This document shows, in pieces, positions 1-64,000 of a stretch of DNA of 64,000 bases. A model generated the notes under the pieces. It was not told where the DNA came from and made no database searches. It worked only from the letters and a program-made list of their open reading frames with translations. The position numbers and the translations under genes are program-made. Each line of letters opens with the position of its first letter. Position 1 is the stretch's first letter. This DNA comes from Utricularia gibba (Eukaryota > Plantae > Magnoliophyta). The stretch is from the NCBI GenBank assembly GCA_002189035.1, contig NEEC01000023.1:124001-188000 (forward strand), written 5' to 3'.

Positions 1-1503
1 TTCAATTAAAGCGCAAGAGGTATGGTTCAGGATCCAGGTTTGTTTTTCTTCTGAAAATTCTATTGATGTGTCGTCTCTATACTCTCACTCTGCCTCCAAG
101 GGGGTCATGGATATGAACATATTACTGAAATTTTTCTTCATTGATCTGTACAATTGATTTTGTTTCGTGTTATAGGCGCGAATTGCTCAAACTAACAGTG
201 AGATCTCAGCACTTGCAACCGCAATGATGGTTCTCAAGGTTTAGTTTGATCTTCTGCTATTTCTCCGAATTACATGAAGGAATGGTCATTTGATGTATGT
301 GCTACTTCCACTGGCTGAATTGATTTTATCTTAACATGTTTCAATGGCCTAGAGCGATGAAAACTCTTCAAGGTAGAGACCTTTTCATGTTTGAGATTTC
401 CGTGAACCAACTACTCATGTATTCAACCTTTGCACTTGCTCCTGCAGAGACAGCTTTATTGTTAAGATGCTGAACTTAAATGCAGAGATTCGGTGAGTTG
501 ATATGGAACTCATTTTCCTTCAGCCAACTCATCATACTCTGTTTTGTAATTACTCTGCTGAGTTTTAACTATTCCATTATCATTTTTAATTTGTTGAAGG
601 AAATTCCATGAGTTTTTCTGCTGTGCCTTCAATCCGACAACAAGCAACAGTAAGCAGCATCCGTATTCACATTTGGCTATAAAGTTCTATGTAGAATTAA
701 AACTCTATGGGCTGCATGAGTAACTACAAATCCTCGTAGTCACTTAAATAGTGTTTTAGTTCATTGATCCTTTTTCAATAGAGCACTCCAGTCGGTTACA
801 TAAGCAGGTAACTGTTACAGACGTTGCATTCAATTTTTGCTAAAATTTTGTACACTCATTATATCCGTATTTGGAGCTTAATATTTCTCTTTTCGGAAGA
901 AAGGTGGCAAAAATGATGGACTTCTAGAGACATATGCTAATGCCAAAGATCCACACTGTAAAGCTGAATTAATAACTCATGATCATGTGAGAAAGCTGTC
1001 TTCATCCTTAATCCTGCTTGATCCATGGGCCTATTTGATTGGAATGCAGAGTGTGCAACATATCTTCCTCTCATTATGCATCTCCTTGAAACATGCATGA
1101 CGTTTATTTTTTGAACAAACCAGGGGCAAACTGCTGACGTTAGTCAGTTACAACAAGAGCTCAGTAGTTTAGAAAAAAGAGTTCAGCTAATGGAGTCCTT
1201 GATGAAAGAGAGCATGGAACTAAATGAACTGAGCCAATATCCTTGGATTTCCCAGTTTTTTTACTAAACTTTCACAGTGTTCAGCTCCCCATTGTGTTTT
1301 CTCATACTGTCATATAATTTTTCCTGACATGAAACAAGCAGATATCTGAGTTGGAAGAAAATTGCGTTGCTTTGGTTGATAAGATGCATACCAACGCATT
1401 GTGCCCACGCTGCCATAAAGATAATTCAGGGGAACTCGGGGTCCTTGAAAAACGAGACGATGATGCGCAAGGCGACCAACATAGTTCAGGTCTTGATGCT
1501 TAG
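1..1503 (+). CDS. SCEP2: Coiled-coil synaptonemal complex central-element protein SCEP2-like (At3g28370 family), 5'-partial, multi-exon
   Basis: Spliced exons (1-19, 176-238, 353-372, 448-492, 600-649, ~904-987, ~1124-1236, 1338-1503) give ...ARIAQTNSEISALATAMMVLKSDENSSRDSFIVKMLNLNAEIRKFHEFF...QISELEENCVALVDKMHTNALCPRCHKDN. This parallels the recalled At3g28370 motifs RDQFISQMVELNKEIR and SELE...C..C..EN. An alternative last exon (1571-1593) is possible. Confidence 0.72.
1237..1337 (+). other. U12-type (minor spliceosome) intron, predicted AT-AA termini
   Basis: 5' splice site ATATCCTT at 1237 and branch-like TTCCTGAC at 1321-1328. Among nearby candidate acceptors, the AA at 1336-1337 restores the conserved frame (LSQ-QISELEE); the nearby AC and AG options do not. 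Confidence 0.7.
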
Positions 1504-3581
1504 AATACTTCACAACACTTGAGACTGCTACCACTGCCTGCTTCCCTTTTATACTTGGTTTTGATTTCAGATCCCATGACTAGGAACATTTAAGGGATTT
1601 ACAACATCACAGACCAAGGTAGCTACAGGTCCCATCTCAAACTACTTAGTTATATGCTAAGCATCAGTTGTTAGTTGTCACTAGTCAGACCATTTCTCAT
1701 ATGCCTTCGATTTTTTTTTTTTTTCCAACAGATTGTGTGATTCATAATATGAGCCTTAGAATTCAGATTCTTCTCCGTTGTAGCTTTAAAAATCTGAAAC
1801 ATCTCAAATGCATCTGATTCGAGATCCAACAGTAATGTAAAGATCATCAATGGAAAAACTTACTACCTCTTAGTGAATTTGTGAAAGTGGTGTCTGTGTC
1901 AGATTCCCTCTCCTTCAGAGATTTGGTAGTCCTCTCATTGTGGCTTTCTGAGACAAGGCATAAATATCTCTGTACTTGGCATCACCAAAAACCTTATGCC
2001 GGCGGTCCACTGAAGCCGCACAACCTAGAGGACTCCAATTGAGACAAAACTCGGGAAGCAGCAAGCAAGTGGCAGTCAATGTACCAAATCAACGATCCGG
2101 GAGCCCTCTCTGCATCAGTCGAGCTGCGACATGTCTGCAGTCTAGCTTAGCTGGTTGATGAGTAGGCTGAAAGGTACTGATGAGCTAGTCAGCCTCCAAC
2201 ATTTTCCACTGACTTTTCTTCATGCAAAACAGAGACGGAGTCAGATTGAATGGGTCTAACCTCTCTGAGGTGTGTGTGACTGGAACCATAGCGAAGCCCC
2301 ACGTCAGCAATGCAGTTGAGTGTGGACATGGGGTTTAAATCATTGAGCAGCGTCGGGGCCTACTTGGTCCCATTTCCATTGATCTCTAGGCCATATAATC
2401 CTTATGCATCCTCATCCTTCACTCCAAACAGAGAAGGGCGAATTGATTCGCAGGAGAGACGGCACGCCGCCCATCCCCTCCGCGGCGGCCGCGGCTGCCG
2501 TTTCTTCTATGATCAATTCGATCTTCTCTTTTGCAGGAGAGCTTCTCGTGTCTCCACTCTGGTGCCATGGCGACAGGTAATTCGCTCGACTGATTGCTGT
2601 CAAGTGTCAATGCACTTTGCTTGCTGTGGTTTCTTTGATTCCTTACACCGACCTCGAGTACCTGTCATGTTTCTCTGTTTCTCGGTCTGAGAACTGCTCT
2701 TAAGATTAACAAGAAGAAGCTGCGATATTCTTGGTTGACCTGAATGAAGTCTTCGTGATTTCGGATATTTTTTCGTGGAGGAGAATATTTATTATTTATT
2801 TATTGTGGGAAGCTATACACATAATATAGTGTGTATAGTGGTATATTAATTATTCAGGTTACGTTCCATCAAGGCATTTATTTATTTAATAATTAATATT
2901 GTAAAGAGCATATATTTTTTAATATTCCAACATAACATACTATTTTTTATTGATGATGATAATTGTATAAGTGCATAAAAATCATCAAAATAATAAATAA
3001 TATCATTTTCAATAATGAAAAAAATGAATAACAAAATGAAAAAGATGTTATTAAATAGTACAGAATAATGGTCTTACATCTAGGTTATATCAATATAGAA
3101 GCTTATTTATATAATTGTGCGTAAATTTGAAGAACGGACTACTTATATCTTAACAATGATATCCAATTGAATCCTTTTTTTAAAATGTTTTAATACAATT
3201 TTGCATTATCCCATGTGCCATTAGAGTTTAATGATAATTAAGAACACATCAATATAAATTGCAGTTCATGCTAAAACACGTCAATGCAATCACTCGCAAA
3301 ATGTTTATCCCATAATTTCACCGAGCGGATAGTGTTTCTCCACTCTTCTAGTTGGTATCAAAGGTGAAGTAGGGATTTTCTGGTAAACAGCAGTTCATTC
3401 CGGCCAAAAGGTAGCGATGATATCCAAGGATTCCAACCGAATCCGATCCACTGTCTCCCGAAACAGCACTACGTCCGGTGAAAAAATCAATTCAAACCAG
3501 AAACATCATCAAAACGAAATCTTATTTCAATCCGCAGGGGCATCGCGCGCAGCATAGCAAGAGCAGAAGAAGTAGTAACCC

Positions 3582-5117
3582 TCATGGCTTGAGAGCCAGA
3601 GCCAACCCAAACTTGGCACCCTTTTCGACAGACTTGGTGTCGATTTCTGTGGAGAGGGTGACGAGCGACTTGGGGCGCCATTCGTGCTGAATCAGTGCAC
3701 TCGCTTTGCCCAGGTTGTTAGCCTTTGCCTTCACAGTGGTCAGCGGGTCCAGCTGGTGCTGGGTGCCGATGGTGATGCTGTTTTCGTTGCTTGAGAAGCT
3801 GTGGCTCACCTCCGCCCAACTGCAGTTTTGGACAATGGGCTCACCTCATGGTAATAAGAGGCGGACAGAGTGTCGCCCTTGTTGTTTCTAGAACCAACGG
3901 ACAGAGGAAGCTTATTGTTACTTTCAACCATGGCGAGTAGAAAGCTTTATCACGGAAAGTACTTACAGTGACAATGAAGCAATAAGATCAGAAGACGAAT
4001 AGGTTGCAGCGAAGTTGTACTTGTTGAACACTCCTTCCTTGGAGTCAAACGCGACATCGCTTCCCAACGCTAATGCATTGCTTCCAACAACACCCGAGAA
4101 GTTGACAATTGGATTGGCAGTCAATCCAACACTCGAGCTTATACCAGCATAATCATTCAGGTATTGGAGTTCCAACTGCAAGAAATACAGCCGGTGAGGA
4201 ATAGACCACGATAGAAACGTATATCGTGAGAAAACATACACAAATTTACTTACCTTTCCGGACCTTTGGTCTGGAACTCTGAAGGTGAAGATGGCTTTCA
4301 CTCCAGGTGCCGGCTCATTGACAGTGACAGTAGTAAAAAGCTGGAGAACAAAGTCTTCACAAAATCAGTTGTTCATCTCAAAAGGAAATATAGCATTTCA
4401 CCAAAAGCAGCAGCCCCATAACTAGGTGAACATGTATAGCATTCCTTCCGGTACCAGATAATAACAAAAACAGCAAACCAGAATGGTACAAGTGCAGCCA
4501 AAAAATGCAGGAAAATCATAACGCAAACGCATTCCAAAAAATGCACGAAAATAGGTGGAAGAAGGTATACATACATTTGAGCTCGTGTCCACTTTTATGT
4601 CTGTGGTGACATTCTTGTTCTTCAGTTGGGTAGTGATATCAGCGAGAAACAAACCATCTTTCTTCGTCCCATTAGAAGTGAGAGTCTGTAAAGAGAAGTT
4701 AAATAATCAGATAGCATTCAGGTCACGCAGGCGAGCAAACAAATCGATAAACAATTACTGTAATCCTAAAACAATACCCTGCAACACAGGTATTACCAGA
4801 GAAAACCACAAACAAAAAAAATCCACACATCCGAATAAGAACAAAAACAATCGACAAACAGAAAGGTAAAAGACGCTCACAACTCCCGTGGGCGAGTAAG
4901 TGGTGATAGTGAATTTCTGGTCGCTGCTGTAATCCTTGTTAAGAAGATCTACAAGCGATTACACATCAGAATCTGATCCCATTTCAGCCAAAAAAAAAAA
5001 AAAAACGCACACACACCACCGAACTACCCAAAACAATAATCAGAATCAACAAAACAAAGACAGCGCACCTCGTGCCCTCTTTCCGATATCGGCGTACAAT
5101 CCCGGACCCTTCCCCAT
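3582..5117 (-). CDS. VDAC: Mitochondrial outer membrane porin (VDAC), 6 exons
   Basis: [23 protein letters not shown]... through ...[17 protein letters not shown]; GT-AG introns. Confidence 0.97.
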
Positions 5118-5453
5118 GGCTTGAGAATGGCGTAGAAGCAGGCCGGCGGTGCGAGCGAGATATAAATAGCGGTGCGAGAGACAGCCCTAGTTCTTCTTTT
5201 TCCTTTTTACCATTTCTTGCAGAAGGAATTAAGAATGTGGACCGTTGATTGGGAAGCGATCGCATCGGGGACGGTTCAAAGAATTTTCAAACCAGGGTAG
5301 CGCTGCCCATGACATGGGGGTATTTTGGGAAACACACGTTAAAAATATTAAATGTATTTATTTGCAATAATTAAGAGCTTATTAGGCTATCCCTCCCTCC
5401 CTGCCCGCCATCCAAGCACAGGAGTCCTTGTTGGGTTTACTTTTGTTCAAAAT

Positions 5454-5864
5454 TAGAGATGTCAATAGGTCCGGGTCTACCCGGACCCGAACCGAAACCG
5501 ACCCGGGGTTCGGTTTAGGGTTCAAATTATTTGACCTGTAGAATCCGAACCAGAACCGATATATAAATATTTTTAAAATATTAATAAAATTTAATTTTTT
5601 TTATGAACTTAATAATTAACATATTTTTAATTCCAATTCATCCTTTTAACTTTTAAAATTATTATAGTGAAAATTTTAAAAGTATGCTTTTCAAATCATA
5701 TTTAAATTTCTATTAAAATCGAAACTGAATTCATTGGGTGTTGGTTTCGGGTTCGGGTTCGGGTCCTTGCCAGGTTCGGTTCGGGTTTGGGCCCAACAGA
5801 GGTTCCTTGGGTCGGGTTCAATTTTGAGAGTACCCGGACCAAACCCGGCCCATTGGCATCTCTA
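5454..5864. mobile_element. Non-autonomous hAT-family MITE (411 bp)
   Basis: Terminal inverted repeats TAGAGATGTCAAT / ATTGGCATCTCTA (12/13 match). Perfect 8-bp target-site duplication TTCAAAAT at 5446-5453 and 5865-5872. Subterminal CCGAAC/CCCGG repeats, AT-rich core, no transposase ORF. Confidence 0.93.
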
Positions 5865-7972
5865 TTCAAAATCATTCTCATACTACCATTAATTTCCATC
5901 TATGAAAACAGCACACGTGTCCATGTGTTTTAAATCATGAAAAAAAATTATAAATGAGTCATTTTTTAATAAATATCTTCATTATAAAAAAATATCAAAC
6001 TCATGATTGAATTATAGTTGAAGTATACATCATAATCCAAAATGGTTTAATTGTATGTTTTTAAAGCATTGAACCTAGCGTCAAATGCTTCATTTTTCAA
6101 CTTCTTTTTACTTGGTGGGAGTAAAATTGTATAATGCATTCGCATTTGGGAAAGTCTCACTCCATGGTGTTTTTAGATGACAAAAATCATTGTGTATTGC
6201 ATATGGTCCATGTCTTACCATATGTTGATAGTAAGATGTAGAAGATCCCCATGTTTGGAAGCAAAATGTACTCTTGCCTTTTCATCTGCAATCACCCCCT
6301 GTGACTCCAAGTGGAGCCATCACTGACATTTCATCATCAGAGCAAGCTCTTTTAGGAGCTTGAGATGCATGGAATAACACAGGAGCCCTTAGCTTGTCTT
6401 CTCTTATCTAGTGATATCTCATTCCTGTATGTGTGTAATTGGGTGCTTACCCAAACCCAAAGGCTACTGAAATTTGAGATCTTTTTCTGCTGTTGATTTT
6501 TGGTCTTCCTTCTTTGAGTCACATAATTGAAGTTGTTTTTCTCCCTTTTAAGTTGAGCTCCAAGATCTGATCCCCTTCACTGCAACCATATGCTAGGTAT
6601 TACATAGAACCTTCAGAGACCAATGAACCTCAAATTTGGTAGAAATTTTTGTAAGCACAGAGCTTCTTTTTCAGATTCAGTTGATGTCATATGCATTACT
6701 TCCGTAGAAGAAAGTGCAACTCCAACTCATTTTTGAAATGAAGACATCCACGCCAAGCAACTCCTCTCCTACTCCTAACATGGTGATGAGTCATGCCGTT
6801 GACCTCCTACAACCACTTCTCTCTCCAAATCCTCAACATCATGCCAGAACTTGGATATGGCACTCTCAGAGTTAACCGGCGAGGATGAATGATCCTAGTC
6901 AACGCCTTAGTTTGTTACGCTCAAATAGGCGTGGTATCAAGAATCAACAGGATGAGGGTGCTTGACTATTCATGTTCACCTAGCAAAGGGGAAGCTCATG
7001 AATGGAAACGAATGATTCATTTGGATATCCCAAACGAAGCCCATTGAAGCATCTGAAATCATGACACTGACATGCAATCATGAGCTCTGGTTTATGCTTA
7101 GATTTTTCCTTCTTTTGCTTGTTCAAGGTTCAGCCAGATCCCAACCGTTGTCCGGCCATCAAAACACTGGCCACAAGAAGAAAAGCAAATTGATTATGAG
7201 ACGATGGGAATTTTTGTTCCAGAAAGGATTGCAGCATGGCTTGGCATCAGATTCGTTAAAGGAGAGAGCAGGTAATTATGGTTGTTAGAAAACTGTGATA
7301 ATGTAATAAATCATCATAATGAACATTAGAACAAGGTAGTAGCAGTCAACTGTGGATGAAATCAAGCGGCAATCTTCGGATTTTCCAAGGAAAATCTTGA
7401 AAAATAAAGTAATATTAACGGAAAGTGATCAAGAGAAGCCCGGTTTGCAGCAGTTGACTTGTGGAAGCCCCTACCAATGTTGACGTATGGAAAAGATTAC
7501 TGCAGCAGTTTGCAACAGTAATCTTGAAAAAACTCGTGACAAAACCCATTTTCTTTCTACTCCATAAAGTCGTAGGTTGTAGTTGAATTGTGAGTTATGA
7601 CCATGAGCTCTTTTTTCCACTGCGTTTGGATGATACTAGGAAAAGTTAATCACTAAACCACCCGAGCTTGGGGTTTTCTCCATTTCTTGATTCAAACTTG
7701 CATGTGAGTGTTGTTCTTCTTTTATGGATGATGGTTCGTGAATGAAACTGATCATGGTTGTCTGTTCCTGATTTTGGATGCTCAAGATTCTGGGTGCTTG
7801 TCAAAATCCTTTTCCTCCCCTTTTTGCATGGTGACTTTGGAGGGTGTTGATGAAACCAAGGGGGGTCTGTTATTTGTTATAAAACTTTGATCATCAAAGA
7901 GATATTTCTGTTTGCTCTTGTAGGAGTGCTGTTTCGGTTAACATATGTGAGTGAGTGTTTGGATGTGAAACT

Positions 7973-10900
7973 ATGAGTGTGAAGAGAAAGGTTGGCAAGT
8001 ATGAACTTGGAAGGACAATTGGAGAAGGCACTTTTGCTAAAGTTAAGGTCGCACACAACACGGAGACTGGTCAAAGTGTGGCCATCAAAGTCCTGGCCAA
8101 GAGTACTATTCTCAAGCATAAAATGGTGGATCAGGTAATCAACTTTATTTTGTACTAGTTGCTACTGCTTCTAGTTTCTGTGGTTTATCTCCTTGTGGAT
8201 GATGAATCAAATCTATGGTCCATGCATATCCTTGGATGTGCCATTGGGAGTGGTGCCTATTCATTACTTCTCGTTTGCATATCCTTGGATGAGCTTCTTT
8301 TGTTGGTTTTCAGATAAAACGAGAGATCTCCATAATGAAGATTGTAAGACATCCTTGCATAGTCAGCTTGCATGAGGTACAATCAAGTTGCATACTTTCT
8401 TCGTTTCAAAGAGATTTTCATTGGTTTCCCTTGCTCCCCTGAAGAAATCGTTTTTTTTCTTGCAGGTTCTATCCAGTCATACACGGATATATATAGTTCT
8501 GGAGTATGTGGCTGGAGGAGAACTTTTCGACAGGATTGTAAGAGTTCAATGGTTGCATGATTAATGAACTATTGGGAACTGATTTATAATGTGCTGATCT
8601 ATTGGGTGTTCAGGTCCACCAACACAAGCTTTCAGAAAACGAGTCAAGAAAATATTTTCAACAACTTATTGATGCAGTTTCTCATTGCCATAGCAAGGGT
8701 GTGTATCACCGTGACTTGAAGGTGGGTGGAAGGTGTATTTGCCATGAACAAGATAGGATGTAGACTGTATTACTACTTCTCTCATTGTTGATATTTCAAC
8801 AAATTTATACTGTGATTCTGGAAATGTAAATGTAGCCCGAAAATCTGCTGCTTGATGACAAAGGAAACTTGAAGGTTTCAGATTTTGGACTTAGTGCACT
8901 GCCTCAACAAGTAAGCATATTTTCTTGCCAAACAGTCCTCCTCTTAGTTATTTGGTACATTGTCTTTCATTATTGCTCATCTCATCACTTTCTACTTTTT
9001 CAGGGCATTGATCTTCTTCACACCATCTGTGGAACTCCAAATTATGTTGCACCTGAGGTAAGCGTGTAAGACGTTATGTGGAAAATGGAAAACATACAGT
9101 TCAAAGTTTGCTCAAAAAAATAAATATACATTGTTACGGTACTCCTTTTAATCTTGATGCCTTTAGGTTCTAAGCAACCAAGGTTATGATGGTGCTGCTG
9201 CAGATATTTGGTCTTGTGGTGTGATCCTATATGTTGTAATGGCTGGATATCTGCCATTTGATGGAGATGATCTACCCTCATTGTATAAAAAGGTTATTTA
9301 CCTGGCCTTGCTTTGATTTACTGTGAGGAAAATGGTAGAAGTGAATAGTAATGTCAATGATAGAGATAGAAAATGTTCATTCTGTGTTTGTGATTCTGTT
9401 ACATGTTGATTTTTGTGATCATGTATGATGTTCACTGGTCTTTGAAAGCCAGTACAACTGCTTAATATGCTTTATGTCATTCTGATTCCTGATAGTTCTC
9501 ATCTTGGTTTCTTTCTTTGGTGTATAGATCAGCACAGCCGAGTTTTCATGCCCATATTGGTTTTCACCAGATGCGGCATCATTAATATGTAAAATTCTCA
9601 ACCCAAGCCCGGAGAGTGTAAGTTCACGTGCAAGCTCTTTTCCTTGTTCAGAAATTACTGTGATCAGTTTTCTTCATCTCTGCAATTGTCTCCCCTTCTC
9701 TTTGTGCTTCATATGACTTATCCCACCTAGTGGGGAAAAGGATGAAGGTGCTGTTTTTTTTGTTTCTCCTTGTGAATTGCTTGAGAATTATGGGAAACAT
9801 GACCCCCAGAAAGATAGGAGCTCCCTATTTAAATTCTAAAGTTCCATAGTAGTTGTTTGATACTTCAGTTGGCTGCTATTTTATTTACTTATTTTTGCAT
9901 GCATCTTCGTTTTCTGTTTTCAAAATGGACATGTCCCTCTTGTTTCTACAGCGAATAAAAATGGAAGACATAAAAAGACATCCATGGTTCCAAAAAGGTT
10001 ATGTCCCTGTTACACCTAGCAAAGATGAAGAAGTGGATCTGGATGATGTTTCTGCTGTTTTTAACGACATTGAGGTAGTGTTTTTTGCTTTCTATTTATT
10101 CAAACCAAATGAATGTGCTTCTTGAAGGTTGACTGTTGCTACTATGTTCATGATCCTGCTCTTCATCCTCATAGTAATACTACTGCTGCCTCTTTGAAAG
10201 CGCAGGACAAATATGTAACAGAAGAACGCTGTAGGAATGATGATGGCCCATTAATCATGAATGCATTTGAGATGATTACTCTTTCTCAAGGGTTGAATTT
10301 ATCTCCTTTGTTTGACAAGGGTCAGGTGAATGGATACAGTTTTGTTCCCAAAATATATCAGAACATATTTTGTTCTATTGTGAGTGTGTTTCAGCATTAG
10401 AGAAGTCTCTGCTTCCTGGTGATGGATGTCTGAAAATCCTTGTACATTTATGCTACTGAAACTCGTGTGCAACTTCCAGGATCATGCTAAGTGGCATACC
10501 CGTTTTGTTTCCCGTCAACCTGCAAAGGATATAATCGCATCAGTAGAAGCAGCTGCAGAGTCAATGGGACTCAAGGCGCACACAAAGAACTACAAGGTTC
10601 ATTTTTGTTTCATTCCAGCAAAAATAGCATGCTTCAACACTCCATATTGTTCCTTTTATGAGACATGTTCCAAATTTCGTTTCAACAGACAAGACTTGAA
10701 CGTGTATCAGTGAATAAAATTGGACAATTTGCTGTTGTTCTGGAGGTAAACACACAGAATCTCAGTTCATGCATGCTGGCTGGCTTGGCTGTTGTGATCC
10801 CAAGTCATGATTGCAGGTCTTCAACGTTGCTCCAACTCTTTTCATGGTGGATGTCCGCAAGGCAGCTGGGGATACACTGGAGTATCACAAAGTCACCCCC

Positions 10901-11077
10901 CTAATCCATCATTCCAGCACAGTAATCACCACATGCCAACACACTAACTCCTCTTGCTTTTTTTTTTTTTTTTGGCTGCAGTTCTACAAGAACTTCTGTG
11001 CTAAGATCGACAACCTCATGTGGAGGCCGACGGGATGCTCCTCAGAGTCCAGCATGTTTGGAAAGATGGCTCAATGA
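7973..11077 (+). CDS. CIPK24: CBL-interacting Ser/Thr kinase, SOS2/CIPK24-like, 14 coding exons
   Basis: [55 protein letters not shown] motif [19 protein letters not shown], and SOS2-type C-terminus [16 protein letters not shown]. Confidence 0.93.
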
Positions 11078-12600
11078 ATAACTCAGTGTCCAAAAGCATT
11101 CAACTCTTTTCCTTTTCTTCTCCATTTGATATCCAAGATGATGGAAGAAAGGTTGCTGAAATCTGGGTAGTTTCTGGTGTGCTGCGGTATAGCAGTGAGC
11201 AACATATGAATGCTATGTATGTGCAAATATGAGTTATAGTGCTAGTGTTACAGCCATCTGGTGTCAGTGTCCGATATGATCCAACAGCCGTGTCCCCGTG
11301 TCCGATGCAGGATCATCTTTCATAAGATTGTAATGAGAAGTGAAGCCTCAACCTCAAACTCAAGTCTGTTGAAATTAAGTATCCGAACAATTGGTCTATA
11401 ATTCGAACATTACCTACAATCATAAAAAAGACGAATTTTAATTGAAATGTTAACATTGTAAGTTATACCTTTCTACATCCTATCCAAATATTTATTGCAT
11501 ATTATAATCATGTGTACTTTTTAATATAAAATTTGTTATTAATAACTTCCTACTACTACCAACTTTTGCTCACTCTAATCAACTTGTGCACAACTGCTGA
11601 GTATGGTAGATTGTAATATTCTAACATGAGAAAATTTTCACACTAATTTATTAAAATATTCTTAATGTTGAAATTTTCCCATGAATTCAGTCTATTTTAT
11701 CAAGCTTTTGTGCATCACCATGAAAGAAATGAGTAAAGTTTGATTTACAGCATTTGGAAAGATGGTTTTTGATTTGGATCCCTAACTTGGCGGCCATTAA
11801 ATGGGTAACATGAGCAACAATGGAGGTGCCGCCAAGATGAGGATAGGTGCCACAAATGAAAGGTGAGGTGTTTAATTAACGAGTTGACGACGAGGAGGAG
11901 GTAGCTTTGTAGGGGTGATGAAACCAAACCCACATTGGGCGTTGCATTATTTAATGTTTGTTGTTTTAGTATTTAACTGTCTCGCTGCGTTCTGAGCTCT
12001 AGAACGAATACCCCACAATCACAAGATACGAAAGCTCTAGTCTTTTTCCTTCCCTCTACGGACTAGAAAGCACAGGCATTGTGGGTTTCCTTGTTTGATA
12101 ACGTCGACTGGTCATGAATCACGTATTTGTAAGTGGTTTGCTGTTTTGGAATGGAACGAGTTACTTTGTTTGGATTCCATTTCATTGTACTGTTGTGTAT
12201 TCTGGGAAGCATTCCTGGGATCTGCTATTCTCTCTGCTTTCCTTCATTGTTTGGTATTGTTCTCATGATATGTCGTTTTATCGTTTTTTGCAAGTTCCTT
12301 TTTTGTGTGTGCGTGATCACTTCTATACCAACATTTCTTTTTGTGGTTGCGTTCTGCATGTCTGGTTCGATTTGTGCAAATTCATTCCATGTTACCATCC
12401 ATGTGTCTGCTTTGCAGCTTGCACCTGTAGTCTATCATAGTTCTTGCAAATTATGATGATCTTCTATTTTGCTTTCAAATTGTTTTCGTTTCATGTATCT
12501 TCTGGCTTCGAGTTACCTATTCATGTCGTGACTGTTGGGTTTTGTTGTCAGCCATTTTAGATAGAATAAGCAGCGGCGTTGTTCACTCAACAAGAACACC

Positions 12601-14266
12601 ATGGCAGCTACAGTTGCCGCGTCTATGGTTCTGTCACCATCTTCTGAATCCTCTGGAAAAGCTGCTGGCAAGATAAACATAAACACTCCCTCAAGTGGTG
12701 ATGTTTGCTTCGCTAGGATGAAATCAAAGTCCCCAACTTCCAGGGGATTGCAGGTTAAAACGAATGCTCAAGCACCATCGAAAATCAACGGGATTAAAGT
12801 TGCAGTTGTGGATGCGCCAAAGAGTGATGATGAGGCACTGTCCTTTCATCCTCCGAGGACATTTATTAACCAGTTGCCGGACTGGAGCATGCTTCTTGCT
12901 GCCATTACAACCATTTTTTTAGCCGCTGAGAAGCAATGGATGATGCTTGACTGGAAACCAAAACGGCCTGATATGCTGGTGGATCCTTTCGGTTTGGGGA
13001 GGATTGTGGAGGATGGCTCTGTGTTTCGCCAGAACTTCAGTATTCGTTCTTATGAAATTGGTGCAGATCGAACTGCATCTATAGAGACACTATTGAATCA
13101 TTTACAAGTATATGCTGACCATAAGAACGTTTATTCATGCCTTTTTATCATCCATGCTTTTCTCTTGCTGAAACTCAGCCACTGTTACTTCATCAGGAGA
13201 CCGCTCTAAACCACGTAAAGAGAGCAGGACTGCTCGCCAACGGCTTTGGTTCTACCCCTGAAATGTGCAAAAGGAATTTGATTTGGGTTGTTTCAAAGAT
13301 GCAGGTTATTGTCGACCATTACCCTCAATGGTAAGTGTGATTCATGAAGTAGATATTGCATTCAAGATGGCATTTTTATCTGATGGTTTTTCGTGTTCTT
13401 CCCTTGAAGGGGTGACATTGTGCAGGTAGATACCTGGGTTGCTGCGGCTGGTAAAAACGGCATGCGGCGAGACTGGCTTGTGCAGGACATAAGTACAGGG
13501 GAGACCTTACTTCGTGCTACAAGGTCTGGAAAACTGTAGCTTTTGAGTAGCTAAAAGTGTCTAACCTTCTTTTCTTGGAACAATACCAGCGTCTGGGTGA
13601 TGATGAACAAAGAATCAAGAAAGCTGTCGAAAATCCCAGATGAGGTTCGTGAAGAAATTCATGGCTATTTTGTGGATTCGCCTCCGATTGTCGAGGATGA
13701 CAACAGGAAACTCGGTAAACTAGATGACTTCAATGCAGATCACATCCGAGATGGTTTAACCGTAAGTTGCAAAGTCTTTTCGTCCTATGGACCCCGTTTT
13801 CTGTACTCACTCTTTCCTTCTCTTGCAGCCTCGATGGAGTGATCTGGATCTCAATCAACATGTGAATAATGTAAAATACATCAGTTGGATTCTTGAGGTA
13901 AACATACATACGCTTTGTACATGCTCTGTTTTGTGTGTTCCTACTGATGAAACCTGCGCAGTTGCTTGGAACTGTTATCAAGCTGCCCCTTTCGGTTCGT
14001 TTCAGAGTGCTCCACCGTCTGTGCTGGAGAACCATGAGCTTGCCGCCTTGACACTGGAGTACAGGCGAGAGTGCATGAGGGACAGCGTTGTTCAGTCCCT
14101 CACCTCCATCATAAACAAGGACGCAGGGGAACTGGAGTGCCAGCACCTCCTCCGTCTTCTGGGCGGCGGAGAAATCGTTAAAGGACGGACGCGGTGGCGC
14201 CGGAAGTCAGGTGGCAAGTTGGCCCTCGAACCACCAACTAATGAGGATGGATCAGCCTCCCCGTGA
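12601..14266 (+). CDS. FATB: Palmitoyl-ACP thioesterase FATB, chloroplast, 6 exons
   Basis: Transit peptide, then RTFINQLPDWSMLLAAITTIFLAAEKQW, FRQNFSIRSYEIGADRTASIE, DLNQHVNNVKY and EYRREC. A 5'UTR intron starts at 12129. Confidence 0.96.
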
Positions 14267-14835
14267 TGCCACCACAAAAACTTGCACCAAGCAGTCAGTC
14301 AATATATATATATGTTGGTCATTCCTGGGAATCAAGACGATGATTACATGTACTTCCAAATCAAATAACCAAATTCAGTTCGCCATCATGCAGCATTTTT
14401 CTCAGGTCAGTCGGCATTTAATGGCTGCAGCTGAAGCCGGTTTTGTGGGTGAGTGAGTGTTGAGTTGAGTAGGCAGGCAGCGTTCAACAGCTATTTGCAT
14501 TGGGACAATATTCTCCTGTAGGCTCATTATTCACTAGCTGGCATGCACAGTGCTTTATATAAAGCAAAAGATGACAAAAAAAAAAAAAAACTAATCATTT
14601 AGAACAGCCCCTGTCTCATTGTTTCTCATTCATGTGTATTTGTAACTAATTTAAGTGCCTACCGTCTTTGACAGCTTCCCGGGAAACTTGATCTTCAGGC
14701 TGAAGAGAGAATGCAGAGTGGCGTGAACTTGCACCTGTTCACTGTTGACCGGAACAGAAAAAATGGCCAGCCACTATTTTATGAGTCATCCGCCGCTGTG
14801 TTTTACAAGTATGCAACTTTCCCGTCTCAGCATTA

Positions 14836-17768
14836 TCATACCGCTCGCTTCCTCTTCGACCGTTTGCTTTTTCGTGGCTCTGCGGGCACTGGTTTCATGC
14901 CATTTGAAGCATATGCCTCCAGAACTTCCTTTTCCTGATGAAGCAGAGACACACAGACAGCACTTGAGCACTGGTTACATAGGAGATGAATAAATAATCG
15001 CAGATGTCTGCTTTTTTAACCTTTGTGTCGGGGTCGGATTTGGTTTCAGTTTTGATTTCTGTAGTAGACTCGGAAGCCGGGGCAGCAGATGCTTCAACAT
15101 CAACTACAGCAATTGCAGCAGCTCTATTCTTCTTCTTCTTCTCTTCTTCTTTTAGTTTGTTGAATCTTTTCAAAAGATCAGTTATAGTCAGTCACTGATG
15201 GCTAACCTTCAACATGGTGAAGAGGTAGAACTGATGTTTACCTGTCACCATTCCTTTCAGATGGAGTGAGTCCTGATCGTTTAGCTTGCCCGGCAGTGAT
15301 GATCCCACGAGCGTTTTCGTTCACAACAGGCTTCGCCCCTCCCAGTTTACGTAGCCACACCTGCTGTGCCGTGCTGAGGACATTGTTTGTGAACCTACGT
15401 TTTGGATAGCTTCAGGAATCAAATACTGTGATGCAGCATCATATTTTTTTTAAACAAAGACTTTTGAGTTGAAGCAGAAGCAGGGAACTGAAGCCAACTT
15501 TACTCCTAAATAGACATTAACATAACTCAGTGAGTAAAGACATTACCAGTATATGGATAGTCCAGATGGAACGGACAGGGAGAAGTAGCCAATCATGAGG
15601 GGTAGAAACTTGAGAATAAGAAGTGTGTTTTTTTGAGAAGGATCTTCTGTCTGTTGAGATACATGGAATGAATCAATACAGCTGCGGGGGCATAAGAAAC
15701 TGGAAAAATGAAAACAAAACACAGACCCCCCTCAAATGAAAACCTTACTTGTGGGGGCTTCATTATTTCCATCGAGACATACTGTGACACAACAAGCAGA
15801 ACAGGTAACACAAGGTATGCTGCAGTGTCATTCCAACCAAGTGGAGGATGTCCATCCTGAAAATGCATAAAACATTCTCTATGAAGTCACTGAACTTGGT
15901 AACAGGTCCTATAAATGGATGCCTATTATGAAGGCTCTCCATTGGAAAAACAGATGCATAAAATATTCTCTGCAAAAACAAGAACTGTTTGTTGTAGACA
16001 TTGTTATTGATTTTTGCCCTTTGCATTTATAAATGTCAGCAGGAAAAATAACAATCAGCTGCTGCTTAAAATCACGCAGTTATCTTACCACAAAAGGTAA
16101 CAGCCATGAAATACCAGCTCCGCTCTGCCGAGCAGCTATTGTTGTTGGTCCTCCCAAGGAGGGAATCCAAAAGAATCCTTCTGTTAGAAGACCCTGTTGT
16201 CATGCGAAAACCTTCAGCAAACAACTCCCAAGTCTGTAGTTCTTCTAAGGAGACTAATACAATATATCATTTTTCTGAAGGTACCTCATTTGCTACATTT
16301 GAGAGAGCCTGGTATAAGCCTATCCAAACAGGAATAGTAGCCAACGTAGGGAGGCATCCTGTGACCACAAGAAAACAGCTTGGCATCAAATTTCATTTAT
16401 GTCAAGGGTGTAATCAAAACTGCATATTACAAGCAGGAAGACGTTTCTCACACCGAAAGTCAGGAACTATGTAGGAAATAATGACGCTCTTGAAAAAAAA
16501 AAAAAAAAACAAGCAAGACAGAGTGGTTATTTAAAAATAACTTCTCTTCTGCATAAGAGAATAATAACTGCATTCGACACTAGAGCAAATAGCAGTTCGA
16601 GAAACCATCAATCAGAAGATGATCATAAGGAGTTTATTTTTTCTGCGGGAAAACTTGGCATCATGGCATTACCTGCAAGAGGATTAACCCCTGCCTGGGT
16701 GTATAAACGAGAAGTTTCAAGCTGTATTCTTTCCTGGAGCATAACACAGACCTCAGTTGCAACATTCAGTCTTTTCCATTTGAGAAATTAAGTTAATTAC
16801 ATGTGGATAAAAAAGCTCCTACAAAATCGCTTAAAGAAGGGTCAACGGCAGATGCTCTATTATAATGACGCATATTAAAATACCAAAAAACATGCTCACT
16901 TGATTTCCAGCATATCTTTGCTGAATGGCTTTGATTTTTGGTTGAAGATTCTGCATAGCCAGCGTCGATTCAACCTGAAACAAAATGCTAATGAAGATTC
17001 AGTTACCACCAATTAGGCCGGCTCCAAATATACAGATAGACTATGCTACCTACCGCAAAAAACCACAAGACAAAATCAAGGTATTATCACGTAGTAACCA
17101 AGAGAGAAATCGATTTACCTGCTGCTTAGTCAAGGGAAGCGTTGCGACTTTCACAAGAACAGTGAGTAGTATAATTGCAAATCCATAAGCATATGGCACA
17201 TGAACAGTAGCCAAGATATCCTTTAGCACCTATCACGCAAGACAGCATGCAGCTATCACCTTCCCGAAACCACATAAAAAGATTTGAACAGAAAATAAAA
17301 AAGTTCAGTGATAAAACTCATAAAACGAAATCATGATCATCACACTGACAGTGAATCTCATTTCTCCAAGTGTTCCGAATTAAAAATAACAATCTTGAAA
17401 GTAAATAAATGAATCTTGGCCCTTCCCATGAAAGAAAACCCACAATTTTCAACTCCTACCTTCAAAACAACTTCCATGGAATCGGAAATGAACCCAAACC
17501 AACCCCCATTTTTTTGGTTAGCAACAGAATCGGCAACAGCTGCACCACCAGCATCCCCCGCCGCGACACTGGCATCGGATAAAACGTAGAGCAAGCTCTC
17601 AGCTCTTTCCACAATCCCATTAAAATCGACTGAATGAGCAATATGCTGATGGAGGCTGAAATTCACTTGGCTGCTGATACGTCTTCCCCTGTGAAGATAT
17701 CCATGCCGAGGGAGAGAAGGAAGAGGACTCCTGAGAACTAAAGGAGAAAAAATCAGGGTCCTTGCCAT
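14836..17768 (-). CDS. ALB3: Thylakoid membrane insertase ALBINO3 (YidC/Oxa1 family)
   Basis: RAESLLY..SDA...QKNGGWFGFISDSME, FFWIPSLGGPTTIAARQSG, and C-terminal cpSRP43-binding motifs RFNKLKEEE and SKRSKRKRAV*. Confidence 0.95.
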
Positions 17769-18148
17769 GGATCCTGCAGAAGGCCACCAGCAAATTCACC
17801 AGTTGCTGGATGGAAGATGCTGCTGCAAAGAAGATAGGAGCAGAATATCCCAGCGCGTTATCCGTATTTCATTTTCTTCAAAAAAAAAAAAAAAAAAAAC
17901 TCTGGTATTATTTAATATTAGTTGAATTGATGGTTATTTTTGCCAAAAAAATCTAATTTTTAATAAAGTCTTTTAATTTTCCTATAAATTACTGTGTTTT
18001 TTTTTAAAAAAAAAATGCATAACTGATGTTCACTTACCGATATATGTTCTGAAATTCGATTTCTATTATTATTTAAAAATTATTTTTTAGGAAATTATTA
18101 AATGTAAATAATATGATGTTTTTTTATTTGATGACAATTACAGTCACC

Positions 18149-20090
18149 TTATGCTCCCTCGCTTCTTTCTTCCTGTGCGTGAGTGCTTGGGCTGATGAAG
18201 AAATCGCGGGGCACCCCATGAAGATCTGAGCCGTAAACATGCCCCATTTTGACTCGCTTCGTCTCAAGGTACCGCTTGTTCTCCTCCGTTATCGGCGTTA
18301 GCAACGGAATCCGACCAATGACGGCCAGTCCGTACCCTTTTATGCCAGCAAATTTTGCCGGATTGTTCGTCATCAGCCTCATCGTATGAACTCCAATATC
18401 GTGCAGCATCTGGATCCAAAAGTAAGTGGGAATGAAGAAGTATAACTTTAAGACAAGAATGCATCATTTCATGTTGTTGTTTTGTTACCTGTGCTCCAAT
18501 CCCGTACTCCCGTGAATCAGCAGAGAGGCCAAGCTTAAGATTTGCTTCTACCGTGTCATGGCCTTGATCCTGCAAGTTGTATGCCCGGAGCTTCTGTCCG
18601 AGGCCGATTCCACGGCCTTCTTGTCCCCGGAGGTAAACCAATACACCTCTGCCAGCTTCCTGGATCAGCTGCATTGCTAAATCCAACTGGTTTCCGCAAT
18701 CGCATCGCTTTGATCCGAAAATGTCGCCGGTTAGGCACTCAGAGTGAATCCTCACTAGAACATCTTGTCCACTACCAATATTTCCCTGCTACCACAAGCT
18801 AGCTTATAAGAGTTAAAGTTGACGCCAAGGGAATGAAATGTGCATCTGCCCCTCATAGTTCCTACTTACTACCTTAACCATGGCAATGTGTTGGATCCCA
18901 TCAATCCTGGAACGGTAAGAATGCACTTCGAATAACCCCCATCTCGTGGGAAGATGAGATACCCCCATTCTTTCTATAACCTTCTCCCTTTTTCTCCTGT
19001 ATCTGAATGCACAACATGTAGTCATTGACAGGTCTTTTCACATGGCATTGAGGTAAGGCTGAGCTGAACATATTACCTTATGAGATCAGTGATGGAAACA
19101 ATTGGGATTTGATGATCAGACGCCATCTTCATAAGAGTGGGCATGGTGGCTATGGAGCCGTCTCCAGGCTCGATCAAAGATGCAAAAACCGACACAGGGT
19201 GTAAACCAGCCAAAGCAACCAAGTCAACAGACGCCTCAGTGTGCCCAATTCTCCTTAACACCCCTCCATCTCTGTACCTCAAGGGGAAAACATGGCCGGG
19301 CGTTCTGAGATCCTCAGCAGTAGAAGCCGGAGATGAGAGGACGAGGACCGTCTGCGCTCTGTCTGAAGCAGATGCACCGGTGGATGTGGCAGATTTAGCA
19401 TCCTGCAAAATGTGACATAATAAACGAAACATCAAGAGTTAAGAACTAATTAGCAAGAAGAAAAAAGAAAAGCATACCACTGTGACTGTAAATGATGGAG
19501 AAGTGATATCTTCTTCATTTTCAGCTAACATCAATGGCAGCTTCAATCTTTCAAGATCCTCCTCCTTCATTCCCACTGAAATGATCCCTGACCCATTTTT
19601 AACCATAAACGCTATTGATTTCGCGGTCACTTGCGATGCAGCCATCACCAAATTCCCTTCCACATGGCCCCTTCCATCCACATCTACGACGATCACAAAC
19701 TTAAAATGGCATTGGAATCACACTATGAGATGAAGTTTCAAGAGTCACAACACAAAAACTCAAGGGTAACAAACACATTCAACCCAAACCAACCTTGTTC
19801 TGGTGCAATGCCTCAAGTGCTTCCCCAATGGAGCAGTACCCAGGCGATGGCTTGTCCGGATCACCATCGGCGTCACTAACGAAGAAATCAGCAGCCTCAT
19901 CAACAAAGGTTTCAGCTTCGGATTCGGAATGCGAGGAGCGACACAAGGAGCCATTCAAGCTTGCCCTTGAAGCACAATAAGAACCAACCCAAGTTCTGTG
20001 AACCGCGATCGGGGACCTGCATGGGGGCTTGGGGAAGAAGTTGGTACAGTTGATTGGCCTTAAAACCTGCTGAAACACAACAGAATCCAT
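18149..20090 (-). CDS. RIBA3: RibA-family riboflavin biosynthesis protein, RIBA3 type (GTP cyclohydrolase II intact, DHBP synthase degenerate)
   Basis: [13 protein letters not shown]-terminus; [14 protein letters not shown] replaces VVDDEDRENEGDL; [29 protein letters not shown] and MTNNPAK are present. Confidence 0.92.
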
Positions 20091-20827
20091 AGCTGCGAAA
20101 ACTTTTCGGATTGGGTTTGATTTCCGTTCGTTCTTATCAAGACAATAAAAGAAGGCCAACAGCCAACGTCCTTATCCATCAGAATGCTTCCCCTGCACCA
20201 CATACACATTAGCTTGAAGTAGAAAATTGGATTACGAAATTCTTCAGCACTTGAATGCACAAACACGCTCGTCCCCTTCACCACATGGAGAACCAAGCCT
20301 TCGTCCTCCTCTGGATCCATCATCTCCGGATTGGGGAGCATGAACCCCTGCTCCACCTAGAAGACACCCATGGTAAAAGTAAAAAAAATAAAAAAAATGA
20401 AAAATGAAAAATAAAGAACGGCGTCGTTTTGCGTTTATAATATTACTATTTTTCATAACTTATATCAAATATAACCTATTTTTCATATTTACTACGCATC
20501 TATTTTAATATTCATTTTTATTATATAAAATATGATTTTAATGATTTTATTGAGGTCCTGGAGCCAATTCTGATATCTGATCCGACAGGATCCTTGCCTC
20601 TTGTTCCTCCCGGGTACCAACCAAGTCGGGGCGGACTACGTTTAAGAGTAATCGAATAACATTAAAGGCGATCTTGAGGCCAGACGCTTTTCAGTTTGCA
20701 GTAGGTCTTTAGAGAGTGGACAGGAAGAGGCATGCCAGTTCCTGAATCTCCGACGCTGTTGAATGAAACAAGAATTACTCAAGTAGACGAAGAAGGAAGG
20801 TGAGCAGAAGATTTCTGGGGCCACACA

Positions 20828-23800
20828 TCAGGCTCTTCCGTTGGGAGCTGCTGTTCCATCGCCATCGTTTCCCAGTTCGATGGCAGAAGAATCGACGAGG
20901 GCCTGCATAATACATGAATCATGGTTTGAGTGAACTGTGTGACAAGGTTCAAAACCGAGTTGGGTTTCAGACTACGAAATGTTCTTTTGCTTTTAAGTCA
21001 GACTACGAAAAGCAGGTAAAACACAAGTTGGGTTTCACCTACTTCAGGCCTGACCTCACAGCAGAAGCTGGAGATATTGCATATACAGGCTAAATGCACT
21101 TAATTATTTATGAATACGCCCTGGTCAAACTCCTGAATGATACTTACTACGGGAACAATGGGAAGAAACAGAGCAGTTACGGGGTTTTGTTCAGCGGAAT
21201 TTCAAAGTCGGAGCAAAATGCGGTGACAAAACCAGATTCATAATCTTCAAGGCAGAAATAGCAGAATGCCAGAGTATTTTGAAAAGGTGTACCTGCAGCT
21301 CTAGCTCTGAATTTTTGAATATTGCTTCACAGTCTCTCATTTGTTCATAACACTTATACAGCTGCGACGGATGCTCATAATAATTAAAAAATACACTAAC
21401 TGGATCAACAAAGACACACAAACTGCGTCTTTACCTTGGCTAATTGATAGCGCCGATGTTGGCTAATCTTTTTTGCAGCCACCAGAGAATCCTCCAATTT
21501 CTGAAAGAAAAACATTATCCTCGTAAGATAAAAAAAAATATAACAGCTGAGAAATAGAAGAAAATATTCAGTACATGATGTCTGCAACTAATAATTTGCT
21601 ATTTTACCTGGTATTTGTCTTTTAACCTGGAGACTGTGTCTAGTTTCTTGGAAACCATTTCATCAATATGGGATACCTAATGGACAGGAATTTAATTTTA
21701 AAATGTCAGATGAACCAAAAAAATATATATCAACGCAAGCGTGTAATAAAGTTGGAAACGAAAAATCCCTGATTAGCTTCACACATAGGCTTATAGTAAT
21801 CATAGACTCCAAGTTGCTGGATTCCACAAAAACACTTGAGCAGCCACCAAATATCAATTGGCTAACTGCCCATCATACTGGAAAACAGATGCACACAGTA
21901 CACATCAAGTGTTAAAGGGGAATTGCCATATCAAAATATTTGCAACTGTTGGTTATGAATGACTGAAGAACTCTTGCGGTTGTGATTGTGACCCAAATCT
22001 AGTGAAGTTTGCTACAGATTACAGATGGATGACTAAAATTTCAAGTTTAGTCATTGACGGCCATGCTCAGACTAAAGACAGACAAACTTAGTCCCCTATG
22101 AATCTTATTAACACCAAGAGCATATATCCAAGAAAAACTATCACAAGATATTTGGAATCAAACCCTGAAATCAGAAACATGATTCACATAATCAGTTAGA
22201 ATGATAATCTACCTCCTTACGTAGTTCTTCAAGCTTTTGATTCGAAGCAGATAGATGGCCTTCACCCTGATGATACAAAAAATAAAACATCTATCAGCAC
22301 TTCAGTTCTCAGCTAAACCCTGTACGTGTATGTGCCCACAAAAGATCAAGAGTTCAACTTGATGCTGATTGTCATGCAATGAGTCCAATGATAGCTCTGT
22401 ACTCCCATGATCATCAAATCTTGACCTGTTCACATACCTAAAATCAATAACCACTACAGAACCCATAAAGACTACAACACATAAAATGTGCTGCATTTAA
22501 AAATTGCTTAGAGAAAAAAGATCCAAGTTCAGTAATTCGAACAGATTCTGATATATACATTTATGTGTGCTTTTTGACAACCGTTCATTTTCATTATTTT
22601 CTGAAACGATGAAGCCTTGAATTATACCTCTTCAGTGGCACACGTGGTTGACGCAAATCTTCATCAGCAATTTGATGACTAGTCTGTTGCTCCACCTCCC
22701 TTTCCCATCCACGCTCTCGCTTCCTACCATGCTCTAACTCCACATCATCCTCCATTCTGCCATAATCATCAAATCTCTCCTCTTCCAAATATTGATCTCG
22801 TTGACTATCATGACCCCTCTCTCGGTTCCGGTCATCAACTCGAACCCTCCCACGATGCCCCATGTTACGATTTCGCCTATCATAAGCATCATCTCTGCCC
22901 CGTTCTCTATCCATTTCTGGGCCCCTATCAAAATCACGTAGAGAACCTTCATAGTCATAGTTTGGCCTCCCACCCCTAGTCCTTACTTCATTCACTTTAA
23001 CAGGACGCCCATCAATAGTCTGAGACAATGAGCAAAGTCAGTAGGAGTCGTGTACATCTTCATGTGAATACAATCATAAAACAAAGATGAGGGACAGAGA
23101 GATGGAGAAACAACCTTCCCATCCATTTCCTGGATGGCTTGAAGGGCTGATCTCGGATTTGCAAAGGTAACAAAACCGTAACACTTTCCACCAACAGTGC
23201 GGTCATTGATAATCTATGCGTCAAACAATGAAATTTGGTCATTTTTTGATATCTCAAAAACTTAAAAATAGATCTCATCTTGTAAAGAATATGATAAAAA
23301 GCATAATCCGAGAGCCAGCACACAGAAAGAAAGTAGCACAGAGGATTCTGGTAACTACTGCATATTAACCCACAAACAGACAAACTAAAATCTGCCAATC
23401 AAACCCCAAGTTATGAAGGAAAACTTTAATTCTCTCCAAGTCTCTGGACACCAGGTCATCATTCTAAGTTTTGCAAGTGAAAGAGCAAACTCCATTTCAA
23501 CTACATTATTGATAGATAGCCTACCAAACAGTGACAACACATCAACCACATGCCGTAAACTCAAAACGAAGCAAGAAATGGGGCAAAAACACCAGGGAAG
23601 AAATTTAAATACAAGGATTAATGAAAAGAAAAGGAGTAGGGTTTAGTAACATGGCGCAATGAAAAAAAATTCCAAAAATGCATCAACTCAAGAAAACTAC
23701 TGCGCCCAGAAATTTGACGAATTCATTTGATACGGGAAAAACAGCAGCAGACGGTGAGGACGGAACCTTGACGGCGAGAACGGCGCCATAGAAACCAAAA

Positions 23801-23877
23801 ACTCTCCGAAGGTTATCCTCCGTAACATCGTAAGGCAGGCCGCCGACGTATATAGAGCTGTTGTCGTCGAGTGTCAT
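20828..23877 (-). CDS. RRM-domain RNA-binding protein with RD/RE-rich middle and coiled-coil tail (At5g19960-like)
   Basis: MTLDDNSSIYVGGLPYD (RNP2), KCYGFVTF (RNP1), MDGKTIDGRPVKVNEV; spliced to a last exon ALVDSSAIELG...NGRA*. Confidence 0.85.
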
Positions 23878-24299
23878 CCCTGTAACCGGAAACGAATCCC
23901 CTCCCCTGACCCGTGCCCGTGGTATCTTCCGATTCGCGCCAGGGCGAGACTGTTAATCAATTTTCTGACTTTCGACACAGTGTACAGTAATTTAATTTGT
24001 TTAATCATAACTAAACGATAACTACCCTTTAATCAATTAATATTTATTAAAAAAAACTAAAATAAAATTTATTTTTTTATAATAAAAATTTCAATTAAAT
24101 GAAACTATATATAAAATTCATCTCCTTATCTAACCATAAATAATTTAAATATGTAATTAACTAAACTACTACTCCAAACACCCACGCTATTTATTAGAGA
24201 AAAATAACGTTAAAAATGGCAAATAGCTTTGGAAACACTTGTTTGGATTCGGAAGTGTTCAGTCTCCACAAACCCCTTTTCATCAAATGGCGTTCAGCA

Positions 24300-25724
24300 T
24301 CAGAGGAGTCTGAAATGGCACCTGTGGAAGTAACAGAACATCAAAATCCAACAATTTCAGAGCAGAGCAGTAAATTCCATGGGATATAACAAGAACAATA
24401 TAAGCACACATCCACTGCATTCTGCGATACAATCTCAGACACTACCCGAGTAGATAGCTTCGCATAAACATGAATAAAGTTTCAGAAAAAAAATGGTATC
24501 AGATAGCTGGCATGCAATCACAGAGATCATCTTCAAAGTTTTAGTGTCAAACAATACAGCTTTTTCCAACACTTCTAAATGCTGATTAAGCAATAACATG
24601 TATTGCTGGGATTTGCTAGTCAGGCATATACGTTTTTGCTACCCACACCAAACTCCAACCTATTTTCTATCAATAGTAGAACACGCATGCAGTTTCAAAA
24701 TGAGACAAAAAACAAAACTGGGAATGCAAAAATGGCATACCCGAGCAACCCACGGCCTGCCCATGTTCTAGGAGTTACAGCAACAGTAACTGGAGCACCT
24801 TGCCTAATTAGCACCACAGGCACTGGTTGACCTTGTTTATTCTGCGCTTCACTAACAAGCCTTGGGAGGAGATCTTCGCCCGCATCCACATCTCCGAACT
24901 TGACAATCTGATCCCCAAGCTGCAAACCATCTTCTGCTGCAGGAGACAATTCGGTGATTTCATCAATCAACGCGAAGGGCCTACCAACAACAACGTCCAC
25001 CTCCATTCTAGTGGAACCTCTCAGGGGAATGCCAAGAGAGGAAGATAATAAACCGTGCCCTGCAACATTATGCAAATAGGTTAGCCGACTAACGAGTGAC
25101 CATGCATTTTTCGAATATCGATCTCACCCATGTGGTTAACCCAGTTGTCTCACTAACCTGAATTATTAACACCTGCAGCTGGTCCTTCATGCTTCAGCGA
25201 ATGCAGAATTTGAATATTCTGGTTTATCTTCTCAGTTATATCCTTGTGATCATTACGTAGCTCTGGGATATAATACAACACAAACGATATAGTTTCATAC
25301 TGTTTTCCCAGATTCATACTAAACATAGGTATGACAAGACTCCTCCAGAGTTAAATAATCTGTTGAAAATAGAACTAGCGCAAATAAAAATCTAAAACAT
25401 GAAAGGCAGAGTCAATGATGAATTAAATTCCATACCAGCAAGCTTACGGCGATTTGCTCTGACTGCAGGGATATCAATCTCAGGCAACGGAAATCCCTGC
25501 AAGAAGGTATCCGTTGCGCAAAAATCAGAAAAAAGAAAAGACGGCAAAAGTTGCACAAAATAGGGATCGAAGCGAAGAATGACCTCAGAATCGAGGAGGT
25601 TACCGGAGAGACCAGGGCCGCCGGGCTGACAAAGGCTGCTTATTACCGCGTTCATCTCTTCCTCCATTAAATTACGCTTCTCCATCAGCTCCATGGTCTG
25701 CGCTTTCAAATTGGTGGCAACCAT
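24300..25724 (-). CDS. PSMD9: 26S proteasome base assembly chaperone PSMD9/Nas2/p27 (PDZ domain)
   Basis: MVATNLKAQTMELMEKR...GPGLSGNLLDSEGFP; PDZ region PFALIDEI...SPAAEDGLQLGDQIVKFG; C-terminus WAGRGLLGCHFRLL*. Confidence 0.93.
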
Positions 25725-26161
25725 GACTTGCGAATCCGGGGACGAAATGGCGGCGGACTTCCAGAGAGGAAGAAGGTAGCAAACTATCTTCTAAAACTTA
25801 TTTTGTAAAACTCAAAGGAAGAGAGCTAGTCTGCCATTTTTATAAAACTTCTTTGCTTTTTTCTTGTTTTTCACGAAAACTAAATCATTCTCAATTATTC
25901 CACATAAATTATTTTTTTGCAATTACTCAGCATTTTCAAGTAATTAAAATATTTCTCATTTCTTAGATTTTCATATAACTTAAATATAAAATTTGCTATG
26001 AATATAAAAATACATTGATGTTAAAAAAAAAAACAAAAATTGTTATAATTACACATCCACAGTCAGTTCACTGTTCATCTCTCAGAACCACTAGATGAGA
26101 CCTTTCAGACCAACATTCTACTAAAATTCCAGAAAGAAAGGAAAAAACTAACTGCACAAAC

Positions 26162-29100
26162 TCACAACCAATCCATGTAATAAATGCCTTCATAGGAACC
26201 AAGCCAAACACCCCACTCATGCCTCTCCCAGTAGCAACAAGGTCTCCATTCTTCTTGCCCATGGGCTGCTTTTCCTGCAGTTTGATAGAAATGAGGTTCA
26301 AGTTGCAGGGAAGCCATGGAAATGAACATGGTACCTTCTAATCTTGGCCAGCAAACAGCTGAGGCAACTGCATCCATTAACCTCTTGTTGAAGAGCAATT
26401 CACCTGACTTGATATCCCAGAGACGCACATGGAAATCCTCTCCTCCTGGAGAATTTCTATCAGTATCCATCCAAATCACTTTCAATCATCAACTTGGAGG
26501 AAGAGGGAAAAGCCCCACCTGATAACACTACTTTCTCTGAGGGATCAACTCCCAGATTGATCCTTGTATGTGAATTTACATTCCCATCGTAGGATTGAAC
26601 TGGTCCTCGTTTCGTCAGGCGATGATCGTAGAGTCTTATCTGCGGAAACATGGGGTTTTCATGAGACATGATTTTTGAAAAAGTTCATTAACATTGTGGT
26701 AAGGTTGGTTACCGTTCCATCCATGGAACTAGCCAGGAAGTATTGATCCCATTGGGTAAGTGATGACAAACTAGAATTAGATGGAAAGCCAATTAGAGTA
26801 GAAAAAGAAGTAGCAGCTGGCCAAGATGGAGCAAAAAACAATCAAGTGACAGATAAAAAAATTAACCAGTAAAAAGTTACTAACCAACAAACAGAAGAAG
26901 GCATCGCAGAAATTGAGGAATACTTGCTACTTACCTGCAGAAGATATGGGCAAGATTTTAGTTCTTACTAATTATGTTAACTTGATGCAGGTGGCATGAA
27001 TTCACATAACTTGCGAACAAGATGGCATACAACAGATGCACATAAGAAACTTTTAAAATGTAGGAAAATGCATCAAATATCAAATAAAATGCCACCCCTG
27101 ATTGTAAATGGCGTACTGCAGAGCACCCTTGAGTAGTTTAGCAGTGAAGGGCATGAAGGAAGAATAACAGACTAAAACATTGAAGAAAAAGGTAGACAGA
27201 AACCATATAACTCAACTACCCAAAAAAAAAAAAAAAAAAACGCACACACACACACACACAGGTTGTGTAACTCAGAAAAATGCAGCTGGAACACGCCATA
27301 TCATAGTAATGAACCAAGAATCAAAATCAAATTTTAACAATATTCACCAATACATCAACAAAGAGAATATAATAAAAGAGGTTCCGTGTTACAACAGAAC
27401 CAATCAGGTCAACTTTTTTGGAAGGAACCCTAACACATCACCAGACACTTCCATGCAGGATGGTCTATATAAAAAAGGGATGTAATCCAATAAACACCAC
27501 ACAGCATCATGTGATGTTCAGGACATGCATGATAGCAGATATACAGACAAGTGGCATACAGCATTGGGACTTACTTGTTTCCTTCGTGGGTCAAGACTCA
27601 GAATCGATCCATTTCTCAGACCAGAAAGAACTCTTCCCTGAAACAAGAGATTCTCTACCATGATTTATTCCGAGGATAAAAAGAATAAGAAGAACATTAA
27701 AAAAACCACGCATAGGAGCAAGTCACACACGCATATGATTATGATATCATATACGCACTGCTGCCAAATAAAATGGTCCACACAAACATGAAGTTTTTCT
27801 ATCTCACCGATGCATCATACTGCACAGATAACACATCACTTTTGCTCCGAAGTACCCATGAGTTATTCCTAGTTTCAGTATCAAGTCTCAATACTCCTCT
27901 GTTGGTTCCTACACACAAAATAAGCATAAGACCAAAGATAATGGATATTCTGACTAAAAATTGCGAAATGCAGGTTTTCTATGAACCGAAAGAAACAAAA
28001 GTTGTCAAGTGCAGTTTTTGAATAAATGACTTAGCATAATAATGCAAGAACCTAATCTTCAACCATTCTGAAAAAATGGAATCTTGTGAGGTTTTTGAAG
28101 ATAAGGCATCATACTATGATGAAGCGACATCATATAGAAAAAACATGCTATGGCTTGAAAAGCCATCAGCAACAAACAAATAAATACATTTGAAAAAAGA
28201 AAAAAAAACTAAAGAACTTGCCAATTGAAATATTCTTTCCAGCATTGTCAGAGTCAACTGTCCAAAGCGTCTGTTTGTACCTGGAAAGACAACAAAGTCC
28301 TTCCCACGGATTTTCGTTAAAATCCAAAGCGTTATTCAGGTTCAGAACCCAAACAGATCCTGGATCACTCTCTGCTCCCATTGTGGTTATGCTGTTTCCC
28401 TTGTTAAAGCTTTTCAAATATATTGAACACAAAAAAACTACTAGTATCTTTAAAGTGCATACTGTAAGTACACATGTGCCTGAAAAAGAAGTGCTTTTTC
28501 TTTCTGGAAAGAAAATCTTAAAAAGGATACAAGAAATTTCCTGATGTAGTATCAGCAAGCAAAGAACCCGCCCTCACCTTTACTATACTAGATACTTCAG
28601 ATGGCAATGTTGTCACAGCGCTATATGTTGCACCACGTTGTGCTTCATAGGCAGGAAGCACAGGATATAGAAAGTGCATTTGTTCTGAATTTTTTTCATT
28701 TTGGGGCTTTTGAACTTGGCGGAGACTAAAACATAGCAGATAAATAGAATATTAGCATTCAAAAAAGCAAGCTGGAAACCTTAAAAAAAGCAGTACAACT
28801 GCATCAGGCTTTAGCAATCGCTTAAACCACTATTATACAAACTGAATTTTTTAGAAAGTTTAATAATTGTGCAACTGTGGAAAAGATAATAAAATCACAT
28901 GCGGACGTAAATGTCCATTACAAATTCCAAGTTTTTCTGATGAAAGATTTTTGCAACTCAAATTTTGGAAGCACAGAAAGTATACACGTGTAATTTCCAT
29001 TCATACTCAACTCAATTGCTTAATTTAAGCTTTTTTCACACAAGGCTAATCATACATACGATCCGTGCTCTGATTAATCTATTCTGGACAGCCAGACGTC

Positions 29101-30370
29101 ATATAAACCAACACCATTTATTCATGACAAATTGGATATCACGAATTACGTATTTTAGCCTAAGACGGCAAACCTTAAAATTGGTGTAAAACCTCCTGAG
29201 GGTACAAGACATGGCTTTAAAATGTGACTGCTAGTTAGCACTAATTTCCCTCAAGGAATCAACATTATTTAAATGCAAATCTTAGGAATAAAAACTTGCC
29301 TTAAAAGACCACCAACACCAGCGCTTAACAAGATATTTGCCTCCCTTGATCCTTCAGGCACATCTACATTAGCAACAATGTGTTCAAGGGCAACGTTCCC
29401 AATCTTTTCGGTTTCTGTACATTTCAGTATCTGGAATTTTTACAGAAATAAACTGTAAAACTAAACTCCAACGTGAATTGCATTTGATCATCAAAATTTC
29501 TACAGATCAGATGTTGCATCGCCCAGTTATCAAAACTTTAGTACAAAATTTTCCGACAGCCAAGCTCAAAAGAATGCATGCATCCACATTGGAAAAATGA
29601 TTTTTGAAGAGACAAACTAACATCCGATTTAAAATGATTAGCTCCTAAAAAAATTGAAAAAGCAATTTCTTCGCATACAGCAAGCCATAGTTATTATAAA
29701 CTACTATCAAATGTAATGAACTATTCATTGAGGCTGCGGAAAAAAAACTCACCACAGGCTTCATGGCACGTTTCTTTTTACATTCGTTTTGAAAACTCAA
29801 CTTGCGTCTATGGGAAAGTATTACATTCCCACACAACTCCCTGGCATAAAGAAGTCTCTGCCGAATACTTATACGTCCAGGTACGCTGGCCTCCTGATAT
29901 TTGTAATAAAAGAAATCAAGAAAACAAAAAAGACAAGTCAAATAAATAGGAAGCGATTTAATAAGCATGAGGAAACTGATGAATTTCATGAGGCCCTGCT
30001 TAAAAAGTGAATCTTGGAAAGCGTCAGGCATGCCCAATTCAATCAACTTCCCCCTCAACAATTACATACACTACAGGTACGCGAAATCACATTTTCCTAT
30101 CCACCCTCAATAGGCCACATAGAATTTGCGTCATATGATGAAAATTTACAGGACAAAAAACATAGCTGAAGACGGCGAACCTCTTTGGGATCCGGGGGAG
30201 GTGAAACTACAGGACGAGAAGCAGCGTGAGGGCGTTTACATGGAAAGTACCTATTCTTCTTAGCGTCATAGTAAAATCCCGGGAGCTCTGCAAACCAAAA
30301 AAACTCTCACCAGTCTCATCACACATACATGAGCAAGCAGTACAGATTAACGAAGCAGACCTTTAGCCAT
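26162..30370 (-). CDS. WD40 protein, DDB1- and CUL4-associated factor 4 (DCAF4/WDR21)-like
   Basis: 10-nt first exon ATGGCTAAAG, then ELPGFYYDAKKNRYFP; ITTMG..GSVWVLNL; RLYDHRL; SHTRINLGVDPSE; GGEDFHVRLWDIKSGELLF. Confidence 0.85.
28392..28530 (-). other. U12-type GT-AG intron in the DCAF4-like gene
   Basis: Minus-strand 5' splice site GTATCCTT at 28530; branch-like GCTTTAAC with the branch A about 12 nt before the AG. Removal joins TSGNFF to ITTMG in frame. Confidence 0.8.
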
Positions 30371-31983
30371 AACCCAGTCCTATACTCTAATAGGAAACAA
30401 AATCTCAAATCCCCCGGCAACACCGGCGTCTTATAGTCCCCCAGGGAAGAAGAAAGTACTTGGAGGGGAAGGAAGGATTCCAAATTCTGTTCCCCAATTC
30501 AAAAAAAAAAAAAAAAAAAAAAACACCAAGAGACACTGGAAATTAAGTTGGGCCGGCCCAACTCATCTCTTGTGAGATGTGGGATGATCGACCGGCCCAT
30601 CAAATCAACGTATCCGGTTCAGGTAAACAAGCTTTATCAGTAAAAAGAGCAGTGGAACTTCTGGAAATACGGAATTTGGTCTGATGCAACCTGTGTTGTC
30701 GGCGTGTCCGCCGCCCATTAATGATCCAGGGGACACGTGAAGGGACACCGGTACAGGAACCGCGTGGACACCGCGGGTGCCATATGAATCCGGGTCTTGG
30801 TTTGCGATCCACATTCATCACAGATCGTGGCCTTCTCTGCTCCTCTTTGTTCCCTCCAGTTTGGTACTATAACAGAGTCTGTTACAGCCCCCAACCCATC
30901 CCTGTTCCTTGTCATTACGCCACCAAACTGGAGGTGAGGTTTGTTCCATCATTTCATTCTGGAGTTGTCATCTTCGGCACTCTTCCCCTTGGGCTGCTCA
31001 GGCAGATATCTGTTTATGTCATGGAATAAAGTTTGGAATAAGGAGGAGTGCTGTGGAGCTGGTTAGTGGGCATGTTGTTTTCCTTGAGTTTGTCTCTTGG
31101 TTGCCGTCTACCATCACAGATGACTACGACCAAACTCTACCTGGTTTGGTTGCTGTAGTGGACCACAGGTGCACATCATTAGGCATTTGTATGATTTCAA
31201 AATCCCGTAATCTTATGATATGTGTGGGGTAAAAAATTTGAATGATTACATTTGTAGATGATCCTTAGAGTATGTATGTGTTTTTTATAATTAAGTTTAT
31301 TATTAGAACAATGTATCGAGAAATAATAATAAAATAATTAAATATATAAGAAATTATAAATTATTATTAATCGAATGAATTTAATTATTTTTAATATGAT
31401 TTACGTTTTTGTGTATTTAATTTTATATGTATATGCTCACTCGATCCATTAAATTTTATTTAACATAAATAGTATCAAAACGTTTGCCTCATAGTATGGT
31501 TTAGATGATCAAAATAAATTTCATGTTGATTTAAGTTTCAATAACAAAAAAACAAAGAAATGCATGATATTAGACGACAAAAATTATATTCATCTATGAT
31601 ACAATCAGTAACTACAATCATACAAAGAAAATAAATCTTAATTGAGTTGAAGATCAGTTTCAATTGAAAGTGAATAATTATATATATAGTAAATTTCAGA
31701 TTGTTATAAATCAATTGAATATAATTTTTTATATATTTGAATTTCATGTATATATTTATCAAATCCATCAAATACTTCTGGTTTAATGTTTCTAAGTCAA
31801 AATATTTTGATATGATATTGAGATTAAAAATTTGATATATCGTCCAATATTAAATTATGTTTAAAAAAATTAAATTCAATTCATTACTATTTATTCATAA
31901 TATATTCAAATTGTTTACATTTGATGAACAACAAGACCCATATTGAATGAAACGAGACGTTGGGATTGATCGCGATAATGAAG

Positions 31984-33813
31984 TCAAATGCGTCGTCTGG
32001 ACAACTTGACCTTTAATCCATTCTTAGCCTGCAGAATAATGGAGTCACGTGGCGCAACCACATCCCCGTCGACGAGCTCCACCGCGAAGTGAAATATGAC
32101 GGTCGCCGCCACCATTTTCATCTGAACGTACGCCATGTCTTTCCCCAGACAAGTCCTCGGGCCGGCGTTGAACGCCGGAAACTTGTACGACGGCTCGTGT
32201 TTGAAGGACCCCGACGGCGAGATCCATCTCTCCGGCCTGAACTCCGCCCAGTCCTTACCCCAAATCCACTCCATTCTTCCCGCGGAATAGAAGGAGAAAA
32301 TAATCTTCGTGTTCTTCTCGACATGGAGCCCGCTGGGGAGAGTGTCCGGGATCAGTGGGGATTTGTGTTCCAGTGCCACCGGCGGGAATAACCGGAGAGA
32401 TTCCGATAAGGCGCCGTGGAGATACACCAGCCGCCGTGACTCCTCCACCGTGAAGAACCGCCATTCCTCACCTGGTTTCAGTTCCAAAACCTGTTTGTTT
32501 TTTTTTTTTTTTTAAATTAGAAAAATCCAAAAAGAAAAATAATGTCTTAACCATATTCAAAAATAAAATATTTTCTAGCTATCAAATCAACTCTACCAAT
32601 ATATTATATTTAATATTCCATAAATTTAATATAATTCAATCACCTGTTTATTTAAAAAAATACAAAAAAGAGGGGCCATTCTGGCGTCCATTACACGTGA
32701 AACAATAATGGTTATGACTATCTGGATATTTTTAAGATTCGAATTAATTGTTTTATTAAGTTAAAATTTAATAATAGAATTTTAAACATAGAAAATGGGA
32801 AATTAAAAAAATAGTACCTTTTCGAGTTCTTGAAGAATCTTTTTTTCGGCAGTAGGATTTTTTCCGATGAGCCAAAAGAGCCAGGTGAGGCATGTGCTTG
32901 TAGTGTCCCTGCCGGCGAACAGTAAATTCAGGGAAGTATCCCTTAGAAACTCCTTCAACCGTCCCTCCGATCCGAAATCCCGGCCCTTTTCCTGGTACGC
33001 CGCCGTGAAGCTGCGGAGCAGCCGCTGAGGATTGTCCTCTTCTCCGACTGCCGGATAGAGAAAATCGTCGAACGCCTTCCACGCGGCAGACAGCCGCCGC
33101 TCTTTCCCGATGCCCAACAGCTTCATCGCCTTCCATATCTTCTCTGGTAACAGATGCCGGTACAGCAGGGCTTCTATCACGTCGTTGAAGGCCTTCTCAC
33201 TGGGAACCTCCGGTAACTCTAGTGACAGGCTCTGAGGGTCGAAATCCAGGACGAGGGTGGATATACTGTCGAAGGTGAACCTCTGGAGAATATTCTGTAG
33301 ATCGAACTCCGCTCCCTGATCATGGAACCGGTGGAGAACCGGCAGCAGCCCGTTTTCGACCTTCCCCCAGACGGATTTCTCAAGGGAGCGACTGAATCCG
33401 TCGTTGGTAAAGAACCCCATGGTCGTTTTCCGATGAACTTCCCATAATTCGAAGTCGGCATTGAAAATCCCATCTCCGAGAATCTCGAAAATCTCCTTGA
33501 ACTGCTTCCCTTTGGGGTAATTCGAGAAGTTCTTGCTGAAAACATGGTGGATGTTGGCAGGATCGCTTGTTAATACCATGTCCATGTTGCAGAGCCACGG
33601 CCCCTTGAATAAGAAGGTGCCGTTGCATTCTTTCAGTACCTCGGTGACGAACTCATGGATGCGGTGAGAGTTTTGGAGCAGTCCGGGGAGCATCCCGACG
33701 ACGGGGAAGTTCGTCGGCGCCGCCGTGTGGCTGCCCCGTCGTCGGAAGTAGAATAACAGTGTCACGGCGGAGATGAAGAGGATGAAAACCTCGAGATAAA
33801 CGAAGATCGCCAT
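31984..33813 (-). CDS. CYP96A: Cytochrome P450, CYP86 clan, CYP96A/MAH1 alkane-hydroxylase-like, 500 aa, one intron (32491-32817)
   Basis: PTNFPVVGMLP, TSDPANIHH..SKNFSNYPKG, AGRDT I-helix, ESLRLFPP (ExxR), FRPERW, FNAGPRTCLGK heme loop. Confidence 0.88.
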
Positions 33814-36800
33814 TGAAGAAGTTCCAAATCTTTGCCTTTTCGTGAAGGTTTATAAAAGAAAAGGTTTATAAAAGAAAAGGAAAGCACGTCACCGACTCAC
33901 CCCCGGCGCGTTTCAATTGAACTCTGATTGGTCCAAATAATTATTCCTAAAAATATTTTCAACATTTATTATATAAAATTATGTTTATTTAATTCTTGAC
34001 AAAAATTAATATTCATTTAAATTTTAAATGATGAGTAAAAAAACGTGAAAATAGGGGATGCTTTCGCGTGCCTCACATGTCCCTTGCTATCCTAAGTAAA
34101 TTGTCTTGTCCGTGTATTTGTTACCAAAGAACGATGTTTTCCATCATGTCTTGTCGGTATATTTCTGAATTTATTTAAATTCAGAAAATAAGTATTCTAT
34201 AATATATAATCCTCATCAAATCTCTATCAACCAAAACACTAGTAACCAACAAGAACCAATTAGTGGAGTCCTAATTGATGCTTCCGTACCAACATAATAT
34301 TTATTACAAACATCCTCATCACTTTTTTTTTTTTTTTTACCTCAGATATCTCTTCTTTTTATATAGTATTATCAAGATACGCCTTCTGGATAAGGTTTGG
34401 CTGAGTTGTACCGCAGGGATAATTGATAGAATACTCTAGTGAGATTGTGTGGTGGCTTTCATTCATATAAAAATAAATTTATTAACATTATATACAATAT
34501 CGCAATATGATAGTAAATAGTTAGAATTCAAGGGTATTAATGTAATTTACTAACAGAAATAAAGTATATAGTTGATATTATATATATATATATGTATGTA
34601 TGTATAGTATTTCTAAATATTTGTATTATGATAATTTTTACCACCCTACCAAACATATACTCAATGTTCTAAATTTATAAATTTGATTCATTGTTAGAAC
34701 ATACTTTCTATCTCTCTCATACATCAATATAAAAAAAAATTACTTAATTTTTTCACATATATTAAAATAATGACAAGGTTTATAATTGATTCCTATCTTG
34801 TTCAAGTTTAAGAATAGAAGGAAAGGGACCATTTAGAAAATTGGACATCATGTCTTTCTCTCTTACTCATTATGATCCATTTTTTACATATGTGGCATCC
34901 AATTTTCTCATACACAAAAAAAGGTGACCACTTTTCTAATACATATGGTTGATAACTTGTCATTGGATGCTAATGGGAAAAATTCTATAATTATTAATTA
35001 ATAAGACTTTTATTTTATTTTATTTGGACACATGACCCCAAATTGCTCCTCATGGAAATGCTTCCCATTGTTTATTTTTTTTTCCAACTTTATTTTTAAG
35101 GAAACTTCATCCACATATCATACTAATTAGTTATTATGTACCTTTCAAAACACTTTTATGTCTGTTTTCTTTTTTTTGTCTAATTTTTTAATAATTTATA
35201 ATTATAATTGTATTTTAAAGCTCAAAAATTAAAAAAAGGTGAGAATTTTTCAAAAGATTTGATTAATTAGGTGGATTTGATTAATACTATATCGAAAAGA
35301 TTTTTCATCCAATTATTAATTATGTGTAATTATATTATATATAAATCTATTATAAATATAAATAAATAATCATTACTTAAATAACGGTTCTATCACATTG
35401 TTTACGTATTAAACGAATACGTGTTTTATATAAAGGATTTTATATTTAAAACGGAAAATATGTAAAATAGAAGTTGATTGGCTGGAATAAATTTGGAAAA
35501 CGGTTATTTGTTATGGGCATATCAAGAGCCGTACCCGACACCGCCAATTTCTCATAATAATAATAATAATAATTGTTTATTTACAAGTTGAGCGTGTTTC
35601 GATTTTTAATACCATCAAAAAGATGATTTCTTTATTATTATTTTTTTATTGGTCGGGTGGGGCCCGTGTCCAATATTTTTTTAAAAAAGTCTCATTTAAT
35701 TAAATCGTCGAATGAGACTTGCCACTGCAACGTTTCTTTCCTAAATTGCCCATTCAAAAGCTACGAAAAAAACCAGAATCCTATTTCACCGAATCGAGAC
35801 GATGAAAATAATAATTTGAGAATAAAAAAATTCCGTAATTATTGTTATATAATTTGAATTCTTATTTTGAGAATTATAATTTAAGGTGCCTGAAAATTTT
35901 CAAAATAATTCTTTTAAAAAATGTTGCACATGATTCAATTTGACTGGGGTCACAAATCCAATTGGGTCCTTCATAAAGGGGCTGCTTGTCTGGGCCCATT
36001 TGTCTTTTCTTTTCTTGTCCCCCTTGTCTTATTTAATAAGGTTTCAACATGGAGGAGACTTTTCCAAATCATCATCAATATCATATATATATCTTAGTTG
36101 AATCAAGGGTGATTAGGTGGTATTCTATAATATCCTAGTTAATCAAATAACGATTTATACATAAATTTGGAAATAAATCTTCTATAATATACATAGAGTA
36201 ACTTATATAAGTTAGACTTCAACTAATAATTTCTAAGCACATGATGCTTAAGTGTGAGAGGGCCCAATGGGCCAATGGGATGTTGGTAATTGTGGCCCAT
36301 TTATCAACTCGATGGATTATCAAGCCCATCTTCAAGTGCAATCCTATGAAAAGCCTTATACATTAAAAACATAAAATATGATTAAAATTTATAAGAATAA
36401 TAAAATTTGAACTTTTTTTTTTGTTCCTCCGAAATTGAATTTCAAGATCCATCCCTAGGTTTAGTAGACTCAAGACCACTATGGTTAATATCACCACTTA
36501 ATGCGATGATGTGTGCTTTGGATTTGGATGCCCCAAGACAATCCCAATCCATACCTTTATTTTCTGGAAGGTTTATTAGACATAAGTGATACTATTGCAT
36601 TTTACGACATATGATATTAATATATATATATATAATATGATCTATTTTCCTTGTATACTATGTTATGTATACGTCCCAACCAATATTGTAATATTTAATT
36701 ATTGAAAAAAAGGAAATTAAGTGAAAATTAATAACTCTAATACTTGGCTCAGTATCAGGTTGTTACAATCGAATTCACCTAGTCATGTGTAAGACTAGGT

Positions 36801-37258
36801 AATGATTGAATTGACCACGTTTTCTATAATTATGAAATCGGTTGTATCTCATCTTATTATTCAAGAAGGTTTTTACTTTCATAATGAAATCACTTGAATT
36901 CTGGGGTACCTAATCAATTAAGTGGTTATAAATACCTTTAGTACATTGAATTTCTAAATATGGAGTTTTTTTGTTATTTTCGATTTACATTTAAAATATA
37001 CTGGATAAAAATGCATAATATACATGATTTATATATTGTAGATTCTGTTTGAATCATTTATTGCTTACTAGTAGAATCAATCTGTGTGAGGTATTCTTGT
37101 CTTTACTTGTTTGGATTACAATGACCTACTACACATATACATCAATCCTAATACTTTATGTCAGTCCTTGTGATAGGAGCCGACTGGGGTGTGTTATGGT
37201 TACAGTTAGGGGGTGCTTTCATCCCAAGGCTGGACCTGGGAGTAGCCACCCAGCCCTA

Positions 37259-37290
37259 GCAGAAGCAGAAGCAGAAGCAGAAGCAGAAGC
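37259..37290 (+). repeat. (GCAGAA)n hexanucleotide microsatellite
   Basis: Five tandem GCAGAA/GCAG units just upstream of the candidate secreted-peptide ORF. Confidence 0.85.
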
Positions 37291-37328
37291 AGCAACAGGG
37301 TGCATGTCTTTCTCTATCTAGCATTGCG

Positions 37329-37634
37329 ATGGATGGCCTCCTCCTCCTCCTCCTCCTCATAATTGCAGCAGTGACCAGTGAAGGTAACTCACACCCAGAG
37401 AAGAGAAGACGAAGAAGAAGAAGATTGCACATGCTAAAAGGAGCACAAGCTCCTTCATTAATGGTGGGGGACATTTCTCGCACATGCTTTGCCATCCAAT
37501 CAAAACCCCCTTCTCTCCACAGTCCCCCATCCCACTTCAGTTACCTCCACCATCACACACCCAAATATGAGAGTGTAAGGAATGGTGGGACAAACCATAA
37601 CGATGATGCTGAGTTTCCAATATGGGTGGAATGA
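37329..37634 (+). CDS. Candidate small secreted peptide precursor (101 aa), weakly EPF/EPFL-like
   Basis: ATG-initiated ORF with signal-peptide-like MDGLLLLLLLIIAAVTSEG and a polybasic KRRRRRRR. Lies in a GC-balanced island within AT-rich DNA. The Leu run comes from a (CTC)n repeat, so it could be chance. Confidence 0.35.
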   Translation: MDGLLLLLLLIIAAVTSEGNSHPEKRRRRRRRLHMLKGAQAPSLMVGDISRTCFAIQSKPPSLHSPPSHFSYLHHHTPKYESVRNGGTNHNDDAEFPIWVE

Positions 37635-38536
37635 CCTGATCCAAGAAAGGGTATAAAAACCTTAGGTATCTCACATCATTACAGAATGATGATGCAAATC
37701 TTAGTTTAGGCCTTTTAGGATTTAGGGTATAACATAAAGTCGTGAGAATTAAGTGTCCAAAGTAGATAATATCATATTAATAAAATGTGGATCCTTATAC
37801 TCACATGCATAGTTTGCTTGTTTCATATGTTTTGTGTGGAAGTAATCTGTAGGTCATTAGCTTGTATTGTGCTCTCAAATTTCAGATTTCTTATACATAA
37901 AATCATCAAGATTGAAAATTAAAAATAGATAATATCATAAGTCTTGACATTTATATTTTCAATGTGGGAGTGGTGAAGTATCTACATGTGGAAAGATAGT
38001 GGTAATTAAACAAAACTTAGGATGTATCTCATAAGATTTGATTAATGATATACTTTAATTATTTATATTTTAAAAAAGACAATTTTAAAACATTGGTAAA
38101 AATCTTTTTTCCAAAAATGGAATAACTGAATCTGGGAGATCGAACGAGTGAATGTACTACTTTTGGAGCTGGAGCTACAGAGAGGGAGATCCGTACGCAT
38201 CTCCTGGTACGAGGAAAGAAGACGGAACAGACATTACAGACTACAAAATCTAGGCTTATTTCAGTAACTGAGACCCCATCCACACTCTAATCTCACGTTC
38301 CGTTGTTCCTGTCTGGGAACTAAACAGACGCACGCAGCAGAATCATATCAAGAAATCCTCTAGTTTTAGAACATAAATTCAGCTTCCTGAGGTCAATTTT
38401 CTCTGTGTCTTCACCTCATCAAAGTGATGAGGATCGTGGGCGCCCATGACTGAAAAAGGAGTGAGCTTTGTTAACCAAATGGTGGTCGATGATATGAAAT
38501 GGGTTACCTGTTGTTCTCTTGGGGAACAATGAATAA

Positions 38537-40353
38537 TCAATAGAAAGGTGGGGGTGGGGGGGAGGCGTAAGATACTCCGATCACCGGAGGTAATGGACCT
38601 TGGAATGCAGGGGATGGGGGTGGAGGAGGGGAGTAATACAGGTACGGTGGGGGTGGTGAAGGTGATGGGGGAGGTTTGTAAATTGGTGGTTCTACACAGG
38701 GCAGCGGGGACGGTGGTGGAGGAGAGAGCAGGGGAGGCGGTGGGGATTGATATAGATAGATGGGGGGCGGTGGAGGCGGTGAACTGTAGTAGTAAGGAAC
38801 TGGAGGGGAGGTGATGGAACTGGCGGAGGAGGTGATGGAACTGGCGGAGGAGGTGGTGGAGGGGAATAAATTGGTGGGGGAGGCGATGGCGGTGGGGGTG
38901 AATAAACTGGTGGAGGAGGCGACGGTGGTGGGGGTGAATAGACTGGTGGAGGAGGCGACGGTGGTGGAGGGGAATAAATTGGTGGCGGAGGAGAATAAAC
39001 CGGTGGAGGAGGGAGAGAGTAAACCGGAGGTGGTGGCGATGGAGGCGGAGGGGAATAAATCGGAGGAGGGGGAGGTGGAGGCGGAGGTGGAGGCGGAGGT
39101 GGAGGTGGAGGCGGAGGCGGAGGCGAGGGGGGTGGAGGTGAGGGGACCGGCGGGGGTGGAGGTGAGGGACGAACAAAAGGCTTGCACTTGAAGGCACCAC
39201 AATGAAACCTCCTAGACAGAATTATCGAGCACTGAGATGCAGCCCTCTGTTTCGACCGAGCAGCCAAACAATTCTGCTGATCATCCACTGTCGCCAAATC
39301 CAAGCACACCGGCGGCTCTCCGGTGAAAAAGTTATACGAAAAGGTAAAATTCTCAAGATGAGGAAGCTCACAGACACTCGACGGAATCGTCCCAGTCAGA
39401 AAATTGTGGGCCACGTTCAACTGCTCTAAACTCTCCATTCCGCCGATGCTCTCCGGCAATGGTCCAACCAGATTATTGTAGCTTGCATCGAACACGGTCA
39501 CGTTCTTCAGAAGCCCAATCTCCGGCGGCAAGCACGATCTCAACCCACTGCTCATCAATATAATCTCATTCAACCTCGACATATTGCCAACACTCGCCGG
39601 AACGCAGCCATGGAACCCATTCGCCGCCGTGACGATGACGGAAACCGGCGAATTCCCAAAATTATCCGGTATCGTCGAGTTGAACCAATTGTGGTTGATG
39701 AAAATAGCATCTAGCGTCGGCTTATCGAAGAGCTCCGGCGGCACACTTCCTTCAAACTCATTATAACGAATGTCCAAGTACATTAACTGCGGCAAACTCA
39801 GAACAACACGTGGGAACTTCCCGGCGAACCTGTTGTTACTCAAATCAAGCTCAAACAGAATCTTCAAGTTCTCAAACTTTCTTGGAATTTTACCACAGAA
39901 ACGATTCGAATTAATGTGAAAAATCCCAAGATCTACAAGAAGACCCAACTCCTCCGGCAAATACCCAGCAATGTTCCCATGGTTCAAATCAATTCCAGCG
40001 ACTGTACGCACCGCCGGGTCATCAAGCGCCGCAGCACAGAAAACTCCCGTGTAGTTACAAACATCGGATCCAACCCAATTCTCAGTAAGATTCAAAGGAT
40101 CTGAAAGAATAGCCTCTTTCCACGCCTGCAACGCAATGTAAGCAGACCGAATCCTAGGGTTTTCAAAATGCAGAGAAGAATCAAGCGACACATTCTCCCC
40201 CCTGTCACCATACTCATCCAAGTAGTACAGCAGCTGCCTTTTCCTCACAAGCCCCGTCAATGGCCCATCCCCCAGCCCCCCAGCTTCACCCCAACAACAC
40301 AGAAAACCAAGAAACAACAGAAACGCAAACCTACAACAGTTACCAATCCTCAT
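38537..40353 (-). CDS. LRX: Leucine-rich repeat extensin (LRX3/4/5-like), with an apparent 1-nt frameshift near 38805
   Basis: Signal peptide, RKRQLLYY..EYGDRGE, AYIALQAWKEAILSDP, LRRs, Cys hinge and SPPPP repeats. The canonical tail GPLPPVIGVSYASPPPPPFY* is in a different frame. Confidence 0.92.
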
Positions 40354-43165
40354 CTCAGAGAAGCCCAGACATCATCAATCAAAACAAGAACACAACAAAT
40401 GCCACCACCTTTGGGCACCAAACAGAGCAAAAGACCTCGACCCAGAAGGCGCCCTCACGGCAAAGACACTTTGGAAGCCGAAGCGGCGCAATGGGGATCC
40501 GCAGTTAAGGAAAGAAGGGTTTTTTGTATGCGCTCCTGAAGTGGATTTGTGCGGAAGAAGAGCATTTTATTTTACAGCTAATCACAGCTCAGAGCTCGCC
40601 CCTCTTTACTTCCCCTCCATGCAACGCATTAACTCTTAACTCGCCCCATCGGTTGTTATTCTTATTTCTTAATAATAAATAAACTTGCATTTAATGCCCC
40701 GCTTGCTTTATTGCATATAATTAAATAAATTAATATTATCATTAAACGCAACCTTAATACCATGATGCCATTCAAACGCAAATAAAAACACCCATTCATC
40801 AATTTCTTATTATTAGTGAAACAAATCAATAAAATAGAGAAGAAAAGGAGGGACATTATTGAAAACAAATTTGTTTAATAAAATACTTATTTTGTGGTAA
40901 TATTAATATCTAATTTTAATAACAAAAATTTATATGAAATGTAGATATATCGTCAAATGCAATATAGAATAGATTTGGAACATCATTATCAAATTACTTC
41001 CAGTAAAGAAGTTAAAATCTAAAGGTTTGTTTGGGAATATTTCTAATTCTAGAAAATTATTTTATAAAATAAAATATTCTTTATTAAATATGAATGAATT
41101 TTACTCCACAAAATAACTGAATACCTACATCTTTGAATTGTTGGAATCATTTTTTTAGAAATTTTTAACACAATAAAATTTAATATTCACTCCTAAAAAA
41201 CTATTTGTGTTTCTGAAGGCAAGTAAGTCCAATTCAGTCACGCTCATTCCCAATCAATTCAACTCATAAATAAATACTAATTAAGATTTGATGGCCCGTT
41301 ATCATACCCCCTCTTTCATTGCTTCAATTTCCAGAATTTAATAAATAATAAAATCTAAATCAGTACATGTATGGGTACTGTTTTGTGTAAGTATAGGGAT
41401 ACTATAAATGGTAGTGAAACGTGTTTAAATAGAGTGACGTTTTTTTTATAAAGTAGAAAACACAAAAACATAAGAATTACATAAAAATATAGATCGTGAT
41501 ATTTGATATCAAAGTCAAATTATGATGTCTGCTAATATTAGAAAACACAAGGATGATGAATGACTACAGTATTGTGGGTATAACATAAAATGTGCTAGAT
41601 TAACAATCTATTTGAATTGAAGGTAAAAAGTAAATAAAAAAAGAAAAAGTATTTAATTATTTACCGTGGGTGTGGGGGAAGGACCACGATAAGGGAGTAG
41701 TTGTTTTTAATTATTTATTGTATTTTAGCTTTTGTTTTCGTGATAAAGAGAGTACCGAATTGAATAGACATCCTATCCTATCCTTGTTTACTTCCCTCCC
41801 ACGTGATTCAAATCAATGGCTCTGCTCTCCTCTCCGGTACGGTCGCGGTACTCCCTTTTTCTTTTCCAAAATCAAAATTCTTTTCCACCAAACTTTGATT
41901 TTCATTCGTCAACACCCCCAATGTCAATTCCTATTTCATACAGATTTCACTTATTTTATTCCGTATTCCCATTTCATAAAAATTATTCAAAAAAAGAGTA
42001 CAAAACATAGACTCATATAGACTCCACAACTCACCCTGCGCGGCATAGATGGAATGTATTAAAACAAATAATTTCATGTCGAGAAATAAAAATGAAATAT
42101 TTAAGCATATAAAAAATTATAAATCAATAGTAATTTGTTTAAGTTAATTCTTTTTATATAATTTATATATTTTTATATACTTGAATTTTAGGTGTTCAAT
42201 TGATTGGATCATAAATTTCAATATCCTCATTTTCCGCATCCCAAAGGAGAGGGAGGGAGTGATGAAGAGGATTTTAGAGGGAGGTGGGTGGTGTATGTAG
42301 TTAATCATCTTTAATTTCGCTGTCTTTCCTTTTCTTCCCGAGAATCTGTCTAGTGATCCCCCTCGTCGTTTTCATGGCCAGCTTTGGAGCTTTTTCTTTC
42401 AACGACGCCGAGGTCGAGCTCGCCTTTGAATGGAGAACTGAACAACCACTCCCATCTCGCCTCAATTCCAACCTGGATTTTCCACTCCACTCTTCATTCT
42501 CATGATAGCTCACATTTTACCATTTATATCTCTAAATTTTTATAATTCTTTTTTTTTTTTTAAAAAAGACCTGTTTCTAGAGCTTTCAAGTAATTGTGAT
42601 GTGGGAGAAGGTATGTTTTGTTTTTATAATTTCTAAAAGTGGTTTTTTTTTTTTTAATTTTGAAGATTTAATCTTTAATCGTTTGATAGTAAAATTAAAA
42701 ATCCAAATTCTATAATTAATTTCTGAAATTATTTAATTCTTGAATAAAAAATTAATTAAAAAATATTTTTTAATTTATTTTTAAAATACATTTATTTCAT
42801 AATTTTTAAAATATGTCATAAATTTTATAATATAATTTTATGTTATCTTGCAAAACAGTTTTATAATTATTCACATACTTTTAAAATTGATTCTATTCTA
42901 TATAATTCGAAATATAACTTCAAAAATTATGATGATTCATCCACTACACAGATCCATTTTCTTTGCGGGTACCGGTTCAACTGGTACGATCCCGGGGTTA
43001 ATCACCGGTTTGAAAACTTATTTTAAAAGCAGAGAAATTATTTCAAAAACCGGGCCAGATTTCTTGGGAAGCCCATAAAAGCACAATCTTTCTAGGCCCA
43101 ATATTTGAATTTTTCAGAACCCAAGAAGATAAAGAGAGGAGATACACCTTGAACCTTCAACGAGA

Positions 43166-44685
43166 ATGGCGACTCTGCATCTCCTTCTCTACTCTTCAGC
43201 TCCTGTTGCCTACAATACTACCAAATTCTCCGGTTTCGACACTCTGTTCGTGCGCCGTAAGGAGCCTCCTAGAGCCTCAAACGACGGCGCCTCCTCCACT
43301 TCCGCTGCAACCACCGTCAAGCGCGGCCGCAAGAAACCCCTCTCTGTTAACAAGAGGACAAAGGGGCCAGTAAAAAAATCTGCCGACTCCGAAAAAATTG
43401 ACGATGATGAGCTATCGGATTATGATGACGGGATCGATTTTCCGTACGATGATCCGCCGTTGGTGTGTTGTTTCGGTGCTGCGAAGAAGGAATTTATACC
43501 TACAGTTCGAGTTGCGCCGGAGCAGATGGATCCGGATATTTACTCCCAATGGAAAATGCTTCAGTGGAATCCGCCGGAGTTTGTGCGGGCTCCCGGAGGC
43601 CCACCCTCGAATGTCGCCATTGCACATGTGCGGCTGGGTGGCCGTGCTGCGTTTATGGGTAAGCTTGGAAAAGATGATTTTGGCGATGAATTGCTGTTGA
43701 TGATGAATAAGGAGAAAGTTCAGACACGGGGTGTGCGAATTGATGATCAATTTAGAACTGCTTGTAGTTTTATGAAGATTAGGGTTGAAGAAGGCAGAAT
43801 GTGGGCCGAGAACTCAAAGGATTCCGCAGAGGATTCCTTAGTATCATCTGAGCTGAACCTCGCCGTCCTCAAAGAGGTAATCCAGACCTTCAGTTTTTCG
43901 AATGCCTGTTTCAAAATCTACTCGAGTGTGCTTGATGAACTTCTGAACTCCGTTTTCTGAACTTTTTTGGTGATCATTTCTTCCTTTTCCAGGCCAGGAT
44001 GTTCCATTTCAACTCCGAAGTGCTTACATCACCTTCAATGCGGCGCACCTTGTTCAAAGCGATAGCAAGATCAAAAAGCTTCGGTGGCCTCATATTCTTC
44101 GACTTGAATCTGCCATTACAATTGTGGGAGTCACGAGATGCAACCCGGGACCTGATAAACGAAGCCTGGGAGAAAGCAGACATCATCGAGTTAACAAGAC
44201 AAGAACTGGAGTTTCTCCTAGATGAACAGCACTACGAAAGAAAAAGGAAATACAGGGCTGAATACTACGCCGATAACTATGAGCAAACCAAGAGCCGAAG
44301 GAACTACTATCACTACACCCGCGATGAGATATCCCCGTTGTGGCACGGTGGATTGAAGCTGCTGCTAGTTACAGACGGGACTCTGCGAATCCACTACTAC
44401 TCCCCCGATTTCGATGGGGTCGTTGTTGGGACGGAGGACGTGCTGATAACACCATATACCTGCGATAGAACTGGCTCCGGGGATGCGCTTGTTGCTGGGA
44501 TCATGAGGAAGCTCATGTCGCACCAGGAAATGTTTGAGAACGAGGATGTGTTGCAGAGGCAACTCCGATTCGCCATCGCCGCCGGGATCATAGCCCAGTG
44601 GACGATCGGAGGCGTGCGGGGTTTTCCGACGGAGAGTGCTACTCAGAACCTCAAGGAGCAGGTTTATGTGCCTTCTATGTGGTAG
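43166..44685 (+). CDS. FLN1: Fructokinase-like 1 (PEP-associated pfkB protein), one intron (~43877-43992)
   Basis: DDGIDFPYDDPPLVCCFGA, QWNPPEFVRAPGGPPSNVA, CDRTGSGDALVAG, and ATQNLKEQVYVPSMW*. Confidence 0.95.
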
Positions 44686-44895
44686 CCACGCGCTGGCAAC
44701 TCCACTTCTTGTATTATTAGAATATTGAATAATATTCATATTAAAATTTTAATTAATTTCGTAATTTTTTATTTAAAATCTGGGTATAAAAATTGTATAT
44801 AATTAAATTGAAAAGTAGAAAAATATGCGATTGGATTTGCGCTTCTGGATCGAAGCCTTGGGGACGAAGCAGAGAGTTGTTGGTTAGGGCAGAAG

Positions 44896-45606
44896 ATGGT
44901 GAAGGTGGCTTCCTTCTTTGCGATGTCGTTCGGCGCTTTTCTTTTCTTCCAGACAATGGACAAGGTCCATGTTTGGATGGCTCTTCGCGCGGATGAGCAG
45001 GTGTGTGATTTGACTTCCCGTCCCATTTCTAGAGTGTATATGTTCATTGATTTGTGATGGGTATTTGATGCGGTAGTGAATCTTTGATTCAATTTGAGGA
45101 GGGGTTTCAATAGGAAAGTTCTATATCCCCGCCGATTGGAAGATAGGGCTTCGGTGCTTCATTCTGAAGCCGCTTCACTTTTTCACCTATTTTACATCGA
45201 CTTGGATTGGGGGTTGTTATGGTTTTATTTTGATGCGGGGGATGATTAAGTTTTCAAATTATGTCGTTTTAGGATTTTTTTTGTTTGAATTAATCCACAA
45301 GCATGGAATTGTGGAGCTTTTTAGGCACTCTTTTCGTCCACAGTTAAGAGGAATGGGATCGGGGATTGTTTTCTGCCCAATGCTTGGCGCTGCTTCTAAT
45401 CTGGTTGTGATTGTTTTAGTCGCGATAGTCGATAGGGGCTTCTTCTAGCATTTTTCAGAGCTGTAGTGTTTGGTGCCAAAGGTTACTCCTTGTTATCAGT
45501 TGCTCCAATTCTAATGCAGAGGGAGAAAATTGAGAGAGAGGCAGAGATAAAGCGAATGAGGGAAGAATTGTACCAGGAACAGAGAGAGAAAGGGCCTCTT
45601 GCCTGA
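44896..45606 (+). CDS. 63-aa mitochondrial complex I accessory subunit (At1g67785-like, recalled as SGDH/NDUFB5 counterpart), 2 exons
   Basis: Exons 44896-45000 and 45520-45606 give MVKVASFFAMSFGAFLFFQTMDKVHVWMALRADEQREKIEREAEIKRMREELYQEQREKGPLA*. This matches the recalled F.FWQSMDKVHVWIAL...EAE.RR.R.EL...PLA pattern. Confidence 0.8.
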
Positions 45607-46270
45607 GCGGCTTGCTGCAAGATGTTAGAACTCGGTTAAGCCTGTAATAGACTTGTGGTCTACTTATTTTGACGTTTGAGTGGCAAAATCGTGACCCATC
45701 ATAGAGCTGATGATGAAAATGGCTTGTTGGCTCTCTTGATCATCATCCTGAAAATGGTTTACCTACTTGTTCATGGATGTCTTGGAGTTTGATCAGTATT
45801 GTGGCGTGAAACCTTGGCTGATCTTTAATAATATGCCTCATTTGCTTATTCTACTAGTGGCTTTGGTTGCCTATTTCTTCTTTCTATCATTGTTTTTTTT
45901 TCAGGGTGTGCCTCATTAGTAGCCAAAAGGCCTTGCTATATAAGCAACAGATATGAGTTTCTTTCTACTCGTTCACTGTTGAAGCTGCAAGGATCACTGC
46001 GAGTGAGTAGCAGGGACCATTTGCACAATTATTATGTACTTCTCATCATTATGTTGGTGCGAGTCTTTTATCGTGTAACACTGCAGCAATTCATGGTGCA
46101 TTGAAAATGGAAACAGTGACAGCCGGCCAGTCTCTGCGGTTCCCACTGCAGGGCATGTGCTGAAATATGGCATTAACGTTCGTGCATTATCTTCAAAACA
46201 GAGGAGATGGTTTGAACTACAAAGCAATTGGGATGTAAACATCACACACAACAGGTGTTTTCTGTAGGCT

Positions 46271-47591
46271 TCAAATCCGGTAACCAGTGAACTGTTTCTG
46301 CAGTCTCTCGTTATCTTCGAGCAGTCTATCGTACTCGAGGAAAAGTTCATGCTTTGTTTTCCTGAGAGCTTCTATTTCAGATTCAGCAGATTCAAATCTC
46401 TTTTCCTTCTCATCTGATTCCAGCTTCAGCTTCTTCAAATTCTCTGTCAAACCAGATACTTCATTTCTTAGTTGCCTGACTTCAGCAGCAGCTCTTTCCC
46501 CTTTCTCCTTCAGCTGTAACTTCTCTTTTTCAAGCCTCTCCACAACATCCTTCGACACTCCGGAGTTGCTCCTCAGTTTTATGAGTTTATGCATGTAGTG
46601 GTGGATGCGATCGATCAAAAATCCAAGGAAAAGAGTAAATCCTGCAACATCAGCATCCTTATGCTCAAAGAACCAGTTTCTAAGATCAATGAAGACCGGC
46701 TCACGCTTATAACACTATTTCTCAAGCAAGCAAACAGTGGACTCGTATCAACACAAAAAACATACAAAAGTAGTGAAGGGGATCTTAACACGACCCCTTC
46801 ACCAAATTCACAGCACAAACTTTCTTGATATTCTAGGGCTTGTTCTGAGCTTAACTTGCTTTAAGCATGAATCAATTGATGAATAATATAACAACGACAA
46901 AGGAGATGAATCAAAGATTCGAATAGGAATCATAAGCACCAAGCCATCCGAATAACATCATAATGGAAAACTTATCAGTACAGAGAACTAGCATCAAGAC
47001 ATGCCAAGCAAGGCAAAAAAATCAAGGTTTAACAGCAATTCATGACTACATAATTGAAGCCCACATGAACTAAAGTAAAGTTAAGGGAATGGGGATTTAC
47101 CAATACAAGATAGCTTCAGCCAAATAATAAACGAGAAGGTTCAAGATTTAGTAGCACAAATCACAAGAGGGTATGAAGGAAACTAATGCCATCCAAAGTA
47201 ACGATGAAAAAAATGACAAATTTATCAGCACAGGCGAGCAACAGCATCCTCAAGAAAACAGGCAAGAGTGCAGGTGATGAACCAAGAAGCCAAATTTTGG
47301 CAGCAGCTCACCCATGAGAGTAGCCTCGAGCAAATTGGTCCTCCAGAGAACTTGATCCATGGGAGTCATGGTGCCATGTTTTGCACCCTTGTTTTGAATC
47401 TTGAGAATGCTGAACAAATTTGATAGAAGAATAGTGAAAATGGTACCAGCAATCGTCAAAACCGTGGCCTTTCTCATCTTTACTTGATCCAAACATTTCA
47501 TTACCAAATCCCTAAAAGGCCCTATTTTCACCACTAAAAGAAACGCCGCCACACCCTCTGAGCAGACAACCAAGAAGAACAAGGGAATCAT
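46271..47591 (-). CDS. B-cell receptor-associated protein 31 (BAP31)-like ER membrane protein, 2 exons
   Basis: MIPLFFLVVCSEG..AFLL.VKIGPFRDLV, IQNKGAKHGTMTPMDQVLWRTNLLEATLMG|FTLFLGFLIDRIHHY, coiled coil ending LEYDRLLEDN. Confidence 0.9.
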
Positions 47592-48697
47592 CTTCCGTTT
47601 ACTCAATGAAGATCAACTACGGTTGAATCCCACAACACTTTCTAGAGGGAACTTTCTTCTAAAACACCATCAATCGAAATCAATAAACCCTTATAAAAAA
47701 AAGGTACTTCAGTCCTCAACAACGATACGGAGCAACAGATGAAAAAAGGAAGGATTTTAAATCTTCCAACATATAAGCAAGATAGGGGAAATGAGACTGG
47801 GGAGGAATTAAAGCTACAGTCTGCAAGACATCTAGGCGCCAACAAATTTAATGCGTCTACGAATTCTAACTCATTAACACTTTGACTGCAAATCCCAACT
47901 CATTAACCCCAGAAAAAGAAAAAAAAAACACAACGGCAGCTGGAGATCTGCAAAAAGCAGACACCAACAGAGGTGAATACCACTGCGATTCTTTTCTCAA
48001 TCAGGCAGTGTACATTACACAATTGACGCTACAAAGCAGAAGCAGAGGTCTTTCGTTTCCGCCACTGCGACAGGAGGGGTTTAATGGAGGAATTTAGCGT
48101 CCAGCGCTGCCGGCGAGCGTCCTCGCGCCGGCGGCGTGTGGGAGTATTCCCCACTCCGGCCCAATACTTGTCCAATGTAGGTCGGCCCAAAAGACCTTTG
48201 CTCCATTGTACGTGTGCGGAATAAAAATTTAAAGAAAAAAAAAACTATGTAATAATCATCTTTTCATTTTAATCATATAATATGTATTTATTTAAATATA
48301 ATTACTTTAATTATATTATTAATTAAAATATACTGTAAAGTGTAAATCACCTACACGTTGTATTAGCTATCTTTTTGAACAGTTTGGTCAAATTCTATGT
48401 ATCGAGGTAAAAAGGCTTAAAAGGTTAAAAAAGCTGAGGACTTCGAAGGAAAATTTCATGAGAAACTTGGTGACGACGAAGGGGAATAGTCAACGGCAAC
48501 CGGTGGTTCCGGTCAAGCAATGATGAAGGCTTTTCGACGATCTCTTCTTCTTCCTCGTTCTTTTAACACCATCCCTTCTTCTCAGCTTTTCATTTCTCAT
48601 CTTACAGTTGTTTTCTTGAGCTTCTTATATTGAAGCTCTTTTCGATCTGTAGCCCGTTGTTTCTAGGTTTTCATTCTCCCGTCTCCTCAAAGAAAGA

Positions 48698-50251
48698 ATG
48701 GCTGTAAGTATTCTATCCCCAACAGTTCTCCATCTATATTTCCATTACTTTGTGTACGAAGTTCATAGTTGAAGCTTTCTGGTTTATGGGTTTTGGTTTT
48801 TAGTTGTTTTTTTGTTGCGATGGTGAATGGATTCAGCGGTTCTTAGAATTTGCTTTCGTGGGTCTTAGTCCTATTCTGGATACTAATTCTTTGTTTACTT
48901 CGAAACCTAGATTCGCGGTTATCGACATAGAGAATAAGCTGTTTCCTGTTAGCTGCTAATGATGAGCTATGGCTGTGTTAACTTCTATATTTGAGCTGTG
49001 TGTAAGAAATCAAGGGTTTATTGATTCACTTTGGGGTAGTTTTGCAACTAAAGAGTGGCTATGAATGAATACCTGAGGATTGTTGCAAAAATTTATATTT
49101 TAAATGTTTGCATATTCAATCAAGATCTTCTTGCTTTGATGGGAATGATGTTTGATCCTTTTCTGTTTTTCTGATACAGAGTTCGAATGTGCCTGAGTTT
49201 GGAAAATGGGATAAAGAAGAAAACGTTCCGTACACAATGTATTTTGATAATGCTCGCAAGACTCGAGGTGGGAAGATCATTAATCCCAGTGATCCACCAT
49301 ATCAGACAGAAATGCAACCGAATGTTACACCAAAGCCAATAACCAAGCACGAGGAATCAGTTGGAGGAGATGGAGATTTCAGGCGTTCTCCTGGCTTTAA
49401 GGATGCTAAGGAGTCGAGTTATGGCCGTCATTCACCTCGGCCTGCTCGCCCTTCAAATGAGATGTCTCCACTTCATCCCCAGCAAGCTCGTTCCCCACGT
49501 CTTGTTGTAGCTCCTGAGTCTCCAGTTCATCATATGCAAGCCCGTTACCCGAAGCCGAATCTGGGAACTTATGAGGGCATTGAGAAGTCTCCTGTTCATC
49601 CACAGCAAATCCGCCATGTCCCACGTGGTGGTACATCTCCTCTCATAGAGGGAAGAGACAGGGATGGTTCCAATGGCCGCAATGGAAGACCCCGACTGTC
49701 TCAGAGCAAGGTAAGGTTGCCATTCATCCCACTTTGCAACTTTGAAACTCCTTTCTAACATCTGCTGGGCACCATTATTCTTCAGAATGATCAAGGGACA
49801 ACTGTTCCACGATTTGGACAATGGAATGATAAGGATCAGCCGACTGAAAACTACAGTAGCATATTCGAGAAAGTTCGAGAGGAGAAGTATTCACTTGCTG
49901 GAACAACTCCAAAGCACTCTTATAACAGTGGCCAAGGCTCTTCCAATGCCAATGAACCTAAGGTTAGTTCTCCAATTTCTGCTTCTGCAAGGTGTGCTTT
50001 ATTTCCAGATGATAACTAGCTTGCTTAGTCTGTGTTGGCTGTTATGTTGCCAACTCTCCTGCTACAGAACTAACCATAAAAACTCGAAACACTCGGTATT
50101 AGTGCTACTCCATAAGGTGATAATCCTATACAAGCAATGCTTTCACCAAGTGTGTGGTAACACCAACATGTGATTTTTCTTACACAAGTATCTGGTTGCT
50201 GAGTTGTGGATTTTGGTGTTGCAGAAAATGTGCGGCTGCTTTCCCTGGTGA
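48698..50251 (+). CDS. RIN4: RPM1-interacting protein 4 (RIN4)/NOI-family protein, 4 exons
   Basis: Exons 48698-48703, 49180-49710, ~49786-49960 and 50225-50251. N-NOI VPEFGKW...[22 protein letters not shown]...[12 protein letters not shown], and C-terminal acylation motif MCGCFPW*. Confidence 0.88.
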
Positions 50252-50830
50252 TTTAAACAGAGCGCGCTGGGGATACGATTCATTTATTCTGAACATATCC
50301 TGTGGTTTGATAAATACCATCAATTGTCTGGTGTTTTGTATTATTTCGTCTCTGTGGGTATGGCATTACTACTAAGACTTGGGATTGCGTTGTTTGCACT
50401 TGAAACTGCTGCCGCTGTACATTGCTCCATAAAAAAGCATTTCTGCATAACCAGTGGCGATTTGCAGTCCTTCGCAGCACAGGGTAAACAGTTTGATTTG
50501 GCAGGGAGGAGACATTTGAAGAGTATAAAAGACATGAAATGCATCCAAGAGAGCTCAACTTTAGCGTTTTCATCAATGGGGAGCAACAGGCTTCTCTTCT
50601 GCCAGAAAATCTTCCAACTCTTCCCCTGTCTGAACAAAAGATACTATTAATGCTTACTCTAAATCATTATCACAATGCGAGCGGATCATTGTTCCAAAAC
50701 AAGGTATGAAATAGAATGATGCACCGATCTATAAAGATCTCACACATGGATTCCTTCCTTGCACCATCCAACCCAACTTCCACAAATATGCATACTGGTA
50801 ACTGGTAAGCTAAAGCAGATAAATATACTA

Positions 50831-51396
50831 GTGAACACATCAGATAACACATAAGTGGAGTGACCGAGTCTGCCTCGCAGAAAATGATATTCTGATGCTC
50901 TTTTGGATTCACGACACATAATACGTCAAGTATGTGAAACGGAATTACAAAAAGCATCATCATTTCAAGAGCCTACCATGCAAAATAATCCTTCGACTGT
51001 CATTTAAAGTAAGTAAAGGATTTGAAAGCTACTTACGCAAAAGCAATATAAACAGACAAGCAGCACCAATTCCAGAGGGTGCCATTGCCAAAATGATCCT
51101 TCGACCGTATATGGAATTCATGTTGCAAAATAAGCCACGTAAATGAAAACTAAATTCTGACAATAAGACATCACATAAGCAGCAGTATTCTCAGAGTATG
51201 CCTTGCACAAATTATCTTCGGATGCCCTTTTGGGTCCATGTGGCAAGAAGGTAAGTTATCAACACTGAATTCCACAAATGTGAATAATGGTAAGTATGAC
51301 AGACATATGGAATTGGGAGAGCAATCAGACAACACAAGAATGTTTTCTGAGAATATCCGTTGCCGCAATAATCCTATGATGCTCTTCCGGATTCAT
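50831..51396 (-). repeat. Degenerate tandem array of five ~60-75 nt related, hairpin-forming units
   Basis: Units A (ATG 51396), B (51239), C (51121), D (51003) and E (GTG 50912) align by eye around ATGAAT-CC-AAAGAGCATC-GAAGGAT[CT]ATTTTGGCAA-GGCA-CTCTG-GAA-TGCTGCTT. They are separated by unrelated spacers. Confidence 0.7.
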
Positions 51397-51481
51397 GCGG
51401 TACAGGCTTCGATTATTAGAAATACCATAGCTTTCGCCAGTGAGAGCAACTCAACATGCTTAAACAAGAGAGGGACAACTA

Positions 51482-51740
51482 TCATTCTGCTCTATCCGCT
51501 TGTGATTCACCCGATTCCGAGATCATCTTCCGTCGATTTCGCGTTTGCCGATCCACCGTCACCATATACAACCCTGTGTCATACATCAACAATCATACAA
51601 AACTAAATACACAGCAGCAATCCCTGATATAATGATATTGCATTTAAAAGCTTCTTACCAACCACACTTCCAAATGCGCACACCCAAAGGATCCTCGACG
51701 ACCATTTATCCGCAACTACTCCTCTGTCCAAAAACCCCAT
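51482..51740 (-). CDS. 57-aa conserved-looking single-pass membrane microprotein, 2 coding exons
   Basis: Exons 51659-51740 and 51482-51573 give MGFLDRGVVADKWSRILWVCAFGSVVGLYMVTVDRQTRNRRKMISESGESQADRAE*, with canonical splice sites. Resembles a recalled small plant family (KW..RILW.CA.GS...LYMV.V.RQ.QNR). A probable 5'UTR exon lies near 52002-52120. Confidence 0.75.
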
Positions 51741-52716
51741 CTTTTATTCTCTGCAATAAATCAAAGTAAACTAAATAACCGTTACACCCATCCCCTGTTA
51801 AATGCTCACCTCCGAAATCAAAGCATTGCAAATAAAATAAACACTATGCAAGTATTTTCAAGAACATTCCCACCCTCCGTACTCACACCATCGAATTCCG
51901 GTGAGTAATGGGATCAAAAACCAGAAAATATACCCAAATTTTGGAATACAAAAAGAAACCCAAATTCACCGATTTCATTGCAGAAGTACATGCGTCAGCT
52001 ACCTTCTCAAGCTTCAACCGGTGTGGCCTCTGCGTCTACGCCTTGAGCAACCCAGAATCCACACGCCAACGCCTCGAGAAGAGGTGCAATCGGTCGTGAA
52101 CCCTAGTCGCACATCGTAGATTACCAACGCATCCTTTGGGACTATAGTCAGGATCAGCCATTATTAAGGCTTGTTGGAACATTTTAGATAAGGATATAAT
52201 TGTAAATTAATAAATATTCGAATTTAAAAGTTTCTTGTGTTAGAGAAAATACTCGCGCGCGTATGCCCTTATAAGCTAGTGTGTCGTGCCTTCGCCGGAG
52301 AAATCAAGACTTGCAAATCCCTGAATGGCGGTTAGGGGGTGGTGTACTGAGAACCTTTTCGAGGTGCACCGCCCACTTCCCCCCAGATAGATGCTTGAGG
52401 ATTCCGTTTCTTATCAGGAGGGTGTTGAGCGATCCATTATTGCTGGTGTGGGGCGTTACGGGTCGTTGCAAGATTTCGTCGTTTTGGTTTTGGTAATTTC
52501 GGTTTTAGGGTTTTTTTGACTGCTTGTTGTTGTTTCTTTTGGTTATGCATACTGATCAGGATGGATTTTTTTTTTCGATTTAGCATTGATAATATGATTT
52601 TTTTTTTTTGTTTTTTGATTCATGATCAGCCTGTTTCTTTTTTCCTTCTAAAGATTGGAGTTTGCGATGTCTTTGATTTCTTTTTCAGGGTATCACGACT
52701 TCCAATTTATTTCATC

Positions 52717-53886
52717 ATGAGTGGCCCGGAGCCAATTCGGAGATATGCAATTCTTAGAAGAAGAAGAAGGTTATTGATAACTGTGGATCTTAATGTCGCA
52801 CCTCCTTGTGAAAGTCGGAGTCAGGAGGGAACCTCGAGTCATGTTAGGCAAGATACACAAGCAACTGTACAACCTCCAATTCATGTAGAGGCATATGACG
52901 ATGATGTTGTTATTGCTTCTCCTAGGGGCTTTGCTGAAGTATTTGCTTATACTATTGCCTTGCTCAGATATTTTTGCATTCATTGATTTTTACATGAGAA
53001 TATTTTTTCAGTCACAAAGGAATCGTAGAGGAACTAGTAGACGTACTCACCCTGTGGTTGATGTGGAATCTGGTATTATTGACTTAGATTGTAGTGAATG
53101 CGCTTGGATATAGTTTTCATATTAAAGCTATGACCCCCCACCAGGCCCCCTGCATCGTGGTTATTTAACCTTTTGGAATTTAAGATGTACGTGTTTGAAC
53201 ACCTTTTTCAGCAGAAAGGGCATCTCACAGCGAACACAGAAGGGACCAAACACTTGTTACTCGTGACTTTTTTTCAATCCTAGAAGTGAGTTCACGAGTA
53301 TGCTCTATTACATTCGTAACAAGGTCCATTTGCTGGTTAAACTTGATAAGCTTGCTTTAATTCCTATCTGTAGCCTTTTTGCCGGTGTGCTTGCGCTTTC
53401 ATTCTGCATGTTGTTAGTTTCTATTCCATCCATAATGTAACGTTAGTTGATTTTCTCCAGGTACTGAATTGTTTATGTCACGGTTTTTGGCTACACCTAA
53501 GATGCGTTAAACTAACATGCGTGGCATTCCTTTTTTTCTTTTTTCATATGGATAGTGTTCTAATGAAGATTTATGACCTTGTATCACATGGAAAGGCCAG
53601 GAATAGTGATCTGTTGGATCATCCACCACCACCACCTCCTCCACCAAGGGTACCAGCATTAAGTTGCCCAATTTGCATGGGTCCGATTGTTGAACCGACA
53701 ACAACAAAGTGCGGTCACATTTTCTGCAATGCTTGCATAAGGACTGCCATAGCTACCCAAGCCAAATGCCCCACCTGCAGGAAAAGATCAAGAAGCAGTG
53801 ATATCATTAGAATTTACCTTCCCAGCCCAAATGCTTCAGGTGCTCGCCCTCTCCGTCACTTCCCTTTTCCCTTGGTGACTGGATAA
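52717..53886 (+). CDS. SUMO-targeted ubiquitin ligase, RNF4/STUbL-like C3HC4 RING
   Basis: SIM-like patches ITVDL, IHVE, DDDVVI and VVDVE; RING CPICM...TTKCGHIFC..CI..AI..QAKCPTCRK; tail DIIRIYLP. The exact 3' end is uncertain. Confidence 0.87.
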
Positions 53887-54399
53887 GTTATATATGTTGC
53901 TGTTTCCCCATTATTTGTCTGTGGATCTTCAAAGAATAACTCCATCCACCACGTCGTACTTGAACTGATTGGCATGGAATCAAGCTCCAGCAAAGGATCT
54001 CAACATTCTCTGATGCCTCTTTTGTGGAGTATGAATCCTTGTTTGAACTCGGCTCCCAGTTTTTAGAGTCTCCTGCTGAATATGATTCTCTCCATACAGG
54101 AAGAGAATGGCTACCTCCATGCCGTCTCTGTGCTTCTACTCAGGAACCCTCTGTGAAGCAGAGATTGTGTAGCTGCTGCAAACGGTAGTACACCATGGAA
54201 ACTGAAGCAACTCCGTTTTGTCTGCTTTTCCAAAGTATCATTTTGGATTCATTTTTTTGAGTCACGATTGAATGGATTGGGATGGGTGGTTACACACACA
54301 AAGGAAAGAAAGGAATTCGTTAGAAATGTTATGGATAATATTTTATTTATAAAATCCACGTCAAAAAAGAAGAAAGAAAAGAAACCGGTGTGGATCTGG

Positions 54400-54999
54400 T
54401 CACATAATCGTGCATCCATGCGGATTGTCGTCACTGAAGAAGCCAGCCGGGTACGGCGGTGGATGGTAGTACGTCACCGGCGGTGGCTGCCGTCCGTATC
54501 CCTGATTAAACTCCGGCCTGCCGTAGGGATTGTGCTCCGGCGGGGGACCGTAACCGTGTTGGTATTCGGGAAACGGAGGAAGCGGCAACTGCGGCGCTGG
54601 CCCCTGAAGAGCGCCGCCACCTTCGGATGGAGGAAGAGGCGCAGAAGCTGACGACGATGACGGGTGTGGAAGAAACATGTGGTGGGGGTCGTATCTGTAA
54701 CTCCCACGTACCCCGTGAGGATGATAAGGATAATAAGTGTAATCGAAGTCACCAAAATGGGGAGACCCGTTTCTTCTGTCGTCACCCAAGTTCAGTCTCC
54801 ACGTTCTTGAGTTGGTGTACTCGACGCTTCTCGGTCGGCGGCCTTGGTGGTGATGATGCGCCGGCGGCGGCTGCGGAGGATTCTCCGGAGCAGGGGGCGG
54901 AGGCGGAGGAGCGGGAGGAGGAGCCTCTGGCTCCGACGGCACCTCCACCGGTTCAGGTCTCGCCGGCGGCGGTCTCGGTCGAATCACGCGGAAATCCAT
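54400..54999 (-). CDS. Pro/His/Tyr-rich protein with HIPP-type prenylation tail but no HMA domain, single exon
   Basis: 199-aa ATG ORF ending FSDDNPHGCTIM (HIPP consensus FSDENPNACxIM, CaaX box). No CxxC metal motif. Confidence 0.8.
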   Translation of the reverse strand: MDFRVIRPRPPPARPEPVEVPSEPEAPPPAPPPPPPAPENPPQPPPAHHHHQGRRPRSVEYTNSRTWRLNLGDDRRNGSPHFGDFDYTYYPYHPHGVRGSYRYDPHHMFLPHPSSSSASAPLPPSEGGGALQGPAPQLPLPPFPEYQHGYGPPPEHNPYGRPEFNQGYGRQPPPVTYYHPPPYPAGFFSDDNPHGCTIM

Positions 55000-55412
55000 T
55001 TTACGAGTAGAAAATAATCTCCTGCTTAAAAAGGATTAGCCTTCTGCATTAAATATGGTAATTAACATTTAGTAAAATATTTGATATTATCATTTCAGGA
55101 AAAAGTTATTATTACCTAAAATATCTTCTTTTTTGAAAACGTACACTTCCTATAAAACTAGTTTATTAATACCGTATTAATAGCTTATTAATAGCGTATT
55201 AATATAGTCGTAGATGCGATTAAGGAGGGGAATGGGGACGAAGAGGAGGTCCTCTCCGACAAGAAAATGAAGTTCAGAGTAAAGAAGAAGAGTTAACTGT
55301 AGCATAGGAGCATTCACTCAACTGTATGCTGTCGCAGAGTTCAGGACAGTATCTTCCACAAACTCCCATAAGAGTAAAACGCACAGTTACTTGCAAGGTC
55401 TCGCGCGGGTTC

Positions 55413-56915
55413 TCACACACGAGGCAGAGACACGAGGAGTTGGCCACTTGCGGCGCTGAACCAGAACACGAGCGGAACGAATGAGAAAAGCACAGGAGCT
55501 GAACACTCAAGCTGGGGCTGTTAAAACAAGCTTTCGCTGCTTACCTCTTTATGTAGTAGTAGCAGAAGTCTGCTAATATGAATGTCTGAACTATCTCCGA
55601 TATGATCACCATCGGGAGCCAGAGGTAGCCGGATCCGACCAGGAACAGGTAATGGCCGGCCGAGTTGTAGACCTGGGCGTAAAGGGTCACACGTTCTGAA
55701 CTCTGGCAGTGAAATGGAGGATAAGCTCAAGTTAACTGGATTGTTGCGCTTTTACCTTGAGCAACCAGTGAGCGCATCCCAAGAACCTTGCAATGCCCAG
55801 TGCAAAAACGTAGTGAGCTGTGAACGGTTCGATCATCTGCAATCAGATGGAGATAATCAGGTGACAAGGTGTATGGTAGATGTTAAAGGGCAAGATCCAT
55901 CACAACCTTTGCGTTCTGCATCACACGAAGCTGTGGCAATACAGAGACGGACTCCATGTACACGGCAAATGCCCAGAGAATTCGTGCGATTTTGGGATGA
56001 GAGGTGTAGGGGTCAATGAGTAAGGCTACAACTGCACATGGGAGAACCTTGGAAAACAGACAACGACAAGATTCAGATTCAAATGCATAAACGAGAACAG
56101 TAAAGGAATTATCACTAGAGACAAAAAAGCAGTTAGTTTACCACGTAGTAGAGAGGCATGTTATCCAGTTCAGAAATGTAGGTCGATTTTAATGGGAACC
56201 GTATCATGTATATCACCCAGAGCGTGGATAAAAGCGTCACGAGGTCGAGAAAAGTGTGGATATCTCCTTCCATAACCACGCTACAGATGAGTCTGGCCGC
56301 CAGAAATATTGCTGTGAGTTCTTGAGACCTGAGAGAAAGGCCTGCAAAACGGAAGGAGAAGCTGCAATTTACAGTTGCAAAGTTGGAAAAACTCAGACTG
56401 TCAGTTTTTGCTTCACTGAGCTCAAAAATCATATCATTCACAAATTATATTTTAATTGAGTGTTCACCATGATTCATCAAAAACATTGCAGTTATCTTCT
56501 GCTATCACCCTCAACTTGATCAAGGAAGAAAAGCCACAGAGAATTCCAAGTTGCAGAATACGAGTAGGAACGAAACCTCAAGTCTTGAGCTACTAGACAT
56601 ATTTAAAAAAACCTAAAACATCTGAAGAAACCCCCAACGGAAATTTACCAACAAATTGAAAACCAAAACCAAAAAGATTGACACAATACCAGAGCACGTC
56701 TTCTGGGTAGTGAGCTTATAAATCAAGACAAGAATCCCAGCGAAATGGATAGCCTCAGAAGCCACAAAGAACTGATTATGATCCTTCACCAGAAAGTTCA
56801 GCGCCACCAAGGCAGCAACCACGGTCACCACAGCCAATAAAGCCTTCACCTTGGTCGACTGCCGCCGCACCCAGATAAAAAGCTTGCTCAGCGGTTCAAC
56901 CCTCTTCCTTCCCAT
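55413..56915 (-). CDS. ER lumen protein-retaining receptor family, ERD2-related (ERP) class, 6 exons
   Basis: WVRRQS.KVK, FFVASEAIH..GI.VLIYKL...KTCSGLSL.SQELTAIFL, YMESVSVLPQLR.MQN, MIEPFTAHYVFALG, IVQTFILADFCYYYIKS, last exon SAASGQLLVSLPRV*. Confidence 0.92.
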
Positions 56916-57855
56916 GTCTTCAAATCACCAAAAGATCCTTCCCCAAAATCCAAAAAGACAAATTCAAGCCACCGCACTCTCTACTCAAACTATCGGATCA
57001 AATGACACGAAAAGAACATGCAGAAGCCGCAATCGGAGGCGTGTCTTAGCGGAGAATACGACGCCGCTTTGGGATTTCCACCCACGGCCGGAAACCTAGA
57101 GGATTAATTGCAGAATTGGACGGTTTTGAAGAGGCATTTATTGGAAGAAGTTGGATTTCTTAGACGCTGCAGTGCAAGAGTAGGAACCGGTAAGAGCCGC
57201 CGGCGCCACGTTGGATGTATGATTGGCTAGCATTAAATGGGACCCCAAACCGCGAGATTTTTTTCAGGAATTAGTCAAATTTTAATTCTTTAATCTTTTC
57301 CTATTAAAAAAATAAGAAAAGGGAATTGTCTTCAATTTCCCTTTTTTATAAGCTTTAATAAAAAATTAAATGGGTAATTAATGTGAAGAAAAACTGTCCT
57401 AGTTAGTTATATAGTTTAATTGGAATTGTGAAAATATAAATGGTAAAAACTGGATTTCAATAATAAAAAAGAAATAAATATATATATTTATATATTTTCT
57501 AATGGATAAAAGTAGTTGCTGCAGGTCCGTCCAAAACCCGGTTTTCCGGCGAATTTTGGACGGTAGGCCGGATCAACTCCGGTTCAATCCAACATCATCA
57601 ATCTTGAACAAGAGGTTGGAATCAAGGTTTCCGTACTCGGTTGATTCCCCTGCCTACAATTCTATTGTCACAATATATATCCACATTTCTACATCAACTG
57701 AACCTAAGCAACCAAAGACTCAAGCGGTTCATATGCAACAAGAGAGATTTTCTGCAGGGCAACTGCATAACCAGTCTGTTTTCTGTTGATACAAGAGATA
57801 AGAAGCTACCCTTTTACAGAGGGAGCTCTTGGCATCTCCAAACAGATGATCGGCT

Positions 57856-58498
57856 TCACTTCTTCCCTTTCTTCTTTGCTGCAGCATATGAACAAAACAG
57901 AGCTTCACCAATATGTGGGGTTTGAAAACTCATCTAACCTGGCTTGTTATTTCATGGTTTATCCCTCAGTTTACTATACTTTTACTGAATAGTTTTTCGA
58001 AAGCTAGTAGTAGCATTTAGAGCAAGTACCTTGTCTCCTCTTGGCCTCGGATTTGGCGAAGAATTCCCTCCATTCGTCAGTTAGAACAAAAACCGGTTCT
58101 TCTTCTTCCTCCTCCTCTTCGCCTTCATTATCCATTTCCTGCTGTATGTTCCTGAAATGAATCAACACAGCCACTCCATTTAAAACACGGACCAGTAGAA
58201 AAAATCAATAACACGCGAGACCCAGAAGTTATAGAATCAGGGGGAGAAACAGGAAGTACTGAGAGTCACGAAGCTCTAGATTGGGCCCGGAACCCTGAAA
58301 CCCCTCGACATTTTGTGAATTCGCAGGCAAGGGTTGAGGGATGTGGGGAGGGAACCAACAACGGTGAGAGTAGTGGTTAACTGGTAGCAAAAGGGAGTTG
58401 TGAAACGGGCAGTTTGGCGTTATGTAGAAAACATGGTGATGGTTCAGAGGATGCCGGAGATGCAGGTGAGTTTTCCGGCGGCAATCTGTAGACTCCAT
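57856..58498 (-). CDS. ~127-aa unknown protein with acidic tract and VFVLTDEWREFFAKSEAKRR helix, 3 exons
   Basis: Exons 58260-58498, 58030-58151 and 57856-57878 join in frame at GT-AG sites. His/Pro-rich N-terminus, E8 run, amphipathic helix, Lys-rich end. Confidence 0.75.
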
Positions 58499-58811
58499 TC
58501 CGAACGGGTTATTTTCAACATAAGTATTTATAGGAAAAATAAATGGGCTGAGTCGTGAAAGCAGAGCCCACGTGAGGTGGCCCAAACCAGAAGGTAGAAC
58601 CATATTTGTTATATAATTTTAATGTTTTTAATACATTTTAAACATATTTATATTGAAATTGGGTTTCAAAATTTTTAAAAAAAGTTATTCTGATTTGTAT
58701 TTGGATTAATTAATTTGATTTGAATTCTTAAAAATCCGATATATTTAAATACATCTATAATTAATTATTTTTAGTCAGTATGTCTAGAAAGGCTTTTACT
58801 AAAAATATCAA

Positions 58812-58877
58812 GTTCTGGAAGGTTCCAGGGCTTCCGCGAGGCGACAGTCTCCTTCATCCTCGTAGAACACTCTAGAA
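58812..58877. promoter_or_regulatory. Heat-shock elements upstream of ROF1
   Basis: Perfect TTCtgGAAggTTC at 58813-58825 and near-perfect GAAcaCTCtaGAA at 58865-58877, about 130-190 bp before the ATG. Confidence 0.75.
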
Positions 58878-59004
58878 CCGATTTCCCAGTCACCCGCCTT
58901 ATTTATTGAATCGACCCTCTGCGAAACTTGCGCTTCTTCCGATTTACAGTTGATTGTTCTTGCGTCTATTTCTCACTGCGCTTCAACAATTCATTGTTAC
59001 GCCA

Positions 59005-61651
59005 ATGGAGGATGATTTCGACATGCCCCCTGCTGAAGGACTCGAAGGGCTCGACGAGGAAATGGGTGCGCCGGAGGTGAGCAGTTACATGAAGGTTGGA
59101 GAGGAGAAGGAGATTGGGAAAGAAGGGTTGAAGAAGAAGCTTGTGAAAGAAGGGGAAGGATGGGATACCCCTGACAATGGCGATGAAGTTAAAGGTATGT
59201 TACAGCGTGAACTGAGTGTTGGGGGTTTCGTTTTTTGATTGTGGTGTTGTGAATTTTGACGGGCTGATCAATGTTGTGTGGATTAGTTCACTATACGGGG
59301 ACGTTGCTTGATGGGACGAAATTTGATTCGAGTCGTGATAGAGGCGAGCCGTTTATGTTCACTCTCGGACAAGGTTAGCTGATTTCCTGCGTTATACTCG
59401 AATATGAGATCAATCTGTTGGCTGCGCGCCTTAGTATGAGAAATTCTGTTCATGATTGTAATGCACTGGTTTTTGTGGCATCAGGGCAAGTTATTAAGGG
59501 GTGGGATGTGGGCATCAAAACCATGAAAAAGGGAGAAAATGCTATTTTTACAATACCAGCCGCATTGGCCTATGGTGAAGCTGGCTCACCGCCTACCATC
59601 CCTCCGAACGCCACTTTGCTGTTCGACGTTGAATTGTTGTCATGGGTTAGTGTCAAGGATATCTGCAAAGATGGTGGCATTTTCAAGAAGATTGTTAAGG
59701 AGGGTGAGAAGTGGGAAAACCCCAAGGATCTGGATGAAGTTTTTGGTAAGTATTGTGGCGCTCTTAAAAAGATGAAGTTTTCTTGTTTGTGCTGTAACTA
59801 ACCGAACATGTCACTTTAACCAGTAAAATATGAAGCCACTCTGGATGATGGAACTCTAGTGGCAAGATCAGATGGTGTTGAGTTCACTGTTCAGAATGGT
59901 GAGTTTTGAGATTGAAATTGGTGACACTGCATCTCGGTTGTTAGTCGTTAGCTAATGCTTGGCACCTTGGTTTTCAGGCCATTTCTGCTCTGCTGTGGTG
60001 AAGGCTGTAAAAACTATGAAGAAAGGGGAGAAAGCTCTCCTGCAAGTTAAACCCCAATGTATGTGATTCTCGAATGATGTAGTTGTGGTGGATTTACCAA
60101 TGAGAGGGAGATCGCTTAGCAGTTCTGTTTTGTTATGCAGATGGTTTTGCTGAGAAGGGGAAACCTGCTTTTGGTGATGAAGGAGCTGTTCCTCCTAATG
60201 CATCCTTGAACATAAACTTGGAGTTGGTTTCATGGAAAACGGTTTCGAGTGTTACAGATGATAAAAAAGTAATGAAGAAGATACTGAAGGATGGAGAAGG
60301 ATATGAGAAGCCAAATGAAGGAGCAGTTGTCAAACGTAAGCCTGTTTTTCTCTTCTTTCTTGCTTCATAGAAGATGATATTCACCCTTCTGTGCTGAACC
60401 GCGGTGCTCCTCTGCAGTGAAATTGATCGGAGAACTGCAAGATGGAACTATTTTTACCAGAAAAGGTCACGCCGATGGTGATGAACTCTTTGAATTCAAA
60501 ACCGACGAAGGTAAGTAGTCATTGATAATGTGCAGGTTGTGTAGCTCTAAGGTTAGTTTATCTAAGAGTTGTTTTCTGGCGACAGAGCAAGTGATTGAAG
60601 GCCTAGGCAGAGCAGTGATCACCATGAAGAAGGGGGAAGTGGCACGGTTGACCATCGCCCCGGAGTATGCATTTGGTTCCGCGGAGTCTAAACAGGAGCT
60701 GGCTGTGGTTCCTGCGAATTCAACCGTCATCTACGAGGTGGAGCTTGTGTCTTTCGTAAAGGTGAGTTCAGATACACTCTCCCATCTGTGTTATCATTCT
60801 CTCATGTGCGTAGTGAAGACCATTGAAGGGATTATTCCACGCTGCAGGAGAAGGAGTCTTGGGATATGAACACACCAGAGAAAATAGAAGCTGCATCTAA
60901 GAAGAAGGAAGAAGGGAATGCCTTATTTAAAGTTGGAAAATACGCCAGAGCAACCAAGAGATATGAGAAGGTATGGCGCTTCCTCTATAGAAACGACTGT
61001 GAGTGGTGAATGTTGTTGATCCAATCGGCCATCTGATTCCTGTGGTTGTTTTCAGGCGGGCAAGTATATCGAATATGACACTTCCTTCAGTGATGAGGAG
61101 AAAAAGCAGACCAAGGCATTGAAGATAACCTGCAACTTGAACAACGCTGCATGCAAGCTGAAACTCAAAGACTACAAGCAAGCCGAGAAGCTTTGCACCA
61201 AGGTACAAAACGAAAGGAAAACAGGAAACCGTGATGTAGCAGCGTGGGATGGAGATTTTCCATAAAAAAGTAACATGGGTTTTTTTGATGTATGTGAAGG
61301 TGCTAGAACTTGAGAGCAGGAACGTGAAGGCTCTGTACAGGAGAGCTCAGGCCTACATAAACATGGCGGATTTGGAGCTGGCCGAAGTGGACATCAAGAA
61401 AGCTCTCGAAATCGATCCAGAGAACAGGTAACCAACGGATAAACGATTTTTCTACACTTCCACAATCAGATACATGCTCACAGACATGATTGGTTTCTGG
61501 CAGGGACCTGAAGATGGAGTACAAGTATCTGAAGGAGAAAGTCAAGGAATACAACAAGAAGGATGCCAAGTTCTACGGCAACATGTTCGCCAAAATGAAC
61601 AAAACCCATGAAAGCGGCCCTCAGCCCATGAGCATCGACAGCAAAGCTTAA
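59005..61651 (+). CDS. ROF1: Peptidyl-prolyl isomerase FKBP62/65 (ROF1/ROF2): three FKBP domains, TPRs and a CaM-binding tail
   Basis: [77 protein letters not shown], end MSIDSKA*. Confidence 0.93.
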
Positions 61652-62805
61652 CTGATCATGGGGACCTCTTTGTTAGCTCATACTGCCCACTTGAAACAAC
61701 GGTCATGTAACAAGGAAGTTTGATAATTATGATGAGATCTGCTACGCATTAACAAAGATGAAACTGAGTTGCCAGTTTCTCCCTCAGACATCCTTTCATC
61801 TTTTTCATCGATTTTCTCCTGAAATTCCAGTCTCTGTTGCTCCCGAGTGTGAGTCTGCCAGCCAAACCGCCCCTTCACTGAGACAGCAGAAACTACAGGG
61901 GAAAACCAGTCGATAAGGCAACAAACAATGAATATCAGCCGAATTGCTCCTTGAGAATCACCATATGTTCAATGGGCTCATTTGGTTAAACAGTTTAGTT
62001 GAGTTTTCATGTGAGTTTTAGGATAAAATCATGTTTGATACATGGATTTCAGCTAAGTAAAAGTATACTTGTATGTTATGTAACAATTTGTGCGCGCCTA
62101 GTACGATATTGTCTGTTTCGGACATCTAATATTCACGATTTTATGTTTTTTCTACATTCATTCCAAATTGGTCATCCATCCTCACATTAACTTTGGACAA
62201 GCATACTTAACTCTTGAATTCATGTGAAGTATCTTTCACCGTGTTGGGAAAAAGACCTCATGCTAAATTTAGGTATTCATTTCTTCTTAACCTCATTCTC
62301 TCCTCCCATTTGTGATCGATGTGAATTTAACTAAATCAAGGGATAGTCGATTTAGGTAAATAAGGATTTTTTTATTTCAATTCTATTCTTAATCTAGTGT
62401 AAATTTAAATGTAGATCTATCAGAAACCATACACAACTAAATAGTGAAGTGAATGACACCCTTGAAGATGATATGAAAACAAGGATTGGTGAACAACACT
62501 TTTGATCCCTTGCATTTTAGATATTGAAAAAGTCAACTCATGCGGGCCCATGTGTAGATAGCCCCCTGGTCCCCACCTTATGTGATTTATTTGTTTTTTT
62601 ATCCCTAAAAGATAATTTATTTTATTAAAAAATTCATATTAAGCAAGGAGCTATTATTTATATTCAATAAATGTTGAGAATAAGGGAATGTACGGTGACG
62701 GAATTGTCCTTCTGACTTTTCTCAGCATCCATACCCCGGCTCTATAAAATACACGTCACTTGTGGCATTTTCTCACCGTGCATTGCTTGAGTCCTCAACG
62801 AAGCT

Positions 62806-63741
62806 ATGGAGATTTCCGGTCGATCGGCAGCCCACGTCCTTCTCATCTCCGCTGTCGTGTTGCTAGCATCTTCGGCGTCCGCAGACACTTGCGGATCCGA
62901 TCAATATGGCCCCATTTTTGAAAATTGCCAAGATCTAGCCACGCTTGGAGCAACTCTCCACTGGACTTACAGGGGGGCCCCTAATCCAACACTTTCAGTC
63001 GCATTCACGGCGGCGCCTCCGCAGCCCGGAGGATGGGTTGCTTGGGGTTTGAACCCTAAGGTGGCTAAGATGTTCGGAACCCAGGCCCTGCTTGCCTTCA
63101 CCCAGGGTACAGGATCCTTGGTGGTGAATACCTACAATCTCTCTTCGAATAGCCCAGATTTGACTTCCCCAACGGCTATCGATTATGCCGTATTGAACAG
63201 GTCGGCGGTAATTTCTGGTAGCCGAATCACGATTCTCGCTGCCATGTCTTTGCCGGCGCCGATTGCGACGATCAATCATGTGTGGCAGGTTGGGCCAGTC
63301 GTCAACGGCGTTCCGCGGCCACATGATTTTTTGCCGGAGAATAAAGAGTCTGTTGGTCAGCTGAATCTGGGGTCAACTCCGGTCACACCTTCTCCGTCAC
63401 CGTCTCCAACGACACCTCCGCTTTCTTCTCCTTCTCCTTCTCCGTCCCCGATTATTCCTCCCCCGTCATCTTCTCCTTCTCCTTCCCCGTCCCGATTACT
63501 CCTCCCCCGTCGTCTTCTCCTTCTCCCTCGCCTTCTCCTTCTCATTCTCATTCTCCTTCTCCATCTCCTATTCCTCCGCCATCGTCCCCGCTGACACCTC
63601 CGCCATCATCCCCGCCGACTCCTCCACCGTCACCCCACGTACGGCTCCTCCCCACCGCCGCCCAGCGGCGCTACTGTGATGTTGGCGACATCGTTGTGGG
63701 TGTGCGCCGTTGCATGGGGCGTGTTTCTATGTGGATTTTAG
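62806..63741 (+). CDS. AIR12: AIR12-like DOMON heme protein, predicted GPI-anchored, with two compensating indels in the Ser/Pro stalk
   Basis: Signal peptide, C..L..LGATLHW, GGWVAWGLNP, heme ligands M (KMFGTQAL) and H (PHDF). The GPI signal SGATVMLATSLWVCAVAWGVFLCGF* ends at 63741 in the start frame, but as written a TGA occurs at 63592-63594. Confidence 0.85.
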
Positions 63742-64000
63742 TTACTTACTTCTATTTACGTGTTCGTGTTGTTGTGTATCTTTTTACGTTTCTTTTATCT
63801 GTTTTTAACTGCAGTAATTTTTTGTACGCGTGAGTCACCTGTACTTGTTTTTTGACTTTGCAATTTTATAATGGAAAATAAAAATATTCTTTCACTAGCA
63901 TTCATTATTTCCGTTGCACCTAAAAAACAATAATAATATCGTTTTGCTTCTGGTTTTTAATTAGACCATACTTTATTCAAATACATGTAAACTTGACTTA

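What the first reader, a model, noticed from the sequence alone, without database searches (positions are those of the whole stretch)
50831..51396. Five diverged hairpin units, each opening with a start codon, downstream of a microprotein gene and facing RIN4
On the minus strand, starting 86 nt after the 57-aa gene's stop, five homologous units occur with unrelated spacers. A: ATGAATCCGGAAGAGCATCATAGGATTATTGCGGCAACGG. B: ATGGACCCAAAAGGGCATCCGAAGATAATTTGTGCAAGG. C: ATGAATTCCATATACGGTCGAAGGATCATTTTGGCAATGG. D: ATGACAGTCGAAGGATTATTTTGCATGG. E: GTGAATCCAAAAGAGCATCAGAATATCATTTTCTGCGAGG. Each unit's 3' part can pair with a unit's 5' part, so units fold on themselves (A: AATCCGGA/TCTGATT; E: GTGAA/TTCAC and CATCAGA/TCTGATG). 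The end of D also pairs with the start of E in an 87-nt pre-miRNA-like stem (50880-50966). A small stem shows a compensatory change (GGTC-GAAG-GATC versus AGTC-GAAG-GATT). The units also encode short ORFs with shared starts (MNPEEHHRII, MDPKGHPKII, VNPKEHQNII; A-D are 23, 22, 30 and 12 aa). All of that is visible in the sequence. Inference: this could be a lineage-specific polycistronic MIRNA/hairpin-RNA cluster, a polycistronic micropeptide array, or a decayed satellite. I match it to no conserved miRNA or snoRNA family. It faces the RIN4 3' end, so antisense regulation is conceivable.
Basis: partly seen in the sequence, partly recalled or inferred. Interest (0 to 1): 0.75.

Follow-up and report, generated by a model that had tools for sequence, protein, structure and literature searches.

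The report
Old decayed tandem repeat between genes
The five "hairpin units" are real copies of one another, but they are the worn-down remains of an old local tandem duplication lying behind a small conserved membrane-protein gene, and nothing I could test shows that they make regulatory RNAs or peptides, so the locus is ordinary.

Summary
The five units exist as quoted and are far beyond chance: 3 pattern hits against 0 expected, and self-BLAST E-values down to 9e-11. They are whole head-to-tail periods of 91-157 nt spanning 50778-51396, not conserved cores separated by unrelated spacers. Core identity is 63%, the rest of the period 53%, and shuffled controls give 41%.

The hairpin-cluster reading fails my tests. 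Four of five units fold no better than shuffles, RNAalifold finds no consensus pair, the cited compensatory change is not significant, and Rfam has no match. One 87-nt hairpin (50880-50966, z = -4.2) is real. It is specific to the D/E junction and only a moderate outlier in this window.

The peptide reading finds no support. Unit D is frameshifted, unit E lacks an ATG, dN is about 0.4, and no frame stands out.

The 57-aa gene is a genuine, complete member of a conserved plant microprotein family. The array therefore lies in its 3' UTR or terminator zone, which is U-rich on that strand, about 530 nt beyond the RIN4 stop codon.

Best reading: a neutrally decaying tandem duplication. Interest is low.

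The parts
50778..51396 (-). Whole tandem array. In + strand order it reads X1-E-D-C-B-X2-A. There are five head-to-tail periods of 118, 91, 118, 118 and 157 nt.
   Evidence: Self-BLAST alignments 50952-51157~51058-51272, 50839-50953~51163-51278 and 50778-50911~51270-51395. Alignments A1 and A2. Period alignment.
51240..51396 (-). Unit A. The core is 51357-51396. This period is longer because it carries module X2 at 51270-51293. It has weak self-hairpin potential.
   Evidence: Fold z = -2.1.
51122..51239 (-). Unit B. The core is 51201-51239.
   Evidence: Fold z = -0.05.
51004..51121 (-). Unit C. The core is 51082-51121. It is the closest relative of unit D, at 73% identity.
   Evidence: Fold z = +0.16.
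50913..51003 (-). Unit D. The core is 50976-51003. A 10-nt deletion removes the start of the core and shifts the ORF frame.
   Evidence: Fold z = +1.6.
50795..50912 (-). Unit E. The core is 50873-50912. It starts with GTG rather than ATG, and module X1 (50778-50801) lies at its far end.
   Evidence: Fold z = -0.34.
50880..50966 (.). An 87-nt imperfect hairpin formed by the tail of unit D and the core of unit E. It folds equally well on either strand.
   Evidence: -24.3 kcal/mol with z = -4.2 on the minus strand, and -23.3 with z = -4.3 on the plus strand. Inverted repeat I1, 26 nt, 73% complementary. Among the top 0.36% of GC-matched 87-nt windows in the window, while 6% of all windows fold as well in absolute energy.
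51659..51740 (-). Exon 1 of the microprotein gene (ATG at 51740, donor GTAAGA at 51658).
   Evidence: Read from the sequence. 14 relatives with E below 1e-3 among 1.84 billion representatives. Aligns to the family N-terminus.
51482..51573 (-). Exon 2 of the microprotein gene, including the stop codon at 51484-51482.
   Evidence: Aligns to the family C-terminal half through to the family's natural end. The acceptor CACAG is read from the sequence.
50225..50251 (+). Last coding exon of RIN4 (KMCGCFPW plus the stop codon), the convergent neighbour.
   Evidence: Read from the sequence. RIN4/NOI identity comes from exon 3 (49786-49962), which hits PF05627 at E = 4e-12.

Best explanation
The array is the remnant of several rounds of local tandem duplication of a non-coding segment of roughly 120 nt. 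It lies in the zone between two convergent genes. It starts 86 nt after the stop codon of a complete, conserved 57-aa membrane-microprotein gene, so at least unit A probably sits in that gene's 3' UTR and the rest in its 3' UTR or terminator region.

The copies have since drifted to about 50-70% identity over their whole length. The shared ATG, the short ORFs and the partial self-complementarity are features inherited from the ancestral unit, which may itself have been a short foldback. They are not maintained functions. The one good hairpin, at 50880-50966, is a by-product of the tail of one copy lying next to the core of the next.

Shown here: the repeat structure, whole-period homology, absence of conserved structure, absence of a coding signal, completeness of the microprotein ORF, and the strand composition. 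Inferred: neutrality, and membership of the 3' UTR. No expression data could be reached.
For: - Whole-period homology: BLAST alignments of 120-223 nt at 64-68% identity.
- Core identity is 63%, the rest of the period 53%, and shuffled controls 41 +/- 3%.
- Pairwise unit identities are 47-73%.
- Fold z-scores for the units are -2.1, -0.05, +0.16, +1.6 and -0.34.
- RNAalifold predicts zero consensus pairs.
- The mini-stem covariation is not significant, with 111 of 500 shuffles reaching it.
- No Rfam family matches at gathering scores, and only chance-level hits appear at E up to 10. No tRNA is found.
- Differences by codon position are 6/6/11. dN is 0.34-0.41 in the ATG frame, with similar ratios in the other five frames.
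- Both microprotein exons align over the full length of a conserved 57-63-aa plant family, so no coding exon is missing downstream.
- AT skew flips near 50430-50450. The stretch 50450-51480 is U-rich on the minus strand, as plant 3' UTRs and terminators are.
- No 21-mer of the array has 3 or fewer mismatches elsewhere in the window on either strand.
Against: - Homology is still detectable at an estimated 0.4-0.5 substitutions per site in what is probably a very compact, deletion-prone genome. That could hint at some constraint.
- The core is somewhat better conserved than the rest (63% against 53%).
- Four of five units keep an ATG at the same place.
- The hairpin at 50880-50966 is unusual for its GC content (top 0.36%). 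One placement of a 21-nt duplex on it would meet the structural MIRNA criteria.
- No expression, small-RNA or cross-species data could be examined, so neutrality is inferred and not shown.
Confidence: 0.6

Rival explanations
1. The repeated modules act as cis-elements in the microprotein mRNA's 3' end. They could be tandem alternative polyadenylation signals or repeated protein-binding sites.
For: The array starts 86 nt after the stop codon of a complete ORF. It is G+U-rich on the gene's strand. Each period carries a U/G-rich tail and an AUGAAU/AUUAUU-type A/U motif that is invariant in part (TC..A..AT.ATT).
Against: The motifs are short and generic for A/T-rich plant DNA. The core is only 63% identical. 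No poly(A)-site or binding data are available. Nothing separates this reading from inheritance by descent.
Confidence: 0.14
2. The array is a lineage-specific hairpin-RNA or young MIRNA locus. The ancestral unit was a foldback of about 80 nt, and at least the 50880-50966 hairpin is still cut by Dicer.
For: The hairpin has z = -4.2 and lies in the top 0.36% of GC-matched windows. In units A and E, tail segments are imperfect inverted copies of their own cores. The paper states that 21-nt small RNAs are the dominant class in Utricularia gibba (PMC8333044).
Against: - Four of five units fold like shuffles, there is no consensus structure, and there is no Rfam hit.
- The strong hairpin is not repeated at other unit junctions.
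- In absolute energy, 6% of all 87-nt windows fold as well.
- The base of the stem has a 5-nt asymmetric bulge.
- There is no complementary target in 64 kb.
- 10-mers tiling both hairpin arms are absent from the published U. gibba miRNA list. They are also absent from the stored, truncated ShortStack table. This counts only if the species lead is right.
Confidence: 0.09
3. On the + strand the units are duplicated short non-coding exons of an antisense or read-through transcript. Each period keeps an acceptor-like pyrimidine-run-AG and a donor-like GTAAG.
For: An AG is aligned in all five periods, and GTAAG, GTAAAT or GTATGT lies 3-25 nt after each core on the + strand (read). There are four GTAAG on the + strand within the 620-nt array; from base composition I reckon about 0.7 would be expected.
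Against: - The + strand is A-rich and U-poor across the array (AT skew +0.1 to +0.33), unlike plant introns.
- No reading frame is consistently open.
- The signals are inherited copies of each other and so are not independent.
- RIN4 is complete upstream, and the next + strand gene lies beyond the microprotein gene.
Confidence: 0.08
4. The array is a polycistronic micropeptide locus, with tandem small ORFs that share an MNPxxHxxII start and are all translated.
For: Four units keep an ATG at the same place. Three share the M/V-N/D-P-x-x-H-x-x-I-I motif.
Against: - Unit D is frameshifted and unit E has GTG.
- ORF lengths of 12-30 aa are what random sequence of this composition gives.
- dN is 0.34-0.41, and the dN/dS ratios are no better than in the other five frames. 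Variable columns by codon position are 3/3/5.
- The ORFs lie downstream of a complete ORF on the same strand, which scanning ribosomes rarely reach.
Confidence: 0.03

Closest known systems
Minisatellite-like tandem duplications in plant intergenic and 3' UTR DNA
   Same: Head-to-tail copies, a period of about 90-160 nt, homology over the whole period, stepwise duplication history (C-D 73%, B-E 61%, A-B 61%), and indels between copies.
   Different: The array is very old and diverged, at 47-73% identity. Tandem Repeats Finder does not detect it. The ancestral unit may have carried a short inverted repeat.
Polycistronic plant MIRNA clusters (for example tandem MIR395, MIR166, MIR156/157 hairpins)
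   Same: Several homologous units in one orientation at spacings of about 100-150 nt, and one hairpin of pre-miRNA size.
   Different: No stem-loop is conserved across the units, there is no covariation, there is no known family, four of five units are unstructured, and no target was found.
Polycistronic smORF genes such as Drosophila tarsal-less/polished rice
   Same: Tandem short ORFs that open with a shared short peptide motif.
   Different: The motif is not kept in all copies, there is no frame-specific constraint, and the ORFs lie 3' of another complete ORF. No plant counterpart of this kind is known to me (own knowledge).
Plant polycistronic C/D-box snoRNA clusters
   Same: Tandem units of about 100 nt in a compact intergenic region. 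One perfect C-box-like AUGAUGA occurs in the tail of unit D.
   Different: No D box sits next to a terminal stem. The only Rfam hit is SNORD111 at 17.8 bits against a gathering score of 46, with E = 8.5. The C-box-like motif is not repeated in the other units.
Convergent cis-natural antisense gene pairs
   Same: RIN4 and the microprotein gene converge, with 1.2 kb between their stop codons.
   Different: Transcript overlap is not shown. The strand-composition flip at about 50440 suggests the two units end without needing to overlap.

Membership tests
Plant MIRNA locus (Axtell and Meyers 2018 criteria, from my own knowledge) | A single-stem foldback whose miRNA/miRNA* duplex has at most 5 mismatches, of which at most 3 are in asymmetric bulges | tested here: inconclusive
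   Only 50880-50966 qualifies as a foldback. A duplex at the base of the stem spans a 5-nt asymmetric bulge and fails. A duplex placed higher on the stem would pass. The five units themselves do not form such foldbacks.
Plant MIRNA locus (Axtell and Meyers 2018 criteria, from my own knowledge) | Precise miR/miR* small-RNA stacks in sRNA-seq | not testable with these tools
   No read data could be reached. Hairpin-arm 10-mers are absent from the published U. gibba miRNA table and from the truncated ShortStack table, which is weak evidence and depends on the species lead.
Polycistronic hairpin-RNA cluster of homologous units | A stem-loop conserved across the units, ideally with compensatory changes | tested here: not met
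   RNAalifold predicts 0 pairs. Unit z-scores are -2.1 to +1.6. The single compensatory pair is reached by 111 of 500 shuffles.
Known RNA family (Rfam 15) | A covariance-model match at the gathering score | tested here: not met
   There are 0 matches in the whole window. In 50300-52000 the best hits have E = 0.23-8.5 and lie far below the gathering scores.
C/D-box snoRNA | A C box (RUGAUGA) and a D box (CUGA) brought together by a terminal stem | tested here: not met
   There is one C-box-like AUGAUGA at about 50955-50961 (minus strand) without an adjacent D box. The SNORD111 hit scores 17.8 bits against a gathering score of 46. Read from the sequence.
Polycistronic micropeptide (smORF) gene | A start codon and open frame kept in all copies, with frame-specific purifying selection on a shared peptide | tested here: not met
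   Unit D is frameshifted and unit E starts with GTG. dN is 0.34-0.41, and no frame stands out among the six. The test has low power, with about 12 codons.
Tandem repeat / local tandem duplication | Head-to-tail copies that are homologous over the whole period, beyond chance | tested here: met
   Self-BLAST E = 9e-11, 9e-8 and 2.5e-7. Overall identity is 56% against 41 +/- 3% for shuffled controls.
Dispersed repeat / transposon fragment | Further copies elsewhere in the genome, with terminal repeats or target-site duplications | tested here: inconclusive
   There is no other copy in the 64-kb window. The rest of the genome could not be searched. No convincing terminal inverted repeat was found.
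Conserved plant 57-63-aa single-pass membrane microprotein (no Pfam family) - the neighbouring gene | Full-length similarity to family members, including the N-terminal G-x-x-DKWS-x-R-ILW motif and the YMV-x-V-E/D-RQ-x-x-NR motif | tested here: met
   phmmer on the exon-1 ORF gives 14 hits with E from 3e-7 to 1e-3. Both exons align, and the intron falls at the site where P0008 carries an insertion that looks like a retained intron. The exons were searched and aligned separately. The joined protein was not built.
RIN4/NOI - the facing gene | AvrRpt-cleavage (NOI) domain(s) and a C-terminal Cys-rich anchor | tested here: met
   Exon 3 hits PF05627 at E = 4e-12. The N-terminal NOI scores 16.5 bits, below the 20.3 cut-off. 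The C-terminus reads KMCGCFPW.

The most novel reading that the evidence does not exclude
The ancestral unit was a foldback of about 80 nt. On this reading the array is a decaying, lineage-specific hairpin-RNA nursery in the 3' region of a conserved microprotein gene. One hairpin (50880-50966) would still be processed into 21-nt small RNAs, which would make it a newly born MIRNA created by tandem duplication instead of by inverted gene duplication or a MITE.
Probability: 0.07. Interest if true: 0.45.

Novelty: new member of a known kind. Interest (0 to 1): 0.15.

Why it matters
As it stands it matters little. It is one more old tandem duplication in non-coding DNA between two genes.

Two things have modest value. 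First, it shows how a decayed repeat can imitate a cluster of hairpins or small ORFs, because start codons, short frames and partial self-complementarity are all inherited together from one ancestral unit. Second, the neighbouring 57-aa gene belongs to a conserved but unnamed family of plant membrane microproteins.

If small-RNA data showed precise processing of the 50880-50966 hairpin, the locus would become a case of MIRNA birth from a tandem repeat.

Tried and rejected
- **Rfam.** The whole window at gathering scores gave nothing. The region at E up to 10 gave only chance-level hits: psbT-asRNA, SNORD111 and OppA thermometer.
- **ARAGORN.** No tRNA or SINE-like head.
- **Tandem Repeats Finder.** It misses the array, which is too diverged.
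- **Units as copies of microprotein exon 2** (shared CGGAAGA..ATC). Local alignment scores are at shuffle level, with 98-198 of 300 shuffles as good. Rejected.
- **A paralogous copy at 23.2-23.4 kb.** Two weak collinear BLAST hits (E = 0.017 and 17) lie in an A/T-rich intron of an RRM gene and show no unit structure. Taken as chance.
- **Spliced + strand exons.** Disfavoured by the A-rich composition of the + strand.
- **Word search for the microprotein** using the exon-1 ORF: no candidates. The 36-aa exon-2 ORF was too short for that tool and for the search for related loci.
- **ESM Atlas on exon 1:** no usable hit.
- **Pfam on the microprotein and its relatives:** nothing.
- **Metagenome scans** with RIN4 exon 2 and with a 22-base core pattern: both blank.
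No public transcript, read-derived contig or orthologous locus could be fetched.
- **Published U. gibba sRNA tables:** no match to the hairpin arms. The large table is truncated as stored, and the species assignment is only a lead.
- **Joined protein.** The spliced 57-aa protein was never joined. The exons were searched and aligned separately by reference.

Full report
**What is there**

They start at 51396 (A), 51239 (B), 51121 (C), 51003 (D) and 50912 (E). A degenerate core pattern finds three copies in the 64-kb window where none is expected in 100 shuffles. A sensitive self-BLAST of 50200-52300 gives three long alignments:
- 50952-51157 with 51058-51272: 223 columns, 64% identity, E = 9e-11.
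- 50839-50953 with 51163-51278: 68% identity, E = 9e-8.
- 50778-50911 with 51270-51395: 64% identity, E = 2.5e-7.

The repeat is therefore real, and homology covers whole periods of 157, 118, 118, 91 and 118 nt.

A further module X (50778-50801 and 51270-51293, 88% identical) sits beyond E and between B and A. This explains A's longer period and moves the array boundary to 50778.

Tandem Repeats Finder does not see the array because it is too diverged. No other copy exists in the window.

**Conserved cores or whole-period decay?**

In a MAFFT alignment of the full periods, pairwise identities are 47-73%, with C-D the closest pair. The 40-nt core is 63% identical. The rest of the period is 53% identical. 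The same sequences shuffled and realigned give 41 +/- 3%.

The spacers are therefore homologous too, and the core is only modestly better kept. The picture of conserved units separated by unrelated spacers does not hold.

**Hairpins**

Folded singly, the units give z-scores of -2.1 (A), -0.05 (B), +0.16 (C), +1.6 (D) and -0.34 (E) on the minus strand. The plus strand is no better.

RNAalifold on the aligned units predicts no consensus pair at all. The 4-bp mini-stem has one pair with a double change, G:C in unit C and A:U in unit D. Three of five units do not pair there, and 111 of 500 column shuffles do as well.

Rfam gives nothing at gathering scores for the whole window. For the region it gives only chance-level hits. 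These include a SNORD111-like alignment at 17.8 bits, against a gathering score of 46, that has a C-box-like AUGAUGA but no D box. ARAGORN finds nothing.

The one good structure is the 87-nt hairpin at 50880-50966, at -24.3 kcal/mol with z = -4.2 on either strand. It is formed by the tail of D and the core of E, and the same pairing does not recur at the other junctions. Against all 87-nt windows of the 64 kb, it lies in the top 0.36% of windows with 30-38% GC. In absolute energy, 6% of all windows fold as well. It is a moderate outlier that was picked after the fact.

The tails of A and E are imperfect inverted copies of their own cores. The ancestral unit may therefore have been a short foldback. 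If so, that property has decayed in B, C and D, which is what drift predicts and selection does not.

No 21-mer of the array matches any other place in the window, on either strand, with three or fewer mismatches. There is no local target, and RIN4 is not one.

**Peptides**

D's frame is shifted by a 10-nt deletion, and E begins with GTG.

Among A, B and E, differences fall 6/6/11 on the three codon positions, and variable columns fall 3/3/5. Nei-Gojobori dN is 0.34-0.41 in the ATG frame. The dN/dS ratios are no better than in the other five frames.

The test has little power, with about 12 codons, but it gives no support. The ORFs also lie downstream of a complete ORF on the same strand.

**Context**

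*The 57-aa gene.* I treated its two exons separately (51740-51659 and 51573-51482) and never joined them.

The word search found nothing, and Pfam found nothing. A full HMMER scan of 1.84 billion representatives with the exon-1 ORF found 14 relatives with E from 3e-7 to 1e-3.

Several of these are plant proteins of 57-63 aa. Examples are P0012, and the C-terminal parts of Cuscuta australis RAL39082.1 and Anisodus KAJ8567870.1. Both of my exons align over the whole family length, up to its natural end. The intron falls where P0008 carries an insertion that looks like a retained intron.

The gene is therefore genuine and complete, and the array begins 86 nt after its stop codon. The family has no Pfam model. 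ESM Atlas places it in two Streptophyta clusters of hypothetical proteins. It has only weak resemblance (0.85-0.88) to small mitochondrial assembly factors such as PET117 and SMIM20, which is a lead only.

*RIN4.* RIN4 on the + strand has these exons:
- 48698-48703.
- 49180-49710.
- 49786-49962, which hits PF05627 at E = 4e-12.
- 50225-50251, ending KMCGCFPW-stop.

*Strand composition.* AT skew on the + strand is negative over 50125-50500 and positive from about 50440 to 51480. RIN4's U-rich 3' UTR therefore seems to end near 50440. The next 1 kb, array included, is U-rich on the microprotein's strand. That fits a 3' UTR or terminator of that gene. It speaks against efficient + strand splicing, even though each period keeps an acceptor-like AG and a donor-like GTAAG on the + strand.

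**Origin**

The units do not derive from microprotein exon 2. Local alignment scores are at shuffle level. Two weak hits at 23.2-23.4 kb lie in an A/T-rich intron and look like chance.

**Species and outside data**

Earlier notes of this scan name the genome as Utricularia gibba and call it a fast-evolving plant of the mint order. I did not verify this.

In the published U. gibba small-RNA study (PMC8333044), ShortStack found 80 miRNA loci, nearly all from conserved families. Twelve 10-mers tiling both arms of the hairpin on both strands are absent from its miRNA table and from the stored part of its locus table. That table is truncated as stored, so this is weak evidence.

I could therefore reach no transcripts, read-derived contigs or orthologous loci, and expression remains untested.

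**Verdict**

The best reading, at about 0.6, is an old, neutrally decaying tandem duplication in the 3' UTR or terminator zone of a conserved microprotein gene.

Four rivals remain:
- Repeated 3'-end cis-elements: 0.14.
- A residual hairpin-RNA or young MIRNA at 50880-50966: 0.09.
- Duplicated antisense exons: 0.08.
- A micropeptide array: 0.03.

None of them has positive support.

Noticed in passing
window 51482-51740 (minus strand): The 57-aa gene belongs to a conserved plant family of 57-63-aa single-pass membrane proteins that has no Pfam model. Its motifs are G-x-x-DKWS-x-R-ILW-x-CA-x-GSA and YMV-x-V-E/D-RQ-x-x-NR. Public records are 'hypothetical protein', and several are mis-extended or read into the intron (P0002, P0004, P0005, P0008). 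The Atlas gives weak resemblance to small mitochondrial assembly factors (PET117, SMIM20).
   Followed up: partly
window 50430-50450: The + strand AT skew changes sign here, roughly 190 nt after the RIN4 stop codon. This probably marks the boundary between the two convergent transcription units.
   Followed up: partly
window 50575-50640 (minus strand): A strong acceptor-like site (TCTTTTGTTCAG) is followed by a short open frame, TGEELEDFLAEEKPVAPH-stop. It might be a downstream exon of a minus-strand transcript, or it might be chance. It overlaps the presumed end of the RIN4 3' region.
   Followed up: no
window 51591-51634 and 51759-51804: The sequences just upstream of microprotein exon 2 and exon 1 resemble each other (TATTTAGTTT... 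then a pyrimidine run and CAG; 73% over 48 nt, E = 0.69). Exon 1 is preceded by an acceptor-like TTATTGCAG, which suggests a 5' UTR intron.
   Followed up: no
window 49180-49302 (+ strand): The N-terminal NOI motif of this RIN4 (VPEFGKWD...) scores only 16.5 bits against PF05627, below the 20.3 cut-off. The C-terminal NOI scores 45.7 bits. The middle of the protein carries repeated SP-x-HP motifs.
   Followed up: partly
window 52516-53886 (+ strand): A RING-finger gene (CPICMGPIVEPTTTKCGHIFCNACIRTAIATQAKCPTCRK) lies downstream. It appears to be transcribed divergently from the microprotein gene, so the two probably share a short promoter region around 51.8-52.6 kb.
   Followed up: no
protein P0001: The top-scoring hit is a 262-aa protein built of five tandem copies of a roughly 52-aa unit. 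It matches only the hydrophobic W-x-C-x-x-GSAV stretch and probably reflects composition, not kinship.
   Followed up: no
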